This document shows positions 1-64,000 of a DNA stretch of 64,000 nucleotides, one piece after another. How positions within the stretch are numbered: the stretch's first letter is position 1; every line of letters starts with the position of its first letter. The position numbers were made by a program, and so were the translations under genes. The notes below the pieces were generated by a model, which saw nothing but the letters and a program-made list of their open reading frames with translations, searched no databases and had not been told where the DNA came from. This stretch comes from Escherichia coli (GTDB lineage Bacteria > Pseudomonadota > Gammaproteobacteria > Enterobacterales > Enterobacteriaceae): the NCBI RefSeq assembly GCF_003334765.1, contig NZ_QOWT01000001.1; one strand, 5' to 3'.

Positions 1-1072
1 CATGCAGGCGCAGAATGACATAACGCCAGGGAACAGTATGTTTTTCTCGTTTATTGCGTTCGACTTCCTGGAGATTTTTTTCTGCCCAGTCAAATGGGTC
101 GCGTTGTTTGCGCTCGGCAAACCAGGCTTGAGCAAAGGAATCGACATTCAGGCTCTCTAAGGCTATGCGTTGACTCCAGTCTGGATCAGCAAACTTGATT
201 TCCTCTACTATCAATCTAAATACCCGATCCAAAAGGCCCTCTTCGCCTTTTTGAATCTCAGCATTTAATGCCTGATCGGTGACGATGTGTAAGGGCTCGT
301 AGGGAATAGGGCAATAGAAATCGGCTTCGGGTAAAATACCCGTGCGCGACAACAACGTGATATTTAGCTTTTCACTTGCGTTATCGCGGTGAAAAACGAC
401 GTGTTGTTTATCATCTTCAATGAACGAACCATGCTGAATAGCCACTGCCATTGCCGCATCCAGTCCGCTCAAGGATGTTCCCATAATACCCACGTTACAC
501 GCATCGACCTTTGCTTCCATCAGGCCTGACCACGGGCTGGGAAAATACGTTCGGGTTGCTTCTTCTTCATCAGGCCAGACGTGACCCGTGGCGATCACCG
601 CTAAATCAAACGTCTCGCTGGGTAAATCCTGATTTGTAGCGAGCATGACGCCAGCATTTGTAATTTGCAGATCGGTAACCTGGCATGATTCATAAACAGC
701 CACTGCAAATTTTTGCTGTCGTGCCTGGTCTACTAGTCGTAAAAATTGATCGCGGAAATATTCGCCCAGCAGAATTCGCGGTAAAAACTGACGATCGTGC
801 AAGGTTTCTTTTTTAACGCCATAACGCTGGAGATGGCTGTCTTCTTGCTTTTGTAGCCATTCGAGATACGTACAATAAATCGGCGGTATTTCAATACTGG
901 CAATATTTGCCAGCATCATTTTTGAGTTTTCCTCATCACTGTATGGCATCCCGACACCGGCCTCGTCAGCCTGCTCGAAGATAGAAATAGAAAGTGGAGT
1001 TTGTTGCTGTAGAAGCGAGAATAAGGTGTAGATCCCCGTAGGCCCGGCACCCACAATAGCAATTTTTTTCAT
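1..1072 (-). CDS. ydhS: FAD/NAD(P)-binding protein YdhS, N-terminal ~357 codons; 3' end lies beyond the window start
   Basis: Minus-strand frame open from window edge to start codon at 1070-1072; RC reads atgaaaaaaattgctattgtgg = MKKIAIVGAGPTG (dinucleotide-binding GxGxxG). Sits next to ydhR as in K-12. Confidence 0.8.
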   Translation of the reverse strand, partial: MKKIAIVGAGPTGIYTLFSLLQQQTPLSISIFEQADEAGVGMPYSDEENSKMMLANIASIEIPPIYCTYLEWLQKQEDSHLQRYGVKKETLHDRQFLPRILLGEYFRDQFLRLVDQARQQKFAVAVYESCQVTDLQITNAGVMLATNQDLPSETFDLAVIATGHVWPDEEEATRTYFPSPWSGLMEAKVDACNVGIMGTSLSGLDAAMAVAIQHGSFIEDDKQHVVFHRDNASEKLNITLLSRTGILPEADFYCPIPYEPLHIVTDQALNAEIQKGEEGLLDRVFRLIVEEIKFADPDWSQRIALESLNVDSFAQAWFAERKQRDPFDWAEKNLQEVERNKREKHTVPWRYVILRLH

Positions 1073-1197
1073 TGTTACTTACCTGTACGCATTCTTTCGA
1101 ATTTAGTGTTATCAGATAAGTTTGGTTGAGATTTTTAGAATTTGAGAAATTTCAGACAGGGATGAAAAGGGCGCTAACCGCCCTTGATTAAATTCTG

Positions 1198-1503
1198 TCA
1201 GGCGAGTTTTGCCTGATTGATTTGACTAAGTGGCTCATTGACATCGAAAACTTTGGCGACAACTTCCTCAACGCCGAGATTTTTCAGTCGGGCAGTATGT
1301 TTTTCCAGATAGGCAAGGGCGCTTTTTTCATCAGTGAAAAGGTAGATCCCACCGGCTTCGTGGTTCTTTTCACTTTCTGTCCATACCTTCCACAGAAAAC
1401 CAGGTTCCTGATTAATCGACTCAGCAAGTGGTTTAAGCTGCTCAGCCATTGCGTCGCCAAATGGGCCATTAAAAGCAAAATGAAGTTGTAACAAAGTTGC
1501 CAT
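1198..1503 (-). CDS. ydhR: Dimeric alpha/beta-barrel family protein YdhR (101 aa)
   Basis: ORF-track 101 aa frame; length and sequence match recalled K-12 YdhR; synteny between ydhS and the tRNA-Val pair. Confidence 0.85.
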
Positions 1504-1610
1504 AGCGATTCTCCTTCTGATAACGCATACGAAGACAGTGTAAATCTTTTAACGTATTGGATACAGAGAAGAAACAGAGGGAAAAAGGAGAAGACCAGAT
1601 TAAGAAAATC

Positions 1611-1687
1611 TGGTGCGTCCGAGTGGACTCGAACCACCGACCCCCACCATGTCAAGGTGGTGCTCTAACCAACTGAGCTACGGACGC
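1611..1687 (-). tRNA. valW: tRNA-Val (anticodon GAC), 77 nt with encoded CCA
   Basis: RC of 1611-1687 is gcgtccgtagctcagttggttagagcaccaccttgacatggtgggggtcggtggttcgagtccactcggacgcacca: canonical D-loop and T-loop (GGTTCGAGTCC), anticodon GAC. valV/valW assignment by synteny is tentative. Confidence 0.9.
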
Positions 1688-1691
1688 AGGA

Positions 1692-1768
1692 TGGTGCGTT
1701 CAATTGGACTCGAACCAACGACCCCCACCATGTCAAGGTGGTGCTCTAACCAACTGAGCTATGAACGC
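1692..1768 (-). tRNA. valV: tRNA-Val (anticodon GAC), 77 nt with encoded CCA; tandem copy separated by a 4-nt spacer
   Basis: RC of 1692-1768 is gcgttcatagctcagttggttagagcaccaccttgacatggtgggggtcgttggttcgagtccaattgaacgcacca; differs from the neighbouring copy only in acceptor/T stem positions. Confidence 0.9.
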
Positions 1769-2075
1769 AACGTTGTAGGTGACAACGGGGACGAATATTA
1801 GCGGCAGAGTGGGAAGGTGGCAAGAGGCAAAACGTAATTTTCTGCGCTATTTCGACCGTTTGCAGAGCTTTTAAGCAAATTGGCTATATTTTGTTGATTT
1901 GCAAGGGTGATTTTTATTCAGGATCGCATTTACATCTGATACAACCCAATAATTCGTGTATCAGAGTTTAAACAGAGTTGTTTGCCACCATCTCAAATCT
2001 GTCGTGGATAAATCCTCCGTAGCCTTTACACTTAGGTAGCAATAAAGGCACACAGATGCAGCAAAGGAATAAATC

Positions 2076-3332
2076 ATGGGATCTGATGCGAAAAACTTGA
2101 TGAGCGACGGGAACGTGCAAATTGTTAAGACCGGCGAGGTCATTGGCGCGACGCAACTTACTGAAGGCGAGTTGATTGTTGAAGCTGGCGGAAGAGCCGA
2201 AAATACCGTGGTCACGGGGGCTGGCTGGTTGAAAGTGGCAACCGGTGGGATCGCCAAATGCACACAGTACGGTAACAATGGCACGCTATCGGTCAGCGAT
2301 GGTGCCATTGCCACAGATATTGTTCAGTCCGAGGGAGGCGCAATTAGTCTCTCTACGCTCGCTACGGTTAATGGCCGCCATCCCGAAGGTGAATTCAGCG
2401 TTGATAAAGGTTATGCCTGCGGTTTGTTGCTGGAAAATGGCGGTAACCTGCGTGTACTGGAAGGACATCGCGCGGAAAAAATCATTCTCGATCAAGAGGG
2501 CGGCCTGTTGGTTAATGGGACAACCTCAGCGGTCGTGGTAGATGAAGGTGGTGAATTGTTGGTGTATCCAGGTGGGGAAGCCAGCAATTGTGAGATTAAT
2601 CAGGGCGGCGTTTTTATGCTGGCCGGGAAAGCCAGTGATACGTTGCTTGCTGGTGGCACCATGAATAATCTCGGTGGTGAAGACTCTGACACTATTGTTG
2701 AGAATGGATCCATTTATCGTCTGGGGACGGATGGCCTTCAGCTCTACAGTTCCGGTAAGACGCAAAACCTGTCCGTGAATGTGGGTGGTCGGGCTGAAGT
2801 GCATGCCGGTACGCTGGAAAACGCGGTAATACAAGGTGGGACAGTGATCCTGTTGTCACCCACCAGCGCGGACGAAAATTTTGTCGTAGAGGAAGATCGC
2901 GCACCGGTTGAACTGACCGGGAGTGTTGCATTACTGGACGGCGCTTCAATGATTATTGGTTATGGCGCAGAGCTGCAACAATCAACGATTACTGTACAGC
3001 AGGGCGGTGTGTTGATTCTAGACGGCAGTACGGTAAAAGGTGACGGTGTCACTTTCATTGTTGGTAACATCAATCTGAATGGTGGAAAACTGTGGCTGAT
3101 CACTGATGCGGCAACGCATGTGCAACTGAAAGTGAAACGCCTGCGCGGAGAGGGAGCGATTTGCCTGCAAACCAGTGCAAAAGAAATTTCACCTGACTTC
3201 ATCAATGTGAAAGGGGAAGTTACCGGGGATATACACGTTGAGATAACAGATGCCAGTCGGCAAACTCTGTGTAACGCTCTGAAATTACAGCCAGACGAAG
3301 ACGGGATTGGCGCAACGCTCCAGCCTGCGTAA
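2076..3332 (+). CDS. ydhQ: Autotransporter-adhesin-related protein YdhQ (418 aa), passenger-like beta-helix repeats without a recognisable beta-barrel translocator
   Basis: ORF-track 418 aa frame; Gly/Asn/Thr-rich repeats typical of AIDA-like passengers (e.g. GGxAxNTVV, GGxLxV); length matches recalled K-12 YdhQ. Confidence 0.85.
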   Translation: MGSDAKNLMSDGNVQIVKTGEVIGATQLTEGELIVEAGGRAENTVVTGAGWLKVATGGIAKCTQYGNNGTLSVSDGAIATDIVQSEGGAISLSTLATVNGRHPEGEFSVDKGYACGLLLENGGNLRVLEGHRAEKIILDQEGGLLVNGTTSAVVVDEGGELLVYPGGEASNCEINQGGVFMLAGKASDTLLAGGTMNNLGGEDSDTIVENGSIYRLGTDGLQLYSSGKTQNLSVNVGGRAEVHAGTLENAVIQGGTVILLSPTSADENFVVEEDRAPVELTGSVALLDGASMIIGYGAELQQSTITVQQGGVLILDGSTVKGDGVTFIVGNINLNGGKLWLITDAATHVQLKVKRLRGEGAICLQTSAKEISPDFINVKGEVTGDIHVEITDASRQTLCNALKLQPDEDGIGATLQPA

Positions 3333-3338
3333 AAATAC

Positions 3339-3372
3339 AGGCGCAACCCGTGAAGGTTGCGCCTTGTCTTTA

Positions 3373-3374
<2 letters not shown>
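3339..3374. terminator. Bidirectional intrinsic-terminator-like hairpin between convergent ydhQ and mdtK
   Basis: aggcgcaacc cgtgaa ggttgcgcct followed by tgtctttatt; 10-bp GC-rich stem plus T-rich tail, placed between two convergent stop codons. Confidence 0.55.
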
Positions 3375-4767
<1,393 letters not shown>

Positions 4768-4960
4768 TTATATGAGAGACTAAAAAGCCGCCTGAATGGG
4801 CAGCAAAAAGAAGAAGCAGGGGAAATTCAGTCTATTGTAGCGAGGATTTATTAATTCTCCAGTGAAAAAATAGCCATTCTTACCCCTTCACTGGTAAGGG
4901 CGTTTTCCACCTGCTATTGTGCTGAACAGAATGTCTTAACTGATTTCAGGAGTTGTAAGT

Positions 4961-5602
4961 ATGTTTACGGGGATTGTACAGGGCACCGCAAAACTGGTGT
5001 CGATTGACGAGAAACCAAATTTTCGTACGCATGTGGTGGAGTTACCCGACCACATGCTGGACGGCCTGGAAACCGGTGCTTCCGTGGCGCATAACGGTTG
5101 CTGCCTGACCGTGACGGAAATTAACGGCAACCATGTCAGTTTTGACCTGATGAAAGAAACGTTACGCATTACCAATCTTGGCGATTTAAAAGTGGGGGAT
5201 TGGGTAAACGTTGAGCGTGCGGCGAAATTCAGTGATGAAATTGGCGGACACTTAATGTCAGGTCATATTATGACCACTGCTGAAGTGGCGAAAATATTAA
5301 CCTCAGAAAATAATCGCCAGATCTGGTTTAAAGTCCAGGATAGTCAGTTGATGAAATATATTCTGTACAAAGGATTTATTGGCATCGACGGTATTAGCCT
5401 GACCGTCGGCGAAGTCACGCCAACGCGTTTTTGCGTCCATTTAATTCCGGAAACACTGGAACGCACGACTCTTGGGAAGAAAAAACTTGGCGCACGCGTC
5501 AACATTGAAATCGATCCACAAACTCAGGCAGTGGTAGATACGGTAGAACGTGTGCTGGCGGCACGAGAAAATGCCATGAATCAACCAGGCACAGAAGCCT
5601 GA
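4961..5602 (+). CDS. ribC: Riboflavin synthase alpha subunit (213 aa)
   Basis: ORF-track 213 aa beginning [29 protein letters not shown], the classic riboflavin synthase N-terminus; internal duplication of the lumazine-binding half. Confidence 0.95.
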
Positions 5603-5609
5603 TCTGAAA

Positions 5610-5631
5610 TCGCCCCCGGAGAGGGGGCGAT
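5610..5631. terminator. GC-rich hairpin between convergent ribC and cfa (possible shared terminator)
   Basis: tcgcccccg gaga gggggcga perfect stem; flanking U-tracts are weak, hence low confidence. Confidence 0.4.
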
Positions 5632-5641
5632 AGAATAGCCT

Positions 5642-6790
5642 TTAGCGAGCCACTCGAAGGCCGTTTTCAACACCGCGTGAGAACACGACCTGCCAGAGCT
5701 GAATATCACGGGCGCGGAAAGCACCTGCACAGGCATTCAGATAATAGGTAAACATTCGTTTAAAGCGTTCACTATAGTTATCCGCAATTTCTGGCCATGC
5801 GGCGAGGAATCGTTCATACCACGCCATCAACGTAGTATCGTAATCAGCACCGAAGTTATGCCAGTCTTCCATCACAAAGTGGGGTTCGCTGGACTGAGCA
5901 ATCTGGCGTACAGAGGGCAGGCAACCGTTCGGAAAAATATATTTATTAATCCAGGGATCAACATTCAGATCGGTTTTTTTCGAACCGATAGTATGGAGCA
6001 GGAATATGCCTTCCGGTTTCAAATTACGATCCACCACCGCAAAATAGGTATCGTAATTTTTCGGTCCGACGTGCTCGAACATCCCCACAGAAACAATACG
6101 ATCAAACTGGTCGTTCAGGTCACGATAATCTTGCAGCAAAATGGTGACATCCAGGCCTTCACAGCGTTCCTGAGCCATTTTTTGCTGTTCGGCAGAAATG
6201 GTGACGCCCACCACGCTTACGTCATAATTAGATGCCATGTAGTGTGCCAGTCCGCCCCAGCCGCAGCCAATATCCAGTACGCGCATCCCTGGTTTTAACT
6301 GCAATTTTTCACAAATCATTTTGAGCTTCGCCTGCTGGGCAGATTCCAGATTATCGGCATCTTTCCAGTAAGCGCAGGAATATTGCATGAAGGGATCAAG
6401 CATGCGGCTGAACAAGTCATTACCCAAATCGTAATGCTCTTTGCCGACTATCCAGGCACGTTTTTTACTCTGCAGATTGAAGAGACGAGCGCCGGCAATA
6501 CGCAGCGTGTCTTTGAAATGATGGGGGAGTTGGTTCTCGAGACCTGCGCGTAAGACTTTGCTAAAAAACATATCCAGTCGGTCACATTCCCACCAGCCAT
6601 CCATATAACTTTCGCCTAACCCCAAAGAGCCTTCTTGCAGAACGCGTTTAAAAAAATCGGGGTTTTTCACACGAATATCCGCCGGGGCAGAACCGTTAAT
6701 GGCTATACCGGCACGGCTAAGTAATTCGTTGGCGATACGGTACCAGTTGTCATCCGGTACACTGACTTCTTCTATACACGATGAACTCAT
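5642..6790 (-). CDS. cfa: Cyclopropane-fatty-acyl-phospholipid synthase (382 aa)
   Basis: ORF-track 382 aa; SAM-methyltransferase motif VLDIGCGWGG; matches recalled K-12 Cfa. Confidence 0.95.
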   Translation of the reverse strand: MSSSCIEEVSVPDDNWYRIANELLSRAGIAINGSAPADIRVKNPDFFKRVLQEGSLGLGESYMDGWWECDRLDMFFSKVLRAGLENQLPHHFKDTLRIAGARLFNLQSKKRAWIVGKEHYDLGNDLFSRMLDPFMQYSCAYWKDADNLESAQQAKLKMICEKLQLKPGMRVLDIGCGWGGLAHYMASNYDVSVVGVTISAEQQKMAQERCEGLDVTILLQDYRDLNDQFDRIVSVGMFEHVGPKNYDTYFAVVDRNLKPEGIFLLHTIGSKKTDLNVDPWINKYIFPNGCLPSVRQIAQSSEPHFVMEDWHNFGADYDTTLMAWYERFLAAWPEIADNYSERFKRMFTYYLNACAGAFRARDIQLWQVVFSRGVENGLRVAR

Positions 6791-7080
6791 AGTTTCTCCA
6801 TCACTGGTCGGTGATCAGAACCTTAAAACAGCGTAGACGCTTTTTGGGCTTTGTGAGAAATCTCGCAGAAAAAACCGCGAGTCTATAATCCGACGTAGAA
6901 CAGAGGGAAAGGAGGAACCCTTGCCGAAATGACTATCCATAGTGAGTCGGGAACGATCCTGTCCCCGTAAAAACATAATATTTATCGTAGCTTTAACAAC
7001 TCGAAATTAGTATAGGCCGCTAATTTCAATCATACAACAAAATTTTGTTAGCAGCCTAAGTATAAGTATATCGATATAGA

Positions 7081-8292
7081 TCAGTGTGATTCGCTATGAG
7101 CGACTTCGGCATTGCCATGATTCTGGCAGCCAACTTCTTCACAACGTTGCATCATGTAACCCAGCGCGACCAGCACTACTGTTGATAACATCACGCTGGT
7201 GGTGGTGAGCAATGGCGTGCTGATACTGATCAGCCAGGAAACTACCAGACTTGCGAGGAAGCACAGACCCAGTTGAAGAGTGTTCTGCAACGCTGCGGCG
7301 CGACCAGTTGCGTGTGGGAAGGGACGCAGCGCCTGGGCGACAACAATAGGGTAGATCGCGCCATTGGCAATCGCCATCACACAGAATGGGATCAGGATTT
7401 CGACCAGCGACACATGGCTAATGAAGCCCGCAGCCCAGGTCGCAATGACGCTGACAGCAAACAGCACCAGCAACCACGGTAATAACTGCTTGCCTTGCCA
7501 TTTCTGCAGCGCGGCGCGACAGCCATAACCACCAATCAGAAACGCGATAGTTTGCGGGACATAACTTAAACCAATAACTGCCGGGCTGTAGCCCATTTCA
7601 CTAAGGATGAACGGTGAACCGGTCAGCCATGCAAAAAAACTGGCTGAACAGGCTGCGTATATCAGCACGTTGCCGCGATAGGTTTTAGAACGTAGCAGGT
7701 CGGTAAAGGTCAGACCATCCTGACTATTGTTACGGGCCTTCGTCGTGGGTTTGAGCCAGAAAATAGGCAGAATCAGCACCACGGTAATGGCAAACAGGGT
7801 GGCGAAAATCGCCTGCCAGGAAAAATGGACCAGCAGCCAGCTTCCTAACAGAGGAGCCAGTGCCGGAGATAGACCCACCAGCGGCATGATGGTCGCAAAA
7901 ATACGGTTAACTTTCTGTGAAGGATAATAATCTGTCACTAATGCTTGCCAGATAACCGCCGCGGCGCAGACACCCACAGCCTGTACAAAACGCAATACCA
8001 GCAGCGTAGCGGCGTTTTCTACCCACAGCATCCCCAGACTACCTAACGCAAAAATTGTCAGGCCGATTAATAATACCGGTTTACGACCATAACGGTCGGA
8101 GAGCGGCCCCCACAGAAGCTGGGCTGCGGCAAAACCGGCAAGGAACAGACTAAGGCTGGCACTGACAGCAGACGCAGGCGTTTGCAGGTCGGCCTGTATG
8201 GCGGCGAAAGCAGGCAGATACATATCGGTTGCCAGAAAACCGAGTACGCTCAAACCCGCCAGCCAGACTAAAAATCTTTTCCCAGGTTGCAT
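7081..8292 (-). CDS. punC: MFS transporter YdhC/PunC (purine nucleoside exporter), 403 aa
   Basis: ORF-track 403 aa, 12-TM MFS-like; synteny with the divergent LysR regulator and cfa. Confidence 0.9.
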
Positions 8293-8404
8293 GTATATTC
8301 TCTAAATCTCTCAATTAAACACCGCCGCAAAGTGTAGGGAGTGAAATTAGTGTTGTGAAACGGTAATATTTGATGACTGGTTTCAAAAATTTTGCAGGCA
8401 GACT

Positions 8405-9337
8405 ATGTGGTCAGAATATTCACTCGAAGTTGTTGATGCGGTAGCGCGTAATGGTAGTTTTAGCGCTGCGGCACAGGAGCTGCATCGCGTTCCTTCTGCG
8501 GTCAGCTATACCGTGCGTCAGCTGGAAGAGTGGCTGGCGGTGCCGCTCTTTGAACGACGGCACCGTGATGTGGAGCTGACCGCTGCTGGAGCGTGGTTTC
8601 TCAAAGAAGGGCGCTCTGTTGTCAAAAAAATGCAGATCACCCGCCAGCAATGTCAGCAGATAGCGAACGGCTGGCGCGGTCAGTTAGCTATCGCAGTGGA
8701 TAATATTGTCAGGCCAGAACGTACACGGCAGATGATCGTTGATTTTTATCGCCATTTTGATGATGTCGAACTTCTTGTCTTTCAGGAAGTGTTCAACGGT
8801 GTCTGGGATGCGCTTTCCGACGGGCGCGTGGAACTGGCGATTGGCGCAACACGCGCGATTCCGGTAGGCGGTCGTTATGCCTTCCGGGATATGGGGATGC
8901 TAAGCTGGAGTTGCGTTGTTGCCAGTCACCACCCGCTGGCGTTGATGGATGGCCCGTTCAGCGATGATACGTTGCGCAACTGGCCGTCGTTGGTGCGCGA
9001 AGACACCTCGCGAACGCTACCTAAACGTATTACCTGGTTGCTGGATAACCAAAAAAGAGTTGTCGTGCCTGACTGGGAATCATCGGCAACCTGTATCTCG
9101 GCAGGATTATGCATAGGGATGGTGCCAACACATTTCGCCAAACCGTGGCTTAATGAGGGGAAGTGGGTAGCATTAGAACTGGAAAACCCCTTTCCGGATT
9201 CGGCATGTTGTCTGACATGGCAGCAAAATGATATGTCGCCTGCGTTAACCTGGTTGCTTGAGTATCTCGGCGATAGTGAGACGCTGAATAAGGAGTGGCT
9301 GCGGGAGCCGGAAGAGACTCCCGCAACGGGTGATTAA
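8405..9337 (+). CDS. punR: LysR-family transcriptional regulator YdhB/PunR (310 aa)
   Basis: ORF-track 310 aa; N-terminal LysR HTH ([26 protein letters not shown]); divergent from its transporter target. Confidence 0.9.
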
Positions 9338-10359
9338 CGACGATAGTCGCGGAACGGGCCGTCAGCCACGGAGCGGCGTTCAATCAAGCGCGGATGCACT
9401 TCAATAGACTGCGGTTCTTCACGTTTGTTGACGATACGATCCAACAGCATGTTGAACGCTGTTTCACCCAGCGAATCTTTTGGCTGATGGATCGTGGTCA
9501 GCGCCGGCGTAAAATAGCGCGCGTTGCGCACGTTATCATAACCGATCAGCGAAACATCCTGCGGGACGCGCAGGCCCATTTCATCAGCAGCACAAAGTGC
9601 GCCCATTGCCATGATATCGCCACCACAGAAGACGGCAGTAGGGCGATGCGGCTGCGACAGGATTTGCTGCATGGCGCGATAACCGGATTCAGGTTCAAAG
9701 TCACCCTGCACAATCCAGCTTTCCGGCACCTTGATCATCGCTTCTTCCATCGCCTTCATAAAACCGGCAAGGCGGCCTGCGCCGGTGTTACGTTCCAGCG
9801 GGCCGGGGATGACGCCGATTTCGCGGTGACCGCGTTCAATCAGATAACGCCCGGCCATGTAGCCGCCTTCGAACGCGTTATCAATGACCGCATCGGTGAA
9901 GTCAGCTTTTGCTTCACCCCAGTCCATGACCACCATTGGGATATGGCGATACTCTTCCAGCATCGCCAGCAACGGCTCTGGGTACTCAGAACACATCACC
10001 AGCAGACCATCGACGCGTTTTTGCGCCATCATCGACAGATAAGCCCGCTGTTTCTCAAGATTGTTCCACGCATTGCCCAGAATCAGGGTGTAACCTTTCT
10101 GGAAGCAATTTTTTTCAACTGCTTCAATGATCTCGGCAAAATAGGCCGCTTCGCTGCTGGTCGCCAGCAAACCGATAGACTTGGTGTGGTTAACCTTCAG
10201 GCTACGCGCCACCGCGCTAGGGGAGTAGTGTAATTCTTTAATCGCTGCCCACACGGCGTTGCGCGTTTCTTCAGCGACGAAACGTGTTTTGTTGATCACG
10301 TGTGACACAGTTGTAGTGGAAACGTTTGCTCGTTTCGCTACATCTTTTATTGTTGCCAT
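9334..10359 (-). CDS. purR: Purine repressor PurR (LacI family), 341 aa
   Basis: ORF-track 341 aa beginning [57 protein letters not shown], the canonical PurR HTH; its 3' end overlaps the convergent punR by 4 nt. Confidence 0.96.
10317..10332. promoter_or_regulatory. Putative PurR operator (PUR box) inside the purR 5' coding region
   Basis: gtggaaacgtttgctc; core GCAAACGTTT on the opposite strand matches the PUR-box core aCGCAAACGTTTtCnT. purR autoregulation via two downstream operators is established. Confidence 0.5.
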
Positions 10360-10403
10360 TCCATTTCACTCCAGACCCTAACTTCAGCTCCTGCAAAATC
10401 GCA

Positions 10404-10419
10404 AGGTAAACGTTTGCCT
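10404..10419. promoter_or_regulatory. Putative PurR operator (PUR box) in the purR leader
   Basis: aggtaaacgtttgcct; palindromic core AAACGTTT with flanking G/C as in PUR boxes; about 45 nt upstream of the purR start codon. Confidence 0.5.
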
Positions 10420-10657
10420 TTACACACCTTACGCACAACAAAAGTGTTGCGGTACGCCGGAAAAACGACACGGAGCGTCAGGAAGGGGTCAATGGCCAGT
10501 ACGCAAATAGTGTAAGCGTGGAATTTTGGCCGATCTTGACGAAAAGGGGAAGTGGTAAAAACACTTATCATTATAAATGACGGGAGATTTTTTCATCACA
10601 GTGTGTAAAAATGCGTAATATCACTTTTTGTGTGGTAATAAAAAAGGAGAAAACTTG

Positions 10658-10747
10658 ATGAGCACCGACCTTAAATTTTCACTGGTAACAACGATTATCG
10701 TCCTCGGTTTGATCGTAGCCGTGGGTTTGACTGCCGCGCTGCACTGA
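10658..10747 (+). CDS. ynhF: Small membrane protein YnhF (29 aa)
   Basis: Not in the ORF track (too short). atg at 10658 preceded by aaggagaaaactTG RBS; encodes MSTDLKFSLVTTIIVLGLIVAVGLTAALH, a single TM helix, which I recall as K-12 YnhF. Confidence 0.75.
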   Translation: MSTDLKFSLVTTIIVLGLIVAVGLTAALH

Positions 10748-10912
10748 TTTCCTCTCGAGGGAGCGCGTTCTCCCTCGCATCTCCTTCCTGTTTGTTAGCA
10801 AAATGGCAAAAGTGTTTTCTCTTTTTGTTATTTTCATTTTTTTGTGATTGCTGTCATGCTTTCGCCACTTTAATGAATATCGCGTAATGACGCGAAGAGG
10901 TGGAGATAAGGC

Positions 10913-12082
10913 ATGAAAATTAACTATCCGTTGCTGGCGCTGGCGATTGGCGCGTTTGGTATCGGGACAACGGAGTTCTCGCCAATGGGCTTGTTGCCCG
11001 TCATTGCGCGCGGTGTGGATGTCTCGATTCCCGCTGCCGGAATGTTAATCAGTGCCTATGCAGTTGGCGTAATGGTTGGCGCGCCGCTGATGACGCTTCT
11101 ACTTTCTCATCGTGCCCGCCGCAGTGCGTTGATTTTCCTGATGGCAATTTTCACGCTCGGCAACGTACTTTCCGCCATCGCGCCGGATTATATGACCCTG
11201 ATGCTTTCACGCATTTTGACCAGCCTGAATCACGGAGCATTTTTTGGTTTGGGTTCAGTCGTGGCCGCAAGCGTGGTGCCAAAACATAAACAGGCCAGCG
11301 CAGTTGCCACTATGTTTATGGGGTTAACCCTGGCAAATATCGGTGGCGTGCCGGCGGCGACCTGGTTGGGTGAAACCATCGGCTGGCGGATGTCATTTCT
11401 GGCAACGGCGGGGCTGGGAGTGATTTCAATGGTAAGTCTGTTCTTCTCATTACCTAAAGGTGGTGCAGGGGCACGACCTGAAGTGAAAAAAGAGCTGGCG
11501 GTATTAATGCGTCCGCAGGTGCTGTCTGCATTGCTGACGACGGTACTGGGAGCTGGTGCAATGTTTACTCTCTACACCTATATCTCTCCGGTACTGCAAA
11601 GTATTACCCACGCAACACCGGTGTTCGTCACGGCAATGCTGGTGCTGATTGGTGTCGGATTCTCTATCGGTAACTATCTCGGCGGCAAACTGGCAGATCG
11701 TTCAGTTAACGGCACGTTGAAAGGCTTTTTGTTGTTGTTGATGGTGATTATGCTGGCAATCCCGTTTCTGGCCCGCAATGAGTTCGGCGCAGCTATTAGC
11801 ATGGTGGTGTGGGGCGCAGCAACCTTTGCGGTCGTACCGCCGTTACAGATGCGCGTGATGCGTGTCGCCAGTGAAGCGCCAGGTCTGTCTTCATCAGTCA
11901 ATATTGGTGCCTTTAATCTTGGAAATGCGCTGGGAGCAGCTGCTGGTGGTGCGGTAATTTCCGCTGGGCTGGGATACAGCTTTGTGCCGGTGATGGGAGC
12001 GATTGTCGCGGGACTGGCATTATTGCTGGTGTTTATGTCAGCCAGAAAACAACCTGAAACAGTTTGCGTTGCTAACAGCTAA
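10913..12082 (+). CDS. ydhP: MFS transporter YdhP (389 aa)
   Basis: ORF-track 389 aa, 12-TM MFS; synteny between purR and sodB. Confidence 0.9.
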   Translation: MKINYPLLALAIGAFGIGTTEFSPMGLLPVIARGVDVSIPAAGMLISAYAVGVMVGAPLMTLLLSHRARRSALIFLMAIFTLGNVLSAIAPDYMTLMLSRILTSLNHGAFFGLGSVVAASVVPKHKQASAVATMFMGLTLANIGGVPAATWLGETIGWRMSFLATAGLGVISMVSLFFSLPKGGAGARPEVKKELAVLMRPQVLSALLTTVLGAGAMFTLYTYISPVLQSITHATPVFVTAMLVLIGVGFSIGNYLGGKLADRSVNGTLKGFLLLLMVIMLAIPFLARNEFGAAISMVVWGAATFAVVPPLQMRVMRVASEAPGLSSSVNIGAFNLGNALGAAAGGAVISAGLGYSFVPVMGAIVAGLALLLVFMSARKQPETVCVANS

Positions 12083-12092
12083 TTAAACAAAA

Positions 12093-12118
12093 ACGCAGAA
12101 GGATAACCTTCTGCGTTA
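12093..12118 (+). terminator. Intrinsic-terminator-like hairpin downstream of ydhP
   Basis: acgcagaagg ataa ccttctgcgt immediately after the ydhP stop (12080-12082). Confidence 0.5.
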
Positions 12119-12146
12119 CAGTTGCTGACAACGTGCGATTTATCTT

Positions 12147-12295
12147 GCCGGATGCGGTGTTAACGACTCATCCGCGTTGACATGAAAAGACGCGTTAGGC
12201 GTCGTATCATGCAGCGCTTGTCGGATGCGGCGAGTGCCTTATCCGACCTACATCGATGATCCGCGTAGGCCTGATAAGCGTAGCGCTTCAGGCAA
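12147..12295. repeat. REP/BIME cluster (three REP-like palindromic units) in the ydhP-sodB intergenic region
   Basis: gccggatgcggtgttaacgactcatccgcg, gtcggatgcggcgagtgccttatccgacctac and gtaggcctgataagcgtagcgcttcaggc match the E. coli REP consensus (GCCGGATGCGGCG...CTTATCCGGCCTAC). Confidence 0.8.
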
Positions 12296-12316
12296 TGCTG
12301 CATTTGCCATCAGTTA

Positions 12317-12898
12317 TTATGCAGCGAGATTTTTCGCTACGAATTCCCAGTTCACCAGCGCCCAGAAGTGCTCCAGATAGCCAGGACGTGCATTGCGATA
12401 GTCGATGTAATAAGCGTGTTCCCAGACATCAACGGTCAGCAGCGGAGTCGCATCGGTGGTCAGCGGAGTACCCGCGTTAGAGGTTGAAACGATAGCCAGT
12501 TTGCCATCGCTGTTTTTCACCAGCCAGGTCCAGCCAGAACCAAAGTTTTTGATCGCTGCATCAGTAAACTGCGCTTTGAAATCGGCAAAGCTGCCAAAAG
12601 ATGCGGCGATAGCTTCAGCGACTTTTCCAGTCGGTTCGCCACCGGCGTTCGGTGCCAGGCAGTTCCAGTAGAAAGTATGGTTCCAGACCTGAGCTGCGTT
12701 GTTGAATACGCCACCTTCAGAGCTGCGAATAATCTCTTCCAGTGATTTACCTTCAAACGCGGTACCTTTAATCAGGTTGTTCAGGTTAGTGACATAAGTC
12801 TGATGGTGCTTGCCGTAGTGATACTCGATGGTTTCCGCAGAAATGTGCGGTGCCAGAGCATCTTTAGCATATGGTAGTGCAGGTAATTCGAATGACAT
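12317..12898 (-). CDS. sodB: Fe-superoxide dismutase (193 aa)
   Basis: ORF-track 193 aa beginning [36 protein letters not shown], canonical Fe/Mn-SOD; matches K-12 SodB. Confidence 0.96.
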
Positions 12899-13025
12899 TG
12901 CTACTCTCCTTTATTATTAATTTGCATACGTACAATAGCCTTATTGTGCGTATGGATAGGGTAGCAAATTAAAAGGTGAGACAAAAGATGAACTTACCCT
13001 GTTGCCGTAACAACAGGGTAAAGTT

Positions 13026-13841
13026 TTAGCGAAGTGTTTTTGGGGTCATTACCCGACGAGCGCCAACATAGTGGCGCTGCCAGTAGTCTTCACTGAGAGA
13101 AGTGATTTGAATTTCCTGACCTGTGCGCGGTGACTGAATAAATTTGCCGTTGCCGACATACACGCCGACATGATCGGCTGTGCCGCGTCCCTGAGTACGG
13201 AAAAAGACCAGGTCGCCGTTTTTCAGTTCACTACGTTCGATTGGCGCTGCATCACGCAGGTGATACATTTCATTCGCCGTACGCGGAATACGAATTTTCA
13301 CCAAATCTTTATAAGCGTAATAAACCAGGCCGCTGCAATCAAAACCGGTACGCGGTGAGCTGCCACCCCAACGATATGGCTTACCAATTTGCTGCATCAG
13401 TTTATTCATTGCCACTTTCGTAGCTTTTTGCACCTTCGCTTTGTGCGCGTCGGCAAGAGTTCCTGACGCGGCATTTTTGACTTTCACACAATGCGATTTA
13501 TAGCCCTTACGTTTGGTACACTTTTCGGTAAAGCTGGCTGAGGCCGTTTTATTGACGGCGTGTTTGCTGCGAGTTTTGGCGTTTTTAGAAGCGGTAATGG
13601 AAGATTTTTTAACGGAAGAAGCGGTTTTGCTTTTGGTCGTACTTTTACTGGCGGCTTTTTTCGCTGTTTTCTGGGTCTTTTTGGTGGTTGCCGTGCTTTT
13701 CTTTTTATCTGCTTTTTTGGTGATATGAGTGGTAGCAGAACTCTCCCTGGCTTGCTTTGAAGCATGGGCCATAGGCGTTAAAGGCAGGGTGGTAAAAAGT
13801 AAAGCACAGAGCGTGATCGAAATACGGTTTATCCGCGCCAC
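13026..13841 (-). CDS. mepH: NlpC/P60 peptidoglycan DD-endopeptidase MepH (YdhO), 271 aa, with a Lys/Thr/Ser-rich low-complexity linker
   Basis: ORF-track 271 aa; signal peptide, long K/T/S/A-rich segment, C-terminal NlpC/P60 catalytic region (GFDCSGLVYYAY ... H). Confidence 0.9.
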   Translation of the reverse strand: MARINRISITLCALLFTTLPLTPMAHASKQARESSATTHITKKADKKKSTATTKKTQKTAKKAASKSTTKSKTASSVKKSSITASKNAKTRSKHAVNKTASASFTEKCTKRKGYKSHCVKVKNAASGTLADAHKAKVQKATKVAMNKLMQQIGKPYRWGGSSPRTGFDCSGLVYYAYKDLVKIRIPRTANEMYHLRDAAPIERSELKNGDLVFFRTQGRGTADHVGVYVGNGKFIQSPRTGQEIQITSLSEDYWQRHYVGARRVMTPKTLR

Positions 13842-14174
13842 TGAGCGTCCCTCTGTTAAGGCAGGTCTATCATGCCTGCGTCTGATTTACAAAACTTGAT
13901 GATTCTAATGCATAGAAGAAGAGAAAGTTAATAGCTTTTATTGTTAAAAAATACGTTTCGTTGGCGAGCGCAAAAAAATGCAGCAGTGAAAGCTAAAAAT
14001 GGTTATAAATACGCCAGTTTGCCGGCATCAGAGAAGAAACGAATATTTGAAATGCAACAAATAGAGCAAAGGGATAAAATAGCAAAAGCGTGATGAAAAT
14101 GTTATTTTCCGATGCCGCACTGACCCGCTACAATGTCAGATTACTGCCGTAAAGAAGTTTGAGGAAGCAAGACA

Positions 14175-14522
14175 ATGAGCACCACTATCGAAAAAATCCA
14201 ACGCCAGATTGCTGAAAACCCGATCCTGCTGTACATGAAAGGTTCACCGAAACTGCCGAGCTGCGGTTTCTCTGCCCAGGCAGTCCAGGCGCTTGCCGCA
14301 TGTGGCGAACGTTTTGCCTATGTTGATATTCTGCAGAATCCGGACATTCGTGCGGAACTGCCGAAATATGCTAACTGGCCGACCTTCCCGCAACTGTGGG
14401 TTGACGGCGAGCTGGTCGGCGGTTGTGATATCGTGATCGAAATGTATCAGCGTGGCGAACTGCAGCAGCTGATCAAAGAAACTGCCGCTAAATACAAGTC
14501 TGAAGAGCCGGACGCGGAATAA
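14175..14522 (+). CDS. grxD: Monothiol glutaredoxin Grx4 (115 aa)
   Basis: ORF-track 115 aa with CGFS active site (KGSPKLPSCGFSAQAVQAL). Confidence 0.95.
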   Translation: MSTTIEKIQRQIAENPILLYMKGSPKLPSCGFSAQAVQALAACGERFAYVDILQNPDIRAELPKYANWPTFPQLWVDGELVGGCDIVIEMYQRGELQQLIKETAAKYKSEEPDAE

Positions 14523-14538
14523 TCCGTCCTGCAATACT

Positions 14539-14572
14539 GACGGATGCGAACGGGCATCCGTCAGTCCTTTCT
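14539..14572 (+). terminator. Intrinsic-terminator-like hairpin after grxD, shared with the convergent lhr
   Basis: gacggatgc gaacgg gcatccgtc followed by agtcctttctct; sits between the grxD stop and the lhr stop. Confidence 0.55.
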
Positions 14573-17500
14573 CTATCCCCAATCCAGCCCTTGTGGCGAA
14601 CTTGAAAATCCCGCCTCACGCAGCAGCGTAAACATCGGCGTTTGCCGGACCGGTAGATCATTCACTTCTGTTAGCGTAAAGCGCAGCCGTGGTTCGCGAC
14701 GCAGTGCGGTAGTCAGCGCGTGGAAAACCTCTGGGGCGAGTAATTCCTCTTTTTCCTGCCAGACCAGCATTTTTTTGCCACCTTGCGCCAGATAGAGTAA
14801 CAATTTGCCGCCAGAAACGACCACCAGCGCACCCGCCCGACGCGTTGGAACCAGCGTTGCCGGATGTGCAGGCCAGGGCAGAAGATTTCCCCACACATTA
14901 GCCGGATCGTTGGCAGAGAGCGCCACTGGTGTATAGTGGCGCGTTTGCGTGGCTTGTGTCGCCAGATCGCGCAATCGGTCAATAGTCAGACGTTCAGCGA
15001 ATTGCGCGCCACCCAGACCTTCTACAAAACGACCTCGCATAATTCGCCCGGAGTCTTCCATACTTCGACAAAGCGTTTGCATCGATGGAAACCCGCCAGG
15101 GATATTTTCGGCTATCACCGCCTGACGACTGATGATGCCGTAGCGGTCGAGCATATTTTCCGCCAGCGCCAGCATCCTTTCGGTATCGTTTAGTGGCTCC
15201 ACCTGCAATAACGACCAGCGTCCAGCCAGATTTGGTGTGTTGTAAGATACCCGCGGCGAGACGGGTTGCGCATAGACAGGACGTCCACGACGAGCCCGGT
15301 GACTGCGGCGAGTTGAGGTGCGTGCGTTGGAACTGCTGCGGGTGAGGGCGCGTAACGGTGCCCAAATGTCGCTGGTGATGACGCCTTGCCAGACCAGCGC
15401 CCATAACGCCTCTTGCAGGGCAGAGAGATCAACCGATTCGCCGATTTTGTCGCGTATCCGTTGGCTGATTTGTTGTGCAAACCAGGCTCCTCCGTCAGCC
15501 AGAACAGCGACTATCGCTTGTTGCAGCGCCGAACGATTCGCCTGATCCGCTTCGGCGGGAGTGAACGATTCTGCAGCATATTCCTGTAGATGCAGTGCCA
15601 CCAGGCCGTCATCTTCACCCAGTTTTTTTTGCCCCGACCAGATAACCGCACCGGTTGCCAGTAATTCATCGAGCATTTCTGACGAATAGTCGCGTACGCG
15701 GGCAGGCAGGATCTGGCTTTCCCAGAGTGAGGCGGGTAAACCGACTCCGGCAAGCTGTTCGATCACCCGCATCACGCCATCTACGCCCTCATAAACGCCT
15801 GGCGATGTTGAGGCAAAGAGCGCCGGGCTACCATCGGTGGCGGGTAATACGCCCTGACGTTCCAGCAGCAATCGCGCATAGGTCGTGGCTGCAACGGGAC
15901 GCGTCGCTTCTCTGGCGGCTTGCAGCGAGCGCAAACGCAGACGACGAAATACTTCATCGCTCACCCAGATGTCTTGTTGCAGATTCATCACCAGACCCTG
16001 TTCACGCAGTTGCTGAAGCTGCTCTTCGACAATGGCAATACCGAGACTAAACTCATGAGCCAGTTGTTCAGCCGTGACCAGAGCATGAGCCCGGAGATAG
16101 CGCAGAAAGAGGTCGCGAAGCGGGTAACTGACTCTATGTAAATAAATCTCTGGCAATGACTCTGGTAGTCGTACGCCGAGGGCATCACGCAGCCTGGCGG
16201 CATCATCCATACAGGCAAGACGCTCCTGTCCGCTAATCATCGCTGGGAAGATTCGTTTTACTGCAAGAAGATTTTCCAGATACGACGCAACCTCTTCACT
16301 GCTGCCTGTATGCCGTTGCGCCAGGTCTTCAACGGTCATTGGCCCCAGTTCGCGCAGCAGGTCGAACAATCCTTCTTCACCTTTCGCTCTTCTGCCAGGA
16401 GCCAGTCGTTGCAACTCTTCTTCCACCTGGCGAATGACCTGCGGGTCGAGTAATTCCCCCGGATCGACCTGTCCGAGTAGATTGCGCAGTAACTCGCTGT
16501 CCAGCGACAGTACGGATGCCCGGCGCTCTGCCAGCGGGGCGTCGCTCTGGTACATAAATTCCGCGACATAGCCGAACAATAAACTTGTGGCGAAAGGCGA
16601 GGGCGTAGTGGTCGTTACATCGGATATTTGAATTTCGCCACCGTTCAGGCGACGCATCAAACGTTCCAGTGCGGGAAGATCATAAACATCTTGCAGACAT
16701 TCGCGTAGGGTTTCGAGAATGACCGGAAAATCCGGATATCCCTGAGCGATTTCCAGCAACTGACTGGCGCGCAGCCGTTGTTGCCAAAGCGGGGTGCGAT
16801 GGCCCGGAGTGCGCCCCGGCATTAATAATGCCCGCGCGGCGCATTCGCGAAAACGGGCGGCGAAAAGTGCCGAGCTGCCTACCGCCTCGCGGACAATTTG
16901 CAGCAACTTTTCTGGTTCAAACAAAAAAATCGCGGCATCGGGCAATTTACCATCGGTGTCAGGAATACGTGCAACAATGCCGTCATCACTGGCGACCACC
17001 GACGCGTCAGCGCCCCATAGCGCATGTATTCGCCCGGCAATCGCCACCGCCCAGGGTTCATGCACCCGTCTTCCATAGGGAGAGTGCAAAATAATACGCC
17101 AGTCACCAATTTCATCACGGCACCGTTCGAGGACCAGATGGCGACTCCCCGGAACGATGCCCGTCGCGTTGCGCTGCTCCTCAATCAACCCCTGAATATT
17201 GGCGATCGTATTTTCTTCTGCCAGCCACGGGGGAATAGTCCCGGAAAAGAACGCGCCATCCGCCAGCAAATGAAGAAAATCGCCGATCATCTCGCCTAAT
17301 TCAGCCGGACGTCCGTTACCTTCACCACGCCAGAAGGGGAGCCGGGCAGAACGACCCGGAGCAGGAGTCACAATCACCTGATCGCGGGTGATTTGCTGGA
17401 TCCGCCATGAGGTAGCGCCGAGAGTGATAATATCGTTCACCCGCGACTCATATACCATCTCCTCATCCAGTTCACCCACCCGCCGCGAACCGGCCTTTTC

Positions 17501-19189
17501 TTCACCTTCGGGTAATAACACGCTATACATGCCACGATCCGGAATGGTGCCGCCGCTGGTAACCGCCAACAATTGAGCGCCAGGTCGGGCGGTCAATATC
17601 CCGGTCTCCCTGTTCCAGACCAGTTTGGGGCGAAAAGCAGAAAAATCGCCAGAGGGATAGCGCCCGGAAAGCATATCCAGCGTGGCGTCAAAAACACGTC
17701 TTGGCAGATCTTTCCACGGTGCGGCACGGCGTACGCGGGAGTACCATTCGTCTACCTGTAATGCATCCATCGCCGCGGCGGCAACGGTTTGCTGCGCAAG
17801 GACGTCGAGAGGATTATGCGGTGGTGTCAGGTTTTCCAGCCTGCCTGCGAACATACACTCTACAATGACTGCGGAATCGACTAAATCACGCCGGGTACGG
17901 GGGAAAAACAGCCCTTTAGATACACCGCCAACCTGATGTCCGGCGCGACCAATGCGTTGTAACCCACTGGCAACAGAAAGCGGCGTTGCCACCTGAATCA
18001 CCAGATCCACCGCGCCCATATCAATCCCCAGTTCAAGACTGGAGGTTGCGACCACGCAGCGTAATTCACCCGATTTCAGCGCCTGTTCGGTGATTGCTCG
18101 TTGTTCTTTAGAGACGGAGCCGTGGTGTGAGCGGGCAATAAAAACGTCGCTACTTTGTACACGGTTAGAGGTTGCGCCGGAGGTCGACTCGAAATGGGCC
18201 GCATCAACGGCGATAGACGGGGAACGCTGTAAGCGTGCGGCGTAAAGCTCATTTAATCGTGCCGTCAGTTTTTCCGCCAGCCCCCGCGAATTAGTAAAGA
18301 CAATGGTCGAGCGATGGCGCAACACTTCATCAAGGATACCCGTTTCAATATATGGCCAGATGGAGCCTTCCCGGCCGGCATGGCTGTCTTCGCCGGTGCC
18401 GCTGGCGACCGATGAGACATCATCCATATTGGCGACCGGTACGACAATTCGTATCTGCGGATGGCGCATTGCGGGCGGGTTGACTACCGTAACCGGGCGA
18501 TCGCCACCAAGAAATGCTGCCACATCGCTGGCTGAGCGCACAGTGGCAGAAAGGCCAATTCGCTGTGCTGAGGTGTGGAGCAGCGCATCGAGCCGCTCCA
18601 GACTTAACGCCAGATGCGCACCACGTTTACTGCCCGCTACCGCGTGGACTTCATCAATAATTACCGTTTCGACGCCGCGTAGCGTTTCGCGCGCGCGGGA
18701 GGTCAGCATCAGATAGAGTGATTCGGGTGTGGTGATCAGAATATCCGGCGGATTACGGGTGAGTTTGCTGCGTTCCTGTGCAGGCGTATCGCCAGTACGG
18801 ATCCCTACGCGAAGATTGACTTCCGTTTCGCCGCGCCGCCGCCGTTCATCGGCAATACCCTTCAACGGGATCTGCAAGTTGCGCTGAACGTCGGTGCCCA
18901 GGGCTTTTATCGGTGAAATATAGAGGATGCGTGAGGTTTTACGCTTATGCGCCTCGCGGGTATCTTCGCCGCCTTCGCGGAAGAGCCGATCGAGGGCGTA
19001 GAGAAATGCTGCCAGCGTTTTCCCGGAGCCGGTCGGTGCAATCACCAGCGCATGTTCGCTTCGCGCCGCCACATGCCAGGTTTGCGGCTGGACAGCGGTC
19101 GGCTGTTTAAAGGCGCGAAGAAACCAGTCGCGGGTCGCCGGTGAAAACACGTCCGGCAGGAGCGATGAAGGGTCTGGATTATCTGCCAT
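14573..19189 (-). CDS. lhr: Lhr, large ATP-dependent DEAD/DEAH-box helicase-related protein (1538 aa)
   Basis: ORF-track 1538 aa; Walker A (PTGSGKT), DEVH box, helicase C motifs in the N-terminal third; length matches K-12 Lhr. Confidence 0.95.
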   Translation of the reverse strand: MADNPDPSSLLPDVFSPATRDWFLRAFKQPTAVQPQTWHVAARSEHALVIAPTGSGKTLAAFLYALDRLFREGGEDTREAHKRKTSRILYISPIKALGTDVQRNLQIPLKGIADERRRRGETEVNLRVGIRTGDTPAQERSKLTRNPPDILITTPESLYLMLTSRARETLRGVETVIIDEVHAVAGSKRGAHLALSLERLDALLHTSAQRIGLSATVRSASDVAAFLGGDRPVTVVNPPAMRHPQIRIVVPVANMDDVSSVASGTGEDSHAGREGSIWPYIETGILDEVLRHRSTIVFTNSRGLAEKLTARLNELYAARLQRSPSIAVDAAHFESTSGATSNRVQSSDVFIARSHHGSVSKEQRAITEQALKSGELRCVVATSSLELGIDMGAVDLVIQVATPLSVASGLQRIGRAGHQVGGVSKGLFFPRTRRDLVDSAVIVECMFAGRLENLTPPHNPLDVLAQQTVAAAAMDALQVDEWYSRVRRAAPWKDLPRRVFDATLDMLSGRYPSGDFSAFRPKLVWNRETGILTARPGAQLLAVTSGGTIPDRGMYSVLLPEGEEKAGSRRVGELDEEMVYESRVNDIITLGATSWRIQQITRDQVIVTPAPGRSARLPFWRGEGNGRPAELGEMIGDFLHLLADGAFFSGTIPPWLAEENTIANIQGLIEEQRNATGIVPGSRHLVLERCRDEIGDWRIILHSPYGRRVHEPWAVAIAGRIHALWGADASVVASDDGIVARIPDTDGKLPDAAIFLFEPEKLLQIVREAVGSSALFAARFRECAARALLMPGRTPGHRTPLWQQRLRASQLLEIAQGYPDFPVILETLRECLQDVYDLPALERLMRRLNGGEIQISDVTTTTPSPFATSLLFGYVAEFMYQSDAPLAERRASVLSLDSELLRNLLGQVDPGELLDPQVIRQVEEELQRLAPGRRAKGEEGLFDLLRELGPMTVEDLAQRHTGSSEEVASYLENLLAVKRIFPAMISGQERLACMDDAARLRDALGVRLPESLPEIYLHRVSYPLRDLFLRYLRAHALVTAEQLAHEFSLGIAIVEEQLQQLREQGLVMNLQQDIWVSDEVFRRLRLRSLQAAREATRPVAATTYARLLLERQGVLPATDGSPALFASTSPGVYEGVDGVMRVIEQLAGVGLPASLWESQILPARVRDYSSEMLDELLATGAVIWSGQKKLGEDDGLVALHLQEYAAESFTPAEADQANRSALQQAIVAVLADGGAWFAQQISQRIRDKIGESVDLSALQEALWALVWQGVITSDIWAPLRALTRSSSNARTSTRRSHRARRGRPVYAQPVSPRVSYNTPNLAGRWSLLQVEPLNDTERMLALAENMLDRYGIISRQAVIAENIPGGFPSMQTLCRSMEDSGRIMRGRFVEGLGGAQFAERLTIDRLRDLATQATQTRHYTPVALSANDPANVWGNLLPWPAHPATLVPTRRAGALVVVSGGKLLLYLAQGGKKMLVWQEKEELLAPEVFHALTTALRREPRLRFTLTEVNDLPVRQTPMFTLLREAGFSSSPQGLDWG

Positions 19190-19281
19190 TAACGCTATTC
19201 CCCGTGAATATCATGCAGGATGCGTGGAATAGCCTCACTATAGATGCCTGAATCATTGCATGTCATCAGGCATCGACTCGA

Positions 19282-19929
19282 TTACACCTCTTCGGCGGCA
19301 GATAGCGGCCAGCCTCCCAGACGTTTCCAGCGGTTGACGATTTCACAAAACAGCACAGCAGTGCGTTCGGTGTCGTACAGCGCGGAGTGCGCCTGGGTGC
19401 TGTCGAAGTCCATGCCAGCGGTCTGGCAAGCCTTTGACAATACGGTTTGTCCGAGTGCCAGCCCGGCCAGTGCAGCAGTGTCAAAAGTGGCGAAAGGGTG
19501 GAACGGGTTACGTTTCAGTGAGGCGCGTTCTGCGGCGGCCATCATAAAGCTGTGATCAAAATTGGCATTGTGCGCCACCATAATGGCGCGGTTACAGCCG
19601 CTCGCTTTAATACCTTTACGTACAACTTTAAAAATTTCGTGCAGCGCCTCGTATTCGCTGACCGCGCCGCGATCGGGATCGTTCGGGTCAATGCCGTTGA
19701 AGGCGAGGGCTTCTGGTTGCAAATTTGCGCCGACAAATGGTTCGACGTGGAAATGTAATGTGGTGTCCGGCATCAGCCAGCCTTGTTCATCCATTTTCAG
19801 GGTGATGGCGGCAATCTCAAGCAGCGCATCGGTTTTGGCGTTAAATCCGGCTGTTTCAACATCGATCACAACAGGATAAAAACCACGAAAACGGTCGCAC
19901 AGACCGGTAAGTTGAGCGTTATCGGACAT
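19282..19929 (-). CDS. rnt: RNase T, DEDDh 3'-5' exoribonuclease (215 aa)
   Basis: ORF-track 215 aa; exonuclease motif [11 protein letters not shown]; immediately upstream of lhr on the same strand. Confidence 0.95.
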
Positions 19930-20031
19930 CTGATTCTCTTAATACGGATAAATTGCAGCGCGCATTATGACAAATATTACTTGTCGATGCAGTAAAGATG
20001 CGGGCGCGATGAGTTCACGCCCGGCAGGAGA

Positions 20032-20439
20032 TTAGTTGCCCAGACCGCGACCGGCGTCTTTCTCTTCGATTAACTCAATTTTGTAACCGTCCGGATCTTC
20101 CACAAACGCGATAACCGTAGTACCGCCTTTTACCGGACCCGCTTCACGGGTCACGTTACCCCCGTTTTGACGGATTTTTTCGCACGCTTCAGCGGCGTTA
20201 TCTACGCTAAGCGCGATGTGACCATAAGCAGTGCCGAGTTCGTATTTATCCACGCCCCAGTTGTAGGTCAGTTCAATCACCGCTTCTTCGGTTTCCGGGC
20301 CGTAGCCAACAAACGCCAGTGAGTATTTGTATTCCGGGTTTTCGCTGGTACGCAGCAGTTTCATGCCCAGCACTTTGGTATAAAAATCGATGGAGCGTTG
20401 CAAATCGCCAACGCGCAGCATGGTATGAAGAAGACGCAT
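20032..20439 (-). CDS. gloA: Glyoxalase I (lactoylglutathione lyase), 135 aa
   Basis: ORF-track 135 aa beginning [26 protein letters not shown], canonical GloA. Confidence 0.95.
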
Positions 20440-20519
20440 CTTTTTATCCTCAAAATGGCTAACAGATTCAAAATGTTGTTTTAGTATAGCGGCGGCTTTA
20501 CGCCGCTCGCAATGTTGGA

Positions 20520-21617
20520 TTACAACGTCGGGTAATCGGTATAGCCTTCCGCGCCGCCACCGTAGAAACTTTCGGCACGCTGTGGGTTAAGCTCAGCTTT
20601 GCGCTGCAAGCGGGCGACCAGATCCGGGTTCGCAATCCAGTCACGACCAAATGCCACCGCATCAATTAACCCTTTGCCGATCAGCGTTTCAGCTTTTTCT
20701 ACTGTGTATGCACCTGCGCCGATAATCGGACCGTGGAAACGGGCGCGTACTTTTTCGCGGAACGCATCAGTATACGGTTCACCCCCCGCCCAATCTGGTT
20801 CTGACATATGCAGATAAGCAATGCCGCGTTTACCCAGTTGTTCAATCAGATACAGTGCATCGGCTTCTTCATTCGGGCCGTTATCTGTGTTCTGGAAAGT
20901 ACCGATTGGTGAAACGCGAATGCCAATGCGATCGGCACCCCATTCTTCAATCCCGGCATCGACCACTTCCAGTACCAAACGTGCGCGATTTTCCACGCTG
21001 CCGCCGTACTGATCGGTACGATGGTTTGAAGAAGGAGAAAGGAACTGATGCAGCAAATAACCGTGAGCAGAGTGGAGCTCTACCAGATCAAAACCGGCTT
21101 CACGCGCGTTAGCAATGGCCTGACGGAAATCATTGACGATACCTGGAATCTCTTCCAGTTCAAGCGCACGCGGCATGGATGTTTCAACACGGATCGCCTG
21201 ACCATTTTCATCGCGCAGAGAAGTACGTGTTCCCGCGCTAAGTGCTGAAGGCGCTACCGGTGCCTGACCGCCAGGTTGCAGGCTGGCGTGAGAAATGCGT
21301 CCGGTGTGCCACAGCTGCACGGCCATATGACCATTTTCAGCATGAACGCCAGCGGTGATTTTTTTCCATGCGGCAATTTGCTCCGGACTATGGATGCCAG
21401 GCGCACCTGCATATCCTTTTGCCTGGGCAGAAATTTGCGTGGCTTCACTAATAATCAAACCGGCACTGGCACGTTGGCGATAGTATTCCGCCATCAACGG
21501 GGTAGGAATGTCACCCGGTTCAATACTGCGCAGACGCGTCAGCGGTGCCATAAAAATACGGTTTGCCGCCGTGATCGCGCCCACTTTCAGTGGGGAATAC
21601 AGTTTTTCAGATGACAT
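20520..21617 (-). CDS. nemA: N-ethylmaleimide reductase, Old Yellow Enzyme family (365 aa)
   Basis: ORF-track 365 aa; OYE-family FMN oxidoreductase; downstream of nemR on the same strand. Confidence 0.95.
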
Positions 21618-21653
21618 AAAGGCTCCCGGTCGTCTGGTGATAAAAAATGCCTG

Positions 21654-22253
21654 CTAAACGGCAGGCGTCGCAATAATGTTTTTTACATGGGCCAGCGCGT
21701 TTTCCAGTGGCTCGAAACTGCGCGAAATTTTGGCCTGCAGATTCGCGCCAAGCCACAGTGCGTAAAGCACTTGTGCCTGTTGCAGCGGTTCGCCACAAAA
21801 GGTTAAACAATGGTTCTCACGGCCATTTTCCAGCGCCTGAGAGAGCAGGGCGATCACGCCGCGAGCACCTTTATCCATCGCGCTGCGCATATCTTCTGAC
21901 AGATCGCACACTTCGGCAGAGAGTTTTACTGTCAGGCAACCACTGATGGTTCCATGTTGGCAAAACTGGTTCAGTGTTTGCTGGTAATAAGCCAGTATGC
22001 GGTCGCGGTAGTTACCTTCGCCGGATTGCAGCAACTCAGTCAGTCGCTGGTGATATGCGGCGTAATGACGCTCAAGCATGGCAACGCCAAACGCTTCTTT
22101 AGAGCGAAAGTAGTGATAGAAGGACCCTTTCGGCACTTCAGCGGTTTTTAGTAATTCGCTTAGCCCCATCCCGGTGAATCCACGTTGCAGGCAAAGTTGC
22201 TCGCCCGTCGCCAGGAGATGTTCGCGAGTATCATGTTCGGTGTGTTTGTTCAT
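21654..22253 (-). CDS. nemR: TetR-family electrophile-sensing repressor NemR (199 aa)
   Basis: ORF-track 199 aa; N-terminal TetR HTH; first gene of the nemR-nemA-gloA cluster. Confidence 0.93.
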   Translation of the reverse strand: MNKHTEHDTREHLLATGEQLCLQRGFTGMGLSELLKTAEVPKGSFYHYFRSKEAFGVAMLERHYAAYHQRLTELLQSGEGNYRDRILAYYQQTLNQFCQHGTISGCLTVKLSAEVCDLSEDMRSAMDKGARGVIALLSQALENGRENHCLTFCGEPLQQAQVLYALWLGANLQAKISRSFEPLENALAHVKNIIATPAV

Positions 22254-22267
22254 GCGTTGGAGTGTAG

Positions 22268-22283
22268 TAGACCAGTCGGTCTA
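22268..22283. promoter_or_regulatory. NemR box: perfect 16-bp palindrome in the nemR promoter/leader
   Basis: tagaccagtcggtcta (TAGACCGACTGGTCTA on the nemR sense strand), 15-30 nt upstream of the nemR start codon; matches the NemR operator as I recall it. Confidence 0.7.
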
Positions 22284-22355
22284 GTGCAAGCAAAGTTGCT
22301 ACTTTGGACATTAACAGCTTCAATAATGGTAATAATCTTATCTGAGGAGGGCGAA

Positions 22356-22595
22356 GTGGCGGAGCAATTAGAGTTCTTTCCCGTCCAGAGCCCGTGCCGG
22401 GGAATTTGCCAGTCTGACGAACGCGGGTTTTGTCGCGGCTGTTTTCGTAGTCGTGATGAGCGTTTTAACTGGAATAAAATGAGCGATGGCGAAAAACAAG
22501 AGGTGCTGCGCCTTTGTCGGCAGCGATTAATGCGCAAATTACGCGCAAATAAGCCAGCGTCATCAGACGAACCGGAGCAACCATCACTCTTTTGA
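22356..22595 (+). CDS. ydhL: DUF1289-family Cys-rich small protein YdhL (79 aa, GTG start)
   Basis: ORF-track frame 22185..22595; preferred start is GTG at 22356 after aggaggg RBS, giving 79 aa (VAEQLEFFPVQSPCRGICQSDERGFCRGCFRS...) as for K-12 YdhL. Start codon choice is uncertain. Confidence 0.7.
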   Translation: MAEQLEFFPVQSPCRGICQSDERGFCRGCFRSRDERFNWNKMSDGEKQEVLRLCRQRLMRKLRANKPASSDEPEQPSLF

Positions 22596-22643
22596 ACCTA
22601 ATCTTGCGTATACTCCTCTCATATCTGATAAGAGGAAGCGATT

Positions 22644-23540
22644 ATGGTTCAGCGTATTACTATTGCGCCGCAAGGCCCGGAGTTTTCCCGTTTTGTGATG
22701 GGCTACTGGCGATTGATGGACTGGAATATGTCCGCCCGCCAGCTGGTCAGTTTTATTGAAGAGCATCTGGATCTCGGCGTGACCACCGTGGACCATGCTG
22801 ATATTTATGGTGGCTATCAGTGCGAAGCGGCGTTTGGCGAGGCACTGAAACTGGCACCTCACCTGCGTGAACGGATGGAAATCGTCAGTAAATGCGGTAT
22901 CGCGACGACCGCGCGTGAAGAAAACGTCATTGGTCATTACATCACTGACCGCGATCACATCATTAAGAGCGCCGAACAGTCGCTAATTAATCTCGCGACC
23001 GATCATCTGGATTTGCTGTTAATCCACCGACCAGACCCGTTAATGGATGCCGATGAAGTGGCGGACGCGTTCAAACATCTGCATCAGAGCGGCAAAGTGC
23101 GTCATTTTGGCGTATCGAACTTTACGCCTGCGCAATTTGCCCTGTTGCAATCACGTCTGCCGTTTACCCTTGCCACTAATCAGGTGGAAATATCCCCGGT
23201 GCATCAGCCGTTACTGCTGGATGGCACGCTCGACCAACTACAACAACTGCGTGTTCGTCCGATGGCGTGGTCCTGCCTTGGTGGTGGTCGTCTGTTTAAT
23301 GATGATTATTTCCAGCCGCTGCGTGATGAACTGGCTGTGGTGGCAGAGGAGTTAAACGCGGGCTCGATTGAACAGGTGGTTTACGCCTGGGTATTACGTT
23401 TACCATCGCAGCCGCTGCCAATTATCGGTTCAGGTAAAATTGAGCGCGTACGGGCAGCTGTCGAAGCAGAAACACTGAAAATGACCCGTCAACAATGGTT
23501 TCGTATCCGTAAAGCGGCACTGGGGTACGACGTACCGTAA
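22644..23540 (+). CDS. ydhF: Aldo-keto reductase family oxidoreductase YdhF (298 aa)
   Basis: ORF-track 298 aa; AKR-like TIM-barrel motifs; synteny. Confidence 0.9.
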   Translation: MVQRITIAPQGPEFSRFVMGYWRLMDWNMSARQLVSFIEEHLDLGVTTVDHADIYGGYQCEAAFGEALKLAPHLRERMEIVSKCGIATTAREENVIGHYITDRDHIIKSAEQSLINLATDHLDLLLIHRPDPLMDADEVADAFKHLHQSGKVRHFGVSNFTPAQFALLQSRLPFTLATNQVEISPVHQPLLLDGTLDQLQQLRVRPMAWSCLGGGRLFNDDYFQPLRDELAVVAEELNAGSIEQVVYAWVLRLPSQPLPIIGSGKIERVRAAVEAETLKMTRQQWFRIRKAALGYDVP

Positions 23541-23620
23541 GCACTTTTAGGAATAGCCGCCGTTCAAAAATGTGTCACTGGTTTACACTTATTCAGGAAT
23601 GCACAATGAACGGAGGTCCT

Positions 23621-24142
23621 ATGAAACGTTTTAGTCTGGCTATTCTGGCGCTGGTTGTTGCAACCGGCGCACAAGCTGCCAGTGAAAAAGTCGAGATGAA
23701 CCTCGTCACGTCGCAAGGGGTAGGGCAGTCAATTGGTAGCGTCACCATTACTGAAACCGATAAAGGTCTGGAGTTTTCGCCCGATCTGAAAGCATTACCC
23801 CCCGGTGAACATGGCTTCCATATTCATGCCAAAGGAAGCTGCCAGCCAGCCACCAAAGATGGCAAAGCCAGCGCCGCGGAATCCGCAGGCGGGCATCTTG
23901 ATCCACAAAATACCGGTAAACATGAAGGGCCAGAAGGTGCCGGGCATTTAGGCGATCTGCCTGCACTGGTCGTCAATAATGACGGCAAAGCTACCGATGC
24001 CGTCATCGCGCCTCGTCTGAAATCACTGGATGAAATCAAAGACAAAGCGCTGATGGTCCACGTTGGCGGCGATAATATGTCCGATCAACCTAAACCGCTG
24101 GGCGGTGGCGGTGAACGCTATGCCTGTGGTGTAATTAAGTAA
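23621..24142 (+). CDS. sodC: Periplasmic Cu,Zn-superoxide dismutase (173 aa)
   Basis: ORF-track frame 23570..24142; true start is the internal ATG at 23621 (MKRFSLAILALVVATGAQA signal peptide); His-rich Cu/Zn ligands (GFHIHAKG, GGHLDPQ). Confidence 0.93.
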   Translation: MKRFSLAILALVVATGAQAASEKVEMNLVTSQGVGQSIGSVTITETDKGLEFSPDLKALPPGEHGFHIHAKGSCQPATKDGKASAAESAGGHLDPQNTGKHEGPEGAGHLGDLPALVVNNDGKATDAVIAPRLKSLDEIKDKALMVHVGGDNMSDQPKPLGGGGERYACGVIK

Positions 24143-26155
24143 TTAAGAGGCCAGCGTACCTTGCGGTGGTGCTTGCTCAAGTTGCGAAAGCGAGCAGTAC
24201 AGCCGCCAGACAATTGCCGCCAGCTCACGGGCGGCAGGTTGATGATGACGGGCAAGGCTGTCGCAAATCCGCTGTAATTCTTCAAGTGTGGCCGCCAGTG
24301 ATTTTTGCTGAACGCCACGCTCACTCATCACTCCCCGCAACAGTGAAATACAGTTATCCCGTACTCGCGATAACGGATCGGAACGCGATTCCCAGTCGCG
24401 CAATTGCCAGACAACATGAGAACAGTTCAGCAGCACTACACCCCAGCGTAATAACCAACGGCGAGCCAGCGCATCCTGGCTGTTACTCAACTGACTGACG
24501 TGATGATAAGTGAGCGATTCAAATTCGCTTTCACTCAGTGTTGGATGGCGGCTTAGCTGATCGACAAAATCCCGGCGCAGCGCGCGAATATGGCGGCGGC
24601 TTTTACGAGCATCCGATCCTGGACGCAGAATGGCGAACGCTAACCACGCCAACGCGACGCCAACGATTTTTGCCAGATTATCGTTAAGAAAATCAGCAAA
24701 ATCATACACCGGGGGATTAGTGACAGCGATAAAAGAACCCATAAAAACAATCAGTTGCCCCCACAATGCGGCAAATTTTGGCATCTGCAATTTAAGAAGC
24801 TGCATTGTCGCCAGCAGTGGAAAGAGAAACAGTAAAAATTGCCACAGATCGCTAATCTGGACCATCAGACCAAATTTGACCACAAAGCTGAATAGCGAAA
24901 GTAACACCAGCGTGCGCATCAGAAGTGACAACGACTTAAACGGTGCTGCGACGGCGGAGTAGAGTACGCAGCTAATTGCTGCCAGCGTTAATGCATTGGC
25001 ACCGGCATCCCATTGCGAAGCAATACTCCATGCGCCAATCATCATCAACGTACAAAATGTACGCAGCCCGCTCCACATAGCTTCGGCGTTATCGGTATGA
25101 CGAGCCAGGCCGGATGTCCGTGGGAGTCTGGTATGATCATCTACACCGCTTTGCAGACGATGTAATTCCTGACTACTTTGCAGATAAAGGCGGCAAAAAT
25201 AACGTAGTCGCTGCCAGAAGGCGACGTGCCGATAGTCGGCGACGTTGGTCGGGCGTAGCGGGGCGATAATACGTGCGACGGTGTAAACATCTGTTTGCGA
25301 ACTGGCGAGCGCCGTCAGCAACTGTTCGAGAATTTCTCGTGTGGCACCTGGCGGTGAGGGCCAGTTGAGCAACATACGTCGCAGGCTGGAGATGACACTG
25401 GTCATACGTAATTGCTGGTGGAGCAGCGCATTAAGGCGCGCGTTTTGCTGGCGAAAACGATAGTGGCTCCAGAAAGCCTGGATACGCAGCAAATTCATGG
25501 TCAGTATCTGCCCAATCACCCCTTCATGTGCTGCACGAATGGCATCGGTTGTTTCAGGCTGCCAGAGTAAACTGGCATGTTCCAGTAATCGGGCGTGCAT
25601 GTTTTTCAATGCGGTTAAAAGGGCAGTAGCATCGGAACTGCTCGGCAGGATCATCATCATCATGCCGCCGCACAAAATACCGACTATTACCTCGCAAACG
25701 CGCGCCTGAGCGATATCCCACAGCTGGCTGGCCTCAGTAATATTAACCATCGGAAAGGCGATGATGGCAGCCGTGTAGCCCGCCAGTTGAAATGCATACG
25801 CGACGTTATTCGTGAAGTGCGCACAGGCCCAGGTACAAAAGCCAAGCCACGCCGACATGCTCAATAGAAAAAACCACGGCTCATTGAGCGTATGCCCGGC
25901 AAGAAGCAGTGCCGCAATGGCTCCGAGCAAACTGCCAGCGATGCGTCCGAGGCTTTTGCTGATAACACCGCCAACGGTGGGAAAGCTAACCACTGCAGCC
26001 GAGGTCATCGCCCAATAGGGTTCATCCAGATTTAAATAATAGGCAACCGTCAGCGCCAGACACATGGCAATGGTATTGCGTAACGCATAACGCCATTGCG
26101 CCAGCGTGGCCCTGAACCAGGGCAAATTGCGCAAGGACCATGACGATGCGTTCAT
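24143..26155 (-). CDS. ydhK: Fusaric-acid-resistance (FUSC/AaeB-like) inner-membrane efflux protein YdhK (670 aa)
   Basis: ORF-track 670 aa, two hydrophobic domains separated by a cytoplasmic segment as in AaeB; matches K-12 YdhK. Confidence 0.9.
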
Positions 26156-27012
26156 TATTGACCTACGGCAATGCTACAGGTGGTGCCCGACACCAACGTG
26201 ACATCGCCTGGGACTTTATCCAGCGCAAAGCGGACGGGAACGCGTTGGGCGAGTCGAACCCAGGGGACGTTAGGTTTAACATCCGGAATAAGGCTTGAGT
26301 CACTTTCAACGCTCTGATCATAAATCGCCCGACCGATACTGGAAACGTGACCCTGTAACGTTTTGTTATCACTATAGAGGGTAATTTGTGCTGGTGCACC
26401 TTCGCGGATATGGCGCAACTTGGTTTCTTCAAAATAACCAATGACGTAAAACGAGTGGCTGTCGACAAGGGCAAACAGCGGTTTCCCGGTATCAGCGTAA
26501 TCGCCGATGCGGGTAGTAAGGTTAGTCACCCATCCACTCACCGGGGCGCGAATTTCCGTTTGCGCCAGTTGCCATTGTGCCTGTTTCAGCGTCGCCTGTG
26601 CGGCATCAACACTGGCCTGCATCGCTTTAACATTGAGGTTAGCGGTATCGAGTTCTTCGGCAGAAATAAAATTTTGTGAGAGATGACGACGACGATTCGC
26701 TTCGTTATTGGCTTTTGCGAGGTCAGATTGCGCTTTCGCCAGCTGAGCCTGTGCGTTCAGCTCGGCGATCTGAAAGGGCGTTTTATCGATCGTGAGCAGA
26801 AGATCCCCCGCGTTAACCAGCTGGTTGTCTTTTATATTCAGCTCAACAATACGTCCCGACACCTGTGGGGTGATAGAAACCTGTTCTGCGCGTATTTTCC
26901 CGTCGCGTGTCCACGGAGATTGCATGTAATAATTCCACAGCCACCATCCGGCAAGAACCGCAACTACCGCTACAATGATTGTTGAGAAATACTTAATTGT
27001 TTTAATTGACAT
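26155..27012 (-). CDS. ydhJ: HlyD/AaeA-like membrane-fusion (periplasmic adaptor) protein YdhJ (~285 aa)
   Basis: ORF-track frame 26155..27054; start placed at the internal ATG ([24 protein letters not shown]) by recall of K-12 YdhJ; N-terminal TM anchor plus coiled-coil; stop overlaps the ydhK start by 1 nt. Confidence 0.85.
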
Positions 27013-27014
27013 AG

Positions 27015-27251
27015 TTACCACGCAATCAGTATTGCCAGAGCAAGGCAAACGCAAATCGCAAACAGCGATAAATCCATTAACAAGGGATGCCAGATGTCAC
27101 CGGCGTAGATCCAGCCACGAAGCAGGCGGTGTACGACAAGCCAGATGACGAATCCAAACGCGAATGCTTTGAAAAACGGAGGAAAGTAGACGGACGCACC
27201 GAACACCAGATCTTGTAAGGGCAATCCTGTTGCATTGAGCATAAACTTCAC
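27015..27251 (-). CDS. ydhI: DUF1656 small membrane protein YdhI (78 aa)
   Basis: ORF-track 78 aa, two predicted TM helices; first gene of ydhIJK. Confidence 0.85.
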
Positions 27252-27423
27252 AAAGTAGATTCCTTTACGACCGAATATATTGCGTTAGATTAATAAATAT
27301 TCTTTAAGTGCGAAAAATTTACGCGCAATTTCTGAAAAATATGTCTGACGGTAACCAAATGCAGCAATACATTTGTTTTAGCAATACAATTGCTGCACAC
27401 TATTCTAAAAGCCGCATAATATC

Positions 27424-27435
27424 TTAGCAAGCTAA
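27424..27435. promoter_or_regulatory. SlyA binding site, 12-bp palindrome in the slyA leader and slyA-ydhI divergent region
   Basis: ttagcaagctaa is a perfect match to the published SlyA consensus TTAGCAAGCTAA; about 10 nt upstream of the slyA start codon. Confidence 0.7.
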
Positions 27436-27445
27436 TTATAAGGAG

Positions 27446-27886
27446 ATGAAATTGGAATCGCCACTAGGTTCTGATCTGGCACGGTTGGTGCGCATATGGC
27501 GTGCTCTGATAGACCATCGCCTGAAACCGCTGGAGTTAACACAAACCCATTGGGTTACGTTACACAATATCCATCAGTTACCTCCAGACCAGTCGCAAAT
27601 TCAACTGGCAAAAGCGATTGGCATCGAGCAGCCATCACTGGTCCGTACTCTGGACCAACTGGAAGAAAAAGGGTTAATTTCGCGTCAAACTTGTGCCAGC
27701 GATCGTCGGGCTAAACGTATTAAACTGACGGAAAAGGCAGAGCCGCTGATCAGCGAAATGGAAGCTGTTATTAACAAAACCCGCGCGGAAATATTACATG
27801 GCATCTCCGCAGAGGAACTGGAGCAACTGATTACGCTCATCGCAAAACTTGAGCATAATATCATTGAGTTACAGGCCAAAGGGTGA
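27446..27886 (+). CDS. slyA: MarR-family transcriptional regulator SlyA
   Basis: ORF-track 146 aa ([26 protein letters not shown]...); a TTG start 6 nt downstream (27452) would give the 144-aa form; winged-helix MarR fold. Confidence 0.93.
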
Positions 27887-27932
27887 AATGAAGGGGGCGT
27901 GTGGTCAGTAACCTGACCACACGCAAACTTAT

Positions 27933-28400
27933 TTAGCGCGGAGAAACGGTCACCTGACTGCCATTGCTGGCCAGTACGACACGTTGGCCCGGAGAGAAAC
28001 GAGTGTTGCCTTGTTTCTGTACCACCATGATGGTATTACCATCGTCTTTACGAATTTCCAGCTCGACACCCTGCGTTTTGTTCATTGCACTCTGTACGCC
28101 CTGACCAGCTACGCCACCTGCAACAGCGCCTGCTGCAGTAGCCAGAGAACGCCCGGTTCCGCCACCAACAGTATTCCCCAGGAAACCACCAAGAACAGCA
28201 CCGCCAATTGCACCGATAACGTTGGAATCATCACCGCCCTGAATCTGTACCGGACGTACGTTAACGATGGTGCCATAGCTGACATTCTGTACTTGTTTCG
28301 CTTCAGAAGCGGTATAAACATCCCCTGACAGGGTGTCGTTATTAACACAACCGACAAGAGACAGACCTACCATTGAAACAACCAATACGCGTTTAATCAT
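27933..28400 (-). CDS. slyB: Outer-membrane lipoprotein SlyB (155 aa)
   Basis: ORF-track 155 aa; lipobox LVGC; Gly-rich glycine-zipper region. Confidence 0.93.
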   Translation of the reverse strand: MIKRVLVVSMVGLSLVGCVNNDTLSGDVYTASEAKQVQNVSYGTIVNVRPVQIQGGDDSNVIGAIGGAVLGGFLGNTVGGGTGRSLATAAGAVAGGVAGQGVQSAMNKTQGVELEIRKDDGNTIMVVQKQGNTRFSPGQRVVLASNGSQVTVSPR

Positions 28401-28673
28401 TGAAAAATCTCCTGTTCACCATGAAACGCCACGCAAGCATCCCTCATGGTCAAAGTATATGGCATATGTGAATCCATGGTTACATGTTCTACCAAATATG
28501 AGCAAATCATAATGAAAGTAGGATCAACCAATTATAAACAAAACATTCATGATGATTATTGATTTGAAGATAATGTTTTACTACCAACGGTAAAAATCGG
28601 TCATTCCGCATGGTATTCACGAAAAGTTTATGTTTGAGTGGTGCGCAAACGTCAGATTGAAAAAGGATGAACT

Positions 28674-29783
28674 ATGAAATCGGGCCGCTTTATTGGCGTT
28701 ATGTCAGGCACCAGCCTTGATGGTGTTGATGTTGTGTTGGCGACAATTGATGAACACCGGGTCGCACAGCTGGCAAGTTTGAGTTGGCCGATCCCGGTAT
28801 CTCTGAAACAGGCTGTACTGGATATTTGCCAGGGCCAGCAGCTTACACTTTCGCAGTTTGGACAGCTTGATACTCAACTCGGGCGACTTTTTGCTGATGC
28901 GGTCAATGCCTTGCTTAAGGAACAAAATCTGCAGGCAAGAGATATAGTTGCGATCGGTTGTCACGGTCAAACCGTCTGGCATGAACCGACGGGCGTGGCA
29001 CCACACACTTTACAGATTGGCGATAACAATCAAATTGTGGCACGCACCGGAATTACGGTTGTCGGTGATTTTCGCCGTCGCGATATTGCCTTGGGAGGAC
29101 AAGGCGCACCGCTGGTACCTGCGTTCCATCATGCGCTGCTGGCTCACCCAACCGAGCGACGAATGGTGCTCAATATTGGCGGCATCGCCAATCTGTCACT
29201 GCTCATTCCTGGGCAGCCGGTTGGGGGCTACGATACCGGTCCTGGTAACATGCTGATGGATGCCTGGATCTGGCGTCAGGCCGGTAAACCTTACGATAAA
29301 GATGCCGAGTGGGCACGGGCGGGTAAAGTTATTCTCCCACTGCTGCAAAATATGCTCAGCGACCCGTATTTCTCGCAACCTGCACCGAAAAGCACCGGAC
29401 GCGAATACTTTAACTATGGTTGGCTGGAGCGCCATTTGCGCCATTTTCCGGGTGTTGATCCCCGAGATGTGCAGGCGACACTGGCAGAACTCACCGCCGT
29501 GACCATTTCTGAACAAGTTTTGTTGAGCGGTGGCTGCGAACGATTGATGGTATGTGGTGGAGGTAGTCGTAATCCGCTACTCATGGCGCGTCTGGCGGCA
29601 TTACTGCCAGGCACAGAAGTCACCACCACCGATGCCGTTGGCATTAGTGGCGATGACATGGAAGCATTGGCTTTCGCCTGGCTTGCCTGGCGGACGCTGG
29701 CGGGATTACCAGGAAATCTGCCTTCCGTCACTGGCGCAAGCCAGGAGACGGTACTGGGGGCTATTTTCCCCGCTAACCCGTGA
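28674..29783 (+). CDS. anmK: Anhydro-N-acetylmuramic acid kinase (369 aa)
   Basis: ORF-track 369 aa beginning [27 protein letters not shown], canonical AnmK. Confidence 0.95.
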
Positions 29784-29880
29784 TATCAGAGTTAACTGAA
29801 TTTTTCTTACCGCGTCTGCCGTTACACTTGGAACGTTAGGGAGGGCGTATTGCCCTCCAGACCAGGAAAGTCTTCGGGAT

Positions 29881-30210
29881 ATGACTATGAAAAAACTGTT
29901 AATTATCATTTTGCCGGTCCTTCTCTCCGGCTGTAGCGCCTTTAATCAGCTGGTTGAGCGCATGCAAACCGATACGCTGGAATACCAGTGTGATGAAAAA
30001 CCGTTGACGGTCAAACTGAATAATCCGCGCCAGGAGGTCAGTTTTGTTTACGATAATCAACTACTGCATCTCAAACAGGGCATTTCAGCCTCTGGCGCGC
30101 GTTACACTGACGGAATCTATGTTTTCTGGTCGAAAGGCGATGAAGCGACTGTCTATAAACGCGACCGCATCGTCTTGAATAACTGTCAGTTACAAAATCC
30201 ACAGCGTTGA
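29881..30210 (+). CDS. mliC: Membrane-bound lysozyme inhibitor of C-type lysozyme (109 aa)
   Basis: ORF-track 109 aa; lipoprotein signal with lipobox LSGC; synteny after anmK. Confidence 0.92.
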
Positions 30211-30268
30211 GATTTTTCCAGGGGCGGCGCACAATAGCGTCACCCACTGACAATCCGTAAAGAAAACC

Positions 30269-30925
30269 ATGTCTGATAACGACGAATTGCAGCAAATCGC
30301 GCATCTGCGCCGTGAATACACCAAAGGCGGGTTACGCCGCCGCGATCTTCCCGCCGATCCATTAACCCTTTTTGAACGTTGGCTCTCTCAGGCTTGTGAA
30401 GCCAAACTGGCGGACCCTACCGCGATGGTGGTCGCTACCGTGGATGAACATGGTCAGCCTTATCAGCGCATCGTTTTACTCAAACATTACGACGAAAAAG
30501 GCATGGTGTTTTACACCAACCTCGGCAGCCGTAAAGCACATCAAATCGAAAATAATCCGCGCGTTAGCCTGCTGTTCCCGTGGCATACCCTTGAGCGCCA
30601 GGTGATGGTGATCGGTAAAGCAGAACGACTTTCGACTCTCGAAGTGATGAAATATTTTCATAGCCGCCCGCGTGATAGCCAGATTGGTGCATGGGTTTCG
30701 AAGCAGTCCAGTCGCATTTCTGCCCGCGGTATCCTTGAAAGTAAATTCCTGGAGCTGAAGCAGAAGTTTCAACAGGGCGAAGTGCCATTGCCGAGCTTTT
30801 GGGGCGGTTTTCGCGTCAGCCTTGAACAGATTGAGTTCTGGCAGGGTGGTGAGCATCGCCTGCATGACCGCTTTTTGTACCAGCGTGAAAATGATGCGTG
30901 GAAGATTGATCGTCTTGCACCCTGA
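30269..30925 (+). CDS. pdxH: Pyridoxine/pyridoxamine 5'-phosphate oxidase (218 aa)
   Basis: ORF-track 218 aa; matches K-12 PdxH. Confidence 0.95.
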
Positions 30926-31053
30926 AAAGATGCAAAAATCTTGCTTTAATCGCTGGTACTCCTGATTCTGGCACTTTATTCTATGTCTCTTTCGCATCTG
31001 GCGAAAAGTCGTGTACCGGCAAAGGTGCAGTCGTTATATACATGGAGATTTTG

Positions 31054-32328
31054 ATGGCAAGCAGTAACTTGATTAAACAATTGCAAGAGCGGGGGCTGGT
31101 AGCCCAGGTGACGGACGAGGAAGCGTTAGCAGAGCGACTGGCGCAAGGCCCGATCGCGCTCTATTGCGGCTTCGATCCTACCGCTGACAGCTTGCATTTG
31201 GGGCATCTTGTTCCATTGTTATGCCTGAAACGCTTCCAGCAGGCGGGCCACAAGCCGGTTGCGCTGGTAGGCGGCGCGACGGGTCTGATTGGCGACCCGA
31301 GCTTCAAAGCTGCCGAGCGTAAGCTGAACACCGAAGAAACTGTTCAGGAGTGGGTGGACAAAATCCGTAAGCAGGTTGCCCCGTTCCTCGATTTCGACTG
31401 TGGAGAAAACTCTGCTATCGCGGCGAACAACTATGACTGGTTCGGCAATATGAATGTGCTGACCTTCCTGCGCGATATTGGCAAACACTTCTCCGTTAAC
31501 CAGATGATCAACAAAGAAGCGGTTAAGCAGCGTCTCAACCGTGAAGATCAGGGGATTTCGTTCACTGAGTTTTCCTACAACCTGTTGCAGGGTTATGACT
31601 TCGCCTGTCTGAACAAACAGTACGGTGTGGTGCTGCAAATTGGTGGTTCTGACCAGTGGGGTAACATCACTTCTGGTATCGACCTGACCCGTCGTCTGCA
31701 TCAGAATCAGGTGTTTGGCCTGACCGTTCCGCTGATCACTAAAGCAGATGGCACCAAATTTGGTAAAACTGAAGGCGGCGCAGTCTGGTTGGATCCGAAG
31801 AAAACCAGCCCGTACAAATTCTACCAGTTCTGGATCAACACTGCGGATGCCGACGTTTACCGCTTCCTGAAGTTCTTCACCTTTATGAGCATTGAAGAGA
31901 TCAACGCCCTGGAAGAAGAAGATAAAAACAGCGGTAAAGCACCGCGCGCCCAGTATGTACTGGCGGAGCAGGTGACTCGTCTGGTTCACGGTGAAGAAGG
32001 TTTACAGGCGGCAAAACGTATTACCGAATGCCTGTTCAGCGGTTCTTTGAGTGCGCTGAGTGAAGCGGACTTCGAACAGCTGGCGCAGGACGGCGTACCG
32101 ATGGTTGAGATGGAAAAGGGCGCAGACCTGATGCAGGCACTGGTCGATTCTGAACTGCAACCTTCCCGTGGTCAGGCACGTAAAACTATCGCCTCCAATG
32201 CCATCACCATTAACGGTGAAAAACAGTCCGATCCTGAATACTTCTTTAAAGAAGAAGATCGTCTGTTTGGTCGTTTTACCTTACTGCGTCGCGGTAAAAA
32301 GAATTACTGTCTGATTTGCTGGAAATAA
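31054..32328 (+). CDS. tyrS: Tyrosyl-tRNA synthetase (424 aa)
   Basis: ORF-track frame 31042..32328; true start is the second ATG ([15 protein letters not shown]); class I HIGH motif (HLGHL) and KMSKS-type KFGKT. Confidence 0.95.
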
Positions 32329-32343
32329 TGCATTAAGTGGAAA

Positions 32344-32376
32344 GGGGGAGTGAGAAATCACTCCCCCTGGTTTTTA
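32344..32376 (+). terminator. Intrinsic terminator/attenuator hairpin between tyrS and pdxY
   Basis: gggggagtga gaaa tcactccccc (perfect 10-bp stem) followed by tggttttta. Confidence 0.65.
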
Positions 32377-32386
32377 TACAGGGAAC

Positions 32387-33250
32387 ATGATGAAAAATAT
32401 TCTCGCTATCCAGTCTCACGTTGTTTATGGTCATGCGGGTAACAGTGCGGCAGAGTTTCCGATGCGCCGCCTGGGCGCGAACGTCTGGCCGCTGAACACC
32501 GTTCAATTTTCTAATCACACCCAATACGGCAAATGGACTGGCTGCGTGATGCCGCCCAGCCATTTAACCGAAATTGTGCAAGGCATTGCCGCCATTGATA
32601 AATTACACACCTGTGATGCCGTATTAAGTGGCTATCTGGGATCGGCGGAGCAGGGTGAACATATCCTCGGTATCGTCCGTCAGGTGAAAGCCGCGAATCC
32701 GCAGGCGAAATATTTTTGCGATCCGGTAATGGGTCATCCGGAAAAAGGCTGTATCGTTGCACCGGGTGTCGCAGAGTTTCATGTGCGGCACGGTTTGCCT
32801 GCCAGCGATATCATTGCGCCAAATCTGGTTGAGCTGGAAATACTCTGTGAGCATGCGGTAAATAACGTCGAAGAAGCGGTTCTGGCAGCGCGCGAACTCA
32901 TTGCGCAAGGGCCACAAATTGTGTTGGTTAAACACCTGGCGCGAGCTGGCTACAGCCGTGACCGTTTTGAAATGCTGCTGGTCACCGCCGATGAAGCCTG
33001 GCATATCAGCCGTCCGCTGGTGGATTTTGGTATGCGCCAGCCGGTAGGTGTTGGTGATGTGACGAGCGGTTTACTGCTGGTGAAACTGCTTCAGGGGGCA
33101 ACGCTGCAGGAGGCGCTGGAACATGTGACCGCTGCAGTCTACGAAATCATGGTGACCACCAAAGCAATGCAGGAATATGAGCTGCAAGTGGTGGCTGCTC
33201 AGGATCGTATTGCCAAACCAGAACATTACTTCAGCGCAACAAAGCTCTGA
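32387..33250 (+). CDS. pdxY: Pyridoxal kinase PdxY (287 aa)
   Basis: ORF-track 287 aa; ribokinase-like fold; synteny downstream of tyrS. Confidence 0.95.
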
Positions 33251-33293
33251 AATATCTCATTTCGGCCCACAACGACCTGTGGGCCGATGGCTA

Positions 33294-33899
33294 TTACTTT
33301 AAGCCTTCCGCTGACAGCGCGTCTTGTACTTCCGGACGTTCAGCCATACGTTGCATAAATGCTGCAATGTGCTCTAACCCTTCCAGATTCAGTTTCACCG
33401 CGTATGCCCAGCGCAGAACCGTAAACAGATAGGCATCAGCAATTGTAAATCTTTGCCCGCAGATCCAGTGCTCATCCTTCAGTGCCTCGTTCACATATTG
33501 CAGCTTCTTCTCCAGCTGCGCGCGAACTGTCGGTTTGTACTCTTCCGGTGTATCAGGGCGAAACAGAGGTGTGAAACCTTTATGCAGCTCGGTGGCGATG
33601 TAATTCAGCCATTCGATGGTTTTATAGCGGGAAATACTGTTTACCGGTGCCAGCAACTGGCGGTCGGGGACGCTGTCGGCAAGATACTGCATAATCGCTA
33701 CGCCTTCCGTCAGCAAAGTACCGTCATCCAGCAGCAATGCAGGCACCTGCCCCTTAGGGTTAACGGCAAAGTAATCGTCACCGTTTTCGAGACGTTTTTT
33801 CATTAAATCCACGCTGACGAGGGTAAAATCCTTTCCGCTCTCACGCAGGGTGATATGGGAAGCGAGAGAGCAGGCACCCGGTTTGTAGAACAATTTCAT
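33294..33899 (-). CDS. gstA: Glutathione S-transferase GstA (201 aa)
   Basis: ORF-track 201 aa beginning [32 protein letters not shown], canonical GstA. Confidence 0.95.
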
Positions 33900-34004
33900 C
33901 GGTAACTCCTTTTGTCTGTGGTTTAAAGTATGGTAGTGCGTTGCTGAACAAAAAAAAAGCCGCTAACGAAAAGTTAGCGGCTTGTAAAAGAGTTTCCCTG
34001 AATT

Positions 34005-35507
34005 TTACGCTACGGCTGCTTTCGCCGCTTTGTCTGCAGCGTCATCCTGCGTCATGCGGTGCAGTTTCGGCGCGGTCAGCAGCATCAGTACTGCAATAAC
34101 GGCAGTAGCGACACCAATCTGCAAGAATACGCGACCATAGACTTCCAGTGACATCAGCGGATCGGTAACGTTATCCGGCACAGCCATCATACCCGCAACA
34201 TAACCACCAATCAGGTTTGCACCGGCAGTGGTCAGGAACCAGCTACCCATAATGAAGCCCATCAGACGCTGCGGAACGAGTTGAGCAACCATTGCCAGAC
34301 CCAGACCAGAGATCATCAGTTCCCCGATGCTCTGCAGGCCATAGCTTGCGACCAGCCAGCTTACAGACACGATACCAGCGTCAGACGCGAATTTCGCACC
34401 CAGCGGCAGAATCAGGAACGCACCAGAACACATCACCATGCCGATTGCAAACTTGGTTGGCATCGGCAGGGTATCGCCCATCTTGTTATAGATAGCGGCC
34501 AGAATCGGACTACCGATGATGATCCAGAACGGGTTCAGTGCCTGATACTGCTCAGGTTCTACGGCCAGACCCAGAATGGAGTGCTCAACGTTACGAATCG
34601 CAAAGAAGTTCAGTGACGTTGGCATCTGGCTGTACAGCACGAAGAAGATAATGGCTTCGAGCATCAGGATGAAGGCAACGATCATTTTACGACGCGCAGC
34701 ACCTTTCATCGCGAAGGCTTCTTTACCGAAGATAACCACGATACCGAAGGCAACAACGCCCAGCGCCATACGCGCAACTTCCTGATTGTGCAGCAGCCAG
34801 GTGGCGATAGCGATCAGTGCCACAACACCAATAATGGTCAGCAGCAGGTTACGGTAGTTGATAGGCTCGAAGTCTGGTTTTGAACCGTACTGTTTAACCC
34901 AGCGTTGGCAGAAGGCGAAGTTAACGATAGTGATCAGCAGGCCTACAACGCTCAACGCAAACGCAACACTCCAGCCGTATTTCGCGGCCAGCCACGGCGT
35001 AGCAATCATAGAGAAGAAAGAGCCGATGTTGACGGACATGTAGTACATGGTGAATGCACCGTCCAGACGCGGGTCGTTTTTCTCATAGCATGTAGAAAGC
35101 AGAGAAGACGGGTTAGCTTTAAACAGGCCGTTACCGACCGCAATAGCCGCCATACCCATATAAACGATACCGGCGTCGTGACCAGACCAGGCAACCAGAG
35201 CATAACCAATCGCCAGCACAATAGCGCCGAGCATAATTACGCGTTTAGTACCCAGTACCTTGTCACCTAACCAGCCGCCGATAGCGACCAGACCATAAAC
35301 CAGGGCACTAAAGGAAGAGAAAAGGGTGATTGAATCCGCTTCAGACATACCCAGTTGTTTAACCAGGTAAACAGCCATAATTCCTTGTAGGCCGTAATAA
35401 CCAAAACGTTCCCATAACTCAATCGAGAAGATGAGATAGAACGCCTTCGGTTGTTTGAAAGCGTTCAAACTGACGCTTTCAGTTGGTTTTTGGTTTGCAG
35501 TGGACAC
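34005..35507 (-). CDS. dtpA: Proton-dependent di/tripeptide permease DtpA (TppB), 500 aa
   Basis: ORF-track 500 aa; POT/PTR2 family 14-TM protein. Confidence 0.95.
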
Positions 35508-36117
35508 TTTTACCTCTTTTTTTACATCCCATATTAACGGGGGTGCTTTCTCGCGTTATGTATAAAAAACATACGCGCAATTGTTATAGTGGGAGGGGAA
35601 ACGGCAGGTAATGTTCACTATCTTGCACTTTCAGACAAGTCCTTTGTAATAATCTGTTACATATAACTGAGGCGGGGAATTCAACCATTCCGGGAAATGT
35701 TATCCAGCGTTAAATTTTTCAAAAAACGTAACGGCAGATTTTTTCACTGCACTGAGAGGGGGGTGATGGCTTAACGGCGATATGTTCTGCTATTTAGCGT
35801 TTTTACTAGTGAGATAGTCCAGTTTCTGAAAAATAGCCAGTGTAATGTTTTGTAGGTCAATATTTGTTGCGTGTGTAAATTTAAATGATTTTAACCTGAT
35901 TCTTGCAATGTTTTTACATTGCGACAGCATCGTGATCTTGATCACGAATGAATAGAAAATTTCGCTATTAAAAAAACAATTAACCTGCATTTTTGGTTAT
36001 CCGCAAACGGATTACCTGATGATAACGCTAAGCAATGGCATCATTGACGTTAAAAAGATGTTTTAAAAGAGGATAAAGAAAGGTTATCAATGGGGTAATC
36101 GGTGTTACCCCTTTTCT

Positions 36118-36753
36118 TCAGATGTCAACTTTCTCTTTGTATTCACAAAGATCTTCAATAATACAAGAGCCACAGCGGGGCTTGCGGGCAATGCAGGTAT
36201 AACGCCCGTGCAGGATCAACCAATGGTGGCAGTCGACTTTAAACTCTGCTGGAACCACTTTCAGTAGCTTTTCTTCTACCTGTTCGACGTTTTTCCCCGG
36301 CGCAAATTGAGTACGATTACAAACGCGGAAAATGTGCGTGTCGACAGCAATAGTCGGCCAGCCGAATGCAGTGTTTAATACGACGTTGGCTGTTTTACGA
36401 CCTACGCCGGGCAGGGCTTCAAGCGCAGCACGATCTTCCGGAACCTCGCCATTATGCTGCTCCAGCAAGATACGGCAGGTTTTGATGATATTTTCTGCTT
36501 TGCTGTTATAAAGCCCAATCGTTTTGATATAGGTTTTCACCCCTTCAACGCCCAGTTCAAGCATCGCTGCAGGCGTATTCGCCACCGGGTAGAGTTTCGC
36601 CGTCGCCTTATTAACACTGACATCGGTCGCCTGAGCGGAAAGCAGTACGGCAATCAGCAATTCAAAAGGCGAACTGAAATTAAGCTCGGTGGTGGGATGA
36701 GGATTGTTCTCACGCAGGCGAGTGAGGATCTCCAGGCGTTTTGCTTTATTCAT
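36118..36753 (-). CDS. nth: Endonuclease III (211 aa)
   Basis: ORF-track 211 aa; HhH-GPD motif and C-terminal 4Fe-4S cluster (CxxxxxxCxxCxxxxxC); last gene of the rsx-nth cluster. Confidence 0.95.
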   Translation of the reverse strand: MNKAKRLEILTRLRENNPHPTTELNFSSPFELLIAVLLSAQATDVSVNKATAKLYPVANTPAAMLELGVEGVKTYIKTIGLYNSKAENIIKTCRILLEQHNGEVPEDRAALEALPGVGRKTANVVLNTAFGWPTIAVDTHIFRVCNRTQFAPGKNVEQVEEKLLKVVPAEFKVDCHHWLILHGRYTCIARKPRCGSCIIEDLCEYKEKVDI

Positions 36754-37448
36754 CAGACATTCCCTGTTTCACCGTTTGGCAATGCACGTTCTGCAGCTGC
36801 TTCAGCACGGCGCTTTTTCATTCTTTCATCAATCAGGTATTTTCCTGCCAGCATCAGTCCCAGGCCAATAAATGCACCTGGTGGCAGCATCGCCAGCAGG
36901 AAAGGGGAGTCGGTGTGGAAAATCTCCACGCGTAATACTTTTGCCCAGCTACCTAACAGCGCATCTGCACCGTCAAACAATGTGCCATTGCCGATAATTT
37001 CGCGTAGTGAACCCAGCACGAACATGGCGCAGGTTGCGCCCATACCAATTGAAAAGCCGTCCAGTGCCGAAAGCGCCGGACCTTTTTTGGCGGCGAAGGC
37101 TTCAGCGCGGCCCACAACGATACAGTTAGTGACAATCAGCGGAATAAAAATCCCTAATGATTGATACAGGCCAAAGGCGTAGGCGTTGATCAGCATCTGT
37201 ACAGCGCTGACCACCGAGGCGATGATCATCACGTAAATGGGAATGCGGATCTCGGCTGGCGTCCAGTGACGCAGCGTCGAAATGGTCAGGTTGGTCAGCG
37301 TCAGTACCAGCGTAGTCGCAAGTCCTAAACCCAGAGCGTTAGTGGCAGTGGACGTGACCGCCAACAGAGGACAAAGGCCGAGCAACTGGACCAGCGCAGA
37401 GTTGTTTTTCCACAACCCCTGAACAATAACGTCTTTAATTTCGCTCAC
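36753..37448 (-). CDS. rsxE: Rnf/Rsx electron-transport complex subunit E (231 aa)
   Basis: ORF-track 231 aa integral membrane protein; stop overlaps the nth start by 1 nt. Confidence 0.93.
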
Positions 37449-37451
37449 GCT

Positions 37452-38072
37452 TTATTCTCCACAGGCAGGAAGTTGAGAAAGTTGTGCCGGTAACGTCTGA
37501 GCGTACAATCCGGCGCGTTTTACCGCATTAACCACCGCGCGGGGAGTAATCGTCGCGCCGGTGAACTGGTCGAAATCACCACCATCTTTCTTCACCGCCC
37601 AGTGCGCATCATCTGCACCACTGATTTTTTTACCCGCAAAATGGGTGATCCAGTCAGAAAGGCGCAGTTCGATTTTATCGCCAAGCCCTGGCGTTTCGTG
37701 GTGCTCTGTCACGCGCGTGCCAAGTACCGTGCCGTTAAAATCGGCTCCCACCAGCAGCTGAATCGCACCGGAATAGCCATCTGGCGCGGTTGCTTCCAGA
37801 ACGGCGGCTACCGGTTTGTCATCCTGTTTGGCGATGTAAACCCGATGCTCACCTTTACCTAACTCTGGCGCAGTTACCAGATAGCAACTCTGTGCCAGCG
37901 CATTGTTATAGCGTTCGGCTGGCAGCACCTGATCAAATAACGCCTTTTGTTGCAGACTGGCCTGTTCAGCAATCGTCGTTTTGGTCATCTGGTTGATGGC
38001 CGCAGTTAACCCTGTTGAACCCGCTGCAAATAGCGCCAACGTAATGCCGTGTTTTCGGATAGTTTTCAGCAT
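37452..38072 (-). CDS. rsxG: Rnf/Rsx complex subunit G (206 aa)
   Basis: ORF-track 206 aa; FMN-binding-domain protein with N-terminal TM anchor. Confidence 0.93.
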
Positions 38073-38075
38073 GGT

Positions 38076-39134
38076 TTACCCTTTGCGATGGCCGTAGACG
38101 CGCGGACGCGTGTAGTAATCGATCAGAGGAACCGTGATGTTCGCCAGCAGGACGGCAAAAGCCACGCCGTCAGGATAGCCGCCGAAACTGCGGATCAACC
38201 AGACTAATAAGCCCGCAAGCGCGCCGAAAATAAGACGACCACGATTGGTCGTAGAAGCGGTAACCGGGTCAGTCAAAATAAAGAATGCGCCGAGCATGGT
38301 CGCTCCAGACAGCAGATGAATTTGCGGTGCTGCCAGTGTTTCTGGTGAGAACAACCAGCCCAACATTGCGCATAACGCCAGCGTTACTAAGAAGCTGAGG
38401 GGAATATGCCAGCGAATCGCTTTCTGCCATAGCAACCATACGCCGCCAGCCAGCCAGGCGAGATTTACCCATTGCCAACCAGCGCCCGCCAGAATACCGC
38501 TGTAGATCGGATATTGCATAATCTGTTCAACCGAATGACCGGCACGGACAGAGGTTTTAAATGTATCCAGCGGTGTCGCCTGACTAATGCCATCAATACC
38601 TAAGCGTAGTGTGTTCATATCACCACCACTGGCGGTATGACCGCTAAAAATAACCTGGATGGCGTCGATAAAACCAGGGATGTTGACCGCAATTTCATGT
38701 GGCGGTAACCAGCTGGTCATCTGCACGGGGAAGGAGATCAGTAAGACCACATAACCAATCATTGCCGGATTAAACGGGTTTTGTCCCAGACCGCCATACA
38801 ACTGTTTAGCGATGATCACCGCAAACACCGTACCCAGCACGACCATCCACCATGGCGCGAGGGGGGGAATACTTACCGCCAGCAATAAGCCTGTCAGCAA
38901 TGCTGAGTTATCTTTCAACGTTGCGGCTACCGACTGCTTGCGTAGTTTGAGTACGAGAGCTTCGGCTAACAGAGCACTAACCGATGCCAACAGGATCTGA
39001 ACGAGAGTACCCCAACCAAAAAACCACAGTTGCGCTGCGATTCCTGGCACGGCTGCGAGCAACACCAACAGCATAATGCGCGATGTCTGGCGCTGGTTAT
39101 GGGTATAAGGGGAGCTAGCTATTCTGAATACCAT
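38076..39134 (-). CDS. rsxD: Rnf/Rsx complex subunit D (352 aa)
   Basis: ORF-track 352 aa polytopic membrane protein. Confidence 0.93.
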
Positions 39135-41927
<2,793 letters not shown>

Positions 41928-41928
<1 letters not shown>

Positions 41929-42509
41929 TACAACTTCACCAAACCACTAAAGCCCATAAAGGCCAGAGACATAAGACCTGCGGTAATTAACGCAATGGCA
42001 TTACCGCGAAAAGGTGCCGGGACATCAGCCACAGCAAGGCGTTCGCGGATGGCGGCGAAGAGCACCATCACCAGCGAGAAACCGACAGCGGCGGAAAAAC
42101 CGTACAGCGCCGACTGCAAGAAATTGTGCCCGAGATTGATATTCAGCAACGCCACGCCGAGCACTGCACAGTTGGTGGTGATAAGCGGCAAAAAAATCCC
42201 CAGCAGACGGTAAAGCACCGGGCTGGTTTTGCGCACCACCATCTCGGTGAACTGCACGACCACAGCAATCACCAGAATAAATGCCAGGGTGCGCAGGTAA
42301 ATCAGATTAAGTGGGATCAAAATCCACGTATCGATAAGCCAGGCGCAAATAGACGCCAGCGTCATCACAAACGTTGTTGCCAGCCCCATGCCCATCGCGG
42401 TTTCCAGTTTTTTGGAAACCCCCATAAACGGACAGAGACCGAGAAACTTGACCAGTACAAAGTTATTGACCAGTACAGTTCCGACAAACAGTAACAGGTA
42501 GTCAGTCAT
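41928..42509 (-). CDS. rsxA: Rnf/Rsx complex subunit A (193 aa)
   Basis: ORF-track 193 aa hydrophobic protein; first rsx gene; stop overlaps the rsxB start by 1 nt. Confidence 0.93.
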
Positions 42510-42585
42510 TTTTCGGCCTGAAATAAAAAAGCCGCCTATTATCCGTTAATCCAGAGCAGGCGACAACAGGTTAACTGTAAGGTTA

Positions 42586-43026
42586 TTACGGATTCACAAA
42601 CGTCGCTTTTACCCGCGACGAGCGTTTGAAATAGGGGACGATCAATGCGGTTGCCAACAAAGTAAACAGCAACTGGCGAACGGCTATGCCATCTTCCACG
42701 GGTGAAAAAGCGAATGCTTTTACTGCCAGCAATACGGAAATAAGCAGCCAGATAATATAGTGTTTAGGAACACAACGCCGACGTTTAAAGAAAGCGATGG
42801 TCAACCACAGTGTGTAATACCACAAGGCGATAGCGGTAATAAAAGAAACGCCCCATAAGATTTGTGTCGTCAGTGCTTGTCCGCCGAGCGTTTGAAATGT
42901 TTGCGGAGAAGATAACGCAGCGGTATACAGCAACAACGCCAGCGTCGTACTCAACAGAGCGACTAAAAGCCAGGCCAACGGGCCAAGCAACCAGCCTCCA
43001 ATACGTTGTGGCGTTGTGGTGGTCAT
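42586..43026 (-). CDS. ydgK: DUF2569 inner-membrane protein YdgK (~146 aa)
   Basis: ORF-track frame 42586..43050; start placed at the internal ATG (MTTTTPQRIGGW) by recall of K-12 YdgK; 4 predicted TM helices. Confidence 0.8.
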   Translation of the reverse strand: MTTTTPQRIGGWLLGPLAWLLVALLSTTLALLLYTAALSSPQTFQTLGGQALTTQILWGVSFITAIALWYYTLWLTIAFFKRRRCVPKHYIIWLLISVLLAVKAFAFSPVEDGIAVRQLLFTLLATALIVPYFKRSSRVKATFVNP

Positions 43027-43111
43027 AGGTTCTCCAGAATAGCGACGCAAACAGGCAAATCTAATTTTAGGGGCGTTATTATAAGGCTTTTATAACCGAT
43101 CGCTACTTTCT

Positions 43112-43327
43112 TTATTGGACATAGTGCCAGACGGACTTCGGTACCTGGCCGAGGTCAAACAAACGCCCGCCAGAAACCAGCTCTGCGCGACGGTGATCGG
43201 CAGCACGATACATATTGATCAGTTCCTGATCGTCCGTCAGGGTGTAATTAAGATGGTCGTAGAGTTTTTCCAGACTTTCGAGTGAACTGATTTTGCGAAA
43301 TTTTAATAAGTAGTCCTGAACAGTCAT
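43112..43327 (-). CDS. cnu: Cnu (YdgT), Hha-family H-NS-binding oriC-binding nucleoid protein (71 aa)
   Basis: ORF-track 71 aa beginning [51 protein letters not shown], an Hha/YmoA-family protein. Confidence 0.93.
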
Positions 43328-43599
43328 AAAAGGTCCATAAAATAATTAATACCAAAGGGGTAGGTATTATTAGTGATGATAAAATTTCACCAAAAGTGAA
43401 CGCTTGTGTTATTACAATAATAAGAATGCGCTGATGGCAAATATTCAGGGATGAAAAACTGCTCTGAAAAGAGTAACGCGCTTTACTATCCCTGACAATC
43501 ACCAACAACATCGAACAAGATAATAAATTCCTGGTTTAATATCCGACAAGTGAAAACATGCACCCGGACGGGCAGCATGTCGCTCCACAAGTGCAGAGC

Positions 43600-43725
43600 T
43601 TACTTGTGTTGTACCGAAGCACTCTGTTCAGGTGGCTGATAGTTGTCAATGTGACTCGCCACGCCAAGAAGAATGACTGAAACGACAAGAACGATCCAAC
43701 CTGTTAATTCAATAAGACGATTCAT
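43600..43725 (-). CDS. blr: Small membrane protein Blr (41 aa)
   Basis: Inside ORF-track frame 43600..43800; the internal ATG gives MNRLIELTGWIVLVVSVILLGVASHIDNYQPPEQSASVQHK, which I recall as K-12 Blr (single TM helix). Confidence 0.75.
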   Translation of the reverse strand: MNRLIELTGWIVLVVSVILLGVASHIDNYQPPEQSASVQHK

Positions 43726-43967
43726 TACAGCCCACATCTCTCTTGATTGATCCATTAACTTCAGGGGGTAAATGTTACTTAGCAATAATAGCTCCAGCAA
43801 GATTTTTACTGAGGTTTTTGCGATATTTAGCTTTTGTCGTTGGAAAATTCGCTATTTTTTTGACTTAAGTTAAACAACATCCCTTATTGCTGGCAGGTTA
43901 TTAAACTGTTGAGCGTGGGTAAAGGATAGTGTCAAATAGCCATCATACTTCAATGAGAGGCAATGAC

Positions 43968-45008
43968 ATGAGCGACAACATCCGTGTTGGGTTGATTGGG
44001 TATGGTTATGCGAGCAAAACCTTCCATGCGCCCCTGATTGCGGGCACGCCCGGGCTGGAACTGGCGGTAATCTCCAGCAGTGATGAAACAAAAGTAAAAG
44101 CCGACTGGCCAACGGTTACGGTTGTCTCTGAGCCGAAGCATCTGTTTAACGATCCCAACATAGACCTGATTGTCATTCCTACACCCAACGATACCCATTT
44201 ACCGTTAGCCAAAGCGGCGCTTGAGGCGGGTAAACATGTGGTCGTTGATAAACCCTTTACCGTGACACTGTCACAAGCGCGAGAGCTGGATGCGCTGGCA
44301 AAAAGCCTGGGGCGTGTGCTGTCTGTATTCCATAACCGTCGCTGGGATAGCGATTTCTTGACGCTAAAAGGTTTACTCGCGGAAGGCGTGCTGGGTGAAG
44401 TTGCTTACTTTGAGTCTCATTTTGACCGCTTCCGTCCGCAGGTGCGCGATCGTTGGCGTGAACAGGGCGGCCCAGGCAGCGGTATCTGGTACGATTTAGC
44501 ACCACATCTTCTTGATCAGGCCATTACGCTTTTTGGTTTACCGGTCAGCATGACGGTAGATTTGGCACAGTTACGGCCCGGAGCGCAGTCGACCGATTAT
44601 TTCCACGCCATCTTGTCCTATCCACAGCGGCGAGTCATTTTACACGGTACCATGCTGGCAGCCGCTGAGTCAGCACGGTATATCGTGCATGGATCCCGAG
44701 GCAGTTATGTGAAATATGGCCTCGATCCACAGGAAGAACGTCTGAAAAATGGCGAGCGTCTACCGCAGGAAGACTGGGGCTACGATATGCGTGATGGCGT
44801 ACTTACCCGCGTGGAAGGTGAGGAACGTGTCGAAGAAACGCTGTTGACGGTGCCTGGGAATTATCCGGCTTACTATGCGGCTATTCGTGATGCGTTAAAT
44901 GGCGATGGTGAAAATCCGGTTCCGGCAAGCCAGGCAATCCAGGTAATGGAGTTGATTGAGCTGGGCATCGAATCCGCCAAACATCGCGCGACTTTGTGCC
45001 TTGCATGA
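43968..45008 (+). CDS. ydgJ: Gfo/Idh/MocA-family NAD(P)-dependent oxidoreductase YdgJ (346 aa)
   Basis: ORF-track frame 43929..45008; start at the internal ATG (MSDNIRVGLIGYGYASKTFH, Rossmann-type N-terminus). Confidence 0.88.
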   Translation: MSDNIRVGLIGYGYASKTFHAPLIAGTPGLELAVISSSDETKVKADWPTVTVVSEPKHLFNDPNIDLIVIPTPNDTHLPLAKAALEAGKHVVVDKPFTVTLSQARELDALAKSLGRVLSVFHNRRWDSDFLTLKGLLAEGVLGEVAYFESHFDRFRPQVRDRWREQGGPGSGIWYDLAPHLLDQAITLFGLPVSMTVDLAQLRPGAQSTDYFHAILSYPQRRVILHGTMLAAAESARYIVHGSRGSYVKYGLDPQEERLKNGERLPQEDWGYDMRDGVLTRVEGEERVEETLLTVPGNYPAYYAAIRDALNGDGENPVPASQAIQVMELIELGIESAKHRATLCLA

Positions 45009-45041
45009 AAAATGGATGGTGCATTTGCACCATCCATTTTG

Positions 45042-46043
45042 TTACTTCGCGGCGACTTTTTCTCGCAGTGCGCGTTTTTCCTCAGCGCTGAGGAAAGCCA
45101 TTTCCAGACCATTAATCTGTGCCTGGCGGATTTGCTCGCGGGATAACCCAGCAGCTGGCGCGGCAACGGTATATTCGTGAATGATATCCACTCCCTGTAC
45201 GCCGGGATCGTCAGTGTTAATGCTGGCACGAATGCCATGCTCAAGGAACGTTTTCAGCGGATGTGCAGCCAGCTCTGCTACGGTGCTGGTCTGAATATTG
45301 GAGGTCAGACAGGATTCAATACCAATTTGTTGCTCGGCGAGAAAATCCATCAGCGCCCGATCTTCAATGGCTTTTACGCCATGTCCAATACGCTCCGCAC
45401 CCAGTTCACGAATCGCCTGCCAGATGCTTTCCGGCCCGGCAGCTTCGCCTGCATGGACGGTAATATGCCAGCCCGCATCACGCGCGCGGTTGAAGTGAGA
45501 AAGGAACAGACTTCCCGGGAAACCAAGTTCATCACCGGCTAAATCAAGTGCGGTAATCTGGTCACGGTGGGCTAAAAAGGCCTCCAGCTCTTGCTGACAG
45601 GCGGCTTCGCCGAAGGTCCGGCTCATAATGCCGATAAGCTTCGCCTGCACACCAAAGGTGCGGCAACCTTCACGTACGCCATCGATCACCGCTTCGACAA
45701 CACCCGCTACAGGCAGCTGATGTGCCATTGCCATGTAGCCTGGTGAAAAACGCAGCTCGACATAGTGCAGGCCGTGACGGGCTGCATCTTCAATGTTTTC
45801 AAATGCCACGCGGCGACAGGCATCAAGAGAGGCGAGAACTTTAACGCCCCAGTCAAGTTTGGTCAGAAAGCTCACCAGATCGGGTTCGTTGGCAATGACC
45901 TGAACGTGGGGAATCAGTGTTTCCAGGGATTGTGCAGGAAGCGAGATATTATACTGGCGGCCAAGTTCAAGAATGGTCTGGGGACGAATGTTGCCATCAA
46001 GGTGGCGATGGATATCAGTTAATGGCAGGGTGGTATCAATCAT
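45042..46043 (-). CDS. add: Adenosine deaminase (333 aa)
   Basis: ORF-track 333 aa beginning [28 protein letters not shown], the canonical ADA metal-binding HxH start. Confidence 0.95.
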
Positions 46044-46146
46044 GGTCGCACTCTTTTTCTGGATATAAAAGTGCGCACCATTATAAAAACAAAGCAGGGT
46101 AAAAATCCACGATTGCGCAACGATTTTTTACGTTGCGCAATTGGGG

Positions 46147-47319
46147 TTAACGAACAGCGCGGATGGCGTTAATTAATCCAGCCACACCTTTTTCCAGTTT
46201 CGAACGTGGGCAGCCGGCATTGAGACGGACAAAACCACGACCTTCTTCACCGTAGGTATACCCCGGCATGATCGCGACTTTTTCTTGTTCGATAAGTGCT
46301 TTTTGCAACGCGTTGTCGTCAATATTCAACGGACGTAAATCAAGCCATGCCAGATAAGTGGATTGTGGGATCTGCCAGTTGAGTTCAGGAAACGCGGCGT
46401 TCATTTTATCTGCGATATACGTCAGGTTATCTTTCAGATAGATGCGTAAGGCATCCAGCCACGGCGCGCCTTGCTGATAGGCGGCGATATGGGCAGTTAA
46501 CGCCAGTACCGAAGGGGAAGAAAGCCCATCACGGCCTTTCAGTGCCGATAAATAGGCATCGCGGCTACTGCTATTTTCTATAATCCCGTAAGCACCGGTC
46601 AGGGCGGGAATATTGAAACTTTTCGAGCCCGACGTTAGCAACGCCCAGTCTCCGCGAGCCACATTACTCCAGGGAATATGCGGCTGCTCGCCCCAAACCA
46701 TATCCATATGGATTTCATCGGAAATAACCCGCACACCATGACGCTCGCACAGGTCAGCCATGATCTCCAGCTCATCGCACGTCCACACTTTCCCGGTAGG
46801 ATTCTGTGGGCTACACAGGAGCATAATTTTACATTCTGGTTTCGCCAACACGGCTTCCAACTTGCCCATATCGCAAAACCAACCATCAGCCTGCTTCTCT
46901 AAAGCAACGGGCATTACTGTGCGCTGGTTACCTTCAATGGCCTTGTAAAATGCGTCATAGGCGGGTGTGTGGATCACCACGCCTTCACCTGTTTCAGACC
47001 ACTGACGAATCAGTTCTGAAACCATATAGATGACAGAAGGGCCATACACCACCGTCTGAGAATCGATGGCGGTGTAATGCTGGGTGGAAAACCAGTGGGC
47101 AATAGCCGCGAGAAACTCATCGTTTTTCCAGCGGCTGTAGCCAAATACGCCGTGCATCAGGCGCTGATTCAGCGCCTCGATAATGCAGGGGGCAGTGGCA
47201 AAATCCATGTCTGAAATCGTGAACGGTAACAGGTCAGCAGTGCCGAAACGGTCAGCGACATAATCCCACTGTGTACACCATGTGCCATGACGATCCACGA
47301 CCTTTGAAAAATCGAACAT
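46147..47319 (-). CDS. malY: MalY, PLP-dependent cystathionine beta-lyase and maltose-regulon modulator (390 aa)
   Basis: ORF-track 390 aa; aminotransferase class I/II fold; downstream of malX on the same strand. Confidence 0.93.
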   Translation of the reverse strand: MFDFSKVVDRHGTWCTQWDYVADRFGTADLLPFTISDMDFATAPCIIEALNQRLMHGVFGYSRWKNDEFLAAIAHWFSTQHYTAIDSQTVVYGPSVIYMVSELIRQWSETGEGVVIHTPAYDAFYKAIEGNQRTVMPVALEKQADGWFCDMGKLEAVLAKPECKIMLLCSPQNPTGKVWTCDELEIMADLCERHGVRVISDEIHMDMVWGEQPHIPWSNVARGDWALLTSGSKSFNIPALTGAYGIIENSSSRDAYLSALKGRDGLSSPSVLALTAHIAAYQQGAPWLDALRIYLKDNLTYIADKMNAAFPELNWQIPQSTYLAWLDLRPLNIDDNALQKALIEQEKVAIMPGYTYGEEGRGFVRLNAGCPRSKLEKGVAGLINAIRAVR

Positions 47320-47328
47320 ATCTTATCC

Positions 47329-48921
47329 TTATGCCTGGACAGTATGCATCAGACCGGCCATTTCATCTTTTACTGACTGAACTTGTGGCCCGATAACAAC
47401 CTGCAGGTTATGTTGATTAAGTTGTACTACGCCAATTGCCCGATTGTCCTTCAGTGCCTGCACATTAACAAGCGACATATCTTTCACAGACAAACGCAGA
47501 CGGGTAATGCAGTTATCGAGGCTGACAATATTGTCGGCACCGCCTAATGCTTCGAGGATTGCAGGAACGTTGTAACCTGATTTACCCGGCGCACCGGCAA
47601 CGGCTTTTTCGATTGAGCTGGCAACTTCGCTATCGCGCCCCGGGGTTTTCAGATTGAAGCGGGTGATAGCGAAACGGAAGATGACGTAGTAAACGACAAA
47701 CCAGATTGCCGCCACCACTGGCACCATGTACCACTTGGTTGACAGACCATGCAAAATACCGAACACCACGAAGTCGATGATATTGCCGTCGGTATTACCG
47801 ATGGTGACGCCGAGCACAGACATGACGGTGAAGCCGAGGCCGGTTAACAGCGCGTGGATGACATACAGAACTGGCGCTACGAACAGGAACAGGAATTCCA
47901 GCGGTTCGGTAGTGCCGCCAACGACGCAGGCGATCAGGCCAGAAATCAGCAGACCTTTAATTTTATGGCGATTTTCCGGGCGCGCGCAGTGATACATAGC
48001 TAACGCTGCACCTGGCAGACCGCCGAGAAACGCAGGCATTTTACCTTGCGAAAGGAAACGCGTGGCGCTTTCAGAAAAACCGTGAGTGGTCGGGCAACTC
48101 AATTGCGCCTGGAAGATGGTCAGTGCGCCGCTGACGGTTTGACCGCAGACTTCCTGCGTGCCGCCTGCGTCGGTAAAGCGAATTAATGCCACCAGAATGT
48201 GATGCAGACCAAACGGCAACAGCAGACGTTCACCGGTACCAAACAGCATCGGTCCGAAATCACCCGCGCTGTTTATCATATGGCCCAAGCCGCTAATACC
48301 CATGGCGAAAATCGGCCAGACTAATGGAATCACCAGGCCGACAAGGCCCATCACCAGCGAGGAGATAATTGGTACGAAGCGCGTACCGCCGAAGAATGCC
48401 AGCGCATCCGGCAGGCGGATATTATGGAAACGCTCATGCAGCATCCAGACGATAATACCGGCGATCACCGCACCGAGGATCCCGGTATCGATCGACTGGA
48501 TCCCAAGAATGCTCTGGATGTTATTGGCTTTCAGAACCGCGGCATCCGTGGTTGGCAGAATGCCTTTATTGGTCAACCAGAAGTTTACCGCGAGGTTCAT
48601 TACCGCATAACCGATGAAGCCAGCGAATGCCGCTACGCCTTTATTTTCGCGTGCCAGGCCCAGCGGGATGGCGATACAGAACATGACAGGCAGGAAACTA
48701 AAAGCAAACGAGCCAATCTTACTCATCCAGGTAAAGATAGCCTGCAACACGGGGTTGCCCAGGACCGGGATCAGGGTTATGACATCATGGCTGCTAAGAG
48801 AACTACCAATGCCGAGCATAATGCCGCAGAACGACAATAATGCCACGGGTAACATGAAGGTTTTGCCTAACTGCTGGAAGAACTCCCACAGCGTGACTTT
48901 CGGTGCTGTTTTCGCCGTCAT
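47329..48921 (-). CDS. malX: PTS EIICB component MalX (~530 aa)
   Basis: ORF-track frame 47329..49284 (651 aa) is over-extended; start placed at the internal ATG at 48919-48921 (MTAKTAPKVTLWEFFQQLGKTFMLPVALL) by recall of K-12 MalX; glucose-family EIIC plus EIIB Cys motif. Confidence 0.85.
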   Translation of the reverse strand: MTAKTAPKVTLWEFFQQLGKTFMLPVALLSFCGIMLGIGSSLSSHDVITLIPVLGNPVLQAIFTWMSKIGSFAFSFLPVMFCIAIPLGLARENKGVAAFAGFIGYAVMNLAVNFWLTNKGILPTTDAAVLKANNIQSILGIQSIDTGILGAVIAGIIVWMLHERFHNIRLPDALAFFGGTRFVPIISSLVMGLVGLVIPLVWPIFAMGISGLGHMINSAGDFGPMLFGTGERLLLPFGLHHILVALIRFTDAGGTQEVCGQTVSGALTIFQAQLSCPTTHGFSESATRFLSQGKMPAFLGGLPGAALAMYHCARPENRHKIKGLLISGLIACVVGGTTEPLEFLFLFVAPVLYVIHALLTGLGFTVMSVLGVTIGNTDGNIIDFVVFGILHGLSTKWYMVPVVAAIWFVVYYVIFRFAITRFNLKTPGRDSEVASSIEKAVAGAPGKSGYNVPAILEALGGADNIVSLDNCITRLRLSVKDMSLVNVQALKDNRAIGVVQLNQHNLQVVIGPQVQSVKDEMAGLMHTVQA

Positions 48922-48940
48922 AAAACGACTCCTCGTAGAT

Positions 48941-50124
<1,184 letters not shown>

Positions 50125-50235
50125 TCCTCTCTTTATCTGCTATACCTGGTAGTGTCCTTTCCTCAAGGTTAATGATAAAAAATGTGGCACACAGGCGGTG
50201 CCTTTTATTTTTACTGAAGTTCACAGGAGGTTTAT

Positions 50236-51003
50236 GTGTTTAATTCTGACAACCTGAGACTCGACGGAAAATGCGCCATCATCACAGGTGCGGGTGCAGG
50301 TATTGGTAAAGAAATCGCCATTACATTCGCGACAGCTGGCGCATCTGTGGTGGTCAGTGATATTAACGCCGACGCAGCTAACCATGTTGTAGACGAAATT
50401 CAACAACTGGGTGGTCAGGCATTTGCCTGCCGTTGTGATATTACTTCCGAACAGGAACTCTCTGCACTGGCAGACTTTGCTATCAGTAAGCTGGGTAAAG
50501 TTGATATTCTGGTTAACAACGCCGGTGGCGGTGGACCTAAACCGTTTGATATGCCAATGGCGGATTTTCGCCGTGCTTATGAACTGAATGTGTTTTCTTT
50601 TTTCCATCTGTCACAACTTGTTGCGCCAGAAATGGAAAAAAATGGCGGTGGCGTTATTCTGACCATCACTTCTATGGCGGCAGAAAATAAAAATATAAAC
50701 ATGACTTCCTATGCATCATCTAAAGCTGCGGCCAGTCATCTGGTCAGAAATATGGCGTTTGACCTGGGTGAAAAAAATATTCGGGTAAATGGCATTGCGC
50801 CGGGGGCAATATTAACCGATGCCCTGAAATCCGTTATTACACCAGAAATTGAACAAAAAATGTTACAGCACACGCCGATCAGACGTCTGGGCCAACCGCA
50901 AGATATTGCTAACGCAGCGCTGTTCCTTTGCTCGCCTGCTGCGAGCTGGGTAAGCGGACAAATTCTCACCGTCTCCGGTGGTGGGGTACAGGAGCTCAAT
51001 TAA
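50236..51003 (+). CDS. hdhA: 7-alpha-hydroxysteroid dehydrogenase, SDR family (255 aa)
   Basis: ORF-track 255 aa; SDR motifs TGAGAGIG and YxxxK (YASSKAA); matches K-12 HdhA. Confidence 0.95.
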   Translation: MFNSDNLRLDGKCAIITGAGAGIGKEIAITFATAGASVVVSDINADAANHVVDEIQQLGGQAFACRCDITSEQELSALADFAISKLGKVDILVNNAGGGGPKPFDMPMADFRRAYELNVFSFFHLSQLVAPEMEKNGGGVILTITSMAAENKNINMTSYASSKAAASHLVRNMAFDLGEKNIRVNGIAPGAILTDALKSVITPEIEQKMLQHTPIRRLGQPQDIANAALFLCSPAASWVSGQILTVSGGGVQELN

Positions 51004-51223
51004 TACACTAACGGACCGGTAAACAACCGTGCGTGTTGTTTACCGGGATAAACTCATCAACGTCTCTGCTAAATAACTGGCAGCCAAATCACGGCTATTG
51101 GTTAACCAATTTCAGAGTGAAAAGTATACGAATAGAGTGTGCCTTCGCACTATTCAACAGCAATGATAGGCGCTCACCTGACAACGCGGTAAACTAGTTA
51201 TTCACGCTAACTATAATGGTTTA

Positions 51224-51814
51224 ATGATGGATAACATGCAGACTGAAGCACAACCGACACGGACCCGGATCCTCAATGCTGCCAGAGAGATTTTTTCAGA
51301 AAATGGATTTCACAGTGCCTCGATGAAAGCCATCTGTAAATCTTGCGCCATTAGTCCCGGGACGCTCTATCACCATTTCATCTCCAAAGAAGCCTTGATT
51401 CAGGCGATTATCTTACAGGACCAGGAGAGGGCGCTGGCCCGTTTCCGGGAACCGATTGAAGGGATTCATTTCGTTGACTATATGGTCGAGTCCATTGTCT
51501 CTCTCACCCATGAAGCCTTTGGACAACGGGCGCTGGTGGTTGAAATTATGGCGGAAGGGATGCGTAACCCACAGGTCGCCGCCATGCTTAAAAATAAGCA
51601 TATGACGATCACGGAATTTGTTGCCCAGCGGATGCGTGATGCCCAGCAAAAAGGCGAGATAAGCCCAGACATCAACACGGCAATGACTTCACGTTTACTG
51701 CTGGATCTGACCTACGGTGTACTGGCCGATATCGAAGCGGAAGACCTGGCGCGTGAAGCGTCGTTTGCTCAGGGATTACGCGCGATGATTGGCGGTATCT
51801 TAACCGCATCCTGA
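51224..51814 (+). CDS. uidR: TetR-family repressor of the uid (gus) operon, UidR (196 aa)
   Basis: ORF-track 196 aa; TetR HTH; immediately upstream of uidA. Confidence 0.93.
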   Translation: MMDNMQTEAQPTRTRILNAAREIFSENGFHSASMKAICKSCAISPGTLYHHFISKEALIQAIILQDQERALARFREPIEGIHFVDYMVESIVSLTHEAFGQRALVVEIMAEGMRNPQVAAMLKNKHMTITEFVAQRMRDAQQKGEISPDINTAMTSRLLLDLTYGVLADIEAEDLAREASFAQGLRAMIGGILTAS

Positions 51815-52204
51815 TTCTCTCTCTTTTTCGGCGGGCTGGTGATAACTGTGCCCGCGTTTCATATCGTAATTTCTCTGTGCAAAAATTATCCTTCCCGGCT
51901 TCGGAGAATTCCCCCCAAAATATTCACTGTAGCCATATGTCATGAGAGTTTATCGTTCCCAATACGCTCGAACGAACGTTCGGTTGCTTATTTTATGGCT
52001 TCTGTCAACGCTGTTTTAAAGATTAATGCGATCTATATCACGCTGTGGGTATTGCAGTTTTTGGTTTTTTGATCGCGGTGTCAGTTCTTTTTATTTCCAT
52101 TTCTCTTCCATGGGTTTCTCACAGATAACTGTGTGCAACACAGAATTGGTTAACTAATCAGATTAAAGGTTGACCAGTATTATTATCTTAATGAGGAGTC
52201 CCTT

Positions 52205-53485
52205 ATGTTACGTCCTGTAGAAACCCCAACCCGTGAAATCAAAAAACTCGACGGCCTGTGGGCATTCAGTCTGAATCGCGAAAACTGTGGAATTGATCAG
52301 CGTTGGTGGGAAAGCGCGTTACAAGAAAGCCGGGCAATTGCTGTGCCAGGCAGTTTTAACGATCAGTTCGCCGATGCAGATATTCGTAATTATGCGGGCA
52401 ACGTCTGGTATCAGCGCGAAGTCTTTATACCGAAAGGTTGGGCAGGCCAGCGTATCGTGCTGCGTTTCGATGCGGTCACTCATTACGGCAAAGTGTGGGT
52501 CAATAATCAGGAAGTGATGGAGCATCAGGGCGGCTATACGCCATTTGAAGCCGATGTCACGCCGTATGTTATTGCCGGGAAAAGTGTACGTATCACCGTT
52601 TGTGTGAACAACGAACTGAACTGGCAGACTATCCCGCCGGGAATGGTGATTACCGACGAAAACGGCAAGAAAAAGCAGTCTTACTTCCATGATTTCTTTA
52701 ACTATGCCGGGATCCATCGCAGCGTAATGCTCTACACCACGCCGAACACCTGGGTGGACGATATCACCGTGGTGACGCATGTCGCGCAAGACTGTAACCA
52801 CGCGTCTGTTGACTGGCAGGTGGTGGCCAATGGTGATGTCAGCGTTGAACTGCGTGATGCGGATCAACAGGTGGTTGCAACTGGACAAGGCACTAGCGGG
52901 ACTTTGCAAGTGGTGAATCCGCACCTCTGGCAACCGGGTGAAGGTTATCTCTATGAACTGTGCGTCACAGCCAAAAGCCAGACAGAGTGTGATATCTACC
53001 CGCTTCGCGTCGGCATCCGGTCAGTGGCAGTGAAGGGCGAACAGTTCCTGATTAACCACAAACCGTTCTACTTTACTGGCTTTGGTCGTCATGAAGATGC
53101 GGACTTGCGTGGCAAAGGATTCGATAACGTGCTGATGGTGCACGACCACGCATTAATGGACTGGATTGGGGCCAACTCCTACCGTACCTCGCATTACCCT
53201 TACGCTGAAGAGATGCTCGACTGGGCAGATGAACATGGCATCGTGGTGATTGATGAAACTGCTGCTGTCGGCTTTAACCTCTCTTTAGGCATTGGTTTCG
53301 AAGCGGGCAACAAGCCGAAAGAACTGTACAGCGAAGAGGCAGTCAACGGGGAAACTCAGCAAGCGCACTCTTGCTACCGCGATGACCCAACAACCACAAT
53401 CCCGCGCCCGTCTGGGCGCGGCTCGTGGGATTGCCACTTCATTGACCTTTGTCTGCCTGGCATTTCTGATAGGACCGAGCATTAA
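52205..53485 (+). pseudogene. uidA: Truncated beta-glucuronidase uidA: about 388 native N-terminal residues then an out-of-frame 38-aa tail, versus the 603-aa native enzyme
   Basis: ORF-track 426 aa begins with canonical GUS MLRPVETPTREIKKLDGLWAFSL... and follows GUS to ...[11 protein letters not shown], then switches to [15 protein letters not shown]...; native length and continuation are from memory. Confidence 0.85.
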
Positions 53486-54347
53486 GAACTCCAGCCCGGA
53501 AGAGATGGTGTCGGTATACCATTTCTGGACAATTGTGCTGGCGATTGCCGGAATGGTGCTTTACTTCATCTGCTTCAAATCGACGCGTGAGAATGTGGTA
53601 CGTATCGTTGCGCAGCCGTCATTGAATATCAGTCTGCAAACCCTGAAACGGAATCGCCCGCTGTTTATGTTGTGCATCGGTGCGCTGTGTGTGCTGATTT
53701 CGACCTTTGCGGTCAGCGCCTCGTCGTTGTTCTACGTGCGCTATGTGTTAAATGATACCGGGCTGTTCACTGTGCTGGTACTGGTGCAAAACCTGGTTGG
53801 TACTGTGGCATCGGCACCGCTGGTGCCGGGGATGGTCGCGAGGATCGGTAAAAAGAATACCTTCCTGATTGGCGCTTTGCTGGGAACCTGCGGTTATCTG
53901 CTGTTCTTCTGGGTTTCCGTCTGGTCACTGCCGGTGGCGTTGGTTGCGTTGGCCATCGCTTCAATTGGTCAGGGCGTTACCATGACCGTGATGTGGGCGC
54001 TGGAAGCTGATACCGTAGAATACGGTGAATACCTGACCGGCGTGCGAATTGAAGGGCTCACCTATTCACTATTCTCATTTACCCGTAAATGCGGTCAGGC
54101 AATCGGAGGTTCAATTCCTGCCTTTATTTTGGGGTTAAGCGGATATATCGCCAATCAGGTGCAAACGCCGGAAGTTATTATGGGCATCCGCACATCAATT
54201 GCCTTAGTACCTTGCGGATTTATGCTACTGGCATTCGTTATTATCTGGTTTTATCCGCTCACGGATAAAAAATTCAAAGAAATCGTGGTTGAAATTGATA
54301 ATCGTAAAAAAGTGCAGCAGCAATTAATCAGCGATATCACTAATTAA
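53369..54347 (+). pseudogene. uidB: 5'-truncated glucuronide transporter uidB remnant (about 325 C-terminal codons of the 457-aa native protein), no native start or RBS
   Basis: Frame +1 relative to uidA reads [22 protein letters not shown]... to the native C-terminus ...[10 protein letters not shown]; the ORF-track frame 53292..54347 starts inside uidA-derived sequence. Confidence 0.8.
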
Positions 54348-54385
54348 TATTCAATAAAAATAATCAGAACATCAAAGGTGCAACT

Positions 54386-55651
54386 ATGAGAAAAATAGTG
54401 GCCATGGCCGTTATTTGCCTGACGGCTGCCTCTGGCCTTACCTCTGCTTATGCGGCGCAACTGGCTGACGATGAAGCGGGACTACGCATCAGACTGAAAA
54501 ACGAATTGCGCAGGGCGGATAAGCCCAGTGCTGGCGCGGGAAGAGATATTTACGCATGGGTACAGGGAGGATTGCTCGATTTCAATAGTGGTTATTATTC
54601 CAATATTATTGGCGTTGAAGGCGGGGCGTATTATGTTTATAAATTAGGTGCTCGTGCTGATATGAGTACCCGGTGGTATCTTGATGGTGATAAAAGTTTT
54701 GGCTTTGCCCTGGGGGCAGTAAAAATAAAACCCAGTGAAAATAGCCTGCTTAAATTAGGTCGCTTCGGGACGGATTATAGTTATGGTAGCTTACCTTATC
54801 GTATTCCGTTAATGGCTGGCAGTTCGCAACGTACATTACCGACAGTTTCTGAAGGAGCATTAGGTTATTGGGCTTTAACACCAAATATTGATCTGTGGGG
54901 AATGTGGCGTTCACGAGTATTTTTATGGACTGATTCAACAACCGGTATTCGTGATGAAGGGGTGTATAACAGCCAGACGGGAAAATACGATAAACATCGC
55001 GCACGTTCTTTTTTAGCCGCCAGTTGGCATGATGATACCAGTCGCTATTCTCTGGGGGCATCGGTACAGAAAGATGTTTCCAATCAGATACAAAGTATTC
55101 TCGAGAAAAGCATACCGCTCGACCCGAATTATACGTTGAAAGGGGAGTTGCTCGGCTTTTACGCGCAGCTCGAAGGTTTAAGTCGTAATACCAGCCAGCC
55201 CAATGAAACGGCGTTGGTTAGTGGACAATTGACCTGGAATGCGCCGTGGGGAAGTGTATTTGGCAGTGGTGGTTATTTGCGCCATGCAATGAATGGTGCC
55301 GTGGTGGATACCGACATTGGCTATCCCTTTTCATTAAGTCTTGATCGTAACCGTGAAGGAATGCAGTCCTGGCAATTGGGCGTCAACTATCGTTTAACGC
55401 CGCAATTTACGCTGACATTTGCACCGATTGTGACTCGCGGCTATGAATCCAGTAAACGAGATGTGCGGATTGAAGGCACGGGTATCTTAGGTGGTATGAA
55501 CTATCGGGTCAGCGAAGGGCCGTTACAAGGGATGAATTTCTTTCTTGCTGCCGATAAAGGGCGGGAAAAGCGCGATGGCAGTACGCTGGGCGATCGCCTG
55601 AATTACTGGGATGTGAAAATGAGTATTCAGTATGACTTTATGCTGAAGTAA
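54386..55651 (+). CDS. uidC: Outer-membrane glucuronide porin-like protein UidC (421 aa)
   Basis: ORF-track 421 aa with signal peptide and beta-barrel-like alternating pattern; synteny after uidB. Confidence 0.9.
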   Translation: MRKIVAMAVICLTAASGLTSAYAAQLADDEAGLRIRLKNELRRADKPSAGAGRDIYAWVQGGLLDFNSGYYSNIIGVEGGAYYVYKLGARADMSTRWYLDGDKSFGFALGAVKIKPSENSLLKLGRFGTDYSYGSLPYRIPLMAGSSQRTLPTVSEGALGYWALTPNIDLWGMWRSRVFLWTDSTTGIRDEGVYNSQTGKYDKHRARSFLAASWHDDTSRYSLGASVQKDVSNQIQSILEKSIPLDPNYTLKGELLGFYAQLEGLSRNTSQPNETALVSGQLTWNAPWGSVFGSGGYLRHAMNGAVVDTDIGYPFSLSLDRNREGMQSWQLGVNYRLTPQFTLTFAPIVTRGYESSKRDVRIEGTGILGGMNYRVSEGPLQGMNFFLAADKGREKRDGSTLGDRLNYWDVKMSIQYDFMLK

Positions 55652-55656
55652 AAAAT

Positions 55657-55686
55657 AACGCCGGAGAGAAAAATCTCCGGCGTTTC
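55657..55686 (+). terminator. Intrinsic-terminator-like hairpin after uidC
   Basis: aacgccggaga gaaaaa tctccggcgtt followed by tcagatt, right after the uidC stop. Confidence 0.55.
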
Positions 55687-55714
55687 AGATTGTTGACAAA
55701 GTGCGCGTTTTTTA

Positions 55715-55814
55715 TGCCGGATGCGGCGTAAACGCCTTATCCAGCCTACAAAAACTCATAAATTCAAAGTGTTGCAGGAAAAGGTAGGCCTGATAAGCGT
55801 AGCGCATCAGGCAA
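55715..55814. repeat. REP/BIME element pair in the uidC-ydgA intergenic region
   Basis: tgccggatgcggcgtaaacgccttatccagcctac and gtaggcctgataagcgtagcgcatcaggca, canonical E. coli REP units in inverted orientation. Confidence 0.85.
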
Positions 55815-55836
55815 TCTCTGGTTTGTTTTCAGATGA

Positions 55837-55866
55837 AAACGCCGGAGTGAAAATTCTCCGGCGTTT
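55837..55866. terminator. Bidirectional terminator-like hairpin downstream of ydgA
   Basis: aaaacgccggag tgaaaatt ctccggcgtttt, with A/T tracts on both sides. Confidence 0.55.
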
Positions 55867-55876
55867 TGGCCGTGAA

Positions 55877-57385
55877 TTACTGCTGCGGAATTGCCGGTAC
55901 AGCCGGAACGTTAAGAGCTGGCATCGCAAACATGCCAACAAAATCTTCTAACGACATTTTCTGCCCATTTAACGTTATCTGACCGTTAGCATATTGCAGG
56001 CTGGTGGTGATGGTATTGTCCTGCAAGGTGGTCAGACGGAACATCTGCCCCATTGCTGATGCACCTTCAACTTGCTGTTTCGCCAGTTTTTTCGCTTGAT
56101 CTTCCTGATAACCTTCCAGCTTCGCTACCTGAGTCATAAACTCAGTTGCCATATCCACCGGAATGGTCAGTTTCGCATCCAGAGATTTAACCGAACGATC
56201 TACTTCCTGCGCCAGCGTTTGCGGCGCTTCTTTAGTCGTTGCCGGATCTTTCAGGAACAGCGACAGATTCAGGGCACTTTCACCCTGACTGTTTTTCCAG
56301 CTTAGCGGCGCGATAGTAATCACCGGATCGCCTTTCAGCATCAGCGGCAGGGCGCTAAAGAAGGCTTCCGTCACTTTCTCCTGATAAAGTTCGGGGTTGT
56401 TGGCAATTTCTGGCTGTGCCAGCAGCGCCTGAGTTTGCGCGTTATATTGCTGGCTAAACTGATGCCAGGCTTCACCATCAATCTGGCCGACTTTTAAAGT
56501 CAGCTTGCCGCTGCCCAGATCCTGATTCTGTACCTTCAGGCTGTTTAGCGAGTAATCCAGTTGGCTATTGATCGTTTTACCGTCATTGACCAGATCCGAT
56601 TTACAGCTGATCTCCATGCCTTCCAGCAGTGCCAGTTCTTTGCCTTCCACTGAAATGGTCATTTTTTCCAGTGACAGTTTTTGATTTCCTACACGCTCAC
56701 CAAAACTTGCCAGCGTGCTGGAACCGTCGGTTTTCAGATTATTAAAGGTCAACTGCACTTTCTGGTTGTATTCGTTAACTGCGTCTATCCGACCACTTTG
56801 CGCCTCCCCGGAAAGGGAGATGGCTTTGCCGTCTCTGTCAGCATTTAACTGGAACTCGCCGCCGCTAAAGGCGACTTTTTCATCCTTTTGCTCGTAATTC
56901 AGTGGCTTGAGCGAAATATCGGAACTGGAATCACCGCTGTAACCAATGCGCGAGTTAATCTCAAAAGGCGTTTCACCTTTTGCCATATCAAACAGTGGTT
57001 TGCTTACTTCGTTATTAACCAGCGTGGTTTGAATTGATGCCATCGACGGGATCAGGTTCAGTTTTTTAAGCTGGGCAAGCGGGAAGGGACCATGATCAAC
57101 CGATTCGTTGAAGATGACGCTCTGACCGCTTTTAATCCACGGATTTTCTTTCCCGGCAATGGGTTTCACCAACAGTTGCAACTGGCTGCTGAATACGCCG
57201 CGATGATAGTTTTGATAACTCACTTCCAGGTTGGATTCAGGAGCTGTCAGTTTGAGTTGCGCGTTCGCCTGCGCGACCATGTCTTCGAGATGGGTTTCAA
57301 TCTTCTTGCCTGTATACCATGCGCCGCCTGTCCAGACTACGCCTAGCGCAACAATGACGCCTACCGCTACCAGCGATTTATTCAT
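55877..57385 (-). CDS. ydgA: DUF945-family periplasmic protein YdgA (502 aa)
   Basis: ORF-track 502 aa with N-terminal signal/anchor (MNKSLVAVGVIVALGVVWTGGAWY); matches K-12 YdgA. Confidence 0.9.
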   Translation of the reverse strand: MNKSLVAVGVIVALGVVWTGGAWYTGKKIETHLEDMVAQANAQLKLTAPESNLEVSYQNYHRGVFSSQLQLLVKPIAGKENPWIKSGQSVIFNESVDHGPFPLAQLKKLNLIPSMASIQTTLVNNEVSKPLFDMAKGETPFEINSRIGYSGDSSSDISLKPLNYEQKDEKVAFSGGEFQLNADRDGKAISLSGEAQSGRIDAVNEYNQKVQLTFNNLKTDGSSTLASFGERVGNQKLSLEKMTISVEGKELALLEGMEISCKSDLVNDGKTINSQLDYSLNSLKVQNQDLGSGKLTLKVGQIDGEAWHQFSQQYNAQTQALLAQPEIANNPELYQEKVTEAFFSALPLMLKGDPVITIAPLSWKNSQGESALNLSLFLKDPATTKEAPQTLAQEVDRSVKSLDAKLTIPVDMATEFMTQVAKLEGYQEDQAKKLAKQQVEGASAMGQMFRLTTLQDNTITTSLQYANGQITLNGQKMSLEDFVGMFAMPALNVPAVPAIPQQ

Positions 57386-57399
57386 AATGATTATCCATA

Positions 57400-57427
57400 A
57401 AATGAAATCAGGCGGACTGGCCGCCTG
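57400..57427 (-). terminator. Intrinsic-terminator-like hairpin downstream of manA
   Basis: Minus strand reads caggcgg ccagt ccgcctg followed by atttcatttt, between the manA stop and the ydgA start. Confidence 0.5.
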
Positions 57428-57485
57428 AAGGTGTTATAAGCCTTTAATAAGCTTAGCAAGAGATGTTAATTTTTTCAGTAAGCTC

Positions 57486-58661
57486 TTACAGCTTGTTGTA
57501 AACACGCGCTAAACGGCCGTGGCCTTTGACAGTCACCGGTGATTCGTTGGCGGCAATAAACGCTGATTCACCCGGTTTAAGCTGTAACTGCTGAGAACCT
57601 TTCCACAACGTTGCATCGCCTTCGACGCAGAACAAAATGGCGGCACTCTGCTGGCTAATGGTGGTTTCTTTATCACTAAGGTCATGCAGCGAGAAGGCAA
57701 AATCATCCACTGGAATCGGGAAGTCCAGTTCTGCACCTTGTTTCACCGGCTGGGTCAACAACTGGTTAGCCGGTTTGGCTTCGAATTTCACATTGGCAAC
57801 CAGTTCCGGAATATCAATGTATTTAGGCGTCAGACCCGCACGCAGCACGTTATCGGAGTTTGCCATCACTTCCAGCGCCACGCCTTGCAGGTAAGCGTGC
57901 GGTGTTTCAGCGAACAGGAACATCGCTTCGCCAGGGTTCAATTTCACCACATTCAGCAATAGCGGGGAGAACAGACCGCTGTCTTCCGGGTAAAATTCAG
58001 AAATTAAACGAATCGTTTGCCACGGTTCACCCTGCTGGCTATCGAGGGCCGATTTTAAAATCGCCAGCGCGCGGGATTTTTCTTCACCCTGCATATTCAA
58101 CAGGCTGGCGAACAGTTCGCTTAAACGTTCGGCATCAGGCTGTTGTAAAAAGTGAGCAATCGCCGGATGTGCACCTGCGACCGGCTGGAGTAGGGAGACA
58201 ATCTCGGAAAATTCACGAAACGCGTTCATCGCAAGGAAAGGCGTCAGCGCAAAAACCAGCTCCGGCTTGTGGTTAGGATCTTTATAGTTACGCTCGGCGG
58301 CATCCATCGGGATACCTGCGGCATTTTCTTTGGCAAAACCGATTTCAGAATTGTGTTTGTTTGGATGAACCTGAATGGAGAGTGGCTGTGCTGCGCATAA
58401 TACTTTGAACAGGAAAGGCAGTTCGCCAAAGCGTTTGGCAACGGCCTCTCCGAGCAGAGTCGATTTATCACTCTCAATCACATCACGCAGTGAAACGATA
58501 TCTCCGGCGGCATTCTGCACTCGTGAACTGCTTTTCGGATGTGCGCCCATCCACAGCTCGGCCATCGGCTGGCTGGACGGATTTTCCATACCATAAAGTT
58601 CAGTCAACGCCGTTTTGCTGCCCCAGGCATAGTTTTGCACTGAGTTAATGAGTTTTTGCAT
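57486..58661 (-). CDS. manA: Mannose-6-phosphate isomerase (391 aa)
   Basis: ORF-track frame 57486..58739; true start is the internal ATG (MQKLINSVQNYAWGSKTALTELYG), the canonical ManA N-terminus. Confidence 0.93.
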   Translation of the reverse strand: MQKLINSVQNYAWGSKTALTELYGMENPSSQPMAELWMGAHPKSSSRVQNAAGDIVSLRDVIESDKSTLLGEAVAKRFGELPFLFKVLCAAQPLSIQVHPNKHNSEIGFAKENAAGIPMDAAERNYKDPNHKPELVFALTPFLAMNAFREFSEIVSLLQPVAGAHPAIAHFLQQPDAERLSELFASLLNMQGEEKSRALAILKSALDSQQGEPWQTIRLISEFYPEDSGLFSPLLLNVVKLNPGEAMFLFAETPHAYLQGVALEVMANSDNVLRAGLTPKYIDIPELVANVKFEAKPANQLLTQPVKQGAELDFPIPVDDFAFSLHDLSDKETTISQQSAAILFCVEGDATLWKGSQQLQLKPGESAFIAANESPVTVKGHGRLARVYNKL

Positions 58662-58859
58662 GATCAATCCCTGTTTTAATGTGGAAATTAATCCCACTAT
58701 TAAAGCAAGAATCCTACGGGAAGTAACCTGGAGCCGCAAAAAGTCGTACTAGTCTCAGTTTTTGTTAAAAAAGTGTGTAGGATATTGTTACTCGCTTTTA
58801 ACAGGGCAACGGAACACCCGCCCAGAGCATAACCAAACCAGGCAGTAAGTGAGAGAACA

Positions 58860-60506
58860 ATGTCAAACAAACCCTTTCATTATCAGGCTCCTTTTCCACT
58901 CAAAAAAGATGATACTGAGTATTACCTGCTAACCAGCGAACACGTTAGCGTATCTGAATTTGAAGGGCAGGAGATTTTGAAAGTCGCACTCGAAGCGTTA
59001 ACTCTGTTGGCGCGCCAGGCGTTTCATGATGCGTCGTTCATGCTGCGTCCGGCGCACCAACAACAGGTGGCCGACATTCTGCGTGACCCGGAGGCCAGCG
59101 AAAATGATAAATATGTGGCGCTGCAATTCCTGCGTAACTCCGACATCGCGGCGAAAGGCGTTCTGCCAACCTGTCAGGATACCGGCACCGCGATTATTGT
59201 TGGTAAAAAAGGGCAGCGTGTATGGACCGGTGGTGGTGATGAAGCGGCGCTGGCGCGCGGTGTCTATAACACTTATATCGAAGATAATCTGCGCTACTCG
59301 CAAAACGCGCCGCTGGATATGTATAAAGAAGTGAATACCGGCACCAATCTGCCAGCGCAGATCGATCTTTATGCCGTTGATGGCGACGAATACAAATTCC
59401 TCTGTATCGCCAAAGGTGGTGGTTCGGCAAACAAGACGTATCTCTATCAGGAAACCAAAGCGTTACTGACGCCGGGGAAACTGAAAAATTACCTGGTTGA
59501 GAAGATGCGCACGCTGGGTACGGCGGCCTGTCCTCCGTATCATATTGCGTTCGTTATTGGTGGAACTTCTGCAGAAACGAACCTTAAAACGGTGAAACTG
59601 GCTTCCGCGAAATACTATGATGAACTGCCAACGGAAGGGAATGAGCACGGTCAGGCGTTCCGCGATGTGGAACTGGAAAAAGAATTGCTGATCGAAGCGC
59701 AAAATCTTGGTCTGGGTGCGCAGTTTGGTGGTAAATACTTCGCTCACGACATCCGCGTGATTCGCCTGCCACGTCACGGCGCATCCTGCCCGGTCGGTAT
59801 GGGCGTCTCCTGCTCTGCTGACCGTAATATCAAAGCGAAGATCAACCGTCAGGGGATCTGGATCGAAAAACTGGAACATAATCCAGGCAAATATATCCCG
59901 GAAGAGCTGCGCAAAGCGGGAGAAGGCGAAGCGGTGCGCGTTGACCTTAACCGTCCGATGAAAGAGATCCTCGCACAGTTGTCGCAGTATCCCGTTTCTA
60001 CACGCTTATCGCTTAACGGCACGATTATCGTCGGTCGTGATATTGCTCACGCCAAACTGAAAGAGCGGATGGATAACGGTGAAGGGCTGCCGCAGTACAT
60101 CAAAGATCATCCGATTTACTACGCGGGTCCGGCCAAAACGCCGGAAGGTTATGCCTCCGGTTCTCTTGGCCCAACGACCGCCGGACGGATGGATTCTTAT
60201 GTCGATCAACTGCAAGCGCAGGGCGGAAGTATGATCATGCTGGCGAAAGGCAACCGCAGCCAGCAGGTGACGGATGCCTGTAAAAAACACGGCGGCTTCT
60301 ACCTTGGCAGTATCGGTGGTCCGGCCGCTGTATTGGCGCAGGGAAGTATTAAGAGCCTGGAATGTGTTGAATATCCGGAACTGGGAATGGAAGCCATCTG
60401 GAAAATTGAAGTGGAAGATTTCCCGGCGTTTATCCTTGTGGATGATAAAGGAAATGACTTCTTCCAGCAGATACAACTCACACAATGCACCCGCTGTGTG
60501 AAATAA
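58860..60506 (+). CDS. fumA: Class I fumarate hydratase FumA, Fe-S dependent (548 aa)
   Basis: ORF-track 548 aa beginning [29 protein letters not shown]. Confidence 0.95.
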
Positions 60507-60511
60507 ACAGA

Positions 60512-60536
60512 GCCGCCCTTCGGGGCGGTTTTTTTA
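60512..60536 (+). terminator. Rho-independent terminator downstream of fumA
   Basis: gccgccc ttcg gggcggt followed by ttttttt, 5 nt after the fumA stop. Confidence 0.75.
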
Positions 60537-60648
60537 CATGGCACGAAAGACCAAACATTTGTTATCAAATGGTAAATAATAAGTGAGCTAAAAGTTGCTT
60601 AACGAAAGCAAAACAGAAAGAAAAAATTAATCAGGTGAGGAGCAGGTC

Positions 60649-63011
<2,363 letters not shown>

Positions 63012-63053
63012 TTATAGCACAGTCGTGGTGACTTGACCATCGTGCGCGTAGTG

Positions 63054-64000
63054 TCAGGCAGAGGTAAATTGCGGGATGTTATGCCATAACGGCCAGCTAA
63101 ACGAGAAGCGGGCACCACCCAGTTCGCTGGTGTCACAATTAACCGTACCGCCCATTGCCAGTGCTATAGAGTGGACAATTGCCAGCCCCAGCCCGCAGCC
63201 GCCGGTTGAGCGATCCCGGCTGGGATCGAGGCGAACAAAAGGTTCAAAGATATGTTCGCGGTTTTCTGGGGCAATCCCTGGGCCATCATCCTCAACAATT
63301 AATGTCGCTCTATTCCCCGACAGTAGCAGGCTGGTTTCAACCGTTGAATGGCAGTACCGCAGGGCGTTATTGAGCAAATTATCCAGCACGCGCTCCATTA
63401 AGCGCATATCCAACGCCGCATAATGGCCTTGCACGAGCGTTTTTATCCGTACCGTTTTATCGGGCGTTACTGCCTGAATATCTGCCAGATGCGTTGACAG
63501 CCACAACGGCAGGTCTGGTTCGCTAAGATGAAGCTCGTTTTGTGGGCGATCGAGTCGGGCATAAGTCAGCAGCTCTTCAATTAAAGCTTCAAGTTGACTG
63601 ATATCACGATTCAACGCCTGGGATTCGGCGGCGCTCAGGTTATCGCTCATCTCCAGTCGATAACGCAGGCGCACTAACGGTGTTCGCAGTTCGTGAGCGA
63701 TACCGTCAATAAGCTGTTTTTTGCTGGCAATTAAGGCGTTGATATTGTCCGCCATCTGGTTAAATGCGACGCCAAGTCGTTCAAAGCTCGAACCCTCATC
63801 AAAGTGGATACGTTCATTGAGATGCCCATCGCCAAATCGTTGCGCCGCTGCTTCCAGTTTTAACATATCCTGCCAGTGCGGACGCATCCAGATAAACACC
63901 GGAAAGGCGAGGGAAATAGCAATAAAAGCGATCAGGGCGATATCCAGCAATCGCATCTGATGGAGATAATAAAGATAAGGAACAGGACCAACTGCCAGCA
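63054..64000 (-). CDS. rstB: Sensor histidine kinase RstB, C-terminal about 315 codons; 5' end lies beyond the window end
   Basis: Minus-strand frame open to the window edge (ORF track shows only the internal-Met portion 63054..63956); H-box IAHELRTPL, N-box NLLNNALRY and G-boxes DDGPGI, GGCGLGLAIV. Confidence 0.9.
   Translation of the reverse strand, partial: LAVGPVPYLYYLHQMRLLDIALIAFIAISLAFPVFIWMRPHWQDMLKLEAAAQRFGDGHLNERIHFDEGSSFERLGVAFNQMADNINALIASKKQLIDGIAHELRTPLVRLRYRLEMSDNLSAAESQALNRDISQLEALIEELLTYARLDRPQNELHLSEPDLPLWLSTHLADIQAVTPDKTVRIKTLVQGHYAALDMRLMERVLDNLLNNALRYCHSTVETSLLLSGNRATLIVEDDGPGIAPENREHIFEPFVRLDPSRDRSTGGCGLGLAIVHSIALAMGGTVNCDTSELGGARFSFSWPLWHNIPQFTSA

Follow-up and report, generated by a model that had tools for sequence, protein, structure and literature searches.

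The stretch of DNA analysed here (the window) comprises 64,000 nucleotides of an Escherichia coli contig (NZ_QOWT01000001.1), and holds an intact ATG-initiated open reading frame that encodes 418 aa and is 100% identical to ydhQ of E. coli K-12 MG1655 (Table 1). The MG1655 annotation calls the product an "AIDA repeat-containing protein", as does PGAP, and it matches the NCBIfam equivalog NF007409/PRK09945 (YdhQ) over its full length (1-418 of 418) with 940.6 bits against a cut-off of 830. ydhQ is a catalogued K-12 y-gene with an NCBIfam equivalog of its own, and both the gene and its leaderless state were already known. The points added by our analysis are the purifying selection on the gene, its insertion in a variable spacer between mdtK and valVW, and the delimitation of a passenger fragment that ends inside the autochaperone.

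As an earlier note on this DNA had pointed out, ydhQ lies beside a tandem pair of tRNA-Val genes, which ARAGORN and Rfam place 307 bp upstream in divergent orientation. The predicted -35/-10 elements of valVW are at 1823-1795 on the minus strand. A simple sigma-70 scan found no consensus promoter for ydhQ on the plus strand, and among structured RNAs Rfam gave only the tRNAs and tRNA-antisense look-alikes in the 5' region of ydhQ. On the other side, the ydhQ stop is separated by 40 bp, occupied by a terminator hairpin, from the end of the convergent mdtK. The computed properties of YdhQ are a mass of 42.8 kDa, a pI of 4.4 and a net charge of about -27. The note had also described the protein as rich in Gly, Asn and Thr; this holds for Gly (15.3%), while the excess of Thr (7.9%) and Asn (5.5%) is slight and Leu, Val and Ala are more abundant.

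Table 1. Positions of the features at the ydhQ locus in the window
Feature	Position	Strand	Basis
tandem tRNA-Val(GAC) genes valV/valW (1611-1687 and 1692-1768)	1611..1768	-	ARAGORN; Rfam tRNA, 70.1 and 69.6 bits
ancestral valVW promoter-side spacer common to other Enterobacteriaceae	1769..1870	-	blocks 88-100% identical to Salmonella, Citrobacter, Enterobacter, Leclercia and Kosakonia spacers
Escherichia-specific 5' part of the insert, putative ydhQ promoter/5'UTR region	1871..2063	+	outgroup homology stops near 1843-1870; conserved among Escherichia
Shine-Dalgarno AAGGA (2064-2068), then in-frame TAA (2070-2072) two codons before the ATG	2064..2072	+	direct read; upstream translations
ydhQ CDS, leaderless and barrel-less beta-helix protein	2076..3332	+	ORF; NF007409; K-12 identity; AF2 model
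AIDA/Ag43-type strand-loop-strand rungs, aa 9-211, ~19 residues per turn	2100..2708	+	PF16168; TIGR04415; Ag43/TibA alignments; AF2 strand spacing
most constrained core, aa 81-140, SEGGAISLSTLATVNGRHPEGEFSVDKGYACGLLLENGGNLRVLEGHRAEKIILDQ, overlapping the best AIDA match	2316..2495	+	dN/dS 0.04-0.05; nearly invariant in orthologue alignment
acidic surface loop, aa 265-273, within ENFVVEEDRAP; sole internal low-confidence segment	2868..2894	+	pLDDT <50 in high-confidence model
truncated pertactin/autochaperone-like C-terminal region, aa 329-403	3060..3284	+	PF03212 positions 1-78 of 121; alignment
bidirectional terminator hairpin between convergent ydhQ and mdtK	3339..3364	.	terminator-like sites, both strands

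Passenger fold and missing export modules

The reading of YdhQ as a set of AIDA-I-like beta-helix repeats is borne out by profile, sequence and fold comparisons. The Pfam AIDA family (PF16168) matches at aa 99-159 (2.2e-22), 147-193 and 31-69, and the NCBIfam repeat O_hepto_targRPT (TIGR04415) is found with 43 bits against a cut-off of 30. Partial matches to the NCBIfam models auto_Ag43 (4.5e-25), AIDA-I and BafA involve passenger parts exclusively. Among PDB sequences, the matches are to Ag43-family passengers (7ko9, 7koh and 4kh3, about 1e-25 to 2e-22), with aa 26-214 of YdhQ aligning to residues 202-393 of the Ag43 chain 4kh3_A. The alignment-based AF2 model (pLDDT 91.8, pTM 0.88), which we used instead of a single-sequence model that reached a pLDDT of only 69, is all-beta and predicts a beta-helix up to the last residue, with the N-terminal 6 residues disordered. 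Foldseek places Ag43 (7koh, 7ko9, 7kob and 4kh3) and TibA (4q1q) at the top of its matches to this model (probability 1.0, E 3e-11 to 9e-9). Within the sequence itself the 18-19-residue periodicity is weak, in that offset 54 exceeded all 300 shuffles and offset 19 equalled the best shuffle; therefore the claim of repeats rests mainly on the HMM matches and the model.

The best match in both sequence and structure is the alpha-domain of Ag43 (Flu/Cah), of the self-associating autotransporter (SAAT) family. Both are three-sided right-handed beta-helices with rungs of ~19 residues, and they share the AIDA-type motif GGA..ST.ATV.G....G.F.V..G.A...LLENGG.L.VL.GH.A. Compared with Ag43, however, YdhQ is without a signal peptide and misses the first ~175 residues of the mature passenger as well as the end of the autochaperone; linker helix and barrel are likewise absent, and the score is 88 bits against an Ag43-family cut-off of 1200. 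The likeness to AIDA-I and TibA lies in the AIDA Pfam repeats and TIGR04415, with TibA (4q1q) a top structural match at a TMt of 0.59; the match to AIDA-I itself is partial (53.8 bits against a cut-off of 1200) and does not extend to the export modules, and no heptosyltransferase gene adjoins ydhQ.

The C-terminal half (aa ~170-400) aligns best, at about 30-34% identity, with K-12 autotransporters of the YcgV/YpjA/YdbA/YejO type. Three of the representative autotransporters used in the alignment (P0069, P0110 and P0118) and related segments share with YdhQ the motif GG.M.N.GG.D..T.V..G.VY.LG ... GGRA.V.AGTL ... L.G.G.F...T......D.L.V.G. In contrast to YdhQ, proteins of this type have a linker and a barrel at the end, with a signal peptide at the start of P0110 and P0118. 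The cluster of P0069, a protein that may correspond to YdbA/YejO, includes E. coli autotransporter fragments. At its C-terminal end YdhQ matches the pertactin-type autochaperone (PF03212, 2.5e-05) with the last third of the model missing. In the AF2 model the helix is capped by the long paired strands of this region, whose motif LKVKRLRGEGAICLQT..DFINVKGEVTGDIHVEITD is collinear with full-length autotransporters in the alignment. The full-length relatives continue with AFxL..V.AGAYNY and then with linker and barrel, and the terminal hairpin is absent from YdhQ. In autotransporters the autochaperone templates vectorial folding outside the cell, whereas its counterpart in YdhQ would fold in the cytoplasm.

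The N-terminus of YdhQ, MGSDAKNLMSDGN, is acidic, and the first 60 aa contain no hydrophobic core of a signal peptide (maximum Kyte-Doolittle(11) 1.25). SignalP 6.0 likewise predicts no signal peptide (PMC13101318). Nor is there an upstream start or a decayed leader, all three upstream frames being full of stops. A longer N-terminus is excluded because an in-frame TAA stands just upstream of the ATG; this codon and the AAGGA before it are kept in E. albertii, E. marmotae and a more distant relative (L003, described below). For the beta-barrel, PF03797 has no Pfam match in YdhQ, barrel structures are absent among the fold matches, and the BafA model is covered at its positions 25-203 of 643 only. 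A barrel remnant downstream of the gene was ruled out, as only 40 bp, which hold a terminator, precede the end of mdtK. Thus the earlier note was right that neither an N-terminal signal peptide nor a C-terminal translocator is present and that YdhQ cannot be a complete type Va autotransporter, since it is passenger sequence only, without signal peptide, linker or barrel.

Location and possible role of YdhQ

The reading we favour, and regard as rather probable, is that ydhQ derives from the interior of an Ag43/AIDA-type (type Va) autotransporter gene, is leaderless and barrel-less, has been retained under selection, and acts in the cytoplasm as a putative binding scaffold. The protein would be a soluble, acidic, rod-like right-handed beta-helix that begins at a point equivalent to ~175 residues inside the mature Ag43 alpha-domain, reaches some two thirds of the way through the autochaperone (pertactin) region, and would have lost signal peptide, alpha-helical linker and 12-stranded barrel. 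Having neither a Sec route nor an outer-membrane pore of its own, YdhQ should therefore fold and stay in the cytoplasm and would not be a classical self-exporting adhesin, an anatomical argument that published reporter data support. A YdhQ-pFAST fusion without signal peptide is fluorescent and cytoplasmic, and agarase fusions are inactive without an exogenous signal peptide (PMC13101318), so that YdhQ differs from Ag43 in being cytoplasmic unless a signal peptide is added. Its crosslinking to RNA, its co-purification with EF-Tu and its quantification by proteomics, all described below, are further points for a cytoplasmic and expressed protein. The role of YdhQ is probably cytoplasmic. Binding could take place on the lateral helix faces, above all at the rungs of aa 81-140, which are nearly invariant, and the scaffold might either self-associate as Ag43 does or hold a cytoplasmic partner. 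Whether it is called an "autotransporter" or used as an "anchor" for display, YdhQ needs an account of barrel-less anchoring; it is also a tractable candidate for the intracellular re-use of an extracellular beta-helix fold.

It would be conceivable that YdhQ is still an adhesin, which leaves the cytoplasm non-classically, to end up on the surface or in the medium (in vesicles, through lysis, or by leaderless export, for example through the flagellar type III export apparatus), and aids early attachment. Two papers label YdhQ an adhesin and credit a role in early adhesion to Roux et al. 2005 (PMC9110714, PMC13101318), and YdhQ is listed in the COG3468 cluster of extracellular-vesicle proteomes (PMC10458587). 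Several further points are suggestive. An FlhDC site mapped by gSELEX lies in the ydhQ-valV spacer, within 1769..1870 (PMC9962212), and the ydhQ mRNA is a predicted target of CsrA, seen as a target in one omics study, as is the case for many biofilm genes. The disordered N-terminal 6 residues, and the passenger fold with Ag43-like rungs, which by analogy could act as the parts that mediate Ag43 self-association do, would fit an adhesin as well. Site-wise positive selection on ydhQ, reported in one study, is a pattern more typical of surface proteins and counts against the cytoplasmic reading. However, YdhQ has no signal peptide, the cytoplasmic fusion and the need for a supplied signal peptide in the agarase fusions speak against secretion, and the crosslinking of YdhQ to RNA (see below) implies a cytoplasmic pool. 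Moreover, the FlhDC site was found in vitro only and is nearer the tRNA promoter than ydhQ. K-12 is not known to have a T6SS or a dedicated T1SS for YdhQ, which also counts against this alternative. Taken together, we consider an adhesin role unlikely.

A cytoplasmic location would also suit the idea that YdhQ is an exapted passenger, a beta-helix that first evolved to fold extracellularly and whose new, cytoplasmic role is linked to RNA or the translation machinery, for which we see a still smaller chance. Two observations hint at such a role: YdhQ is among 17 unannotated proteins in an OOPS RBPome, as judged by UV crosslinking and RNase sensitivity (bioRxiv 10.1101/2023.07.03.547468), and it co-purified with EF-Tu (PMC2672614). 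Given its acidity, YdhQ is unlikely to be a direct RNA binder. It might serve as an acidic rod-shaped scaffold or nucleic-acid mimic. EF-Tu, in turn, is a common co-purification contaminant, which weakens its link to YdhQ. If true, this exaptation would be a rare documented case of a secretion-cargo domain recruited intracellularly and fixed across a genus.

Conservation and selection

The earlier note had proposed either a decayed adhesin gene or a protein repurposed for another function. Were ydhQ a functionless relic, it would be a truncated autotransporter pseudogene that has not yet acquired disabling mutations. It would be tempting to infer this from the absence of two of the three autotransport modules, and from precedents: ydbA, yaiT and ycgH of K-12 are pseudogenised or truncated type Va autotransporters, and such pseudogenes are common elsewhere, for example in Brucella (PMC8111173). 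These have lost export modules, as ydhQ has; however, they carry frameshifts, stops or IS elements and vary among strains, whereas ydhQ has a clean ORF, conserved ends and purifying selection. The delta-ydhQ mutation serves as a neutral control with no reported effect on T7 infection (PMC6962156; GMT preprint), and this use of deletion strains, for which no laboratory phenotype is reported, would be compatible with a relic, as would the rare disruption by an IS element that is tolerated (ISEcp1 in strain AR_0013).

The comparison of orthologues largely refutes this alternative, which we regard as very improbable. ydhQ is present in 5420 of 5426 complete E. coli genomes (>=80% query coverage), and the most divergent allele sampled in E. 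coli still encodes 418 aa. Orthologues of 418 aa with 80-90% identity occur in E. ruysiae, E. whittamii, E. marmotae and E. albertii, and a relative with 71% identity (L003) has 419 aa; in E. albertii, E. marmotae, E. whittamii and the 71% relative the locus was confirmed to be syntenic. E. fergusonii is not among the loci listed, and our statements on Escherichia as a whole leave that species out. All eight orthologues read as DNA, with those of E. albertii, E. marmotae and E. whittamii among them, have identical start and stop (418 aa in seven, 419 aa in L003), and no frameshift or stop was found across the eight lineages. The dN/dS of ydhQ is 0.097-0.128 at a dS of 0.8-1.0, so that about one substitution per synonymous site has accumulated and yet the gene is intact in every one of these lineages. 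Along the gene, dN/dS is 0.04-0.25 in the windows in which it was computable, and the constraint reaches the C-terminal end. The protein is also expressed, having been quantified by proteomics (PMC6561319) and recovered in the RBPome (bioRxiv 10.1101/2023.07.03.547468).

The neighbours evolve more slowly: dN/dS is 0.012-0.05 for mdtK, ribC, cfa and ydhC and 0.06-0.09 for ydhR, which leaves ydhQ at 3-10 times the value of the housekeeping genes. Its dN of about 0.10-0.11 compares with 0.007-0.03 for those four and 0.03-0.05 for ydhR, and its dS is higher too. This faster evolution is a point for the relic and counts against our favoured reading. As judged from the sequences, nevertheless, ydhQ is under purifying selection in the Escherichia species sampled and is not decaying; because selection has kept it intact, we regard it as a retained protein. 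The first of the two earlier proposals, decay, is thus not supported, and the second, repurposing, fits the evidence, with the new function itself putative.

An old insertion in a variable spacer

In at least 45 non-Escherichia loci of Enterobacteriaceae, a gap of about 150-200 bp separates mdtK from the tRNA-Val pair and ydhQ is absent, and among the loci listed only those of Escherichia have ydhQ at this site. This arrangement in the outgroups marks ydhQ as an old insertion, specific to Escherichia and ~1.5 kb long, into a spacer that is variable. Together with its own 5' region, the fragment entered between the terminator of mdtK and the promoter of valVW in an ancestor of Escherichia, before E. 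coli and E. albertii diverged, and purifying selection has kept it intact since. In the genera without ydhQ the mdtK terminator is a different one, with the hairpin AGCCGCC...GGCGGCT in the outgroup spacers. An exhaustive search of representatives for a full-length progenitor found nothing between the orthologue cluster (>=50% identity) and a 38%-identical autotransporter of 1534 aa (P0026), so that no donor can be named.

That ydhQ is the remnant of a recent genomic island integrated at the tRNA-Val genes is hardly tenable and is refuted as far as "recent" is concerned: although ydhQ adjoins the tRNA pair, is absent there from the other genera listed, and occupies a spacer that has different cargo in six of them, it is syntenic across Escherichia species, and neither its GC (51.5%; window, 50.8%) nor its GC3 departs from what is typical of the region. 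Between ydhR and mdtK there is no ORF for an integrase or other mobility function, and the insert is found at the 5' (promoter) end of the tRNA operon, whereas the targets of integrases are the 3' ends of tRNAs. The earlier description of a classic site for remnant or acquired DNA thus applies in part, in that the DNA was acquired at a site used by other cargo, and not as a tRNA island of the classic kind. In a weak sense the island reading stands, as an ancient lineage-specific insertion into a spacer that has been variable elsewhere too: at least 16 outgroup loci have other inserts, of 0.4-4.8 kb, between mdtK and valVW, and the cargo differs in Citrobacter, Raoultella, Klebsiella, Pseudescherichia, Kosakonia and Yokenella.

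Domain content, extent and fold of YdhQ

YdhQ resembles the passengers of Ag43, AIDA and TibA in both sequence and fold, but it lacks two of the features that define type Va autotransporters, namely a signal peptide and a barrel with its linker. This agrees with the earlier note, which had proposed a beta-helix protein with AIDA-type repeats that cannot be a complete type Va autotransporter. Besides the Pfam AIDA repeats (Table), a search of PDB sequences recovered Ag43-family passengers (1.5e-25 to 3.7e-22) and TibA. YdhQ aa 26-214 pair with 4kh3_A, an Ag43 chain, over its residues 202-393, so that the YdhQ start corresponds to a point ~175 residues inside the mature Ag43 passenger. At the other end, YdhQ and the passenger halves from full-length relatives align collinearly up to and including the junction motif LKVKRLRGEGAICLQT..DFINVKGEVTGDIHVEITD, and its C-terminus falls ~20-30 residues short of the terminal hairpin that precedes the linker and barrel in these relatives. 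NCBIfam has an equivalog for YdhQ itself (NF007409/PRK09945), to which the protein fully belongs, with a full-length match of 940.6 bits (cut-off 830); the NCBIfam Ag43, AIDA-I and BafA matches are partial, passenger-only and far under their cut-offs, and the O-heptosyltransferase target repeat exceeds its own cut-off. The protein has a computed mass of 42.8 kDa, a pI of 4.4 and a net charge of about -27. Its description as Gly/Asn/Thr-rich is only partly accurate, holding for Gly (15.3%, followed by Leu, Val and Ala), because Thr (7.9%) and Asn (5.5%) are raised only slightly.

Features of the ydhQ locus and of its product
Feature	Position	Strand	Details
HPnc0260 bacterial antisense RNA match (Rfam)	1502-1649	+	96.5 bits; gathering score 59
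tRNA-Val(GAC) pair	1611-1687 and 1692-1768	opposite to ydhQ	307 bp upstream of ydhQ
Predicted valVW promoter (-35/-10)	1823-1795	-	
FlhDC gSELEX site	1826-1866		
In-frame TAA	2070-2072	+	directly after a good Shine-Dalgarno sequence, upstream of the ydhQ ATG
ydhQ ORF	2076-3332	+	ATG start; 418 aa
AIDA PF16168 (Pfam)	aa 99-159, 147-193, 31-69		2.2e-22 for aa 99-159
Pertactin PF03212 (Pfam)	aa 329-403		model positions 1-78 of 121
Bidirectional terminator hairpin	3339-3364	both	occupies the 40 bp between ydhQ and the mdtK stop

Both export modules are absent, as had been supposed. No hydrophobic core was found at the N-terminus (MGSDAKNLMSDGN), where KD(11) reaches at most 1.25 over the first 60 residues, and translation reveals stops throughout all frames upstream of the start, whose context is common to E. 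albertii, E. marmotae and a 71% relative. An independent 2026 report likewise found no signal peptide with SignalP 6.0 (PMC13101318). The Pfam search detected no beta-barrel family in YdhQ, and only 40 bp separate the gene from the mdtK stop.

The single-sequence AF2 model was mediocre (pLDDT 69), and a 17-sequence alignment gave a model with pLDDT 91.8 and pTM 0.88, in which low confidence is confined to residues 1-6 and an acidic loop at 265-273. The alignment-based model is predicted to be all-beta with regular rungs of ~19 residues. Its Foldseek matches in the PDB were Ag43 (7koh, 7ko9, 7kob, 4kh3) and TibA (4q1q), with probability 1.0 and E-values of 3e-11 to 9e-9, followed by the passengers of UpaB, IgA1 protease, Hbp and pertactin; no barrel structure was among them.

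Conservation and selection

Earlier work had already described and annotated the gene and noted that its product lacks a leader; this analysis adds a test of selection, the limits of the fragment and a reconstructed insertion site. E. coli K-12 MG1655, in which RefSeq names the gene 'ydhQ: AIDA repeat-containing protein', is 100% identical over the 2-kb ydhQ region, and 5420 of 5426 complete E. coli genomes contain the region at >=80% coverage. One of the other six is E. coli AR_0013 (NZ_CP032204.1), in which an ISEcp1-family transposase insertion splits the gene (fetched locus L087, 4578-7495). Even the most divergent E. coli allele fetched encodes 418 aa, as do the orthologues of E. ruysiae (90%), Escherichia sp. 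E4742 (87%), E. marmotae (83%) and E. albertii (80%); the E. whittamii locus likewise stands at 87%, and the orthologue of the 71% relative has 419 aa. The gene order ydhR(-), valW/valV(-), ydhQ(+), mdtK(-), ribC(+), cfa(-), ydhC(-) is retained wherever Escherichia loci are long enough, and the flanks match in the 71% relative also.

By the Nei-Gojobori method, pairs among E. coli, E. albertii and E. marmotae gave a ydhQ dN/dS of 0.097-0.128 at a dS of 0.78-1.03, compared with 0.012-0.034 for mdtK, ribC and cfa, 0.04-0.05 for ydhC and 0.06-0.09 for ydhR. Purifying selection on ydhQ is clear, and it is weaker than on the housekeeping neighbours. Sliding-window omega was 0.04-0.25 across computable windows, one window being synonymous-saturated, and was lowest (0.04-0.05) at aa 81-140. 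The idea of a decayed adhesin gene is therefore rejected, given these ratios, the presence of the gene in nearly all complete genomes, and an intact ORF with identical start and stop in all eight orthologues read as DNA.

The dS of ydhQ is ~1.3-1.7 times that of mdtK, ribC, cfa and ydhC (0.48-0.86), a difference that may come from weaker codon bias or from a recombination history of its own. Seven YdhQ variants (P0003, P0007-P0009, P0012, P0013 and P0015), each from one E. coli genome, cover 100% of the query with 370-402 aa; unless they are assembly or annotation artefacts, they appear to have arisen by in-frame internal deletion, perhaps of helix rungs.

Origin at the mdtK-tRNA-Val spacer

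When the syntenic mdtK-tRNA site was fetched by MdtK from 80 species genomes, ydhQ was restricted to Escherichia loci among the matches listed. The mdtK stop lies ~150-200 bp from the tRNA-Val genes in at least 45 non-Escherichia loci (among them Salmonella enterica arizonae, Citrobacter amalonaticus, C. sedlakii, Enterobacter, Lelliottia, Leclercia, Kosakonia, Trabulsiella, Atlantibacter and the Klebsiella oxytoca group). Since outgroup spacers are homologous to the window only over ~1754-1870, the valVW promoter side, and since their mdtK terminator is unlike the E. coli hairpin, the ~1.5 kb that hold ydhQ, ~200 bp of sequence 5' to it and a new terminator entered a variable spacer long ago, by insertion or replacement. 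The location beside the tandem tRNA-Val genes was noted correctly, and the idea of tRNA-adjacent remnant or acquired DNA holds insofar as the insertion is absent from the loci of other genera, but what was acquired is an ancient, conserved gene. The insert lies 5' of the tRNA operon, no integrase was found among the ORFs at the locus, and GC content shows no anomaly (0.515 for ydhQ, 0.508 for the window). No donor emerged: when 1.84 billion representatives were searched exhaustively, there was no intermediate between the YdhQ orthologue cluster and a 38%-identical autotransporter of 1534 aa.

The same spacer is a lineage-specific insertion hotspot in Enterobacteriaceae (window 3333-3372 and 1769-1870; ~7372-7530 in fetched loci L011-L085). 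Unrelated inserts of 0.4-4.8 kb occupy it in at least 16 other loci and, as read from translations, appear to encode a porin-like protein and a membrane protein in Citrobacter sp. R56 (L028), regulator-like and oxidoreductase-like ORFs and a basic repeat protein in Raoultella (L045, L053, L060, L069), TetR-like and SDR-like ORFs in Pseudescherichia (L074, L076), and an acyltransferase-like ORF in L050.

Expression, location and function

The best reading is that YdhQ is a soluble cytoplasmic beta-helix that acts by binding. A YdhQ-pFAST fusion free of a signal peptide was fluorescent and cytoplasmic, and agarase fusions were then inactive (PMC13101318). YdhQ is among 17 unannotated proteins of the OOPS RBPome (UV-crosslinked, RNase-sensitive; bioRxiv 10.1101/2023.07.03.547468), co-purifies with EF-Tu (PMC2672614) and is detected by proteomics (PMC6561319); its mRNA is a predicted CsrA target, observed as such in one omics study. 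Binding might occur through the lateral faces of the helix, and the near-invariant rungs at aa 81-140 would be the likely functional surface. Three reports count against a purely cytoplasmic role: an early-adhesion role, attributed to YdhQ in secondary citations of Roux et al. 2005 (PMC9110714); a vesicle-proteome COG cluster that lists YdhQ (PMC10458587); and site-wise positive selection on ydhQ in one scan. A delta-ydhQ strain serves as a neutral control (PMC6962156). The 2026 surface-display paper claims that YdhQ, with a signal peptide added, displays cargo as an 'autotransporter anchor scaffold' (PMC13101318). This role fits poorly with a protein that has neither barrel nor linker, and periplasmic leakage could account for such display.

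An FlhDC site found in vitro by gSELEX in the ydhQ-valV spacer (PMC9962212) lies in a segment common to genera without ydhQ and adjoins the predicted valVW promoter; if real, it may control the tRNA operon rather than ydhQ. The HPnc0260 match is antisense to tRNA-Val and the ydhR-tRNA spacer, and weaker Plastid-ycf2 and YrlA matches fall on the tRNAs; all three are most likely due to tRNA-derived sequence within these families rather than to a separate gene.

Follow-up and report, generated by a model that had tools for sequence, protein, structure and literature searches.

The window analysed here is a stretch of 64,000 nucleotides of an Escherichia coli chromosome that holds two short genes for small membrane proteins, cydH at positions 10658-10747 on the plus strand and blr at positions 43600-43725 on the minus strand. 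Over the stretches compared, which were drawn from both regions, the window is 99.95% identical to K-12 MG1655, where its counterpart lies at ~1.684-1.748 Mb; the window is the reverse complement of that segment. The curated MG1655 record carries cydH (b4602) and blr (b4409) at the corresponding places. For each region, at most one of 5,426 complete E. coli genomes lacked a match, and identities were mostly 99% or higher. Given that PGAP annotates the genes as 'cydH: cytochrome bd-I accessory subunit CydH' and 'blr: division septum protein Blr' in essentially all of these 5,426 genomes, both are already known and their recovery from the window is a rediscovery.

A sequence-only reading of the window had proposed the two open reading frames (ORFs) under the names ynhF (now cydH) and blr. 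Its coordinates proved exact when the ATG and stop codons were read from the sequence. The names were correct as judged by the MG1655 annotation, by scores above the cutoffs of the NCBIfam models NF033411 and NF033231, and by identity over 29/29 residues with chain H of PDB entry 6RKO. The same reading described the genes as invisible in the ORF track; this holds for the track itself, as an effect of the first-stage length cutoff, but there is no gap in the public annotation.

The cydH coding sequence runs from an ATG at 10658 to a TGA at 10745-10747 and specifies a product of 29 residues (MSTDLKFSLVTTIIVLGLIVAVGLTAALH) with a single transmembrane (TM) helix. This protein, the accessory subunit of cytochrome bd-I, was formerly called YnhF and is also known as CydY. 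The full-length identity with 6RKO chain H, which is deposited as 'Cytochrome bd-I ubiquinol oxidase CydH (YnhF)', was also found with seven further entries, and the NCBIfam equivalog NF033411 matched residues 1-29 of 29 with 50.2 bits (cutoff, 30). A single hydrophobic helix had been predicted for each of the two small proteins, and one 19-residue segment was indeed present in each, with Kyte-Doolittle values of 2.53 for CydH (residues 10-28) and 2.46 for Blr.

To compare cydH between species, 80 orthologous loci from ~25 genera of Enterobacteriaceae were fetched with PurR as the anchor. The ORF was intact in all 80 species, always with 29 codons, an ATG start and a TGA or TAA stop, and was always divergent from purR at a distance of 286-303 nt from the purR start codon. 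Compared with the E. coli gene, identity at the first two codon positions was 0.88 and at the third 0.44, which is the pattern expected of a coding sequence, and residues L5, T11, T12, L16, I19, V20 and A26 were invariant. Given that cydH was intact in 80/80 species and that no other ORF of 10 or more codons in these spacers exceeded 26%, the cydH and blr frames lie far beyond chance. Lack of conservation in close relatives had been named beforehand as an observation that would count against the two frames; when the comparison was run across species, both were found to be conserved.

Translation signals at cydH are strong. A Shine-Dalgarno (SD) sequence, AAGGAG, occupies 10644-10649 (+), 8 nt before the ATG, in alignment columns that are at least 90% conserved over the 80 species. 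The anti-SD duplex was calculated at -8.7 kcal/mol, a value reached by ~2% of random 20-mers of the window. Thus, the earlier description of good ribosome-binding-site spacing was borne out for cydH; it did not hold for blr, where the best pairing was -4.7 kcal/mol at a spacing of 11 nt. A longer, 39-aa version of the cydH frame opening at a TTG at 10628 was rejected, being intact in 7% of species; the form observed by mass spectrometry is the 29-aa formyl-methionine form.

Shortly after the cydH stop codon, a perfect 8-bp hairpin (CGAGGGAG / CTCCCTCG, 6-nt loop) is present at 10756-10777 (+). No other helix of the region showed compensatory changes when the 80 species were aligned. A simple terminator scan did not call it, and the U-tract that follows is interrupted; the hairpin probably marks a 3' end or acts as a terminator. 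Further downstream, in the cydH-ydhP spacer at 10792-10870 (+), the blocks TTGTTAGC, GGCAAAAGTGTTTTC and TTTTTGTGATTGCTGTCATGCTTTCGCC were at least 90% conserved over ~25 genera. These blocks lie upstream of ydhP and are presumably its promoter and operator sites.

The product of cydH has been characterized by others. YnhF was identified by mass spectrometry in purified cytochrome bd-I, and the model built into the cryo-EM map of the enzyme has it as one helix on CydA, blocking the wide O2 channel (PMC6853902). It is made at low oxygen and retains its formyl-methionine (PMC6853902; review, PMC12648545). Top-down proteomics detected the intact N-formylated 29-aa proteoform with 100% coverage (PMC12529367), and the start codon of cydH is therefore fixed experimentally. 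Translated from the strong SD sequence and ATG, CydH is, according to this literature, the fourth subunit of the quinol oxidase cytochrome bd-I, in which it binds CydA and closes the wide O2 entry channel.

The window gene does not differ from the known CydH/YnhF/CydY (NF033411; 6RKO chain H) and is the same gene: the sequence is 100% identical, the place between purR and ydhP is shared, and so are the TM helix and the ATG with its retained formyl-methionine. A further comparison is with CydX, the 37-aa bd-I subunit encoded in the cydABX operon, which is likewise small, consists of one helix and is attached to CydA within the oxidase. By contrast, the sequence of CydX is unrelated, it binds the opposite face of CydA, and its gene lies inside the oxidase operon, whereas cydH is unlinked to cydAB. 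CydX has been reported to be needed for assembly and activity (PMC6853902, PMC12648545).

The second gene, blr, reads from an ATG at 43725 to a stop codon ending at 43600 on the minus strand. As annotated, it encodes a 41-aa division-septum protein with a single TM helix (MNRLIELTGWIVLVVSVILLGVASHIDNYQPPEQSASVQHK; MNRLIELTGW...VQHK), which scored 91.8 bits against NF033231 (cutoff, 40). Pfam domain PF24673 was present in each of the 97 homologues that a protein search recovered from Escherichia, Shigella, Salmonella, Citrobacter, Enterobacter, Lelliottia, Leclercia and Intestinirhabdus. Residues H25-P32 (HIDNYQPP) were invariant. The gene order add-ydgJ-blr-cnu-ydgK-rsxA was kept in 8/9 loci of other species; in the remaining, ENT03-like locus a glycosyl hydrolase gene, not cnu, follows blr. 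A structure search found no solved structure of Blr.

Association of Blr with the divisome and an effect on beta-lactam susceptibility are attributed, in papers that cite them, to Wong 2000 and Karimova 2012; septal localization and interaction with divisome proteins are likewise credited by citing papers to Karimova 2012. The divisome role rests on two-hybrid data, and other authors consider such evidence promiscuous and prone to false positives (PMC7648144). Blr is a small, single-pass inner-membrane protein with a conserved periplasmic HIDNYQPP motif, a reported divisome partner with a reported effect on beta-lactam susceptibility. The window product is identical to MG1655 b4409 and shares with the known family (NF033231; PF24673, Blr_divisome) the ydgJ-blr-cnu context, the TM helix and the HIDNYQPP motif. 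The one difference from the family as described concerns the start: comparison between genera suggests a conserved start codon that precedes the one in the E. coli annotation and the family model by 4 codons.

In the mechanical ORF track, blr is nested within a 66-aa frame that opens at a TTG at 43800. In a 10-species alignment, the only conserved blocks upstream of blr were CTTGC and GTAACAT. Judged from sequence, these are candidates for the -35/-10 pair of blr, in a predicted promoter at 43772-43800 (-) that would comprise a -35 hexamer TTGCTG at 43800-43795, a 17-nt spacer and a -10 hexamer TAACAT at 43777-43772; a consensus scan did not list this promoter. With the -35 element at 43800-43795, the TTG of the 66-aa frame falls inside the predicted blr promoter. 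The frame begins within the predicted hexamer, is not conserved and was discarded. On the other side of the gene, a hairpin followed by a U-run occupies 43553-43581 (-) after the blr stop codon. Its folding energy was -25.5 kcal/mol (z = -2.99), and a scan for terminator-like sequences matched its inner part (43574-43561); it is likely to be an intrinsic terminator.

The reading preferred here, held with a probability of about 0.95, is that the window finding consists of the known genes cydH and blr and that the DNA around them is ordinary regulatory DNA. The discovery value is small: both genes are part of the reference annotation, structures of CydH have been solved, and there are Pfam and NCBIfam families dedicated to Blr. 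The practical consequence is for genome scans, in which an ORF track with a length cutoff of ~60 aa conceals known functional small proteins; such scans therefore need a pass with small-protein HMMs.

Among other E. coli strains, IS1 insertions were seen in these spacers, near purR-cydH in PCN061 and near blr in strain B2C, and cydH and blr sit in insertion-prone spacers. In one assembly labelled 'K-12' (NZ_CM170063), only 52% of the blr-region query was matched and blr was not annotated.

Within this known gene, the position of the translation start deserves closer attention. The alternative to the annotation holds that the 41-aa protein from ATG 43725 is not the main or ancestral product and that translation starts instead at a conserved in-frame ATG at 43737 (1704539 in MG1655), giving a 45-aa Blr (MWAV-MNRL...). 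The four additional codons, ATG TGG GCT GTA (MWAV), occupy 43726-43737 (-), with the ATG at 43737-43735 conserved between genera. In the DNA alignment, the annotated ATG was present in 4/10 species (E. coli, Salmonella, C. koseri and E. fergusonii). Elsewhere it was replaced by ATT (two Enterobacter and Leclercia), ATC (Lelliottia and C. farmeri) or TTC (the ENT03-like Enterobacter), so that the codon was not ATG in 6/10 species. The ATG at codon -4, by comparison, was kept in 9/10 species, and Blr may therefore be 45 aa long. Across five different codons, position -1 remained Ile or Val, which also speaks for the 45-aa form.

Protein-level data point in the same direction. Across the 37 non-redundant Blr clusters that extend upstream, Met was found at -4 in 36, and position +1 was Met in 21, Ile in 13 and Phe in 3; Ile or Phe thus stood at the annotated start in 16 of the 37. 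The 45-codon frame was intact in 7/9 other species, the best result among the 40 ORFs tested in the region, compared with <40% for the 41-codon form. Furthermore, the 41-aa PGAP calls in C. farmeri and Enterobacter begin on ATC or ATT. If the 45-aa reading is true, the 41-aa calls of Enterobacter, Lelliottia, Leclercia and C. farmeri, which open on ATT or ATC, are artefacts that arose because a model guided the choice of start.

Several observations favour the annotated start. The sole SD-like element in E. coli, AAGAGAG, abuts the -4 ATG at a spacing of 0 nt but lies 11 nt before the annotated ATG, and the anti-SD pairing before ATG 43737 was -3.5 kcal/mol against the -4.7 kcal/mol before ATG 43725; ~19% of random 20-mers reach -4 kcal/mol or better. 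Other genera have MSS[IV] or MTSI where Escherichia has MWAV. In E. fergusonii alone, the -4 ATG has been lost and an in-frame TAA is present, and the +1 ATG can therefore work alone. In published work, the constructs were N-terminally tagged and 41 aa long. A still more distal ATG at 43755 (-10/-12) was missing or out of frame in 5/10 species and was set aside.

The blr leader itself is unusual. Over 43770-43722 (-), it was less structured than all 200 dinucleotide shuffles (minimum free energy of -3.0 compared with a mean of -7.7; z = +1.97), a property that counts in favour of the 45-aa form. No SD-like sequence was found before either blr start in most other genera. The unstructured leader and the lack of an SD sequence in most genera suggest that blr initiation is SD-independent and takes place on an open, A-rich leader. 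Overall, that the 41-aa protein is not the main or ancestral product is a tentative proposal, judged somewhat less probable than the annotated start. The related statement, that Blr is not 41 residues long in most Enterobacteriaceae, and possibly not in E. coli, and has 45 residues from ATG 43737, comes close to even odds, falling just short of them. The possible upstream start is the only mildly new item to emerge from the window. Were it correct, the altered N-terminus would affect constructs and mass-spectrometry searches for Blr.

The DNA around cydH raised a different question, namely what the long spacer between purR and cydH encodes. This divergent regulatory spacer of 298 bp (10360-10657) makes up, with the cydH coding sequence, the whole of a match to Rfam family RF02081. 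In the 80 species, it had a length of 286-303 nt and a mean identity of 0.76, with 54% of columns at least 90% conserved. For the punR-punC spacer of the same genomes, taken as a baseline, the corresponding values were 0.68 and 46%. The idea of an 'ultra-conserved spacer' as something special was therefore ruled out by the punR-punC baseline (0.68 vs 0.76): the purR-cydH spacer is only slightly more conserved and is an ordinary divergent control region.

The contents of this region were reconstructed in part from Salmonella SL1344, for which a purR transcription start site (TSS) with a 155-nt leader and the promoter sequence have been reported (PMC3293720 supplement). That promoter sequence aligned to the window at 45/51 positions and ended at 10516. 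With the purR TSS thus placed at 10516 by alignment, 10360-10516 on the minus strand would be a 157-nt purR leader. The spacer would accordingly hold the purR promoter, this leader with a PurR operator, and the promoter and leader of cydH, the promoter positions being predictions. The purR promoter, the 157-nt leader and the PurR operators account for the conservation of the spacer.

The operator in the leader, O1, is a palindrome (AGGCAAACGTTTACCT) at 10404-10419 (-) with the core GCAAACGTTT, and its columns were nearly invariant in the 80-species alignment. A second PurR box with the same core, O2, lies at 10316-10331 inside the purR coding sequence. Within the whole 64 kb, the core has just two copies, one in the leader (10408-10417) and one in the purR coding sequence (10320-10329). 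These two GCAAACGTTT boxes we take to be the purR autoregulatory operators of Rolfes and Zalkin 1990. Adjoining O2, at 10328-10342 in the first purR codons, a sequence (GCTCGTTTCGCTACA) was picked out by eye as the E. coli counterpart of the motif GCCCGTTTCGCTACA, which was reported under a MarA/RamA ChIP peak labelled 'purR<>ynhF' in Salmonella (PMC10268841).

On the cydH side of the spacer, a conserved TGTAAAAAT block at 10604-10612 (+) lies upstream of the gene and is a candidate extended -10 element. Consensus promoter and terminator scans were uninformative: their yield did not exceed that of shuffles, and the mapped purR promoter was not among the sites. A search for FNR sites (TTGATNNNNATCAA, at most 3 mismatches) gave one match in the spacer, at 10564-10577 with 3 mismatches, at a level at which the window holds 309; this is not usable FNR-box evidence, and therefore no regulatory claim is made on the low-oxygen induction of cydH. 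A resemblance to a Fur box was noticed by eye in TTATCATTATAAAT (10565-10578). The ynhF mRNA has been described as trimmed at its 5' end in an RNase G-dependent manner (PMC4191395), and the cydH mRNA therefore has some leader. This leader may be long and overlap the purR leader in antisense.

The spacer is also filed as an RNA gene. RF02081, 'STnc550', is listed as an enterobacterial small RNA (sRNA), and its model matched 10360-10750 (+) over positions 1-388 with 396.5 bits (gathering threshold, 48), a full-length, high-scoring match. This was the sole sRNA-family match in the spacers; the earlier suggestion that sRNAs might reside there was not supported, in that the match is the cydH mRNA and intergenic region. 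The alternative to be weighed is that the spacer encodes a real Hfq-associated sRNA, STnc550, or an RNA with two functions, regulating through a long structured 5' part and also encoding CydH. In addition to the very strong model match, the conservation and nearly fixed length of the spacer over ~25 genera speak for it, as do a few cDNAs recovered by co-immunoprecipitation with Salmonella Hfq (10 vs 6 in the control, a 1.7-fold enrichment; PMC2515195 supplement).

The boundaries of the match argue otherwise. Its first base is the one that follows the purR start codon and its last lies just past the cydH stop codon, so that the family corresponds to the purR-cydH intergenic region plus the cydH coding sequence; model positions ~297-388 are the cydH start codon and coding sequence, an ORF that is conserved and translated. 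The source study placed STnc550 among its class IV candidates, with the coordinates of the purR/sodB intergenic region, and gave 'nd' for its Northern blot, with no discrete RNA detected (PMC2515195 supplement). The probe, JVO-3266, is complementary to CTGGGCGTGATTGTCGC, the stretch of Salmonella cydH that specifies LGVIV (codons 16-20), and thus lies within the gene. The purR leader at 10360-10516 occupies the opposite strand, and the conservation of the spacer is similar to that of punR-punC. The high bit score shows only sequence homology to the same Salmonella locus.

Structural analysis gave no support to an sRNA. RNAalifold, applied to both strands of the 80-species alignment, returned ~-5.7 kcal/mol over 298 nt, with almost no consensus structure and no compensatory pairs. 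When the Rfam STnc550 structure was mapped onto the alignment, 72.7% of cells were paired, 13/53 pairs were non-canonical in E. coli, and 14/53 pairs showed double changes, compared with 14-20 in shifted controls; covariation thus did not rise above the controls. One helix of the RF02081 structure is the palindromic PurR operator. A genuine STnc550 sRNA, alone or as a dual-function RNA, is therefore very improbable. Unlike its label, RF02081 consists of a divergent promoter region with the opposite-strand purR leader, followed by a translated ORF; it is mRNA and intergenic region filed as an sRNA, with no independent sRNA, and its matches should therefore not be counted as sRNA genes.

The known genes, in ordinary regulatory DNA, also account for the spacers better than the suggestion that additional unannotated small proteins are hidden at 10360-10912 and 43328-43967. 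This suggestion drew on the facts that small proteins are often missed and that both spacers are longer than average. Here, every ORF of at least 10 codons with an ATG, GTG or TTG start was assessed for integrity on both strands, giving 35 candidates in the cydH region and 40 in the blr region; by design, such an analysis is insensitive to lineage-specific, non-conserved micro-ORFs. Across purR-cydH-ydhP, apart from cydH and a trivially overlapping TTG one codon upstream of its start, no ORF was intact in more than 26% of species. Across ydgJ-blr-cnu, only the 45-codon blr frame stood out, and nothing besides blr exceeded ~55% of species. Two 17-codon TTG frames were formally intact in 5/9 species, one of them inside blr out of frame and the other at 43445-43498 (-) in the blr-cnu spacer. 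The TTG of the latter lies within a conserved ATTG(C/T)CAG block that resembles a -35 element upstream of cnu, and its 'conservation' is therefore probably that of a promoter.

The ydgJ-blr and blr-cnu spacers barely align between genera. In the MG1655 record, which includes small ORFs from ribosome profiling, no other gene or RNA was listed in the four flanking spacers, one Ribo-seq small-ORF supplement held no entry at 1737xxx or 1704xxx, and a weak Rfam search of the blr spacers produced only a chance match to a nematode snoRNA family. The further small proteins that had been envisaged thus found no counterpart among conserved ORFs or in the curated record. Additional hidden small proteins are highly unlikely, and further hidden genes or sRNAs around cydH and blr are not supported.

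Two minor features were noted elsewhere in the window. In the ydhP-sodB spacer (~12158-12216), the window carries ~73 bp more than MG1655, with REP-like sequence (GCCGGATGCGG / GTCGGATGCGGCG motifs). The full 181-nt query from this spacer was matched in only ~1,350 of 5,426 E. coli genomes, and REP copy number therefore varies between strains at this site. Finally, an Rfam match to 'HPnc0260 bacterial antisense RNA' (112 bits) was obtained at 1487-1649 (+), on the opposite strand of the valV/valW tRNA-Val pair and its flank, with the tRNA genes located at 1614-1687 and 1695-1768 (-); HPnc0260 may be another Rfam family that merely mirrors a conserved tRNA locus.

Follow-up and report, generated by a model that had tools for sequence, protein, structure and literature searches.

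The described system closest to the one considered here is MepS (Spr), which belongs to the same enzyme family as MepH, and both proteins are substrates of Prc and NlpI (PMC11211486, PMC8996183). Like the tail of MepH, the N-terminal region of MepS precedes the NlpC/P60 domain and is disordered when free. Its disordered N-terminal 37 residues bind NlpI and fold on binding, the contacts being hydrophobic and provided by L34, V35 and V38 in an amphipathic helix (PMC11211486). MepH itself belongs to a set of three “space-maker” endopeptidases that are redundantly essential in Escherichia coli, and its level is set post-transcriptionally by Prc, NlpI and BipP: it is a direct substrate of Prc, NlpI speeds up its degradation (PMC8996183) and BipP modulates it (PMC11789061). 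For the purified protein DD-endopeptidase activity on 4-3 cross-links was reported (10.1101/2021.02.12.430937), and mepH is individually dispensable, single mutants having no obvious phenotype (PMC11789061). The papers on MepH proteolysis (PMC8996183, PMC11789061) do not mention the tail region. The MepH literature searched does not state by what means this soluble protein reaches its substrate or where it is recognised for degradation; candidates are the tail, a two-cysteine hairpin and a helix, all described below.

Low-entropy segments beside domains that act on or bind peptidoglycan are found, as in MepH, also in NlpD (Q/P-rich), RlpA (P/T/A-rich) and MepM (acidic). None of these is polycationic, unlike the MepH tail: their maximum net charge per 50 residues is at most +12 versus +17 in MepH, and the lowest entropy over 50 residues is 2.92 bits in NlpD versus 2.44 bits in MepH. 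NlpD and RlpA are lipoproteins and hence their linkers are true tethers. In composition there is also a likeness to histone H1 and the bacterial H1-like proteins (AlgP, mycobacterial HupB, chlamydial Hc1), which are Lys/Ala/Thr/Pro-rich, cationic, disordered and bound by charge to a polyanion. These bind DNA in the cytoplasm or nucleus and often consist of clear short repeats; MepH differs in that it is exported, no tandem repeat was detected in its tail, and its plausible polyanionic partner is peptidoglycan or lipid and not DNA. Finally, some phage endolysins and engineered “Artilysin”-type lysins combine a hydrolase with a cationic peptide promoting association with the anionic envelope. 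Such peptides are short, often amphipathic and attack the outer membrane from outside, whereas in MepH the tail is long and not amphipathic, and any action it has would take place in the periplasm of the cell that makes it.

The mepH locus and the layout of its product

The DNA analysed here (“the window”) is a stretch of 64,000 nucleotides from E. coli. The features of the mepH gene are the following:

13026..13841, minus strand: mepH (ydhO) coding sequence, 271 aa, GTG start (open reading frame list and DNA match)
13848..13854, minus strand: Shine-Dalgarno-like AGAGGGA, 6 nt upstream of the GTG, read from the sequence
13761..13841, minus strand: predicted signal peptide, aa 1-27, with n-region MARINR, hydrophobic core and A-H-A/S motif, assigned by inspection
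13533..13760, minus strand: polycationic low-complexity tail, aa 28-103, about 76 residues, pI 11.2, charge about +20, predicted to be disordered
13557..13736, minus strand: most extreme low-complexity core of the tail, aa 36-95, 85% K/T/S/A with 18 K
13605..13610, minus strand: A6 run in codons K78-K79; a frameshifted allele of mepH in other assemblies has A7 here
13476..13532, minus strand: predicted beta-hairpin, aa 104-122, with invariant Cys108 and Cys118 in the motif K-C-T-x-R-K-G-x-K-x-x-C
13389..13457, minus strand: conserved helix, aa 129-151, that runs into the catalytic domain and aligns in its C-terminal part with MepS helix alpha1
13053..13385, minus strand: NlpC/P60 catalytic domain, aa 153-263, with Cys169, His224 and Gln236 (Pfam PF00877)
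12993..13022, minus strand: terminator-like hairpin of 13 pairs followed by TTCATCTTTT, directly past the mepH stop, a pattern match from a consensus scan only

The naming of the gene as mepH in the earlier, sequence-only reading is borne out by its DNA and its neighbours. It matches RefSeq loci annotated “peptidoglycan DD-endopeptidase MepH” at 100%, a mepH match is present in 5426 of the 5426 complete E. coli genomes searched, and the order ydhP-sodB-mepH-grxD-lhr is seen in the open reading frame list as well as in annotated loci. By this near-identity and conserved neighbourhood the gene is a member of the MepH (YdhO) orthologue group of the Enterobacteriaceae. The protein is thus the known cell-wall endopeptidase of E. 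coli, and the uncharacterised part of it is the tail.

The catalytic domain is of the NlpC/P60 type (Pfam PF00877, MEROPS C40) with a papain-like alpha+beta fold. The Pfam match covers aa 153-263 and all 105 positions of the model (1-105/105; E=2.3e-36), a second Pfam domain was not found in MepH, and Foldseek ranks solved NlpC/P60 domains highest (target-normalised TM-scores of 0.8-0.9, probability 1.00). Cys169 and His224 align with the catalytic residues of MepS (motifs D-C-S-G and H-V-G), with Gln236 located where MepS has His. All three are invariant in 60 orthologues, and Cys169 and His224 are conserved to at least 90% in a more diverse set of 111 sequences. With BLASTP only aa 145-266 of MepH were aligned with MepS (36% identity over the catalytic domain).

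The low-complexity segment had been described as extending up to the catalytic domain. This does not hold, as the Pfam match begins only at aa 153 and two conserved elements intervene. The strands of the hairpin (104-109 and 117-122) reach pLDDT values of 75-83 in AlphaFold2, the columns of its motif are invariant or near-invariant in the 60 orthologues, and Cys108 and Cys118 probably form a disulfide. The helix (129-149) is modelled with a pLDDT of about 95, and the mean identity among orthologues is 75% over aa 129-151.

Composition and predicted disorder of the tail

Between aa 28 and 107 (80 residues) K/T/S/A account for 80% of the sequence and 21 K and 2 R face only 1 D and 2 E (net charge +20), which agrees well with the basic, K/T/S/A-rich segment of about 80 residues that had been noticed earlier; the peptide quoted then corresponds to aa 42-93 of the mepH translation. 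The range given for it, 13026-13841, is that of the entire gene. The tail does lie within this range, but it occupies only about 13533-13760. Windows of 20 residues in the tail contain up to 95% K/T/S/A, the sequence entropy is 2.0-2.5 bits per window of 20-50 residues, and the chance of finding at least 45 K/T/S/A in 50 residues at p=0.25 is about 4e-22. The whole mature protein is basic as well (pI 10.4, charge about +38), the catalytic domain contributing +8 and aa 104-151 contributing +10.

Also within E. coli this composition is exceptional, as the sequence-only reading had supposed for peptidoglycan hydrolases. No comparable segment was found in the 17 other peptidoglycan enzymes compared by composition (the other seven endopeptidases, two NlpC/P60 paralogues and eight further enzymes). 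A sample of 307 kb of E. coli DNA contained 699 stop-to-stop segments of at least 100 aa, among which mepH ranks first for lysine in a 50-residue window (0.34; next 0.24, median 0.08). Head-to-tail units, as in basic proteins of the AKKP or PAKKA type, were not detected: Tandem Repeats Finder (minimum score 30) gave no DNA tandem repeats.

Structure prediction points to a compositionally biased region that is probably intrinsically disordered over aa 28-103. In the AlphaFold2 model built with 111 diverse sequences the NlpC/P60 domain has a pLDDT of 94-98 but aa 28-103 only 50-60, and in this segment DSSP assigns no secondary structure. A folded domain, which would have contradicted the earlier view of this segment, is thus not predicted, and a sequence or fold match over the tail was not found in the PDB, nor were biophysical data on it in the literature searched. 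Two other approaches do not discriminate. An earlier AlphaFold2 model from 60 close orthologues (mean pLDDT 50.6) is uninformative because the catalytic domain, too, scores only 45-69, and in the charge-hydropathy plot the catalytic domain also falls on the “disordered” side.

Anchoring, conservation and possible roles

From its n-, h- and c-regions and the A-x-A type signal peptidase I site (A25-H26-A27/S28, sequence inspection) MepH is predicted to be a Sec-exported soluble periplasmic protein; A27 is near-invariant (at least 90%) and S28 invariant in the 60 orthologues. A lipobox ([LVI][ASTVI][GAS]C) was not found by inspection at the end of the signal peptide. A lipoprotein like MepS or NlpC was considered and rejected, since the sole cysteine of the signal peptide is C12 in I-T-L-C, where leucine at -1 is disallowed; the hydrophobic stretch before C12 comprises only 5 residues. 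Given the predicted cleavage and the missing lipobox, aa 28-103 would be a free N-terminal tail and not a linker between two fixed points, so that the label “tether” used in the earlier reading has to be given up. In MepS the corresponding segment is lipid-anchored, only about 37 residues long and poor in lysine (maximum 0.08 per 50 residues versus 0.34 in MepH) and includes hydrophobic residues that become helical on NlpI, whereas the MepH tail of about 76 residues is near-devoid of hydrophobics, charged to about +20 and free at its N-terminus.

In 60 Enterobacteriaceae orthologues the tail comprises 63-95 residues with a net charge of +16 to +23, K+R make up 24-33%, D+E at most 5% and hydrophobic residues 6% (median), and orthologues uniformly lacking the segment were not seen. 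The identity in the same set is 36% in the tail and 91% in the catalytic domain. Evolution thus preserves the bulk properties of the tail (length, charge, polarity) and not its sequence. Long basic tails of unrelated sequence occur also in distant homologues (including those from Dickeya, Affinibrenneria and Rouxiella), with 100-230 residues before the catalytic motif and 16-24% K+R; one distant NlpC/P60 protein (P0222) has a lysine-rich tail of the AKKP type. Replacements of lysine by acidic residues amount to 9.9% in the tail versus 18% elsewhere in the protein, a weak signal from an unreliable low-complexity alignment.

Our preferred reading, put forward tentatively and with a little less than even confidence, is that the tail acts as an electrostatic sticky arm, which holds the soluble, anchor-less enzyme on the sacculus and/or on anionic membranes. 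After removal of the predicted signal peptide of 27 residues, the segment from S28 to about S103 would remain as a lysine-rich, disordered N-terminal tail of about +20, followed by the two-cysteine hairpin, the helix and then the catalytic domain. This tail may bind non-specifically to the polyanionic sacculus, i.e. to the free carboxylates of the stem peptides, and/or to anionic membrane surfaces; that the sacculus carries a net anionic charge is textbook chemistry. It would substitute for the lipid anchor of the paralogues MepS and NlpC, or for the attachment of MepM, which proceeds via membrane and LysM. Specific contacts with the NlpI-Prc degradation machinery would more likely involve the conserved hairpin, the helix and the C-terminus than the low-complexity tail. 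Untagged MepH was reported to be insoluble (Jeon & Cho, PMC8996183), which fits a sticky polycation without proving it. Studies of the tail, including binding or localisation experiments, were not found in the searchable literature.

The same insolubility, present in spite of the tail, speaks against an intramolecular function as entropic bristle, solubility aid or autoinhibitory arm that, until displaced, keeps the catalytic groove from freely reaching the sacculus. A role as entropic spacer is often proposed for disordered charged tails. Peptidoglycan hydrolases need restraint, and overproduction of endopeptidases is toxic (10.1101/2021.02.12.430937, PMC11789061). In the model, however, aa 28-103 contain no contact elements, and with +8 in the catalytic domain and +10 in aa 104-151 a tail of +20 should be repelled and not docked. 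We therefore regard such a role as very unlikely.

A function of the tail as recognition or initiation element for regulated proteolysis, binding NlpI (or the BipP-controlled NlpI-Prc) and setting the half-life of MepH, is suggested by the degradation of MepH by Prc, which is faster with NlpI (PMC8996183) and modulated by BipP (PMC11789061), and by the precedent of the disordered MepS N-terminus (PMC11211486). Moreover, the alignment of MepH with the MepS model of NCBIfam begins at aa 101 (all NCBIfam models are below their cut-off for MepH), and in Foldseek the MepH model shares more aligned columns with MepS chains bound to NlpI than with apo MepS. But those parts of MepH that align with the N-terminal region of MepS are the hairpin and the helix (aa 101-151) and not aa 28-103, and similarity of the tail to MepS residues 1-37 was not detected by BLASTP. 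The MepS contacts are hydrophobic, and the MepH tail, at about 6% hydrophobic residues, has neither a predicted helix nor an amphipathic motif. A large share of MepH degradation is independent of NlpI (PMC8996183, PMC11789061), and the poor conservation of the tail is unusual for a specific docking motif. A degradation signal in the tail thus appears unlikely.

The low identity of the tail can also be read as absence of a specific function, i.e. as a low-complexity expansion that is tolerated in a dispensable gene, where weak constraint is possible, and that is held rich in A and lysine by slippage-prone mutation and not by selection. Within E. coli a 12-nt unit (4 residues) is commonly polymorphic at a ratio of roughly 60:40 (a rough estimate, as the query had 66 nt and split matches were joined in counting), the 275-aa allele having this single unit duplicated. 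Rare alleles in assembled genomes have in-frame tail deletions of 10-32 residues, which together with the common indel implies that the exact length of the tail is not critical, and frameshift alleles arise at A6 runs. Neutral drift, however, would be expected to let in acidic or hydrophobic residues or to lose the segment. Instead, charge (+16 to +23) and length (63-95 residues) are held across genera despite heavy sequence turnover, basic tails persist with unrelated sequences in homologues from Pectobacteriaceae and Yersiniaceae, and tandem repeats are not detectable in the DNA. To this explanation we give only a small chance.

The electrostatic arm can be extended to a more general and somewhat doubtful proposal, namely that the tail is a charge-encoded “soft anchor” in which only length and positive charge matter, that it localises an otherwise anchor-less endopeptidase to the anionic sacculus or membrane and so tunes its activity and turnover, and that such tails arose repeatedly in periplasmic NlpC/P60 hydrolases. 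If true, this would represent a third solution beside lipid anchors and LysM, SH3b or SPOR domains.

Overlapping reading frames and frameshifted alleles

Three further open reading frames overlap the tail region:

13484..13765, minus strand: overlapping open reading frame of 93 aa in sense frame +1, rich in K/R/P, a by-product and no gene
13513-13728, plus strand: antisense open reading frame, F/L/V-rich, a by-product
13560-13760, plus strand: second antisense open reading frame, F/L/V-rich, a by-product

They had been called spurious and attributed to biased codon usage. As by-products all three do exist, but codon usage is not their cause, since synonymous-codon shuffles reproduce them. The 97-codon stop-free span of the sense +1 frame was equalled or surpassed in 26% of the shuffles and the antisense spans were reached in 10-84%. 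The open alternative frames are therefore due to the amino-acid composition. The sense strand of the tail region consists of 45% A, 29% C, 13% G and 12% T, so that its complement is poor in A and in stops.

That one of the three represents a real gene could be argued from their length (66-93 aa) and from the presence of the sense +1 frame in protein databases as N-terminus of called proteins (P0030, P0124). This reading has practically no chance of being correct. Stop-free spans of the observed size occur in 6-84% of the synonymous-codon shuffles of MepH, the base composition accounts for the open frames, and the database proteins with the +1 frame originate from A6 to A7 frameshift alleles or from an assembly with broken neighbouring genes. 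Indeed, the +1 frame is called as protein only in frameshifted alleles; the A6 versus A7 difference follows from aligning the window with the loci L014, L016 and L017.

Sliding of ribosomes on the lysine codons and programmed frameshifting were rejected as well: the longest A run is 6, the two AAG codons that follow AAA stand in the contexts T-AAA-AAG and C-AAA-AAG and not in A-AAA-AAG, and the -1 frame is shut by stops at codons 45, 65, 77 and 85. A “double frameshift” protein (P0013) was considered as a sign of a tolerated alternative frame; it is probably a sequencing error, with grxD and lhr also fragmented there. For annotation the locus is a warning: its A/C-rich coding strand opens three frames, its A6 runs yield frameshift alleles, and gene callers turn these alleles into spurious “exported hydrolase” proteins that start in the wrong frame.

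The mepH gene and the anatomy of its product

The features of the mepH (ydhO) gene and of the hairpin discussed below are as follows:

13026-13841, minus strand: mepH, GTG start, 271 residues encoded
6 nt upstream of the GTG start, minus strand: Shine-Dalgarno-like AGAGGGA, read from the sequence
13022-12993, minus strand: terminator-like hairpin of 13 pairs after the stop codon (pattern match)
13476-13532, minus strand: predicted beta-hairpin of the protein (aa 104-122), K-C-T-x-R-K-G-x-K-x-x-C

The surrounding 1.1 kb is matched in all complete E. coli genomes of the collection (5,426 of 5,426); several are 100% identical over it, and their annotation reads “peptidoglycan DD-endopeptidase MepH”. 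The neighbouring genes (a ydhP-type MFS gene, sodB, grxD and lhr) form the same set in another E. coli genome. NlpC/P60 is the sole Pfam domain (aa 153-263, E=2.3e-36), and MepH shares 36% identity with its paralogue MepS over aa 145-266. Cys169 and His224 align onto the catalytic residues of MepS, whereas the third position of the triad is occupied by Gln236 (13134-13136, minus strand) instead of histidine. This glutamine is invariant among 60 MepH orthologues. For the whole protein every NCBIfam model stays below its curated cut-off; the best one, the MepS equivalog NF008096, scores 86 bits where 186 are required and aligns from aa 101.

By inspection, the signal peptide has MARINR as its basic n-region, followed by a hydrophobic core and the cleavage site A25-H26-A27/S28, with A27 and S28 conserved in the orthologues. 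It has no lipobox, and its sole cysteine (C12) is found in I-T-L-C. Since an A-H-A/S site is present and a lipobox is missing, MepH appears to be a soluble exported protein with a tail (aa 28-103) that is free at its N-terminus. The sequence-only reading had called this segment a tether between signal peptide and catalytic domain, but after the predicted cleavage there is no anchor to which it could be tethered. It does start behind the signal peptide, but a hairpin and a conserved helix (aa 129-151) separate it from the Pfam domain.

Two AlphaFold2 runs were performed. The first, with 60 close orthologues, was poor throughout (mean pLDDT 50.6) and hence uninformative; the second, for which 111 sequences were used and distant homologues were included, told the regions of the protein apart.

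Regions of MepH in the second AlphaFold2 run
aa 28-103: pLDDT 50-60, no predicted structure
aa 104-109 and 117-122: pLDDT 75-83, beta-hairpin
aa 129-149: pLDDT ~95, helix
Catalytic domain: pLDDT 94-98, folded

Thus the structure prediction, which could have refuted the sequence-only reading by a fold here, revealed no folded domain in the tail. Neither sequence search nor fold search found a solved structure that covers the part N-terminal of about aa 130. No discrimination came from a charge-hydropathy plot, which placed the catalytic domain on the “disordered” side too. We assign the segment with high confidence as a disordered basic tail of MepH. In the hairpin Cys108 and Cys118 are invariant in the 60 Enterobacteriaceae orthologues. 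If its register is symmetric they would be cross-strand partners, and a disulfide that staples the hairpin is plausible. The homologues of Dickeya and Affinibrenneria lack the two-cysteine motif.

Composition and conservation of the basic tail

The low-complexity K/T/S/A segment described from sequence is real, and the peptide quoted at that time corresponds to aa 42-93 of the translation. The coordinates then assigned to it (13026-13841) are those of the whole gene, within which the tail proper occupies approximately 13533-13760. Of the 80 residues at positions 28-107, 80% are K/T/S/A; they comprise 21 Lys, 2 Arg, 1 Asp and 2 Glu, for a net charge of +20. The core (aa 36-95) reaches 85%, and in windows of 20 residues the K/T/S/A share rises to as much as 95%, with 6-8 residues basic and none acidic. 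Mature MepH has a pI of 10.4 and a charge of ~+38. At 25% background, the binomial probability of at least 45 K/T/S/A in a 50-residue window is near 4e-22. In an empirical control with 699 stop-to-stop segments, each 100 aa or longer, taken from the window and 243 kb of E. coli K-12, MepH has the highest lysine content in any 50-aa window (0.34), followed by the IF3 gene (0.24; median 0.08).

Such a tail had been claimed to be unusual among E. coli peptidoglycan hydrolases. We compared the best 50-aa window of MepH with those of 17 further E. coli K-12 proteins, namely the other seven endopeptidases (MepS, MepM, MepK, MepA, PBP4, PBP7, AmpH), the NlpC/P60 paralogues NlpC and YafL, and MltD, DpaA, LdtD, NlpD, DacA, RlpA, EnvC and YebB.

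Best 50-aa windows of MepH and 17 other E. coli K-12 proteins
Lysine fraction: MepH 0.34; others at most 0.16
K/T/S/A fraction: MepH 0.90; others at most 0.58
Net charge: MepH +17; others at most +12
Lowest entropy (bits): MepH 2.44; others 2.92 (NlpD)

Within this sample the claim is supported, as none of the 17 has a polycationic low-complexity segment. In contrast with the MepH tail, the low-complexity segments of NlpD (Gln/Pro) and RlpA (Pro/Thr/Ala) are not polycationic, and that of MepM is acidic. The N-terminal region of YafL (yafL, 18713-19462 of locus L003) is basic too (+9 in 50 aa), but is Arg-, Gln- and Asn-rich and, unlike that of MepH, not of low-complexity K/T/S/A type. “AARQR...NR” regions resembling that of YafL recur in distant homologues.

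Close homologues (257-290 aa) are found in Shigella, E. albertii, Citrobacter, Salmonella, Kosakonia, Yokenella, Enterobacter, Leclercia, Scandinavium, Trabulsiella, Franconibacter and Pseudescherichia, and every one carries the tail. Among 60 aligned orthologues its length is 63-95 aa (median 79) and none lacks it. Mean pairwise identity in this alignment is 0.77 for the signal peptide, 0.36 for the tail, 0.65 for the hairpin, 0.75 for the helix and 0.91 for the catalytic domain. Over the same 60 sequences the tail maintains 24-33% K+R, 1-5% D+E, a net charge of +16 to +23 (median +20) and a median of 6% hydrophobic residues; its pooled composition is K 22%, T 19%, S 18%, A 14%, R 5.5%, E 1.8% and D 1.2%. 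Bulk properties that are kept while the sequence drifts are the pattern expected of a functional disordered region, and a tail without any function appears unlikely to us. Lys-to-acidic replacements (9.9% in the tail vs 18% elsewhere in MepH) give a weak signal.

Distant homologues, 45-60% identical overall (including Dickeya zeae, Affinibrenneria salicis and Rouxiella), have long basic tails of unrelated sequence with 100-230 aa before the catalytic motif and 16-24% K+R; most of them miss the cysteine pair. The distant NlpC/P60 protein P0222 has a lysine-rich tail of AKKP/AKKS repeats. These differently built tails in P0222 and other distant NlpC/P60 proteins give hints of a repeated origin of polycationic tails.

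Alleles and overlapping reading frames

The window has one copy of a 12-nt unit (T-Q-K-A / S-Q-K-T) at ~13665-13677, the 275-aa allele (locus L001, 1627-2454) has two, and this indel distinguishes the 271-aa from the 275-aa form. By rough estimate ~60% of the 5,426 complete genomes are window-like and ~40% longer or more divergent. Rare alleles show in-frame deletions of 10-32 tail residues, so the exact length of the tail is not critical. Three ORFs overlap the tail:

13484-13765, minus strand: overlapping ORF
13513-13728, plus strand: overlapping ORF
13560-13760, plus strand: overlapping ORF

They had been considered spurious and ascribed to biased codon usage. By-products they are, but the cause is the amino acid sequence and not the codon choice. 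The coding strand of the core contains 45% A, 29% C, 13% G and 12% T, hence the sense strand is T-poor, its complement A-poor, and both are devoid of stop codons. When synonymous codons were exchanged among positions coding for one and the same residue, the observed stop-free spans were equalled or exceeded in 6-84% of the shuffles, depending on the frame; with codons redrawn from the usage of neighbouring lhr this was the case in 21-89% of the trials. There is no sign of overlapping genes.

The presence of the sense +1 ORF in protein databases has trivial reasons. The database protein P0030, with entries in 39 blocks of the collection, derives from alleles in which the A6 run at 13605-13610 (codons K78-K79) has become A7; these alleles are otherwise identical to the window (loci L014, L016, L017) and are found in many public assemblies. 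Gene callers start their product at an alternative-frame ATG, resulting in a 246-aa “exported hydrolase” without signal peptide. P0013 (locus L018, GCA_900448615.1, 1201-2028) is a “double frameshift”, in which two indels at A runs compensate each other, and reads 47 tail codons in an alternative K/R/P-rich frame. It probably reflects homopolymer sequencing error; grxD and lhr are also fragmented in this assembly.

Possible role of the tail

Both mepH and its product are already known, as is the regulation of MepH by proteolysis. Purified MepH preferentially cleaves 4-3 cross-links (10.1101/2021.02.12.430937). It is degraded by Prc, and NlpI accelerates this degradation, which yet occurs also without NlpI; untagged MepH was insoluble (PMC8996183). 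BipP inhibits the NlpI-dependent route, and at low endopeptidase activity MepH levels increase after transcription (PMC11789061). Neither of these two MepH-focused papers discusses an N-terminal, disordered or linker region. Among the papers we could search, none deals with a lysine-rich tail in an NlpC/P60 enzyme, and none addresses the function of the MepH tail or the two-cysteine hairpin. As a sequence feature the tail is visible in any database entry and represents no new kind of system.

MepH combines a free polycationic, predicted disordered tail with the lack of both lipid anchor and wall-binding domain. The tail may bind the anionic sacculus and/or anionic lipid surfaces non-specifically by charge, which would raise the local enzyme concentration on the substrate. 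This electrostatic anchoring is proposed tentatively, at slightly below even chances (moderate to low in our grading). MepS binds NlpI by hydrophobic contacts of its disordered N-terminal 37 residues, which fold upon binding (PMC11211486), but the MepH tail lacks the hydrophobic residues used in such docking, and its service in proteolytic recognition is improbable. Specific recognition by NlpI-Prc would rather reside in the hairpin, the helix and the C-terminus, because these parts are conserved and correspond to the NlpI-binding part of MepS. An intramolecular role of the tail seems less probable still than proteolytic recognition, and electrostatic anchoring remains our preferred reading.

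Elsewhere in the window, the Rfam family STnc550, an enterobacterial sRNA, is matched over its full length at 10360-10750 (plus strand, 396 bits, E=1e-101), directly upstream of the ydhP-type MFS transporter gene (10913-12082). Two tandem tRNA-Val(GAC) genes are located on the minus strand (1611-1687 and 1692-1768). An Rfam match to the Helicobacter antisense family HPnc0260 (1487-1649, plus strand) overlaps one of them and therefore is probably tRNA-related and not a genuine antisense RNA.

Follow-up and report, generated by a model that had tools for sequence, protein, structure and literature searches.

The rnt-lhr gene pair of Escherichia coli: a known operon and its probable origin by lineage-specific insertion of lhr

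The genes examined here lie side by side on the minus strand of the window, a 64,000-nucleotide stretch of E. coli DNA that belongs to a K-12-like chromosome. The pair and its parts are as follows.

19282..19929, minus strand: rnt, encoding RNase T, a DEDDh 3'-5' exonuclease of 215 aa (ORF list, ATG start; TIGR01298)
19190..19281, minus strand: rnt-lhr intergenic gap of 92 bp, between co-directional ORFs
14573..19189, minus strand: lhr, encoding a protein of 1538 aa (ORF list, ATG start; NF007284)
16559..19189, minus strand: Lhr-Core, lhr codons 1-877, comprising RecA1, RecA2, a winged helix, and domain 4 (Pfam, motifs, PDB 5V9X)
14573..16558, minus strand: Lhr C-terminal domain, codons 878-1538 plus the stop codon, comprising winged-helix modules and an AlkZ-like fold with Asp-1536 (Pfam, PDB 7LHL)

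The two identities, the shared orientation, and the 92-bp gap, all proposed in an earlier note on this DNA, were borne out by the ORF list and by profile searches. The 215-aa product matches TIGR01298 with 382.9 bits against a cut-off of 246.2, and the DEDDh residues D23, E25, D125, H181, and D186, which we take to be the catalytic positions of RNase T, are all present in the translation. The 1538-aa product matches the NF007284 equivalog from end to end (3412.8 bits; cut-off, 1496). E. coli chromosomes that carry the annotations gloA, rnt, lhr, and grxD share the stretch from 14400 to 20100 with 100% identity, and all 5426 complete E. coli genomes match it. The rnt-lhr pair is an already known E. 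coli arrangement, described in 1995; the account of the K-12 operon is reportedly that of Reuven, Koonin, Rudd, and Deutscher in J Bacteriol.

The Lhr-Core, whose boundary (aa 1-877) was taken from PMC8053096, gives Pfam matches to DEAD (residues 31-218), Helicase_C (349-417), WH_Lhr (446-616; E = 2e-47), and DEAD_assoc (679-867; E = 6e-62), and PDB 5V9X matches the protein with E = 3.5e-293. Helicase motifs I, II (DExH), III, and VI were recognizable on reanalysis and are intact, with GSGKT at 54-58, DEVH at 179-182, SAT at 214-216, and QRIGRAG at 411-417; Asp-1536 is also present. The earlier note had called the C-terminal extension poorly understood, a description that is out of date. The domain search that it proposed for the C-terminal half recovers winged-helix modules (WH2_Lhr, WH3_Lhr, and WH4_Lhr, E = 3e-19 to 7e-28) and a weak AlkZ-like match (E = 0.0011), and PDB 7LHL aligns with residues 15-1479. 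SF2 motifs, the Core architecture, and a winged-helix/AlkZ-like (HTH_42) C terminus together place the protein among the full-length bacterial Lhr proteins of the “bLhr-HTH” group. The C-terminal domain of the mycobacterial homologue has been solved by cryo-electron microscopy (7LHL), revealing a tetramer and AlkZ homology, and the 1538-aa E. coli protein is an ATPase and a 3'-5' translocase and helicase (PMC8053096). It also has a uracil-DNA glycosylase activity that depends on Asp-1536, as judged from a D1536A mutant, and the damage phenotypes of an E. coli lhr deletion that the earlier note wished to see are likewise published: the deletion strain is sensitive to AZT and H2O2, and mitomycin C sensitivity is absent (PMC10953399). 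By this published work on the E. coli protein, the Lhr encoded here is taken to be a translocase/helicase and a uracil-DNA glycosylase. Most of the points first listed as open were thus already in print: a structure for the C-terminal domain, a glycosylase activity, and phenotypes of the deletion.

The gap between the genes and the two ends of the unit contain the following predicted elements.

20001..20023, minus strand: terminator-like hairpin after gloA, CGGGCGTGAACTCATCGCGCCCG plus CATCTTTACT, the upstream boundary of the rnt-lhr unit
19243..19274, minus strand: hairpin 1, directly 3' of the rnt stop codon, with a 9-bp stem, GAUGCCUGA/UCAGGCAUC, and a 14-nt loop (folding)
19237..19266, minus strand: sigma-70 promoter-like match, ATGACA-18 nt-TATAGT, a candidate internal lhr promoter (10 of 12 matches)
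19194..19233, minus strand: hairpin 2, formed between GCUAUUCC and GGAAUAGC, with most of the lhr Shine-Dalgarno sequence inside it (folding)
14536..14565, unstranded: hairpin with a 12-bp stem between the convergent genes lhr and grxD (terminator scan, Term-seq)

The gap differs at only 4 of 92 positions from that of a divergent Escherichia (L009) and at 6 of 92 from that of E. albertii, all of them outside both predicted stems, and it is more conserved than the synonymous sites of the flanking genes (dS of 0.19 to 0.49). A 57-nt stretch (19225-19281) occurs as one copy per genome in 5426 of 5426 E. coli genomes. E. coli, L009, and E. albertii have the same hairpin 1 stem, the sole change falling in the loop; C. 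amalonaticus and E. fergusonii have other hairpins at this position. Because hairpin 1 is not followed by a U tract and the Term-seq table has no 3' end at this place, it was rejected as an intrinsic terminator; it may be a 3'-end stabilizer or a processing site for the rnt mRNA. A loose resemblance to REP-type repeats was also considered and was dropped since the E. coli sequence is single copy in each genome. The C. amalonaticus hairpin is a closer REP look-alike than hairpin 1. The Shine-Dalgarno sequence of lhr is GGGGAA (19203..19198), and its pairing within hairpin 2 would be expected to dampen lhr translation. In the E. fergusonii equivalent, the stem CUGUUCC/GGAACAG is changed on both sides, and the gap fold has a z-score of -2.84; fold z-scores for the E. 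coli gap are weak, from -0.8 to -1.4.

An abstract of 1995 by Reuven reportedly states that rnt and lhr are co-transcribed, and that paper, along with one by Huang and Deutscher from 1992, is said to hold the primary transcript evidence. Co-transcription is likewise reported, with Reuven 1995 cited, in PMC8301817. The sequence around the genes is consistent with this: they share a strand, they are separated by a short gap (92 bp), and no intrinsic terminator was found in 19190-19281 by a scan for stems followed by U tracts or by folding. In Term-seq data (PMC7815308 supplement), one 3' end follows gloA and another coincides with the hairpin between lhr and grxD. The former, a “primary” gloA end at MG1655 1728279(+), has the sequence of the gloA hairpin and appears in two listed data sets, and the latter, a strong grxD end at MG1655 1733706/7(-), has the sequence of the lhr/grxD hairpin. 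That hairpin, retained in L009 and E. albertii but different in E. fergusonii and C. amalonaticus, is the grxD terminator and probably the end of the rnt-lhr transcript as well. The same table assigns no 3' end to rnt, an absence that low expression could partly explain, and a look-up in the table of the SMRT-Cappable-seq supplement gave no rnt or lhr entries. With a gap lacking an intrinsic terminator, a hairpin after rnt lacking a U tract, and no Term-seq end for rnt, the co-transcription suggested in the earlier note is likely.

A different reading is that lhr is transcribed mainly alone, from a promoter in the gap, with hairpin 1 as the effective end or a processing site of the rnt message, so that the operon is one in name only. 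The earlier note had pointed to a terminator and an independent promoter within the gap as the signs of separate transcription: the terminator is absent, and a promoter-like match lies at 19266..19237. Neither its hexamers nor the stem of hairpin 1 differ among E. coli, L009, and E. albertii, whereas loops vary, and if lhr is an insertion (see below) a promoter could have come along with it. However, the region contains 8 promoter-like sites where 5.0 ± 2.8 are expected by chance, and because the count is near chance frequency the single match in the gap is weak; nor do the gaps of E. fergusonii and C. amalonaticus align with the site. These observations, the lack of both a U tract and a Term-seq end at the close of rnt, and the co-transcription reported in the literature make full independence of lhr highly improbable. 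Since a promoter-like site lies in an unusually conserved gap, lhr may also have a promoter of its own, which would more likely supplement read-through than make lhr fully independent.

The arrangement downstream of rnt was compared in 80 species with rnt, all Enterobacterales, and in 12 Lhr loci. In 67 of the 80 species grxD lies directly downstream of rnt and convergent with it, across a gap of 10 to 221 bp (median, 64); lhr occupies this position in just 2, other DNA in 6, and in 5 grxD is absent from the rnt locus, in one of them since the locus ends 47 bp past rnt. Inspected species without lhr have a bidirectional terminator in the rnt/grxD gap, which in seven inspected Enterobacteriaceae is AAAAAAAGCGACC..GGTCGCTTTTTT, and a simple pattern for such a terminator matches 47 of the 67 gaps. 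E. coli has no bidirectional terminator at its rnt/lhr/grxD junction. Because most relatives have rnt followed by convergent grxD across such a terminator, lhr looks like an insertion that replaced it. Other genera carry at this junction a fimbrial operon, a pheP-type transporter gene, an omptin gene, or type VI secretion genes. The G+C content of lhr is 54 to 59%, compared to about 51% in rnt, gloA, and nemA.

Among the sampled loci, only Escherichia and some Citrobacter have lhr next to rnt. At 7 of the 12 Lhr loci, lhr is found away from rnt; these homologues (58 to 73% identity) are from Phytobacter palmae, Yersinia enterocolitica, Pectobacterium betavasculorum, Brenneria, two Pseudomonas, and Stenotrophomonas. 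In P. betavasculorum (L055) rnt adjoins grxD, elsewhere than lhr. A link between lhr and electrophile-response genes of the nemR/gloA type was considered, but it is suggested by a single case, that of Stenotrophomonas, where a NemR-like TetR gene and one for DJ-1/PfpI lie upstream of lhr. Adjacency of rnt and lhr is not kept in distant genomes that have both genes, as it would be in a conserved cluster. PMC7437997 called lhr-rnt a conserved genome context, a view that the 80 rnt loci and 12 Lhr loci contradict. Where lhr is present it is under purifying selection, with dN/dS of 0.03 to 0.09; the E. albertii value was discarded as an artefact, the longest lhr ORF in that draft assembly being only 932 aa. 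In the comparison of Escherichia with Citrobacter, Lhr alleles show 70 to 76% identity, with saturation at synonymous sites.

The interior of lhr is missing in 1041 of the 5426 complete E. coli genomes, 1040 of which share one deletion junction.

14691..19088, minus strand: segment that holds the deletion, with an imperfect 10-bp repeat at each end, GCCGCAAACC (19088..19079) and GTCGCGAACC (14700..14691)

The loss between the repeats amounts to 4388 bp (4.4 kb) and leaves an out-of-frame remnant of lhr. The 1040 genomes (~19%), which include Nissle 1917 and ST131, keep an intact rnt. No literature on lhr loss in phylogroup B2 was found in the papers searched. The shared deletion, present in about one-fifth of complete E. 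coli genomes, is a natural knockout for testing the role of Lhr in vivo.

The earlier note had judged functional coupling of RNase T and Lhr plausible from their adjacency. Since the pairing stems from a gene insertion found only in Escherichia and a few of its relatives, adjacency is no evidence of joint function, and the hint is weakened further by the loss of lhr in genomes that retain rnt. One could still propose that the two proteins form a repair module, a split counterpart of the WRN-type fusions, in which Lhr translocates 3'-5' and unwinds or excises uracil, RNase T trims the resulting 3' ends, and the operon exists for their joint production. RNase T does trim structured DNA 3' ends and digest single-stranded DNA with deaminated bases (PMC3942315), Lhr removes uracil and its loss sensitizes cells to H2O2 and AZT (PMC10953399), the genes are co-transcribed by the literature and Term-seq, and PMC7437997 draws attention to the pairing. 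Against this, the pairing is missing in 78 of the 80 species sampled via rnt and at 7 of the 12 Lhr loci, and 1040 E. coli genomes combine an intact rnt with a deleted lhr. PMC8301817 reports neither a known protein-level interaction nor a conserved neighborhood for Lhr with this C-terminal domain, and the neighbors of lhr away from rnt are TfoX_N, YjbR, UvrA-like, or DNA glycosylase genes rather than a DEDDh exonuclease. We regard such a module as unlikely. There is a similarly slim chance that RNase T and Lhr cooperate in Escherichia as a helicase/DEDDh-exonuclease repair unit of two proteins, working on 3' ends at uracil or other deaminated-base intermediates under replication stress, and that the operon has been kept for that purpose; if so, a measurable difference in tolerance of oxidative damage or in the rate of C-to-T mutation would be expected of the lineage without lhr, to which Nissle 1917 and ST131 belong.

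We consider it very probable that rnt-lhr is simply the known two-gene operon, its pairing an accident of history produced by insertion of lhr rather than an old functional module. Transcripts would start upstream of rnt, past the gloA terminator, traverse rnt, read across the terminator-free gap into lhr, and stop at the hairpin shared with convergent grxD. The two conserved gap hairpins probably set the rnt:lhr expression ratio: hairpin 1 may shield the 3' end of the rnt message or mark it, and hairpin 2, over the ribosome-binding site, would keep Lhr scarce. As for its origin, lhr would have entered between the convergent genes rnt and grxD in an Escherichia ancestor and probably moved to or from some Citrobacter by recombination via the conserved flanks, in one insertion or several. 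The insertion would have replaced the ancestral bidirectional terminator and so have exposed lhr to read-through from rnt; later, a single lineage of E. coli would have lost lhr by deletion. New here, and not found in the papers searched, are the origin of the pairing by insertion, the replacement of the terminator, and the deletion of lhr in 1040 genomes. It follows as a caution that rnt-lhr adjacency, a lineage-specific insertion, should not be cited as conserved context linking Lhr to RNase T.

Compared to the E. coli K-12 operon, the locus described here is the same, with no difference within the window; the published Lhr length (1538 aa), motif II Asp179/Glu180, and Asp-1536 are all matched. 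WRN-type fusions resemble rnt-lhr in joining a helicase to a DEDDh 3'-5' exonuclease, an analogy drawn in PMC3942315, but the resemblance is one of parts only: WRN carries its RecQ-family helicase in a single polypeptide, whereas RNase T and Lhr are two separate proteins in an unconserved pairing and have no known interaction (PMC8301817). The Lhr-Core/MPE clusters of the Pseudomonas putida type (PMC8301817) also have an Lhr-family helicase gene next to a nuclease gene; unlike rnt-lhr, they encode a helicase without the C-terminal domain and a metallophosphoesterase as the nuclease, and the pairing is kept in 276 of 319 genomes, compared to 2 of 80 rnt loci for rnt-lhr. The mycobacterial lhr-nei2 operon (PMC9841417, PMC11323726) encodes, as does that of E. 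coli, a full-length Lhr with Core and C-terminal domain (matches to 7LHL and 5V9X), and it likewise places Lhr in an operon with another nucleic-acid repair enzyme, although the partner is the Nei2 glycosylase rather than RNase T. That operon is induced by mitomycin C, and PMC8053096 ascribes lhr induction to the PafBC pathway; the M. smegmatis lhr deletion is crosslinker sensitive, whereas that of E. coli is not mitomycin C sensitive. The Stenotrophomonas locus, with a Fapy/H2TH glycosylase gene near lhr, resembles the mycobacterial type.

On the minus strand of the window the gene order is nemR-nemA-gloA-rnt-lhr, and the main features of this locus are as follows.

20023..20001, minus strand: G+C-rich hairpin after gloA, upstream of rnt
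19929..19282, minus strand: rnt, a 215-aa ORF, RNase T
19274..19243, minus strand: hairpin 1, a 9-bp stem directly 3' of the rnt stop codon
19190-19281: the 92-bp rnt-lhr gap
19233..19194, minus strand: hairpin 2, GCUAUUCC paired with GGAAUAGC, enclosing most of the lhr Shine-Dalgarno sequence
19189..14573, minus strand: lhr, a 1538-aa ORF, long ATP-dependent helicase
14175-14522, plus strand: grxD, convergent with lhr and followed by mepH and sodB

The co-directional pair with its short gap, which the earlier note had described, is borne out by the ORF list, and this gene pair was already described in 1995. The 215-aa product matches NCBIfam TIGR01298, RNase T, at 382.9 bits (cut-off 246.2), and the 1538-aa product matches NF007284 across residues 1-1538 at 3412.8 bits (cut-off 1496). 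Positions 14400-20100 show 100% identity to E. coli chromosomes on which gloA, rnt, lhr, and grxD are annotated, and a match is present in each of the 5426 complete E. coli genomes. Elsewhere in the window, Rfam gathering-score matches are to the enterobacterial sRNA STnc550 (10360-10750, plus strand, 396.5 bits) and to two tRNA genes and the antisense RNA family HPnc0260, which overlaps one tRNA (1487-1649, plus; 1614-1768, minus).

The rnt-lhr pairing arose by a lineage-specific insertion, with lhr taking the place of a terminator. RNase T was scanned for in one genome per species (GTDB), and the best 80 loci, all from Enterobacterales, were searched by tblastn for Lhr and the neighboring proteins.

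What follows rnt in the best 80 loci
67 of 80: convergent grxD directly downstream, gap of 10-221 bp (median, 64)
6 of 80: other DNA separating rnt and grxD
5 of 80: no grxD inside the locus; one of these ends 47 bp past rnt and is uninformative
2 of 80: lhr (an E. coli-like genome and E. albertii)

Every lhr-less genome inspected has a bidirectional terminator between rnt and grxD: it is AAAAAAAGCGACC-loop-GGTCGCTTTTTT in seven genomes, from Citrobacter, Kluyvera, Enterobacter, Phytobacter, and Pluralibacter, and one Yersinia genome has a similar terminator of different sequence there; a simple pattern for such a structure matches 47 of the 67 rnt-grxD gaps. Neither this terminator nor a remnant of it is found at the E. 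coli locus. Inserts between rnt and grxD include a chaperone-usher fimbrial operon (locus L042), a pheP-type permease with a second, EamA-type transporter (L038), an omptin (L024; a same-size ORF in L040 is a candidate only), and, immediately 3' of rnt, type VI secretion genes, with TssF and TssG confirmed (L035; L036 has matching ORFs and is probably alike). Such varied inserts mark the rnt/grxD junction of Enterobacteriaceae as an insertion hot spot, with lhr among its cargoes. The insertion site sits just 3' of rnt, at about 8640-8800 in most of loci L011-L087.

The G+C content of lhr is 54-59%, versus about 51% in rnt, gloA, and nemA. Citrobacter amalonaticus and E. fergusonii have the same gloA-rnt-lhr/grxD order, with Lhr 73-74% identical. 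The E. fergusonii locus (L004:2942-12226) is a mosaic. Its nemR, nemA, and gloA have almost the same sequence as in E. coli (dS 0.04-0.16), and its rnt, lhr, grxD, and mepH show Citrobacter-level divergence (dS above 1.2; Lhr 73.5% identical). This mosaic dS pattern implies that a recombination breakpoint lies between gloA and rnt, and it fits recombination via conserved flanks, which would move the lhr insertion between lineages.

Among the E. coli genomes, a 4-kb probe from inside lhr was positive in 4385 of 5426. In Nissle 1917, lhr is a 229-bp out-of-frame remnant behind an intact rnt and 92-bp gap (L001:3174-3402); the deletion junction lies between the imperfect 10-bp repeats GCCGCAAACC (19088..19079) and GTCGCGAACC (14700..14691), with 4388 bp removed. 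A 120-nt probe spanning this junction is contiguous in 1040 of the 5426 complete genomes, including an O25b:H4-ST131 strain, which points to one deletion in a common ancestor. Both Nissle 1917 and ST131 are members of phylogroup B2. No mention of a deletion common to these 1040 genomes was found in the papers searched. Where present, lhr is under purifying selection (dN/dS 0.03-0.09). Two E. coli strains have an lhr interrupted by IS1 (hits H7 and H8), truncated Lhr variants of 1243-1449 aa are recorded in Shigella, and the longest lhr ORF in the E. albertii NBRC 107761 draft is 932 aa (L010:2541-7148), possibly through assembly error.

The pairing, a lineage-specific insertion that a fifth of E. 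coli genomes do without, gives no support to the functional link between RNase T and Lhr that the earlier note had called plausible but not established; a cooperative helicase-exonuclease role is unlikely.

Co-transcription of the two genes, also proposed there, is well supported. PMC8301817 cites a 1995 report of it. The abstract of that 1995 rnt-lhr paper reportedly agrees. No stem with a trailing U tract was found within the gap. The Term-seq tables (PMC7815308 supplement) assign no 3' end to rnt; they place a gloA 3' end at hairpin 20023..20001 (MG1655 1728279) and a strong grxD 3' end at hairpin 14536-14565. Separate transcription had been tied to a terminator and an independent promoter within 19190-19281: the terminator is absent, and a promoter-like match is present (ATGACA-18-TATAGT, 19266..19237, 10 of 12, overlapping hairpin 1). 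An extra internal lhr promoter is possible but unproven, since such matches occur near chance frequency in the region (8 found versus 5.0 +/- 2.8 expected) and the site has no alignment in E. fergusonii or C. amalonaticus. Compared with this gap, the divergent Escherichia L009 has only 4 differences in 92 positions and E. albertii only 6, and none of them touches either hairpin stem; dS in the flanking genes is 0.19-0.49. The second stem reads CUGUUCC/GGAACAG in E. fergusonii, with both sides changed. Hairpin 1 may shape the rnt 3' end, and hairpin 2 would reduce lhr translation. A table in the PMC7815308 supplement lists a significant antisense site inside the lhr 3' end, downstream of the grxD terminator hairpin, at MG1655 1733486(-); it converts to about 14790 on the window plus strand and may be the end of grxD read-through into lhr antisense.

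The DEDDh residues of RNase T are intact. Pfam domains assigned to Lhr begin with the following.

Residues 31-218: DEAD
Residues 349-417: Helicase_C
Residues 446-616: WH_Lhr
Residues 679-867: DEAD_assoc

On re-analysis, helicase motifs I (GSGKT, 54-58), II (DEVH, 179-182), III (SAT, 214-216), and VI (QRIGRAG, 411-417) were all found intact, and Asp-1536 is present. The C-terminal extension, previously called poorly understood, is no longer obscure: residues 860-1538 contain WH2_Lhr, WH3_Lhr, and WH4_Lhr with a weak AlkZ-like match, and the solved mycobacterial structures 7LHL and 5V9X match Lhr strongly. The mycobacterial C-terminal domain forms a homotetramer and comprises five winged-helix modules plus a beta-barrel, with a sub-domain homologous to the glycosylase AlkZ, and E. 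coli Lhr is an ATPase, 3'-5' translocase, and helicase (PMC8053096). The DNA damage phenotypes that had been called for are already published: lhr deletion confers sensitivity to H2O2 and mildly to AZT, and none to mitomycin C (PMC10953399), and is synergistic with radA (PMC4357459). Most of the earlier open points on Lhr are thus answered in the literature.

Beyond this lineage, Lhr keeps other company. Phytobacter palmae Lhr (73% identical) has unrelated genes on either side, and proteins 58-60% identical are encoded elsewhere in Yersinia enterocolitica, Pectobacterium betavasculorum (where rnt adjoins grxD at a separate locus, L055), Brenneria, two Pseudomonas, and Stenotrophomonas. A TfoX_N gene directly precedes lhr in four of the six distant loci, with YjbR genes nearby. 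The near-same TfoX_N-lhr cassette across different orders suggests that it is a mobile repair cassette. In Y. enterocolitica, Pectobacterium, Pseudomonas cyclaminis, and Brenneria (L005:4643-9797, L006:4643-9797, L007:4647-9758, and L090:3639-8761), lhr starts 4-12 bp past the TfoX_N-domain gene; YjbR and SnoaL-like genes each occur in 4/4 of these loci and an AraC-type regulator in 3/4, and a UvrA-like ABC gene is found in Brenneria, beside TfoX_N, and in Pectobacterium, further downstream. Our survey agrees with the published statement that Lhr proteins of this C-terminal type lack a conserved neighborhood (PMC8301817) and conflicts with the description of lhr-rnt as a conserved context (PMC7437997). 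Upstream of the Stenotrophomonas lhr (L008:3482-11988) are a NemR-like TetR gene (TetR_C_13) and a DJ-1/PfpI gene, loosely reminiscent of the nemR-gloA genes ahead of E. coli rnt-lhr. Downstream of it are genes for a 3-methyladenine glycosylase, a DUF72 protein, and a Fapy/H2TH glycosylase, and these glycosylase genes recall the mycobacterial lhr-nei2 operon.

Follow-up and report, generated by a model that had tools for sequence, protein, structure and literature searches.

The nemR-ydhL intergenic region of Escherichia coli and candidate docking motifs at the termini of the DUF1289 protein YdhL

The window analysed here, a stretch of 64,000 nucleotides, is part of the Escherichia coli chromosome, with the gene order gloA-nemA-nemR on the minus strand followed by ydhL-ydhF-sodC on the plus strand (Table 1). 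Since nemR occupies 21654-22253 on the minus strand and ydhL starts at 22356, the two genes are separated by an intergenic gap of 102 bp, in agreement with the initial annotation, which had placed the ydhL start about 100 bp from nemR. The name ydhL is taken from the annotation of the same gene in E. coli genomes, and an Rfam search of positions 21600-23600 yielded no match. The gene itself as an E. coli y-gene, DUF1289 as a domain and the NemR operator are all known already.

Table 1. Features of the nemR-ydhL-ydhF region in window coordinates; the promoter elements are predictions made from the sequence.
Feature	Position	Strand	Remarks
nemR CDS, TetR-family repressor NemR	21654..22253	-	Open reading frame; nemR annotation; TetR-family NCBIfam matches
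Predicted nemR -10, TACACT (plus strand AGTGTA)	22261..22266	-	7 nt 5' of the nemR ATG
NemR operator, TAGACC-AGTC-GGTCTA	22268..22283	none	Two 6-bp inverted arms, 4-bp non-palindromic centre
Predicted nemR -35, TTGCAC (plus strand GTGCAA)	22284..22289	-	17 nt from the -10
Predicted ydhL -35, TTGCTA	22296..22301	+	TTGCnA 17 nt 5' of CTTCAAT in many genomes
Predicted ydhL -10-like element TTCAAT, within CTTCAAT	22319..22324	+	Weak sigma-70 match
ydhL Shine-Dalgarno, GAGGAGG	22344..22350	+	5 nt before the GTG; GGAG-like in most orthologous loci
ydhL CDS, DUF1289 protein	22356..22595	+	GTG start, 79 aa, TGA stop
QLEFF, codons 4-8	22365..22379	+	Clamp-motif-like; invariant in 78 distinct orthologues
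Cys cluster C-x3-C-x7-C-x2-C (C14, C18, C26, C29), codons 14-29	22395..22442	+	pLDDT above 90
Long basic helix, codons 44-65	22485..22550	+	AlphaFold2 helix, pLDDT 93-95
QPSLF, codons 75-79	22578..22592	+	Clamp-motif-like; extreme C-terminus, behind the acidic stretch SDEPE
ydhF, aldo-keto reductase	22644..23540	+	48 bp 3' of ydhL; probable operon partner

The element tagaccagtcggtcta was found at 22268-22283, its reverse complement being TAGACCGACTGGTCTA. It had been described at this location, correctly, but as a perfect 16-bp palindrome, which it is not, because complementarity is limited to the 6-bp arms and the central AGTC is not self-complementary. TAGACC-N4-GGTCTA has a single match in the 64-kb window, even with two mismatches permitted, and by simple arithmetic about 0.004 exact 12-base matches would be expected per window. 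Across species, the arms of the box are nearly always retained, while its centres differ (AGTC, AATC, GATT, GATC, GGTC, ATTC and GTTC). In E. coli, 14 nt separate the box from the nemR ATG, and 65 of the 70 species whose locus includes nemR have it at 13-15 nt (four outliers, 10-19 nt), a spacing that stays constant with ydhL anywhere from 69 nt to 3.5 kb off. Conversely, no box could be found near ydhL, at up to one mismatch, in the 22 species with nemR more than 300 bp away from it, several of which have the nemR-ydhL gap occupied by an EptA-family gene.

The box occupies 16 of the 17 spacer nucleotides in a predicted nemR promoter, TTGCAC-N17-TACACT, and it is flanked directly by TTGCA(T/C) and TA(C/T)ACT in most Enterobacterales intergenic regions. 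A promoter spacer thus describes its location better than the nemR leader to which it had been assigned. Binding of NemR to the box and its release upon modification of cysteines by electrophiles or HOCl are known from the literature (PMC5297802, PMC13178969, PMC3739934), as is the derepression of nemRA-gloA by mutations in the NemR-binding site or in the nemR promoter (PMC5297802; PMC3045373), and it is the placement of the box in the nemR promoter that we infer here. TAGACC-N4-GGTCTA is the operator through which the TetR-family repressor NemR also controls its own gene, and, given its place between the predicted -35 and -10, a NemR dimer sitting on it would block RNA polymerase at nemR-nemA-gloA until freed by electrophiles or oxidants.

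On the opposite side of the intergenic region, the 79-aa ydhL ORF at 22356-22595 on the plus strand is upheld and matches DUF1289. Its start had been regarded as ambiguous between the GTG at 22356 and a longer frame, but it is the GTG, without ambiguity: the start position was the same in 81 of 81 loci compared (80 species representatives and one E. coli reference), the codon being GTG in 70, ATG in nine and TTG in two, with a product of 79 aa in every case and a GGAG-type Shine-Dalgarno sequence directly 5' of the start in most of them. Upstream of the start, the frame in these 81 loci runs into stops after 0-65 codons, at a position varying by genome. The 136-aa frame from the TTG at 22185 was rejected, as its extension is unconserved and runs antisense through the nemR coding sequence.

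Upstream of ydhL we found a promoter-like footprint, TTGCTA-N17-TTCAAT, spanning 22296-22324; TTGCNA-N17-TTCAAT has one match in the window, compared with 0.08 expected. Of 80 unique ydhL upstream regions, 62 contain the heptamer CTT[CG]AAT, which in 57 of these 62 begins 36-39 nt ahead of the start codon, and TTGCnA can be seen 17 nt upstream of CTTCAAT in many of them (by eye, uncounted). The footprint persists in genomes with nemR 0.7-3.5 kb off. The predicted -10, TTCAAT, does not have the usual A at position 2, and a generic sigma-70 scan returned no promoter at 9 or more of 12 matches; the ROSE and Cappable-seq start-site supplements hold no entry for ydhL, nemR or matching coordinates. 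The NemR box ends 12 nt 5' of the predicted ydhL -35. Counted upstream from the predicted ydhL start site, it spans about 47-62 nt and is centred at about 54 nt, outside the -35/-10, so that the operator neither overlaps the predicted ydhL core promoter nor lies downstream of it. The gene may therefore be driven from its own TTGCTA-N17-TTCAAT element, with a strong Shine-Dalgarno sequence before the GTG at 22356, and the intergenic region would comprise two divergent, back-to-back promoters under different control. From these predicted elements, ydhL transcription would begin near 22328-22332 and nemR transcription at about 22252-22256, so close to the ATG that the nemR transcript would have little or no leader.

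The YdhL protein matches Pfam DUF1289 (PF06945) with E=3.1e-19 over model positions 1-46 of 47, corresponding to residues 12-57, and all 111 aligned homologues match the same model. The family is spread through the Gammaproteobacteria, in Enterobacterales, Vibrio, Oceanospirillales and Pseudomonas-like lineages. Its cysteines had been given the spacing C-x3-C-x9-C-x2-C, which is a miscount, since CRGICQSDERGFCRGC reads as C-x3-C-x7-C-x2-C. The 16-residue length of this cluster is shared by 248 of 254 family members, and P13, C14, C18, C26, C29, R31, E35 and W39 are invariant in 111 diverse homologues, with R57 nearly so. To our knowledge, this spacing corresponds to none of the classical ferredoxin or radical-SAM signatures. 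Some sources tag the family as “predicted Fe-S protein”. No homology to an Fe-S family was found: Pfam gives DUF1289 alone, and there was no NCBIfam or PHROGs family match. A possible link to the eukaryotic “Oxidoreductase-like” domain was rejected, with no such Pfam match among the 111 members. Searches of the PDB by sequence, profile and fold produced no significant relative of YdhL, a search of AFDB50 produced relatives of DUF1289 only, and a literature search returned no assignment of function to DUF1289.

In the AlphaFold2 model of isolated YdhL, pLDDT exceeds 90 for residues 11-60, the long basic helix EKQEVLRLCRQRLMRKLRAN extends over residues 44-65, and both ends are floppy (pLDDT of 66 for residues 1-10 and of 60 for residues 71-79). 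YdhL is a 79-aa cytoplasmic protein whose four-Cys knuckle is accompanied by a long basic helix and whose acidic tail is disordered. A metal or Fe-S module, as suggested earlier from the cysteines, is a reasonable expectation, and the putative knuckle would most likely bind one metal centre, either Zn or an Fe-S cluster.

Because the PF06945 model covers residues 12-57 only, it leaves out two short motifs at the ends of YdhL, one in the N-terminal segment MAEQLEFFPVQ and the other in the C-terminal segment ASSDEPEQPSLF. Among 78 orthologues, conservation is 1.00 at residues 4-8 and 0.99 at residues 75-79, compared with 0.59 in the linker formed by residues 66-74. In the family at large, 111 of 134 representatives have Q-x-x-[LMFI]-F at a distance of exactly 10 residues from Cys1, on its N-terminal side, and 44 of 120 tails have Q-x-x-[LMI]-F among their final 10 residues, while shuffled tails gave a mean of 0.45 and the largest value in 1000 shuffles was 4. 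Two to four copies of the motif are carried by 33 of the 120 tails, QLSLF, QLDLF, QLNLF, QLGLF and QADMF among them, and these five peptides are identical to the consensus of beta-clamp-binding motifs or to the motifs of Pol V, Pol II and Pol III alpha. The clamp-binding motif is Q-phi-x-[L/M]-[F/L], with acidic flanks preferred (PMC11139829). The E. coli QPSLF fits it but for Pro at the phi position 2, and QLEFF has Phe at position 4. Both are placed as in clamp binders, forming conserved islands in disordered terminal segments with an acidic flank.

We therefore propose, tentatively, that DUF1289 proteins, E. coli YdhL included, may constitute a family of gammaproteobacterial beta-sliding-clamp ligands that has gone unrecognised, in which a four-Cys knuckle, sensitive to metal or redox state, and a basic helix stand between an N-terminal and at least one C-terminal motif. 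YdhL would in this case be a small adaptor responsive to metal or redox state, with QLEFF and QPSLF as its means of docking onto a hub protein; DnaN is the leading candidate for the hub, a plausible partner to which we nevertheless give somewhat less than an even chance. If so, YdhL could fill either a single cleft of the DnaN dimer or both of them, and thiol, oxidant or electrophile stress would be tied to the traffic of replication or repair on the clamp. A 2024 review of clamp partners considers that many of them are probably undiscovered (PMC11139829).

The same pentapeptides may, however, not be clamp motifs at all: QLEFF could be structural, and the acidic LF tail could fold on the protein's own basic helix in an autoinhibitory manner or bind another partner, e.g. 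a reader of SSB-type tails. This we consider a serious contender, albeit a doubtful one. Given its fixed distance from Cys1, the N-terminal motif may belong to the fold and not serve docking, helix 44-65 is strongly basic and the tail acidic, and in some lineages Q-x-x-L-F is replaced by D-F-D-F-x-D-F-E-L-type tails, which end in an acidic-aromatic manner (DFDFNDFEL, DIDFDDFEL) and look more like SSB-type tails than like clamp motifs. In addition, YdhL is absent from the list of known clamp partners (PMC11139829), and the gene neighbourhoods of three non-enteric homologues show neither a replication gene nor any other gene as a conserved partner. We also modelled with AlphaFold2 a fusion of DnaN domains II-III (residues 123-366), a linker and YdhL, using monomer weights and a shallow, randomly paired 31-row alignment, without a negative control. 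With this shallow alignment and no control, the clamp was modelled at pLDDT of about 95, QPSLF at 50 and YdhL residues 1-5 below 50, the motifs being no better than in isolated YdhL; with QPSLF at this level, docking into the clamp pocket, the hydrophobic cleft between DnaN domains II and III, is not confident. The setup makes the fusion a weak test, and the non-clamp interpretation leaves other observations unaccounted for: the commonest tail motifs are exact matches to the clamp consensus (QLSLF, QLDLF) or copies of polymerase motifs (QLNLF, QLGLF, QADMF), they recur at the extreme C-terminus, often two to four per tail, and an autoinhibitory tail would have no need for an invariant Gln.

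Phenotypic screens offer some points of contact with the clamp proposal. The Keio delta-ydhL strain was a match in two quinolone persister screens, in one of them beside recA, recC, priA, ruvA and uvrD (PMC5845583; PMC13131330), and the ASKA ydhL clone conferred resistance to H2O2 and HOCl (PMC8228696). These phenotypes fit DNA or oxidant stress, if weakly, and polar effects are possible, given a Keio cassette that has ydhF downstream of it and the nemR promoter at a distance of about 100 bp. Were clamp binding confirmed, the clamp hub would gain a ligand that is not an enzyme and possibly senses redox state, and the quinolone-persistence and oxidant screen phenotypes would have a rationale.

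A different role for YdhL might be sought in the gene that follows it. In 70 of 80 species, ydhF is found on the same strand within 200 bp downstream of ydhL (gap of 19-139 bp), a tighter linkage than that to nemR, which is divergent and within 300 bp of ydhL in 48 of 80. A terminator scan detected no terminator-like site between ydhL and ydhF, and the two genes are probably co-transcribed. The sole terminator-like matches, at 22422-22460, fall within the ydhL ORF itself and are probably due to chance. YdhL could accordingly be a dedicated partner of YdhF, such as a metal/redox cofactor protein or a chaperone made from the same mRNA, with the adjacency of nemR being incidental. In line with such a partnership, an AlphaFold database entry from Salmonella bongori, a 394-aa “aldo/keto reductase” with an N-terminus 88% identical to YdhL, represents a putative YdhL-YdhF fusion, although it may be an annotation or sequencing artefact, and YdhL homologues are called “oxidoreductase” by some sources. 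We nonetheless find this partnership unlikely: in Photorhabdus, Vibrio and Thalassolituus, no ydhF-like gene stands beside the DUF1289 gene, we know of no requirement for a metal partner in aldo-keto reductases, and the terminal motifs would be left unexplained.

It had also been suggested that NemR occupancy could affect ydhL. In its full form, this would make ydhL a member of the NemR electrophile regulon, with NemR at the shared box repressing it, together with ydhF, along with nemR-nemA-gloA, and with YdhL acting as an Fe-S or metal protein that aids the detoxification enzymes. The divergent arrangement seen in the 48 species would agree with it, as would the neighbours NemA, GloA, YdhF and SodC, all of them electrophile or redox enzymes, and the oxidant resistance given by the ASKA ydhL clone, gloA being a match in the same screen. 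In methylglyoxal ChIP-chip, the induced RNA polymerase region comprised nemR, nemA and at most 60% of ydhL, this 60% being taken in in one experiment, and ydhF was not among the induced regions listed (PMC3739934 supplement); the partial coverage of ydhL would be accounted for by array resolution around a peak in the shared intergenic region. Genomic SELEX gives nemR as the sole target of NemR (PMC5934670). With the box following nemR and missing near ydhL wherever an EptA-family gene or other DNA intervenes, and with the ydhL footprint lying clear of the box and retained in genomes where nemR is far off, inclusion of ydhL in the NemR regulon appears very unlikely.

As a conserved feature, then, an effect of NemR on ydhL did not hold up: since the box is tied to nemR, the ydhL footprint is separate and the linkage to ydhF is tighter, a conserved NemR-ydhL link is unsupported. 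Any effect of NemR on E. coli ydhL would be indirect rather than part of a conserved design, and one possible route is competition between the back-to-back promoters. The explanation that we favour overall, and hold to be moderately probable, combines divergent promoters under separate control with YdhL as a metal- or redox-responsive docking adaptor. The initial annotation was mostly real but contained three errors, and it can be considered partly confirmed, its interpretation being borne out in part. Its central observation was an ordinary one, with a NemR-ydhL link that has no comparative backing, and the value of the locus lies in a by-product, the terminal motifs: the statistically strong Q-x-x-L-F termini turn DUF1289 into the subject of one cheaply falsifiable hypothesis, that of beta-clamp binding.

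Comparison with known systems shows that the box does not differ from the published NemR box in any respect, having the same TAGACC...GGTCTA sequence at the same position upstream of the same gene, and it is the same element, which was reportedly identified by Umezawa et al. in 2008 as the operator of the nemR-nemA-gloA operon. What is new for the box is that its conservation is confined to the 6-bp arms, that it keeps a fixed distance from the nemR ATG throughout Enterobacterales and that it takes up the spacer of the predicted nemR promoter. YdhL belongs to the family known in Pfam as DUF1289 and in COG as “predicted Fe-S protein YdhL”, by its full-length HMM match, its four cysteines on the N-terminal side and its size of about 80 aa. 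It is also locally similar to the Cys clusters of B-boxes and zinc knuckles, sharing with them C-x7-C-x2-C followed by a helix, and its best, non-significant, PDB profile match is the B-box and coiled coil of TRIM5.

Among the clamp partners, terminal motifs are found in Pol II (QLGLF-COOH), Pol IV (QLVLGL-COOH) and Hda (N-terminal QLSLPL), and Pol III alpha contains QADMF. Like these partners, members of the YdhL family carry Q-x-x-[L/M]-F in a disordered acidic terminal segment; unlike them, YdhL has no enzymatic domain, and its QPSLF and QLEFF each have one position without a preferred residue. In Bacillus subtilis, the small replication regulator YabA has a Zn-binding C-terminal domain and binds both DnaN and DnaA. 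Although no similarity in sequence or fold was detected between YabA and YdhL, which differ in architecture and come from different phyla, YabA sets a precedent, by analogy only, in being small, rich in Cys and metal-binding and in using the sliding clamp as its hub.

The window is E. coli chromosome, and a 2-kb stretch of it around ydhL matches each of the 5426 complete genomes of this species at 95-100% identity; the initial annotation describes known objects in it, with three factual slips. The start codons of nemR and ydhL are separated by 102 bp, in line with the distance of about 100 bp given earlier. The ydhL start, which had been called ambiguous, occupies an identical position in 80 species-representative genomes and one E. 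coli reference (GTG in 70, ATG in 9, TTG in 2), always yields a 79-aa product, and is preceded by a GGAG-type ribosome-binding site in most of them. The frame 5′ of it is interrupted by stops at distances that differ among genomes, so the 136-aa frame from 22185 is spurious. Around its Cys-cluster codons, ydhL contains two terminator-like hairpins with T-runs (22422-22460), which are probably chance matches. IS1A or IS5-family insertions are found inside the nemR-ydhL-ydhF stretch of E. coli NZ_CP104112.1, NZ_CP148440.1 and NZ_AP031375.1, and the annotation of two "DUF1289 domain-containing protein" fragments in one of these strains suggests natural disruption of ydhL.

Genes and predicted promoter elements at the nemR-ydhL locus, with the eptA-family genes of two fetched Enterobacterales loci (L013, L073)
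Feature	Coordinates	Strand	Basis
gloA		-	annotation in E. coli genomes
nemA		-	annotation in E. coli genomes
nemR	21654-22253	-	annotation in E. coli genomes
ydhL (79 aa)	22356-22595	+	annotation in E. coli genomes; Pfam DUF1289 match, E=3.1e-19
ydhF		+	annotation in E. coli genomes
sodC		+	annotation in E. coli genomes
Predicted ydhL -35, TTGCTA	22296-22301	+	conserved upstream footprint
Predicted ydhL -10-like, TTCAAT	22319-22324	+	17 nt after TTGCTA; conserved footprint
eptA-family gene	L013 2224-4029	-	NCBIfam EptA equivalog, 898-980 bits (both loci)
eptA-family gene	L073 2190-3827	-	NCBIfam EptA equivalog, 898-980 bits (both loci)

The NemR box, tagaccagtcggtcta, had been correctly placed at 22268-22283; described as a perfect 16-bp palindrome, it has complementary 6-bp arms (TAGACC/GGTCTA) around a central AGTC that is not complementary. 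TAGACC-N4-GGTCTA has no other match in the 64-kb window, even at two mismatches. We fetched 80 Enterobacterales loci, placed nemA, nemR, ydhL, ydhF and sodC in each, and scored as a box any match with at most one mismatch. In 65 of the 70 genomes with nemR in the locus the box precedes the nemR ATG by 13-15 nt (by 10-19 nt in four outlying genomes), whether the ydhL start is 69 nt or more than 3.4 kb away from it; its arms hardly ever change, and its central four bases differ among genomes. As for ydhL, nemR is its divergent neighbour within 300 bp in 48 of the 80 species, lies further off in 22, and does not occur within the 4 kb upstream in the remaining 10. Where the two genes are 0.7-2 kb apart (Enterobacter, Lelliottia, Buttiauxella, Cedecea, Yersinia), the box stays at nemR, and none was found near ydhL. 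An EptA-family phosphoethanolamine-lipid A transferase gene intervenes in Lelliottia and Yersinia (two loci checked), so that ydhL is there divergent from eptA, not nemR; the gap in Enterobacter and Buttiauxella is similar in size.

On the nemR coding strand E. coli has TTGCAC-TAGACCGACTGGTCTAC-TACACT-CCAACGC-ATG, with the -35-like TTGCAC and the -10-like TACACT 17 nt apart and the box filling the spacer, and both hexamers are conserved beside the box in most other genera. We infer that TTGCAC-N17-TACACT is the nemR promoter; a box inside its spacer would be the classical repressor-operator layout, in agreement with the reported repression of nemR-nemA(-gloA) by NemR via an inverted-repeat operator, and with the derepression reported for mutants altered in that operator or in the promoter (PMC13178969; PMC5297802; PMC3045373; PMC3739934). 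With this promoter the box would not be in the nemR leader, as had been thought, and the mRNA would be almost leaderless. Only 7 nt separate the predicted TACACT from the ATG, and 22251-22267 shows no Shine-Dalgarno sequence in the nemR sense (TACACTCCAACGCATG), so the nemR transcript may be translated with no leader or almost none; PMC3045373, by contrast, assigns the nemR ribosome-binding site to this stretch.

Alignment of the 110 nt upstream of ydhL across all loci (80 unique sequences) revealed CTT[CG]AAT in 62 of them (in 57 of the 62 it begins 36-39 nt ahead of the start codon), with TTGCnA 17 nt further upstream in many, by inspection. This footprint is present with nemR adjacent and with nemR kilobases off (Buttiauxella, Cedecea, Yersinia, Erwinia, Winslowiella), and its pattern is unique in the window (0.08 matches expected); a generic promoter scan missed it, the footprint being a weak sigma-70 match. 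Were the ydhL start site near 22330, the NemR box would extend from about -62 to -47, which is 5′ of the core promoter. The predicted -35 elements of nemR and ydhL face away from each other with 6 nt between them, so interference between two RNA polymerases is possible, and any NemR effect on ydhL in E. coli would be indirect, its direction not necessarily that seen for nemA. In genomic SELEX, nemR is the single NemR target (PMC5934670). In the accessible part of the methylglyoxal ChIP-chip data, from an array of coarse resolution, the induced RNA polymerase region spans nemR and nemA and, in one experiment, 60% of ydhL, and ydhF is absent among the induced regions listed; co-induction of ydhL with NemR targets is not seen there or in the SELEX data examined. 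The proposal that NemR controls ydhL is not supported by the comparative evidence: the box follows nemR, and ydhL appears to have a promoter footprint of its own.

Several other features of the intergenic region may be mentioned. In Escherichia albertii and E. whittamii the nemR-ydhL gap is 222-226 bp versus 102, and the extra ~120 bp, which may be a small inserted repeat element, replaces the CTTCAAT footprint and leaves the stretch directly before the ydhL Shine-Dalgarno in place. A 16-nt direct repeat (TGCAGGCAAAGTTGCT / TGCAAGCAAAGTTGCT; 15/16 identical, 99 bp apart) has one copy at 22186-22201 inside the nemR coding sequence, antisense to codons for EQLCLQ, and an intergenic one at 22285-22300 spanning both predicted -35 elements. 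The intergenic copy forms in part an inverted repeat, GCAAG-CAAA-GTTGC, which two back-to-back TTGCA-type hexamers would be expected to produce; Salmonella and some Citrobacter have related TGCAA-N6-7-GTTGC forms. Atlantibacter and a Citrobacter (loci L041, L048, L049 and L031), and only these genera, carry a 13-bp palindrome, GTGACGTTGTCAC, between the NemR box and the ydhL footprint; it may be a site for another regulator.

In 70 of 80 species the aldo-keto reductase gene ydhF lies 19-139 bp 3′ of ydhL in the same orientation; a generic scan of the window shows no terminator-like site between the two, and a ydhL-ydhF operon is likely. A Salmonella bongori entry in the AlphaFold database (S5N7T4, rank 37; 394 aa, "putative aldo/keto reductase"), with an N-terminus 88% identical to YdhL, could be a real YdhL-YdhF fusion or an annotation or sequencing artefact. 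All ydhL phenotypes are screen results. The ASKA clone is among 20 growing at three times the H2O2 MIC, and was a hit for HOCl as well (PMC8228696); the Keio deletion loses rifampin-induced ofloxacin persistence, alongside recA, recC, recG, recN, ruvA, priA and uvrD (PMC5845583), and has reduced ciprofloxacin tolerance (PMC13131330). Polar effects in this mutant are possible, since its cassette precedes ydhF and is close (~100 bp) to the nemR promoter. Only one TraDIS study calls ydhL essential (PMC5821084); it is dispensable, given the existence of the Keio mutant and of some complete E. coli genomes in which an IS1 sits at the locus and DUF1289 is annotated as two fragments.

A library-wide search yielded 1316 YdhL relatives at E <=0.001. 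The cysteine spacing had been given as C-x3-C-x9-C-x2-C; counting in CRGICQSDERGFCRGC gives C-x3-C-x7-C-x2-C, a cluster length common to 248 of 254 family sequences. P13, C14, C18, C26, C29, R31, E35 and W39 are invariant in 111 diverse members, and G24, G28 and R57 nearly so. The four invariant cysteines form two pairs, which points to a single bound metal centre, Zn or Fe-S, and the suggestion of putative metal binding looks sound; the database label "predicted Fe-S protein" is annotation only. AlphaFold2 models residues 11-60 at pLDDT >90, with a short helix (33-37) and a long basic one (44-65), and the ends less certainly (66 for residues 1-10, 60 for 71-79). Two relatives, P0144 (247 aa) and P0220 (286 aa), bear a C-terminal extension unlike that of the acidic-tail subfamily, with a hydrophobic segment and a conserved ...LNLRDGPS/REKGN...IG.L..G..VEV...N.SW..I... 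region which resembles an SH3-like domain.

The N- and C-termini of E. coli YdhL read MAEQLEFF and EPEQPSLF. Across 78 distinct orthologues from enterobacteria QLEFF (4-8) is invariant and QPSLF (75-79) 99% conserved, versus 59% for the linker (66-74). Across 134 representatives (50% identity), Q-x-x-[LMFI]-F stands exactly 10 residues before the first cysteine in 111. Q-x-x-[LMI]-F falls within the last ten residues of 44 of 120 tails, against a mean of 0.45 and a largest value of 4 in 1000 composition-preserving shuffles, and 33 of the 120 hold 2-4 copies. Acidic low-complexity tails with repeated Q-x-[DSG]-[LM]-F peptides, ending ...DDQLDMFS or ...DQFDLF, are found in longer relatives of 130-250 aa, from Thalassolituus and other marine Gammaproteobacteria and from Pseudomonas-like MAGs.

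We modelled with AlphaFold2 a fusion in which DnaN domains II-III (residues 123-366) are followed by a Gly/Ser linker of 32 residues and then by YdhL, using a 31-row alignment of retrieved DnaN and DUF1289 sequences only, paired arbitrarily. The clamp part reached pLDDT of about 95 and the YdhL core 91-97; with this shallow alignment, monomer weights and no control, docking, as judged by pLDDT, was not confident (QPSLF at 50, YdhL 1-5 in a segment <50). The model, a weak test, does not support clamp binding, and we lowered our estimate for it. The tail may instead bind another hub, as SSB-like acidic-aromatic tail ends in some lineages would suggest; other possibilities are that the acidic tail folds back onto the protein's basic helix, or that the N-terminal motif belongs to the fold. 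The literature searched yielded no link of ydhL or DUF1289 to the clamp, a 2024 review of clamp-binding motifs does not mention YdhL (PMC11139829), and gene neighbourhoods of three homologues outside enterics contain no conserved partner.

The conserved terminal motif pair is nevertheless the part worth pursuing, as it marks YdhL out as a concrete candidate for binding the sliding clamp, a reading we hold tentatively and rate somewhat short of probable. The beta-clamp-binding motif, Q-phi-x-[L/M]-[F/L], is found in disordered termini with acidic flanks (PMC11139829). Among the DUF1289 peptides, QLSLF and QLDLF are the clamp-motif consensus, while QLNLF is the motif of Pol V, QLGLF that of Pol II, and QADMF that of Pol III alpha.
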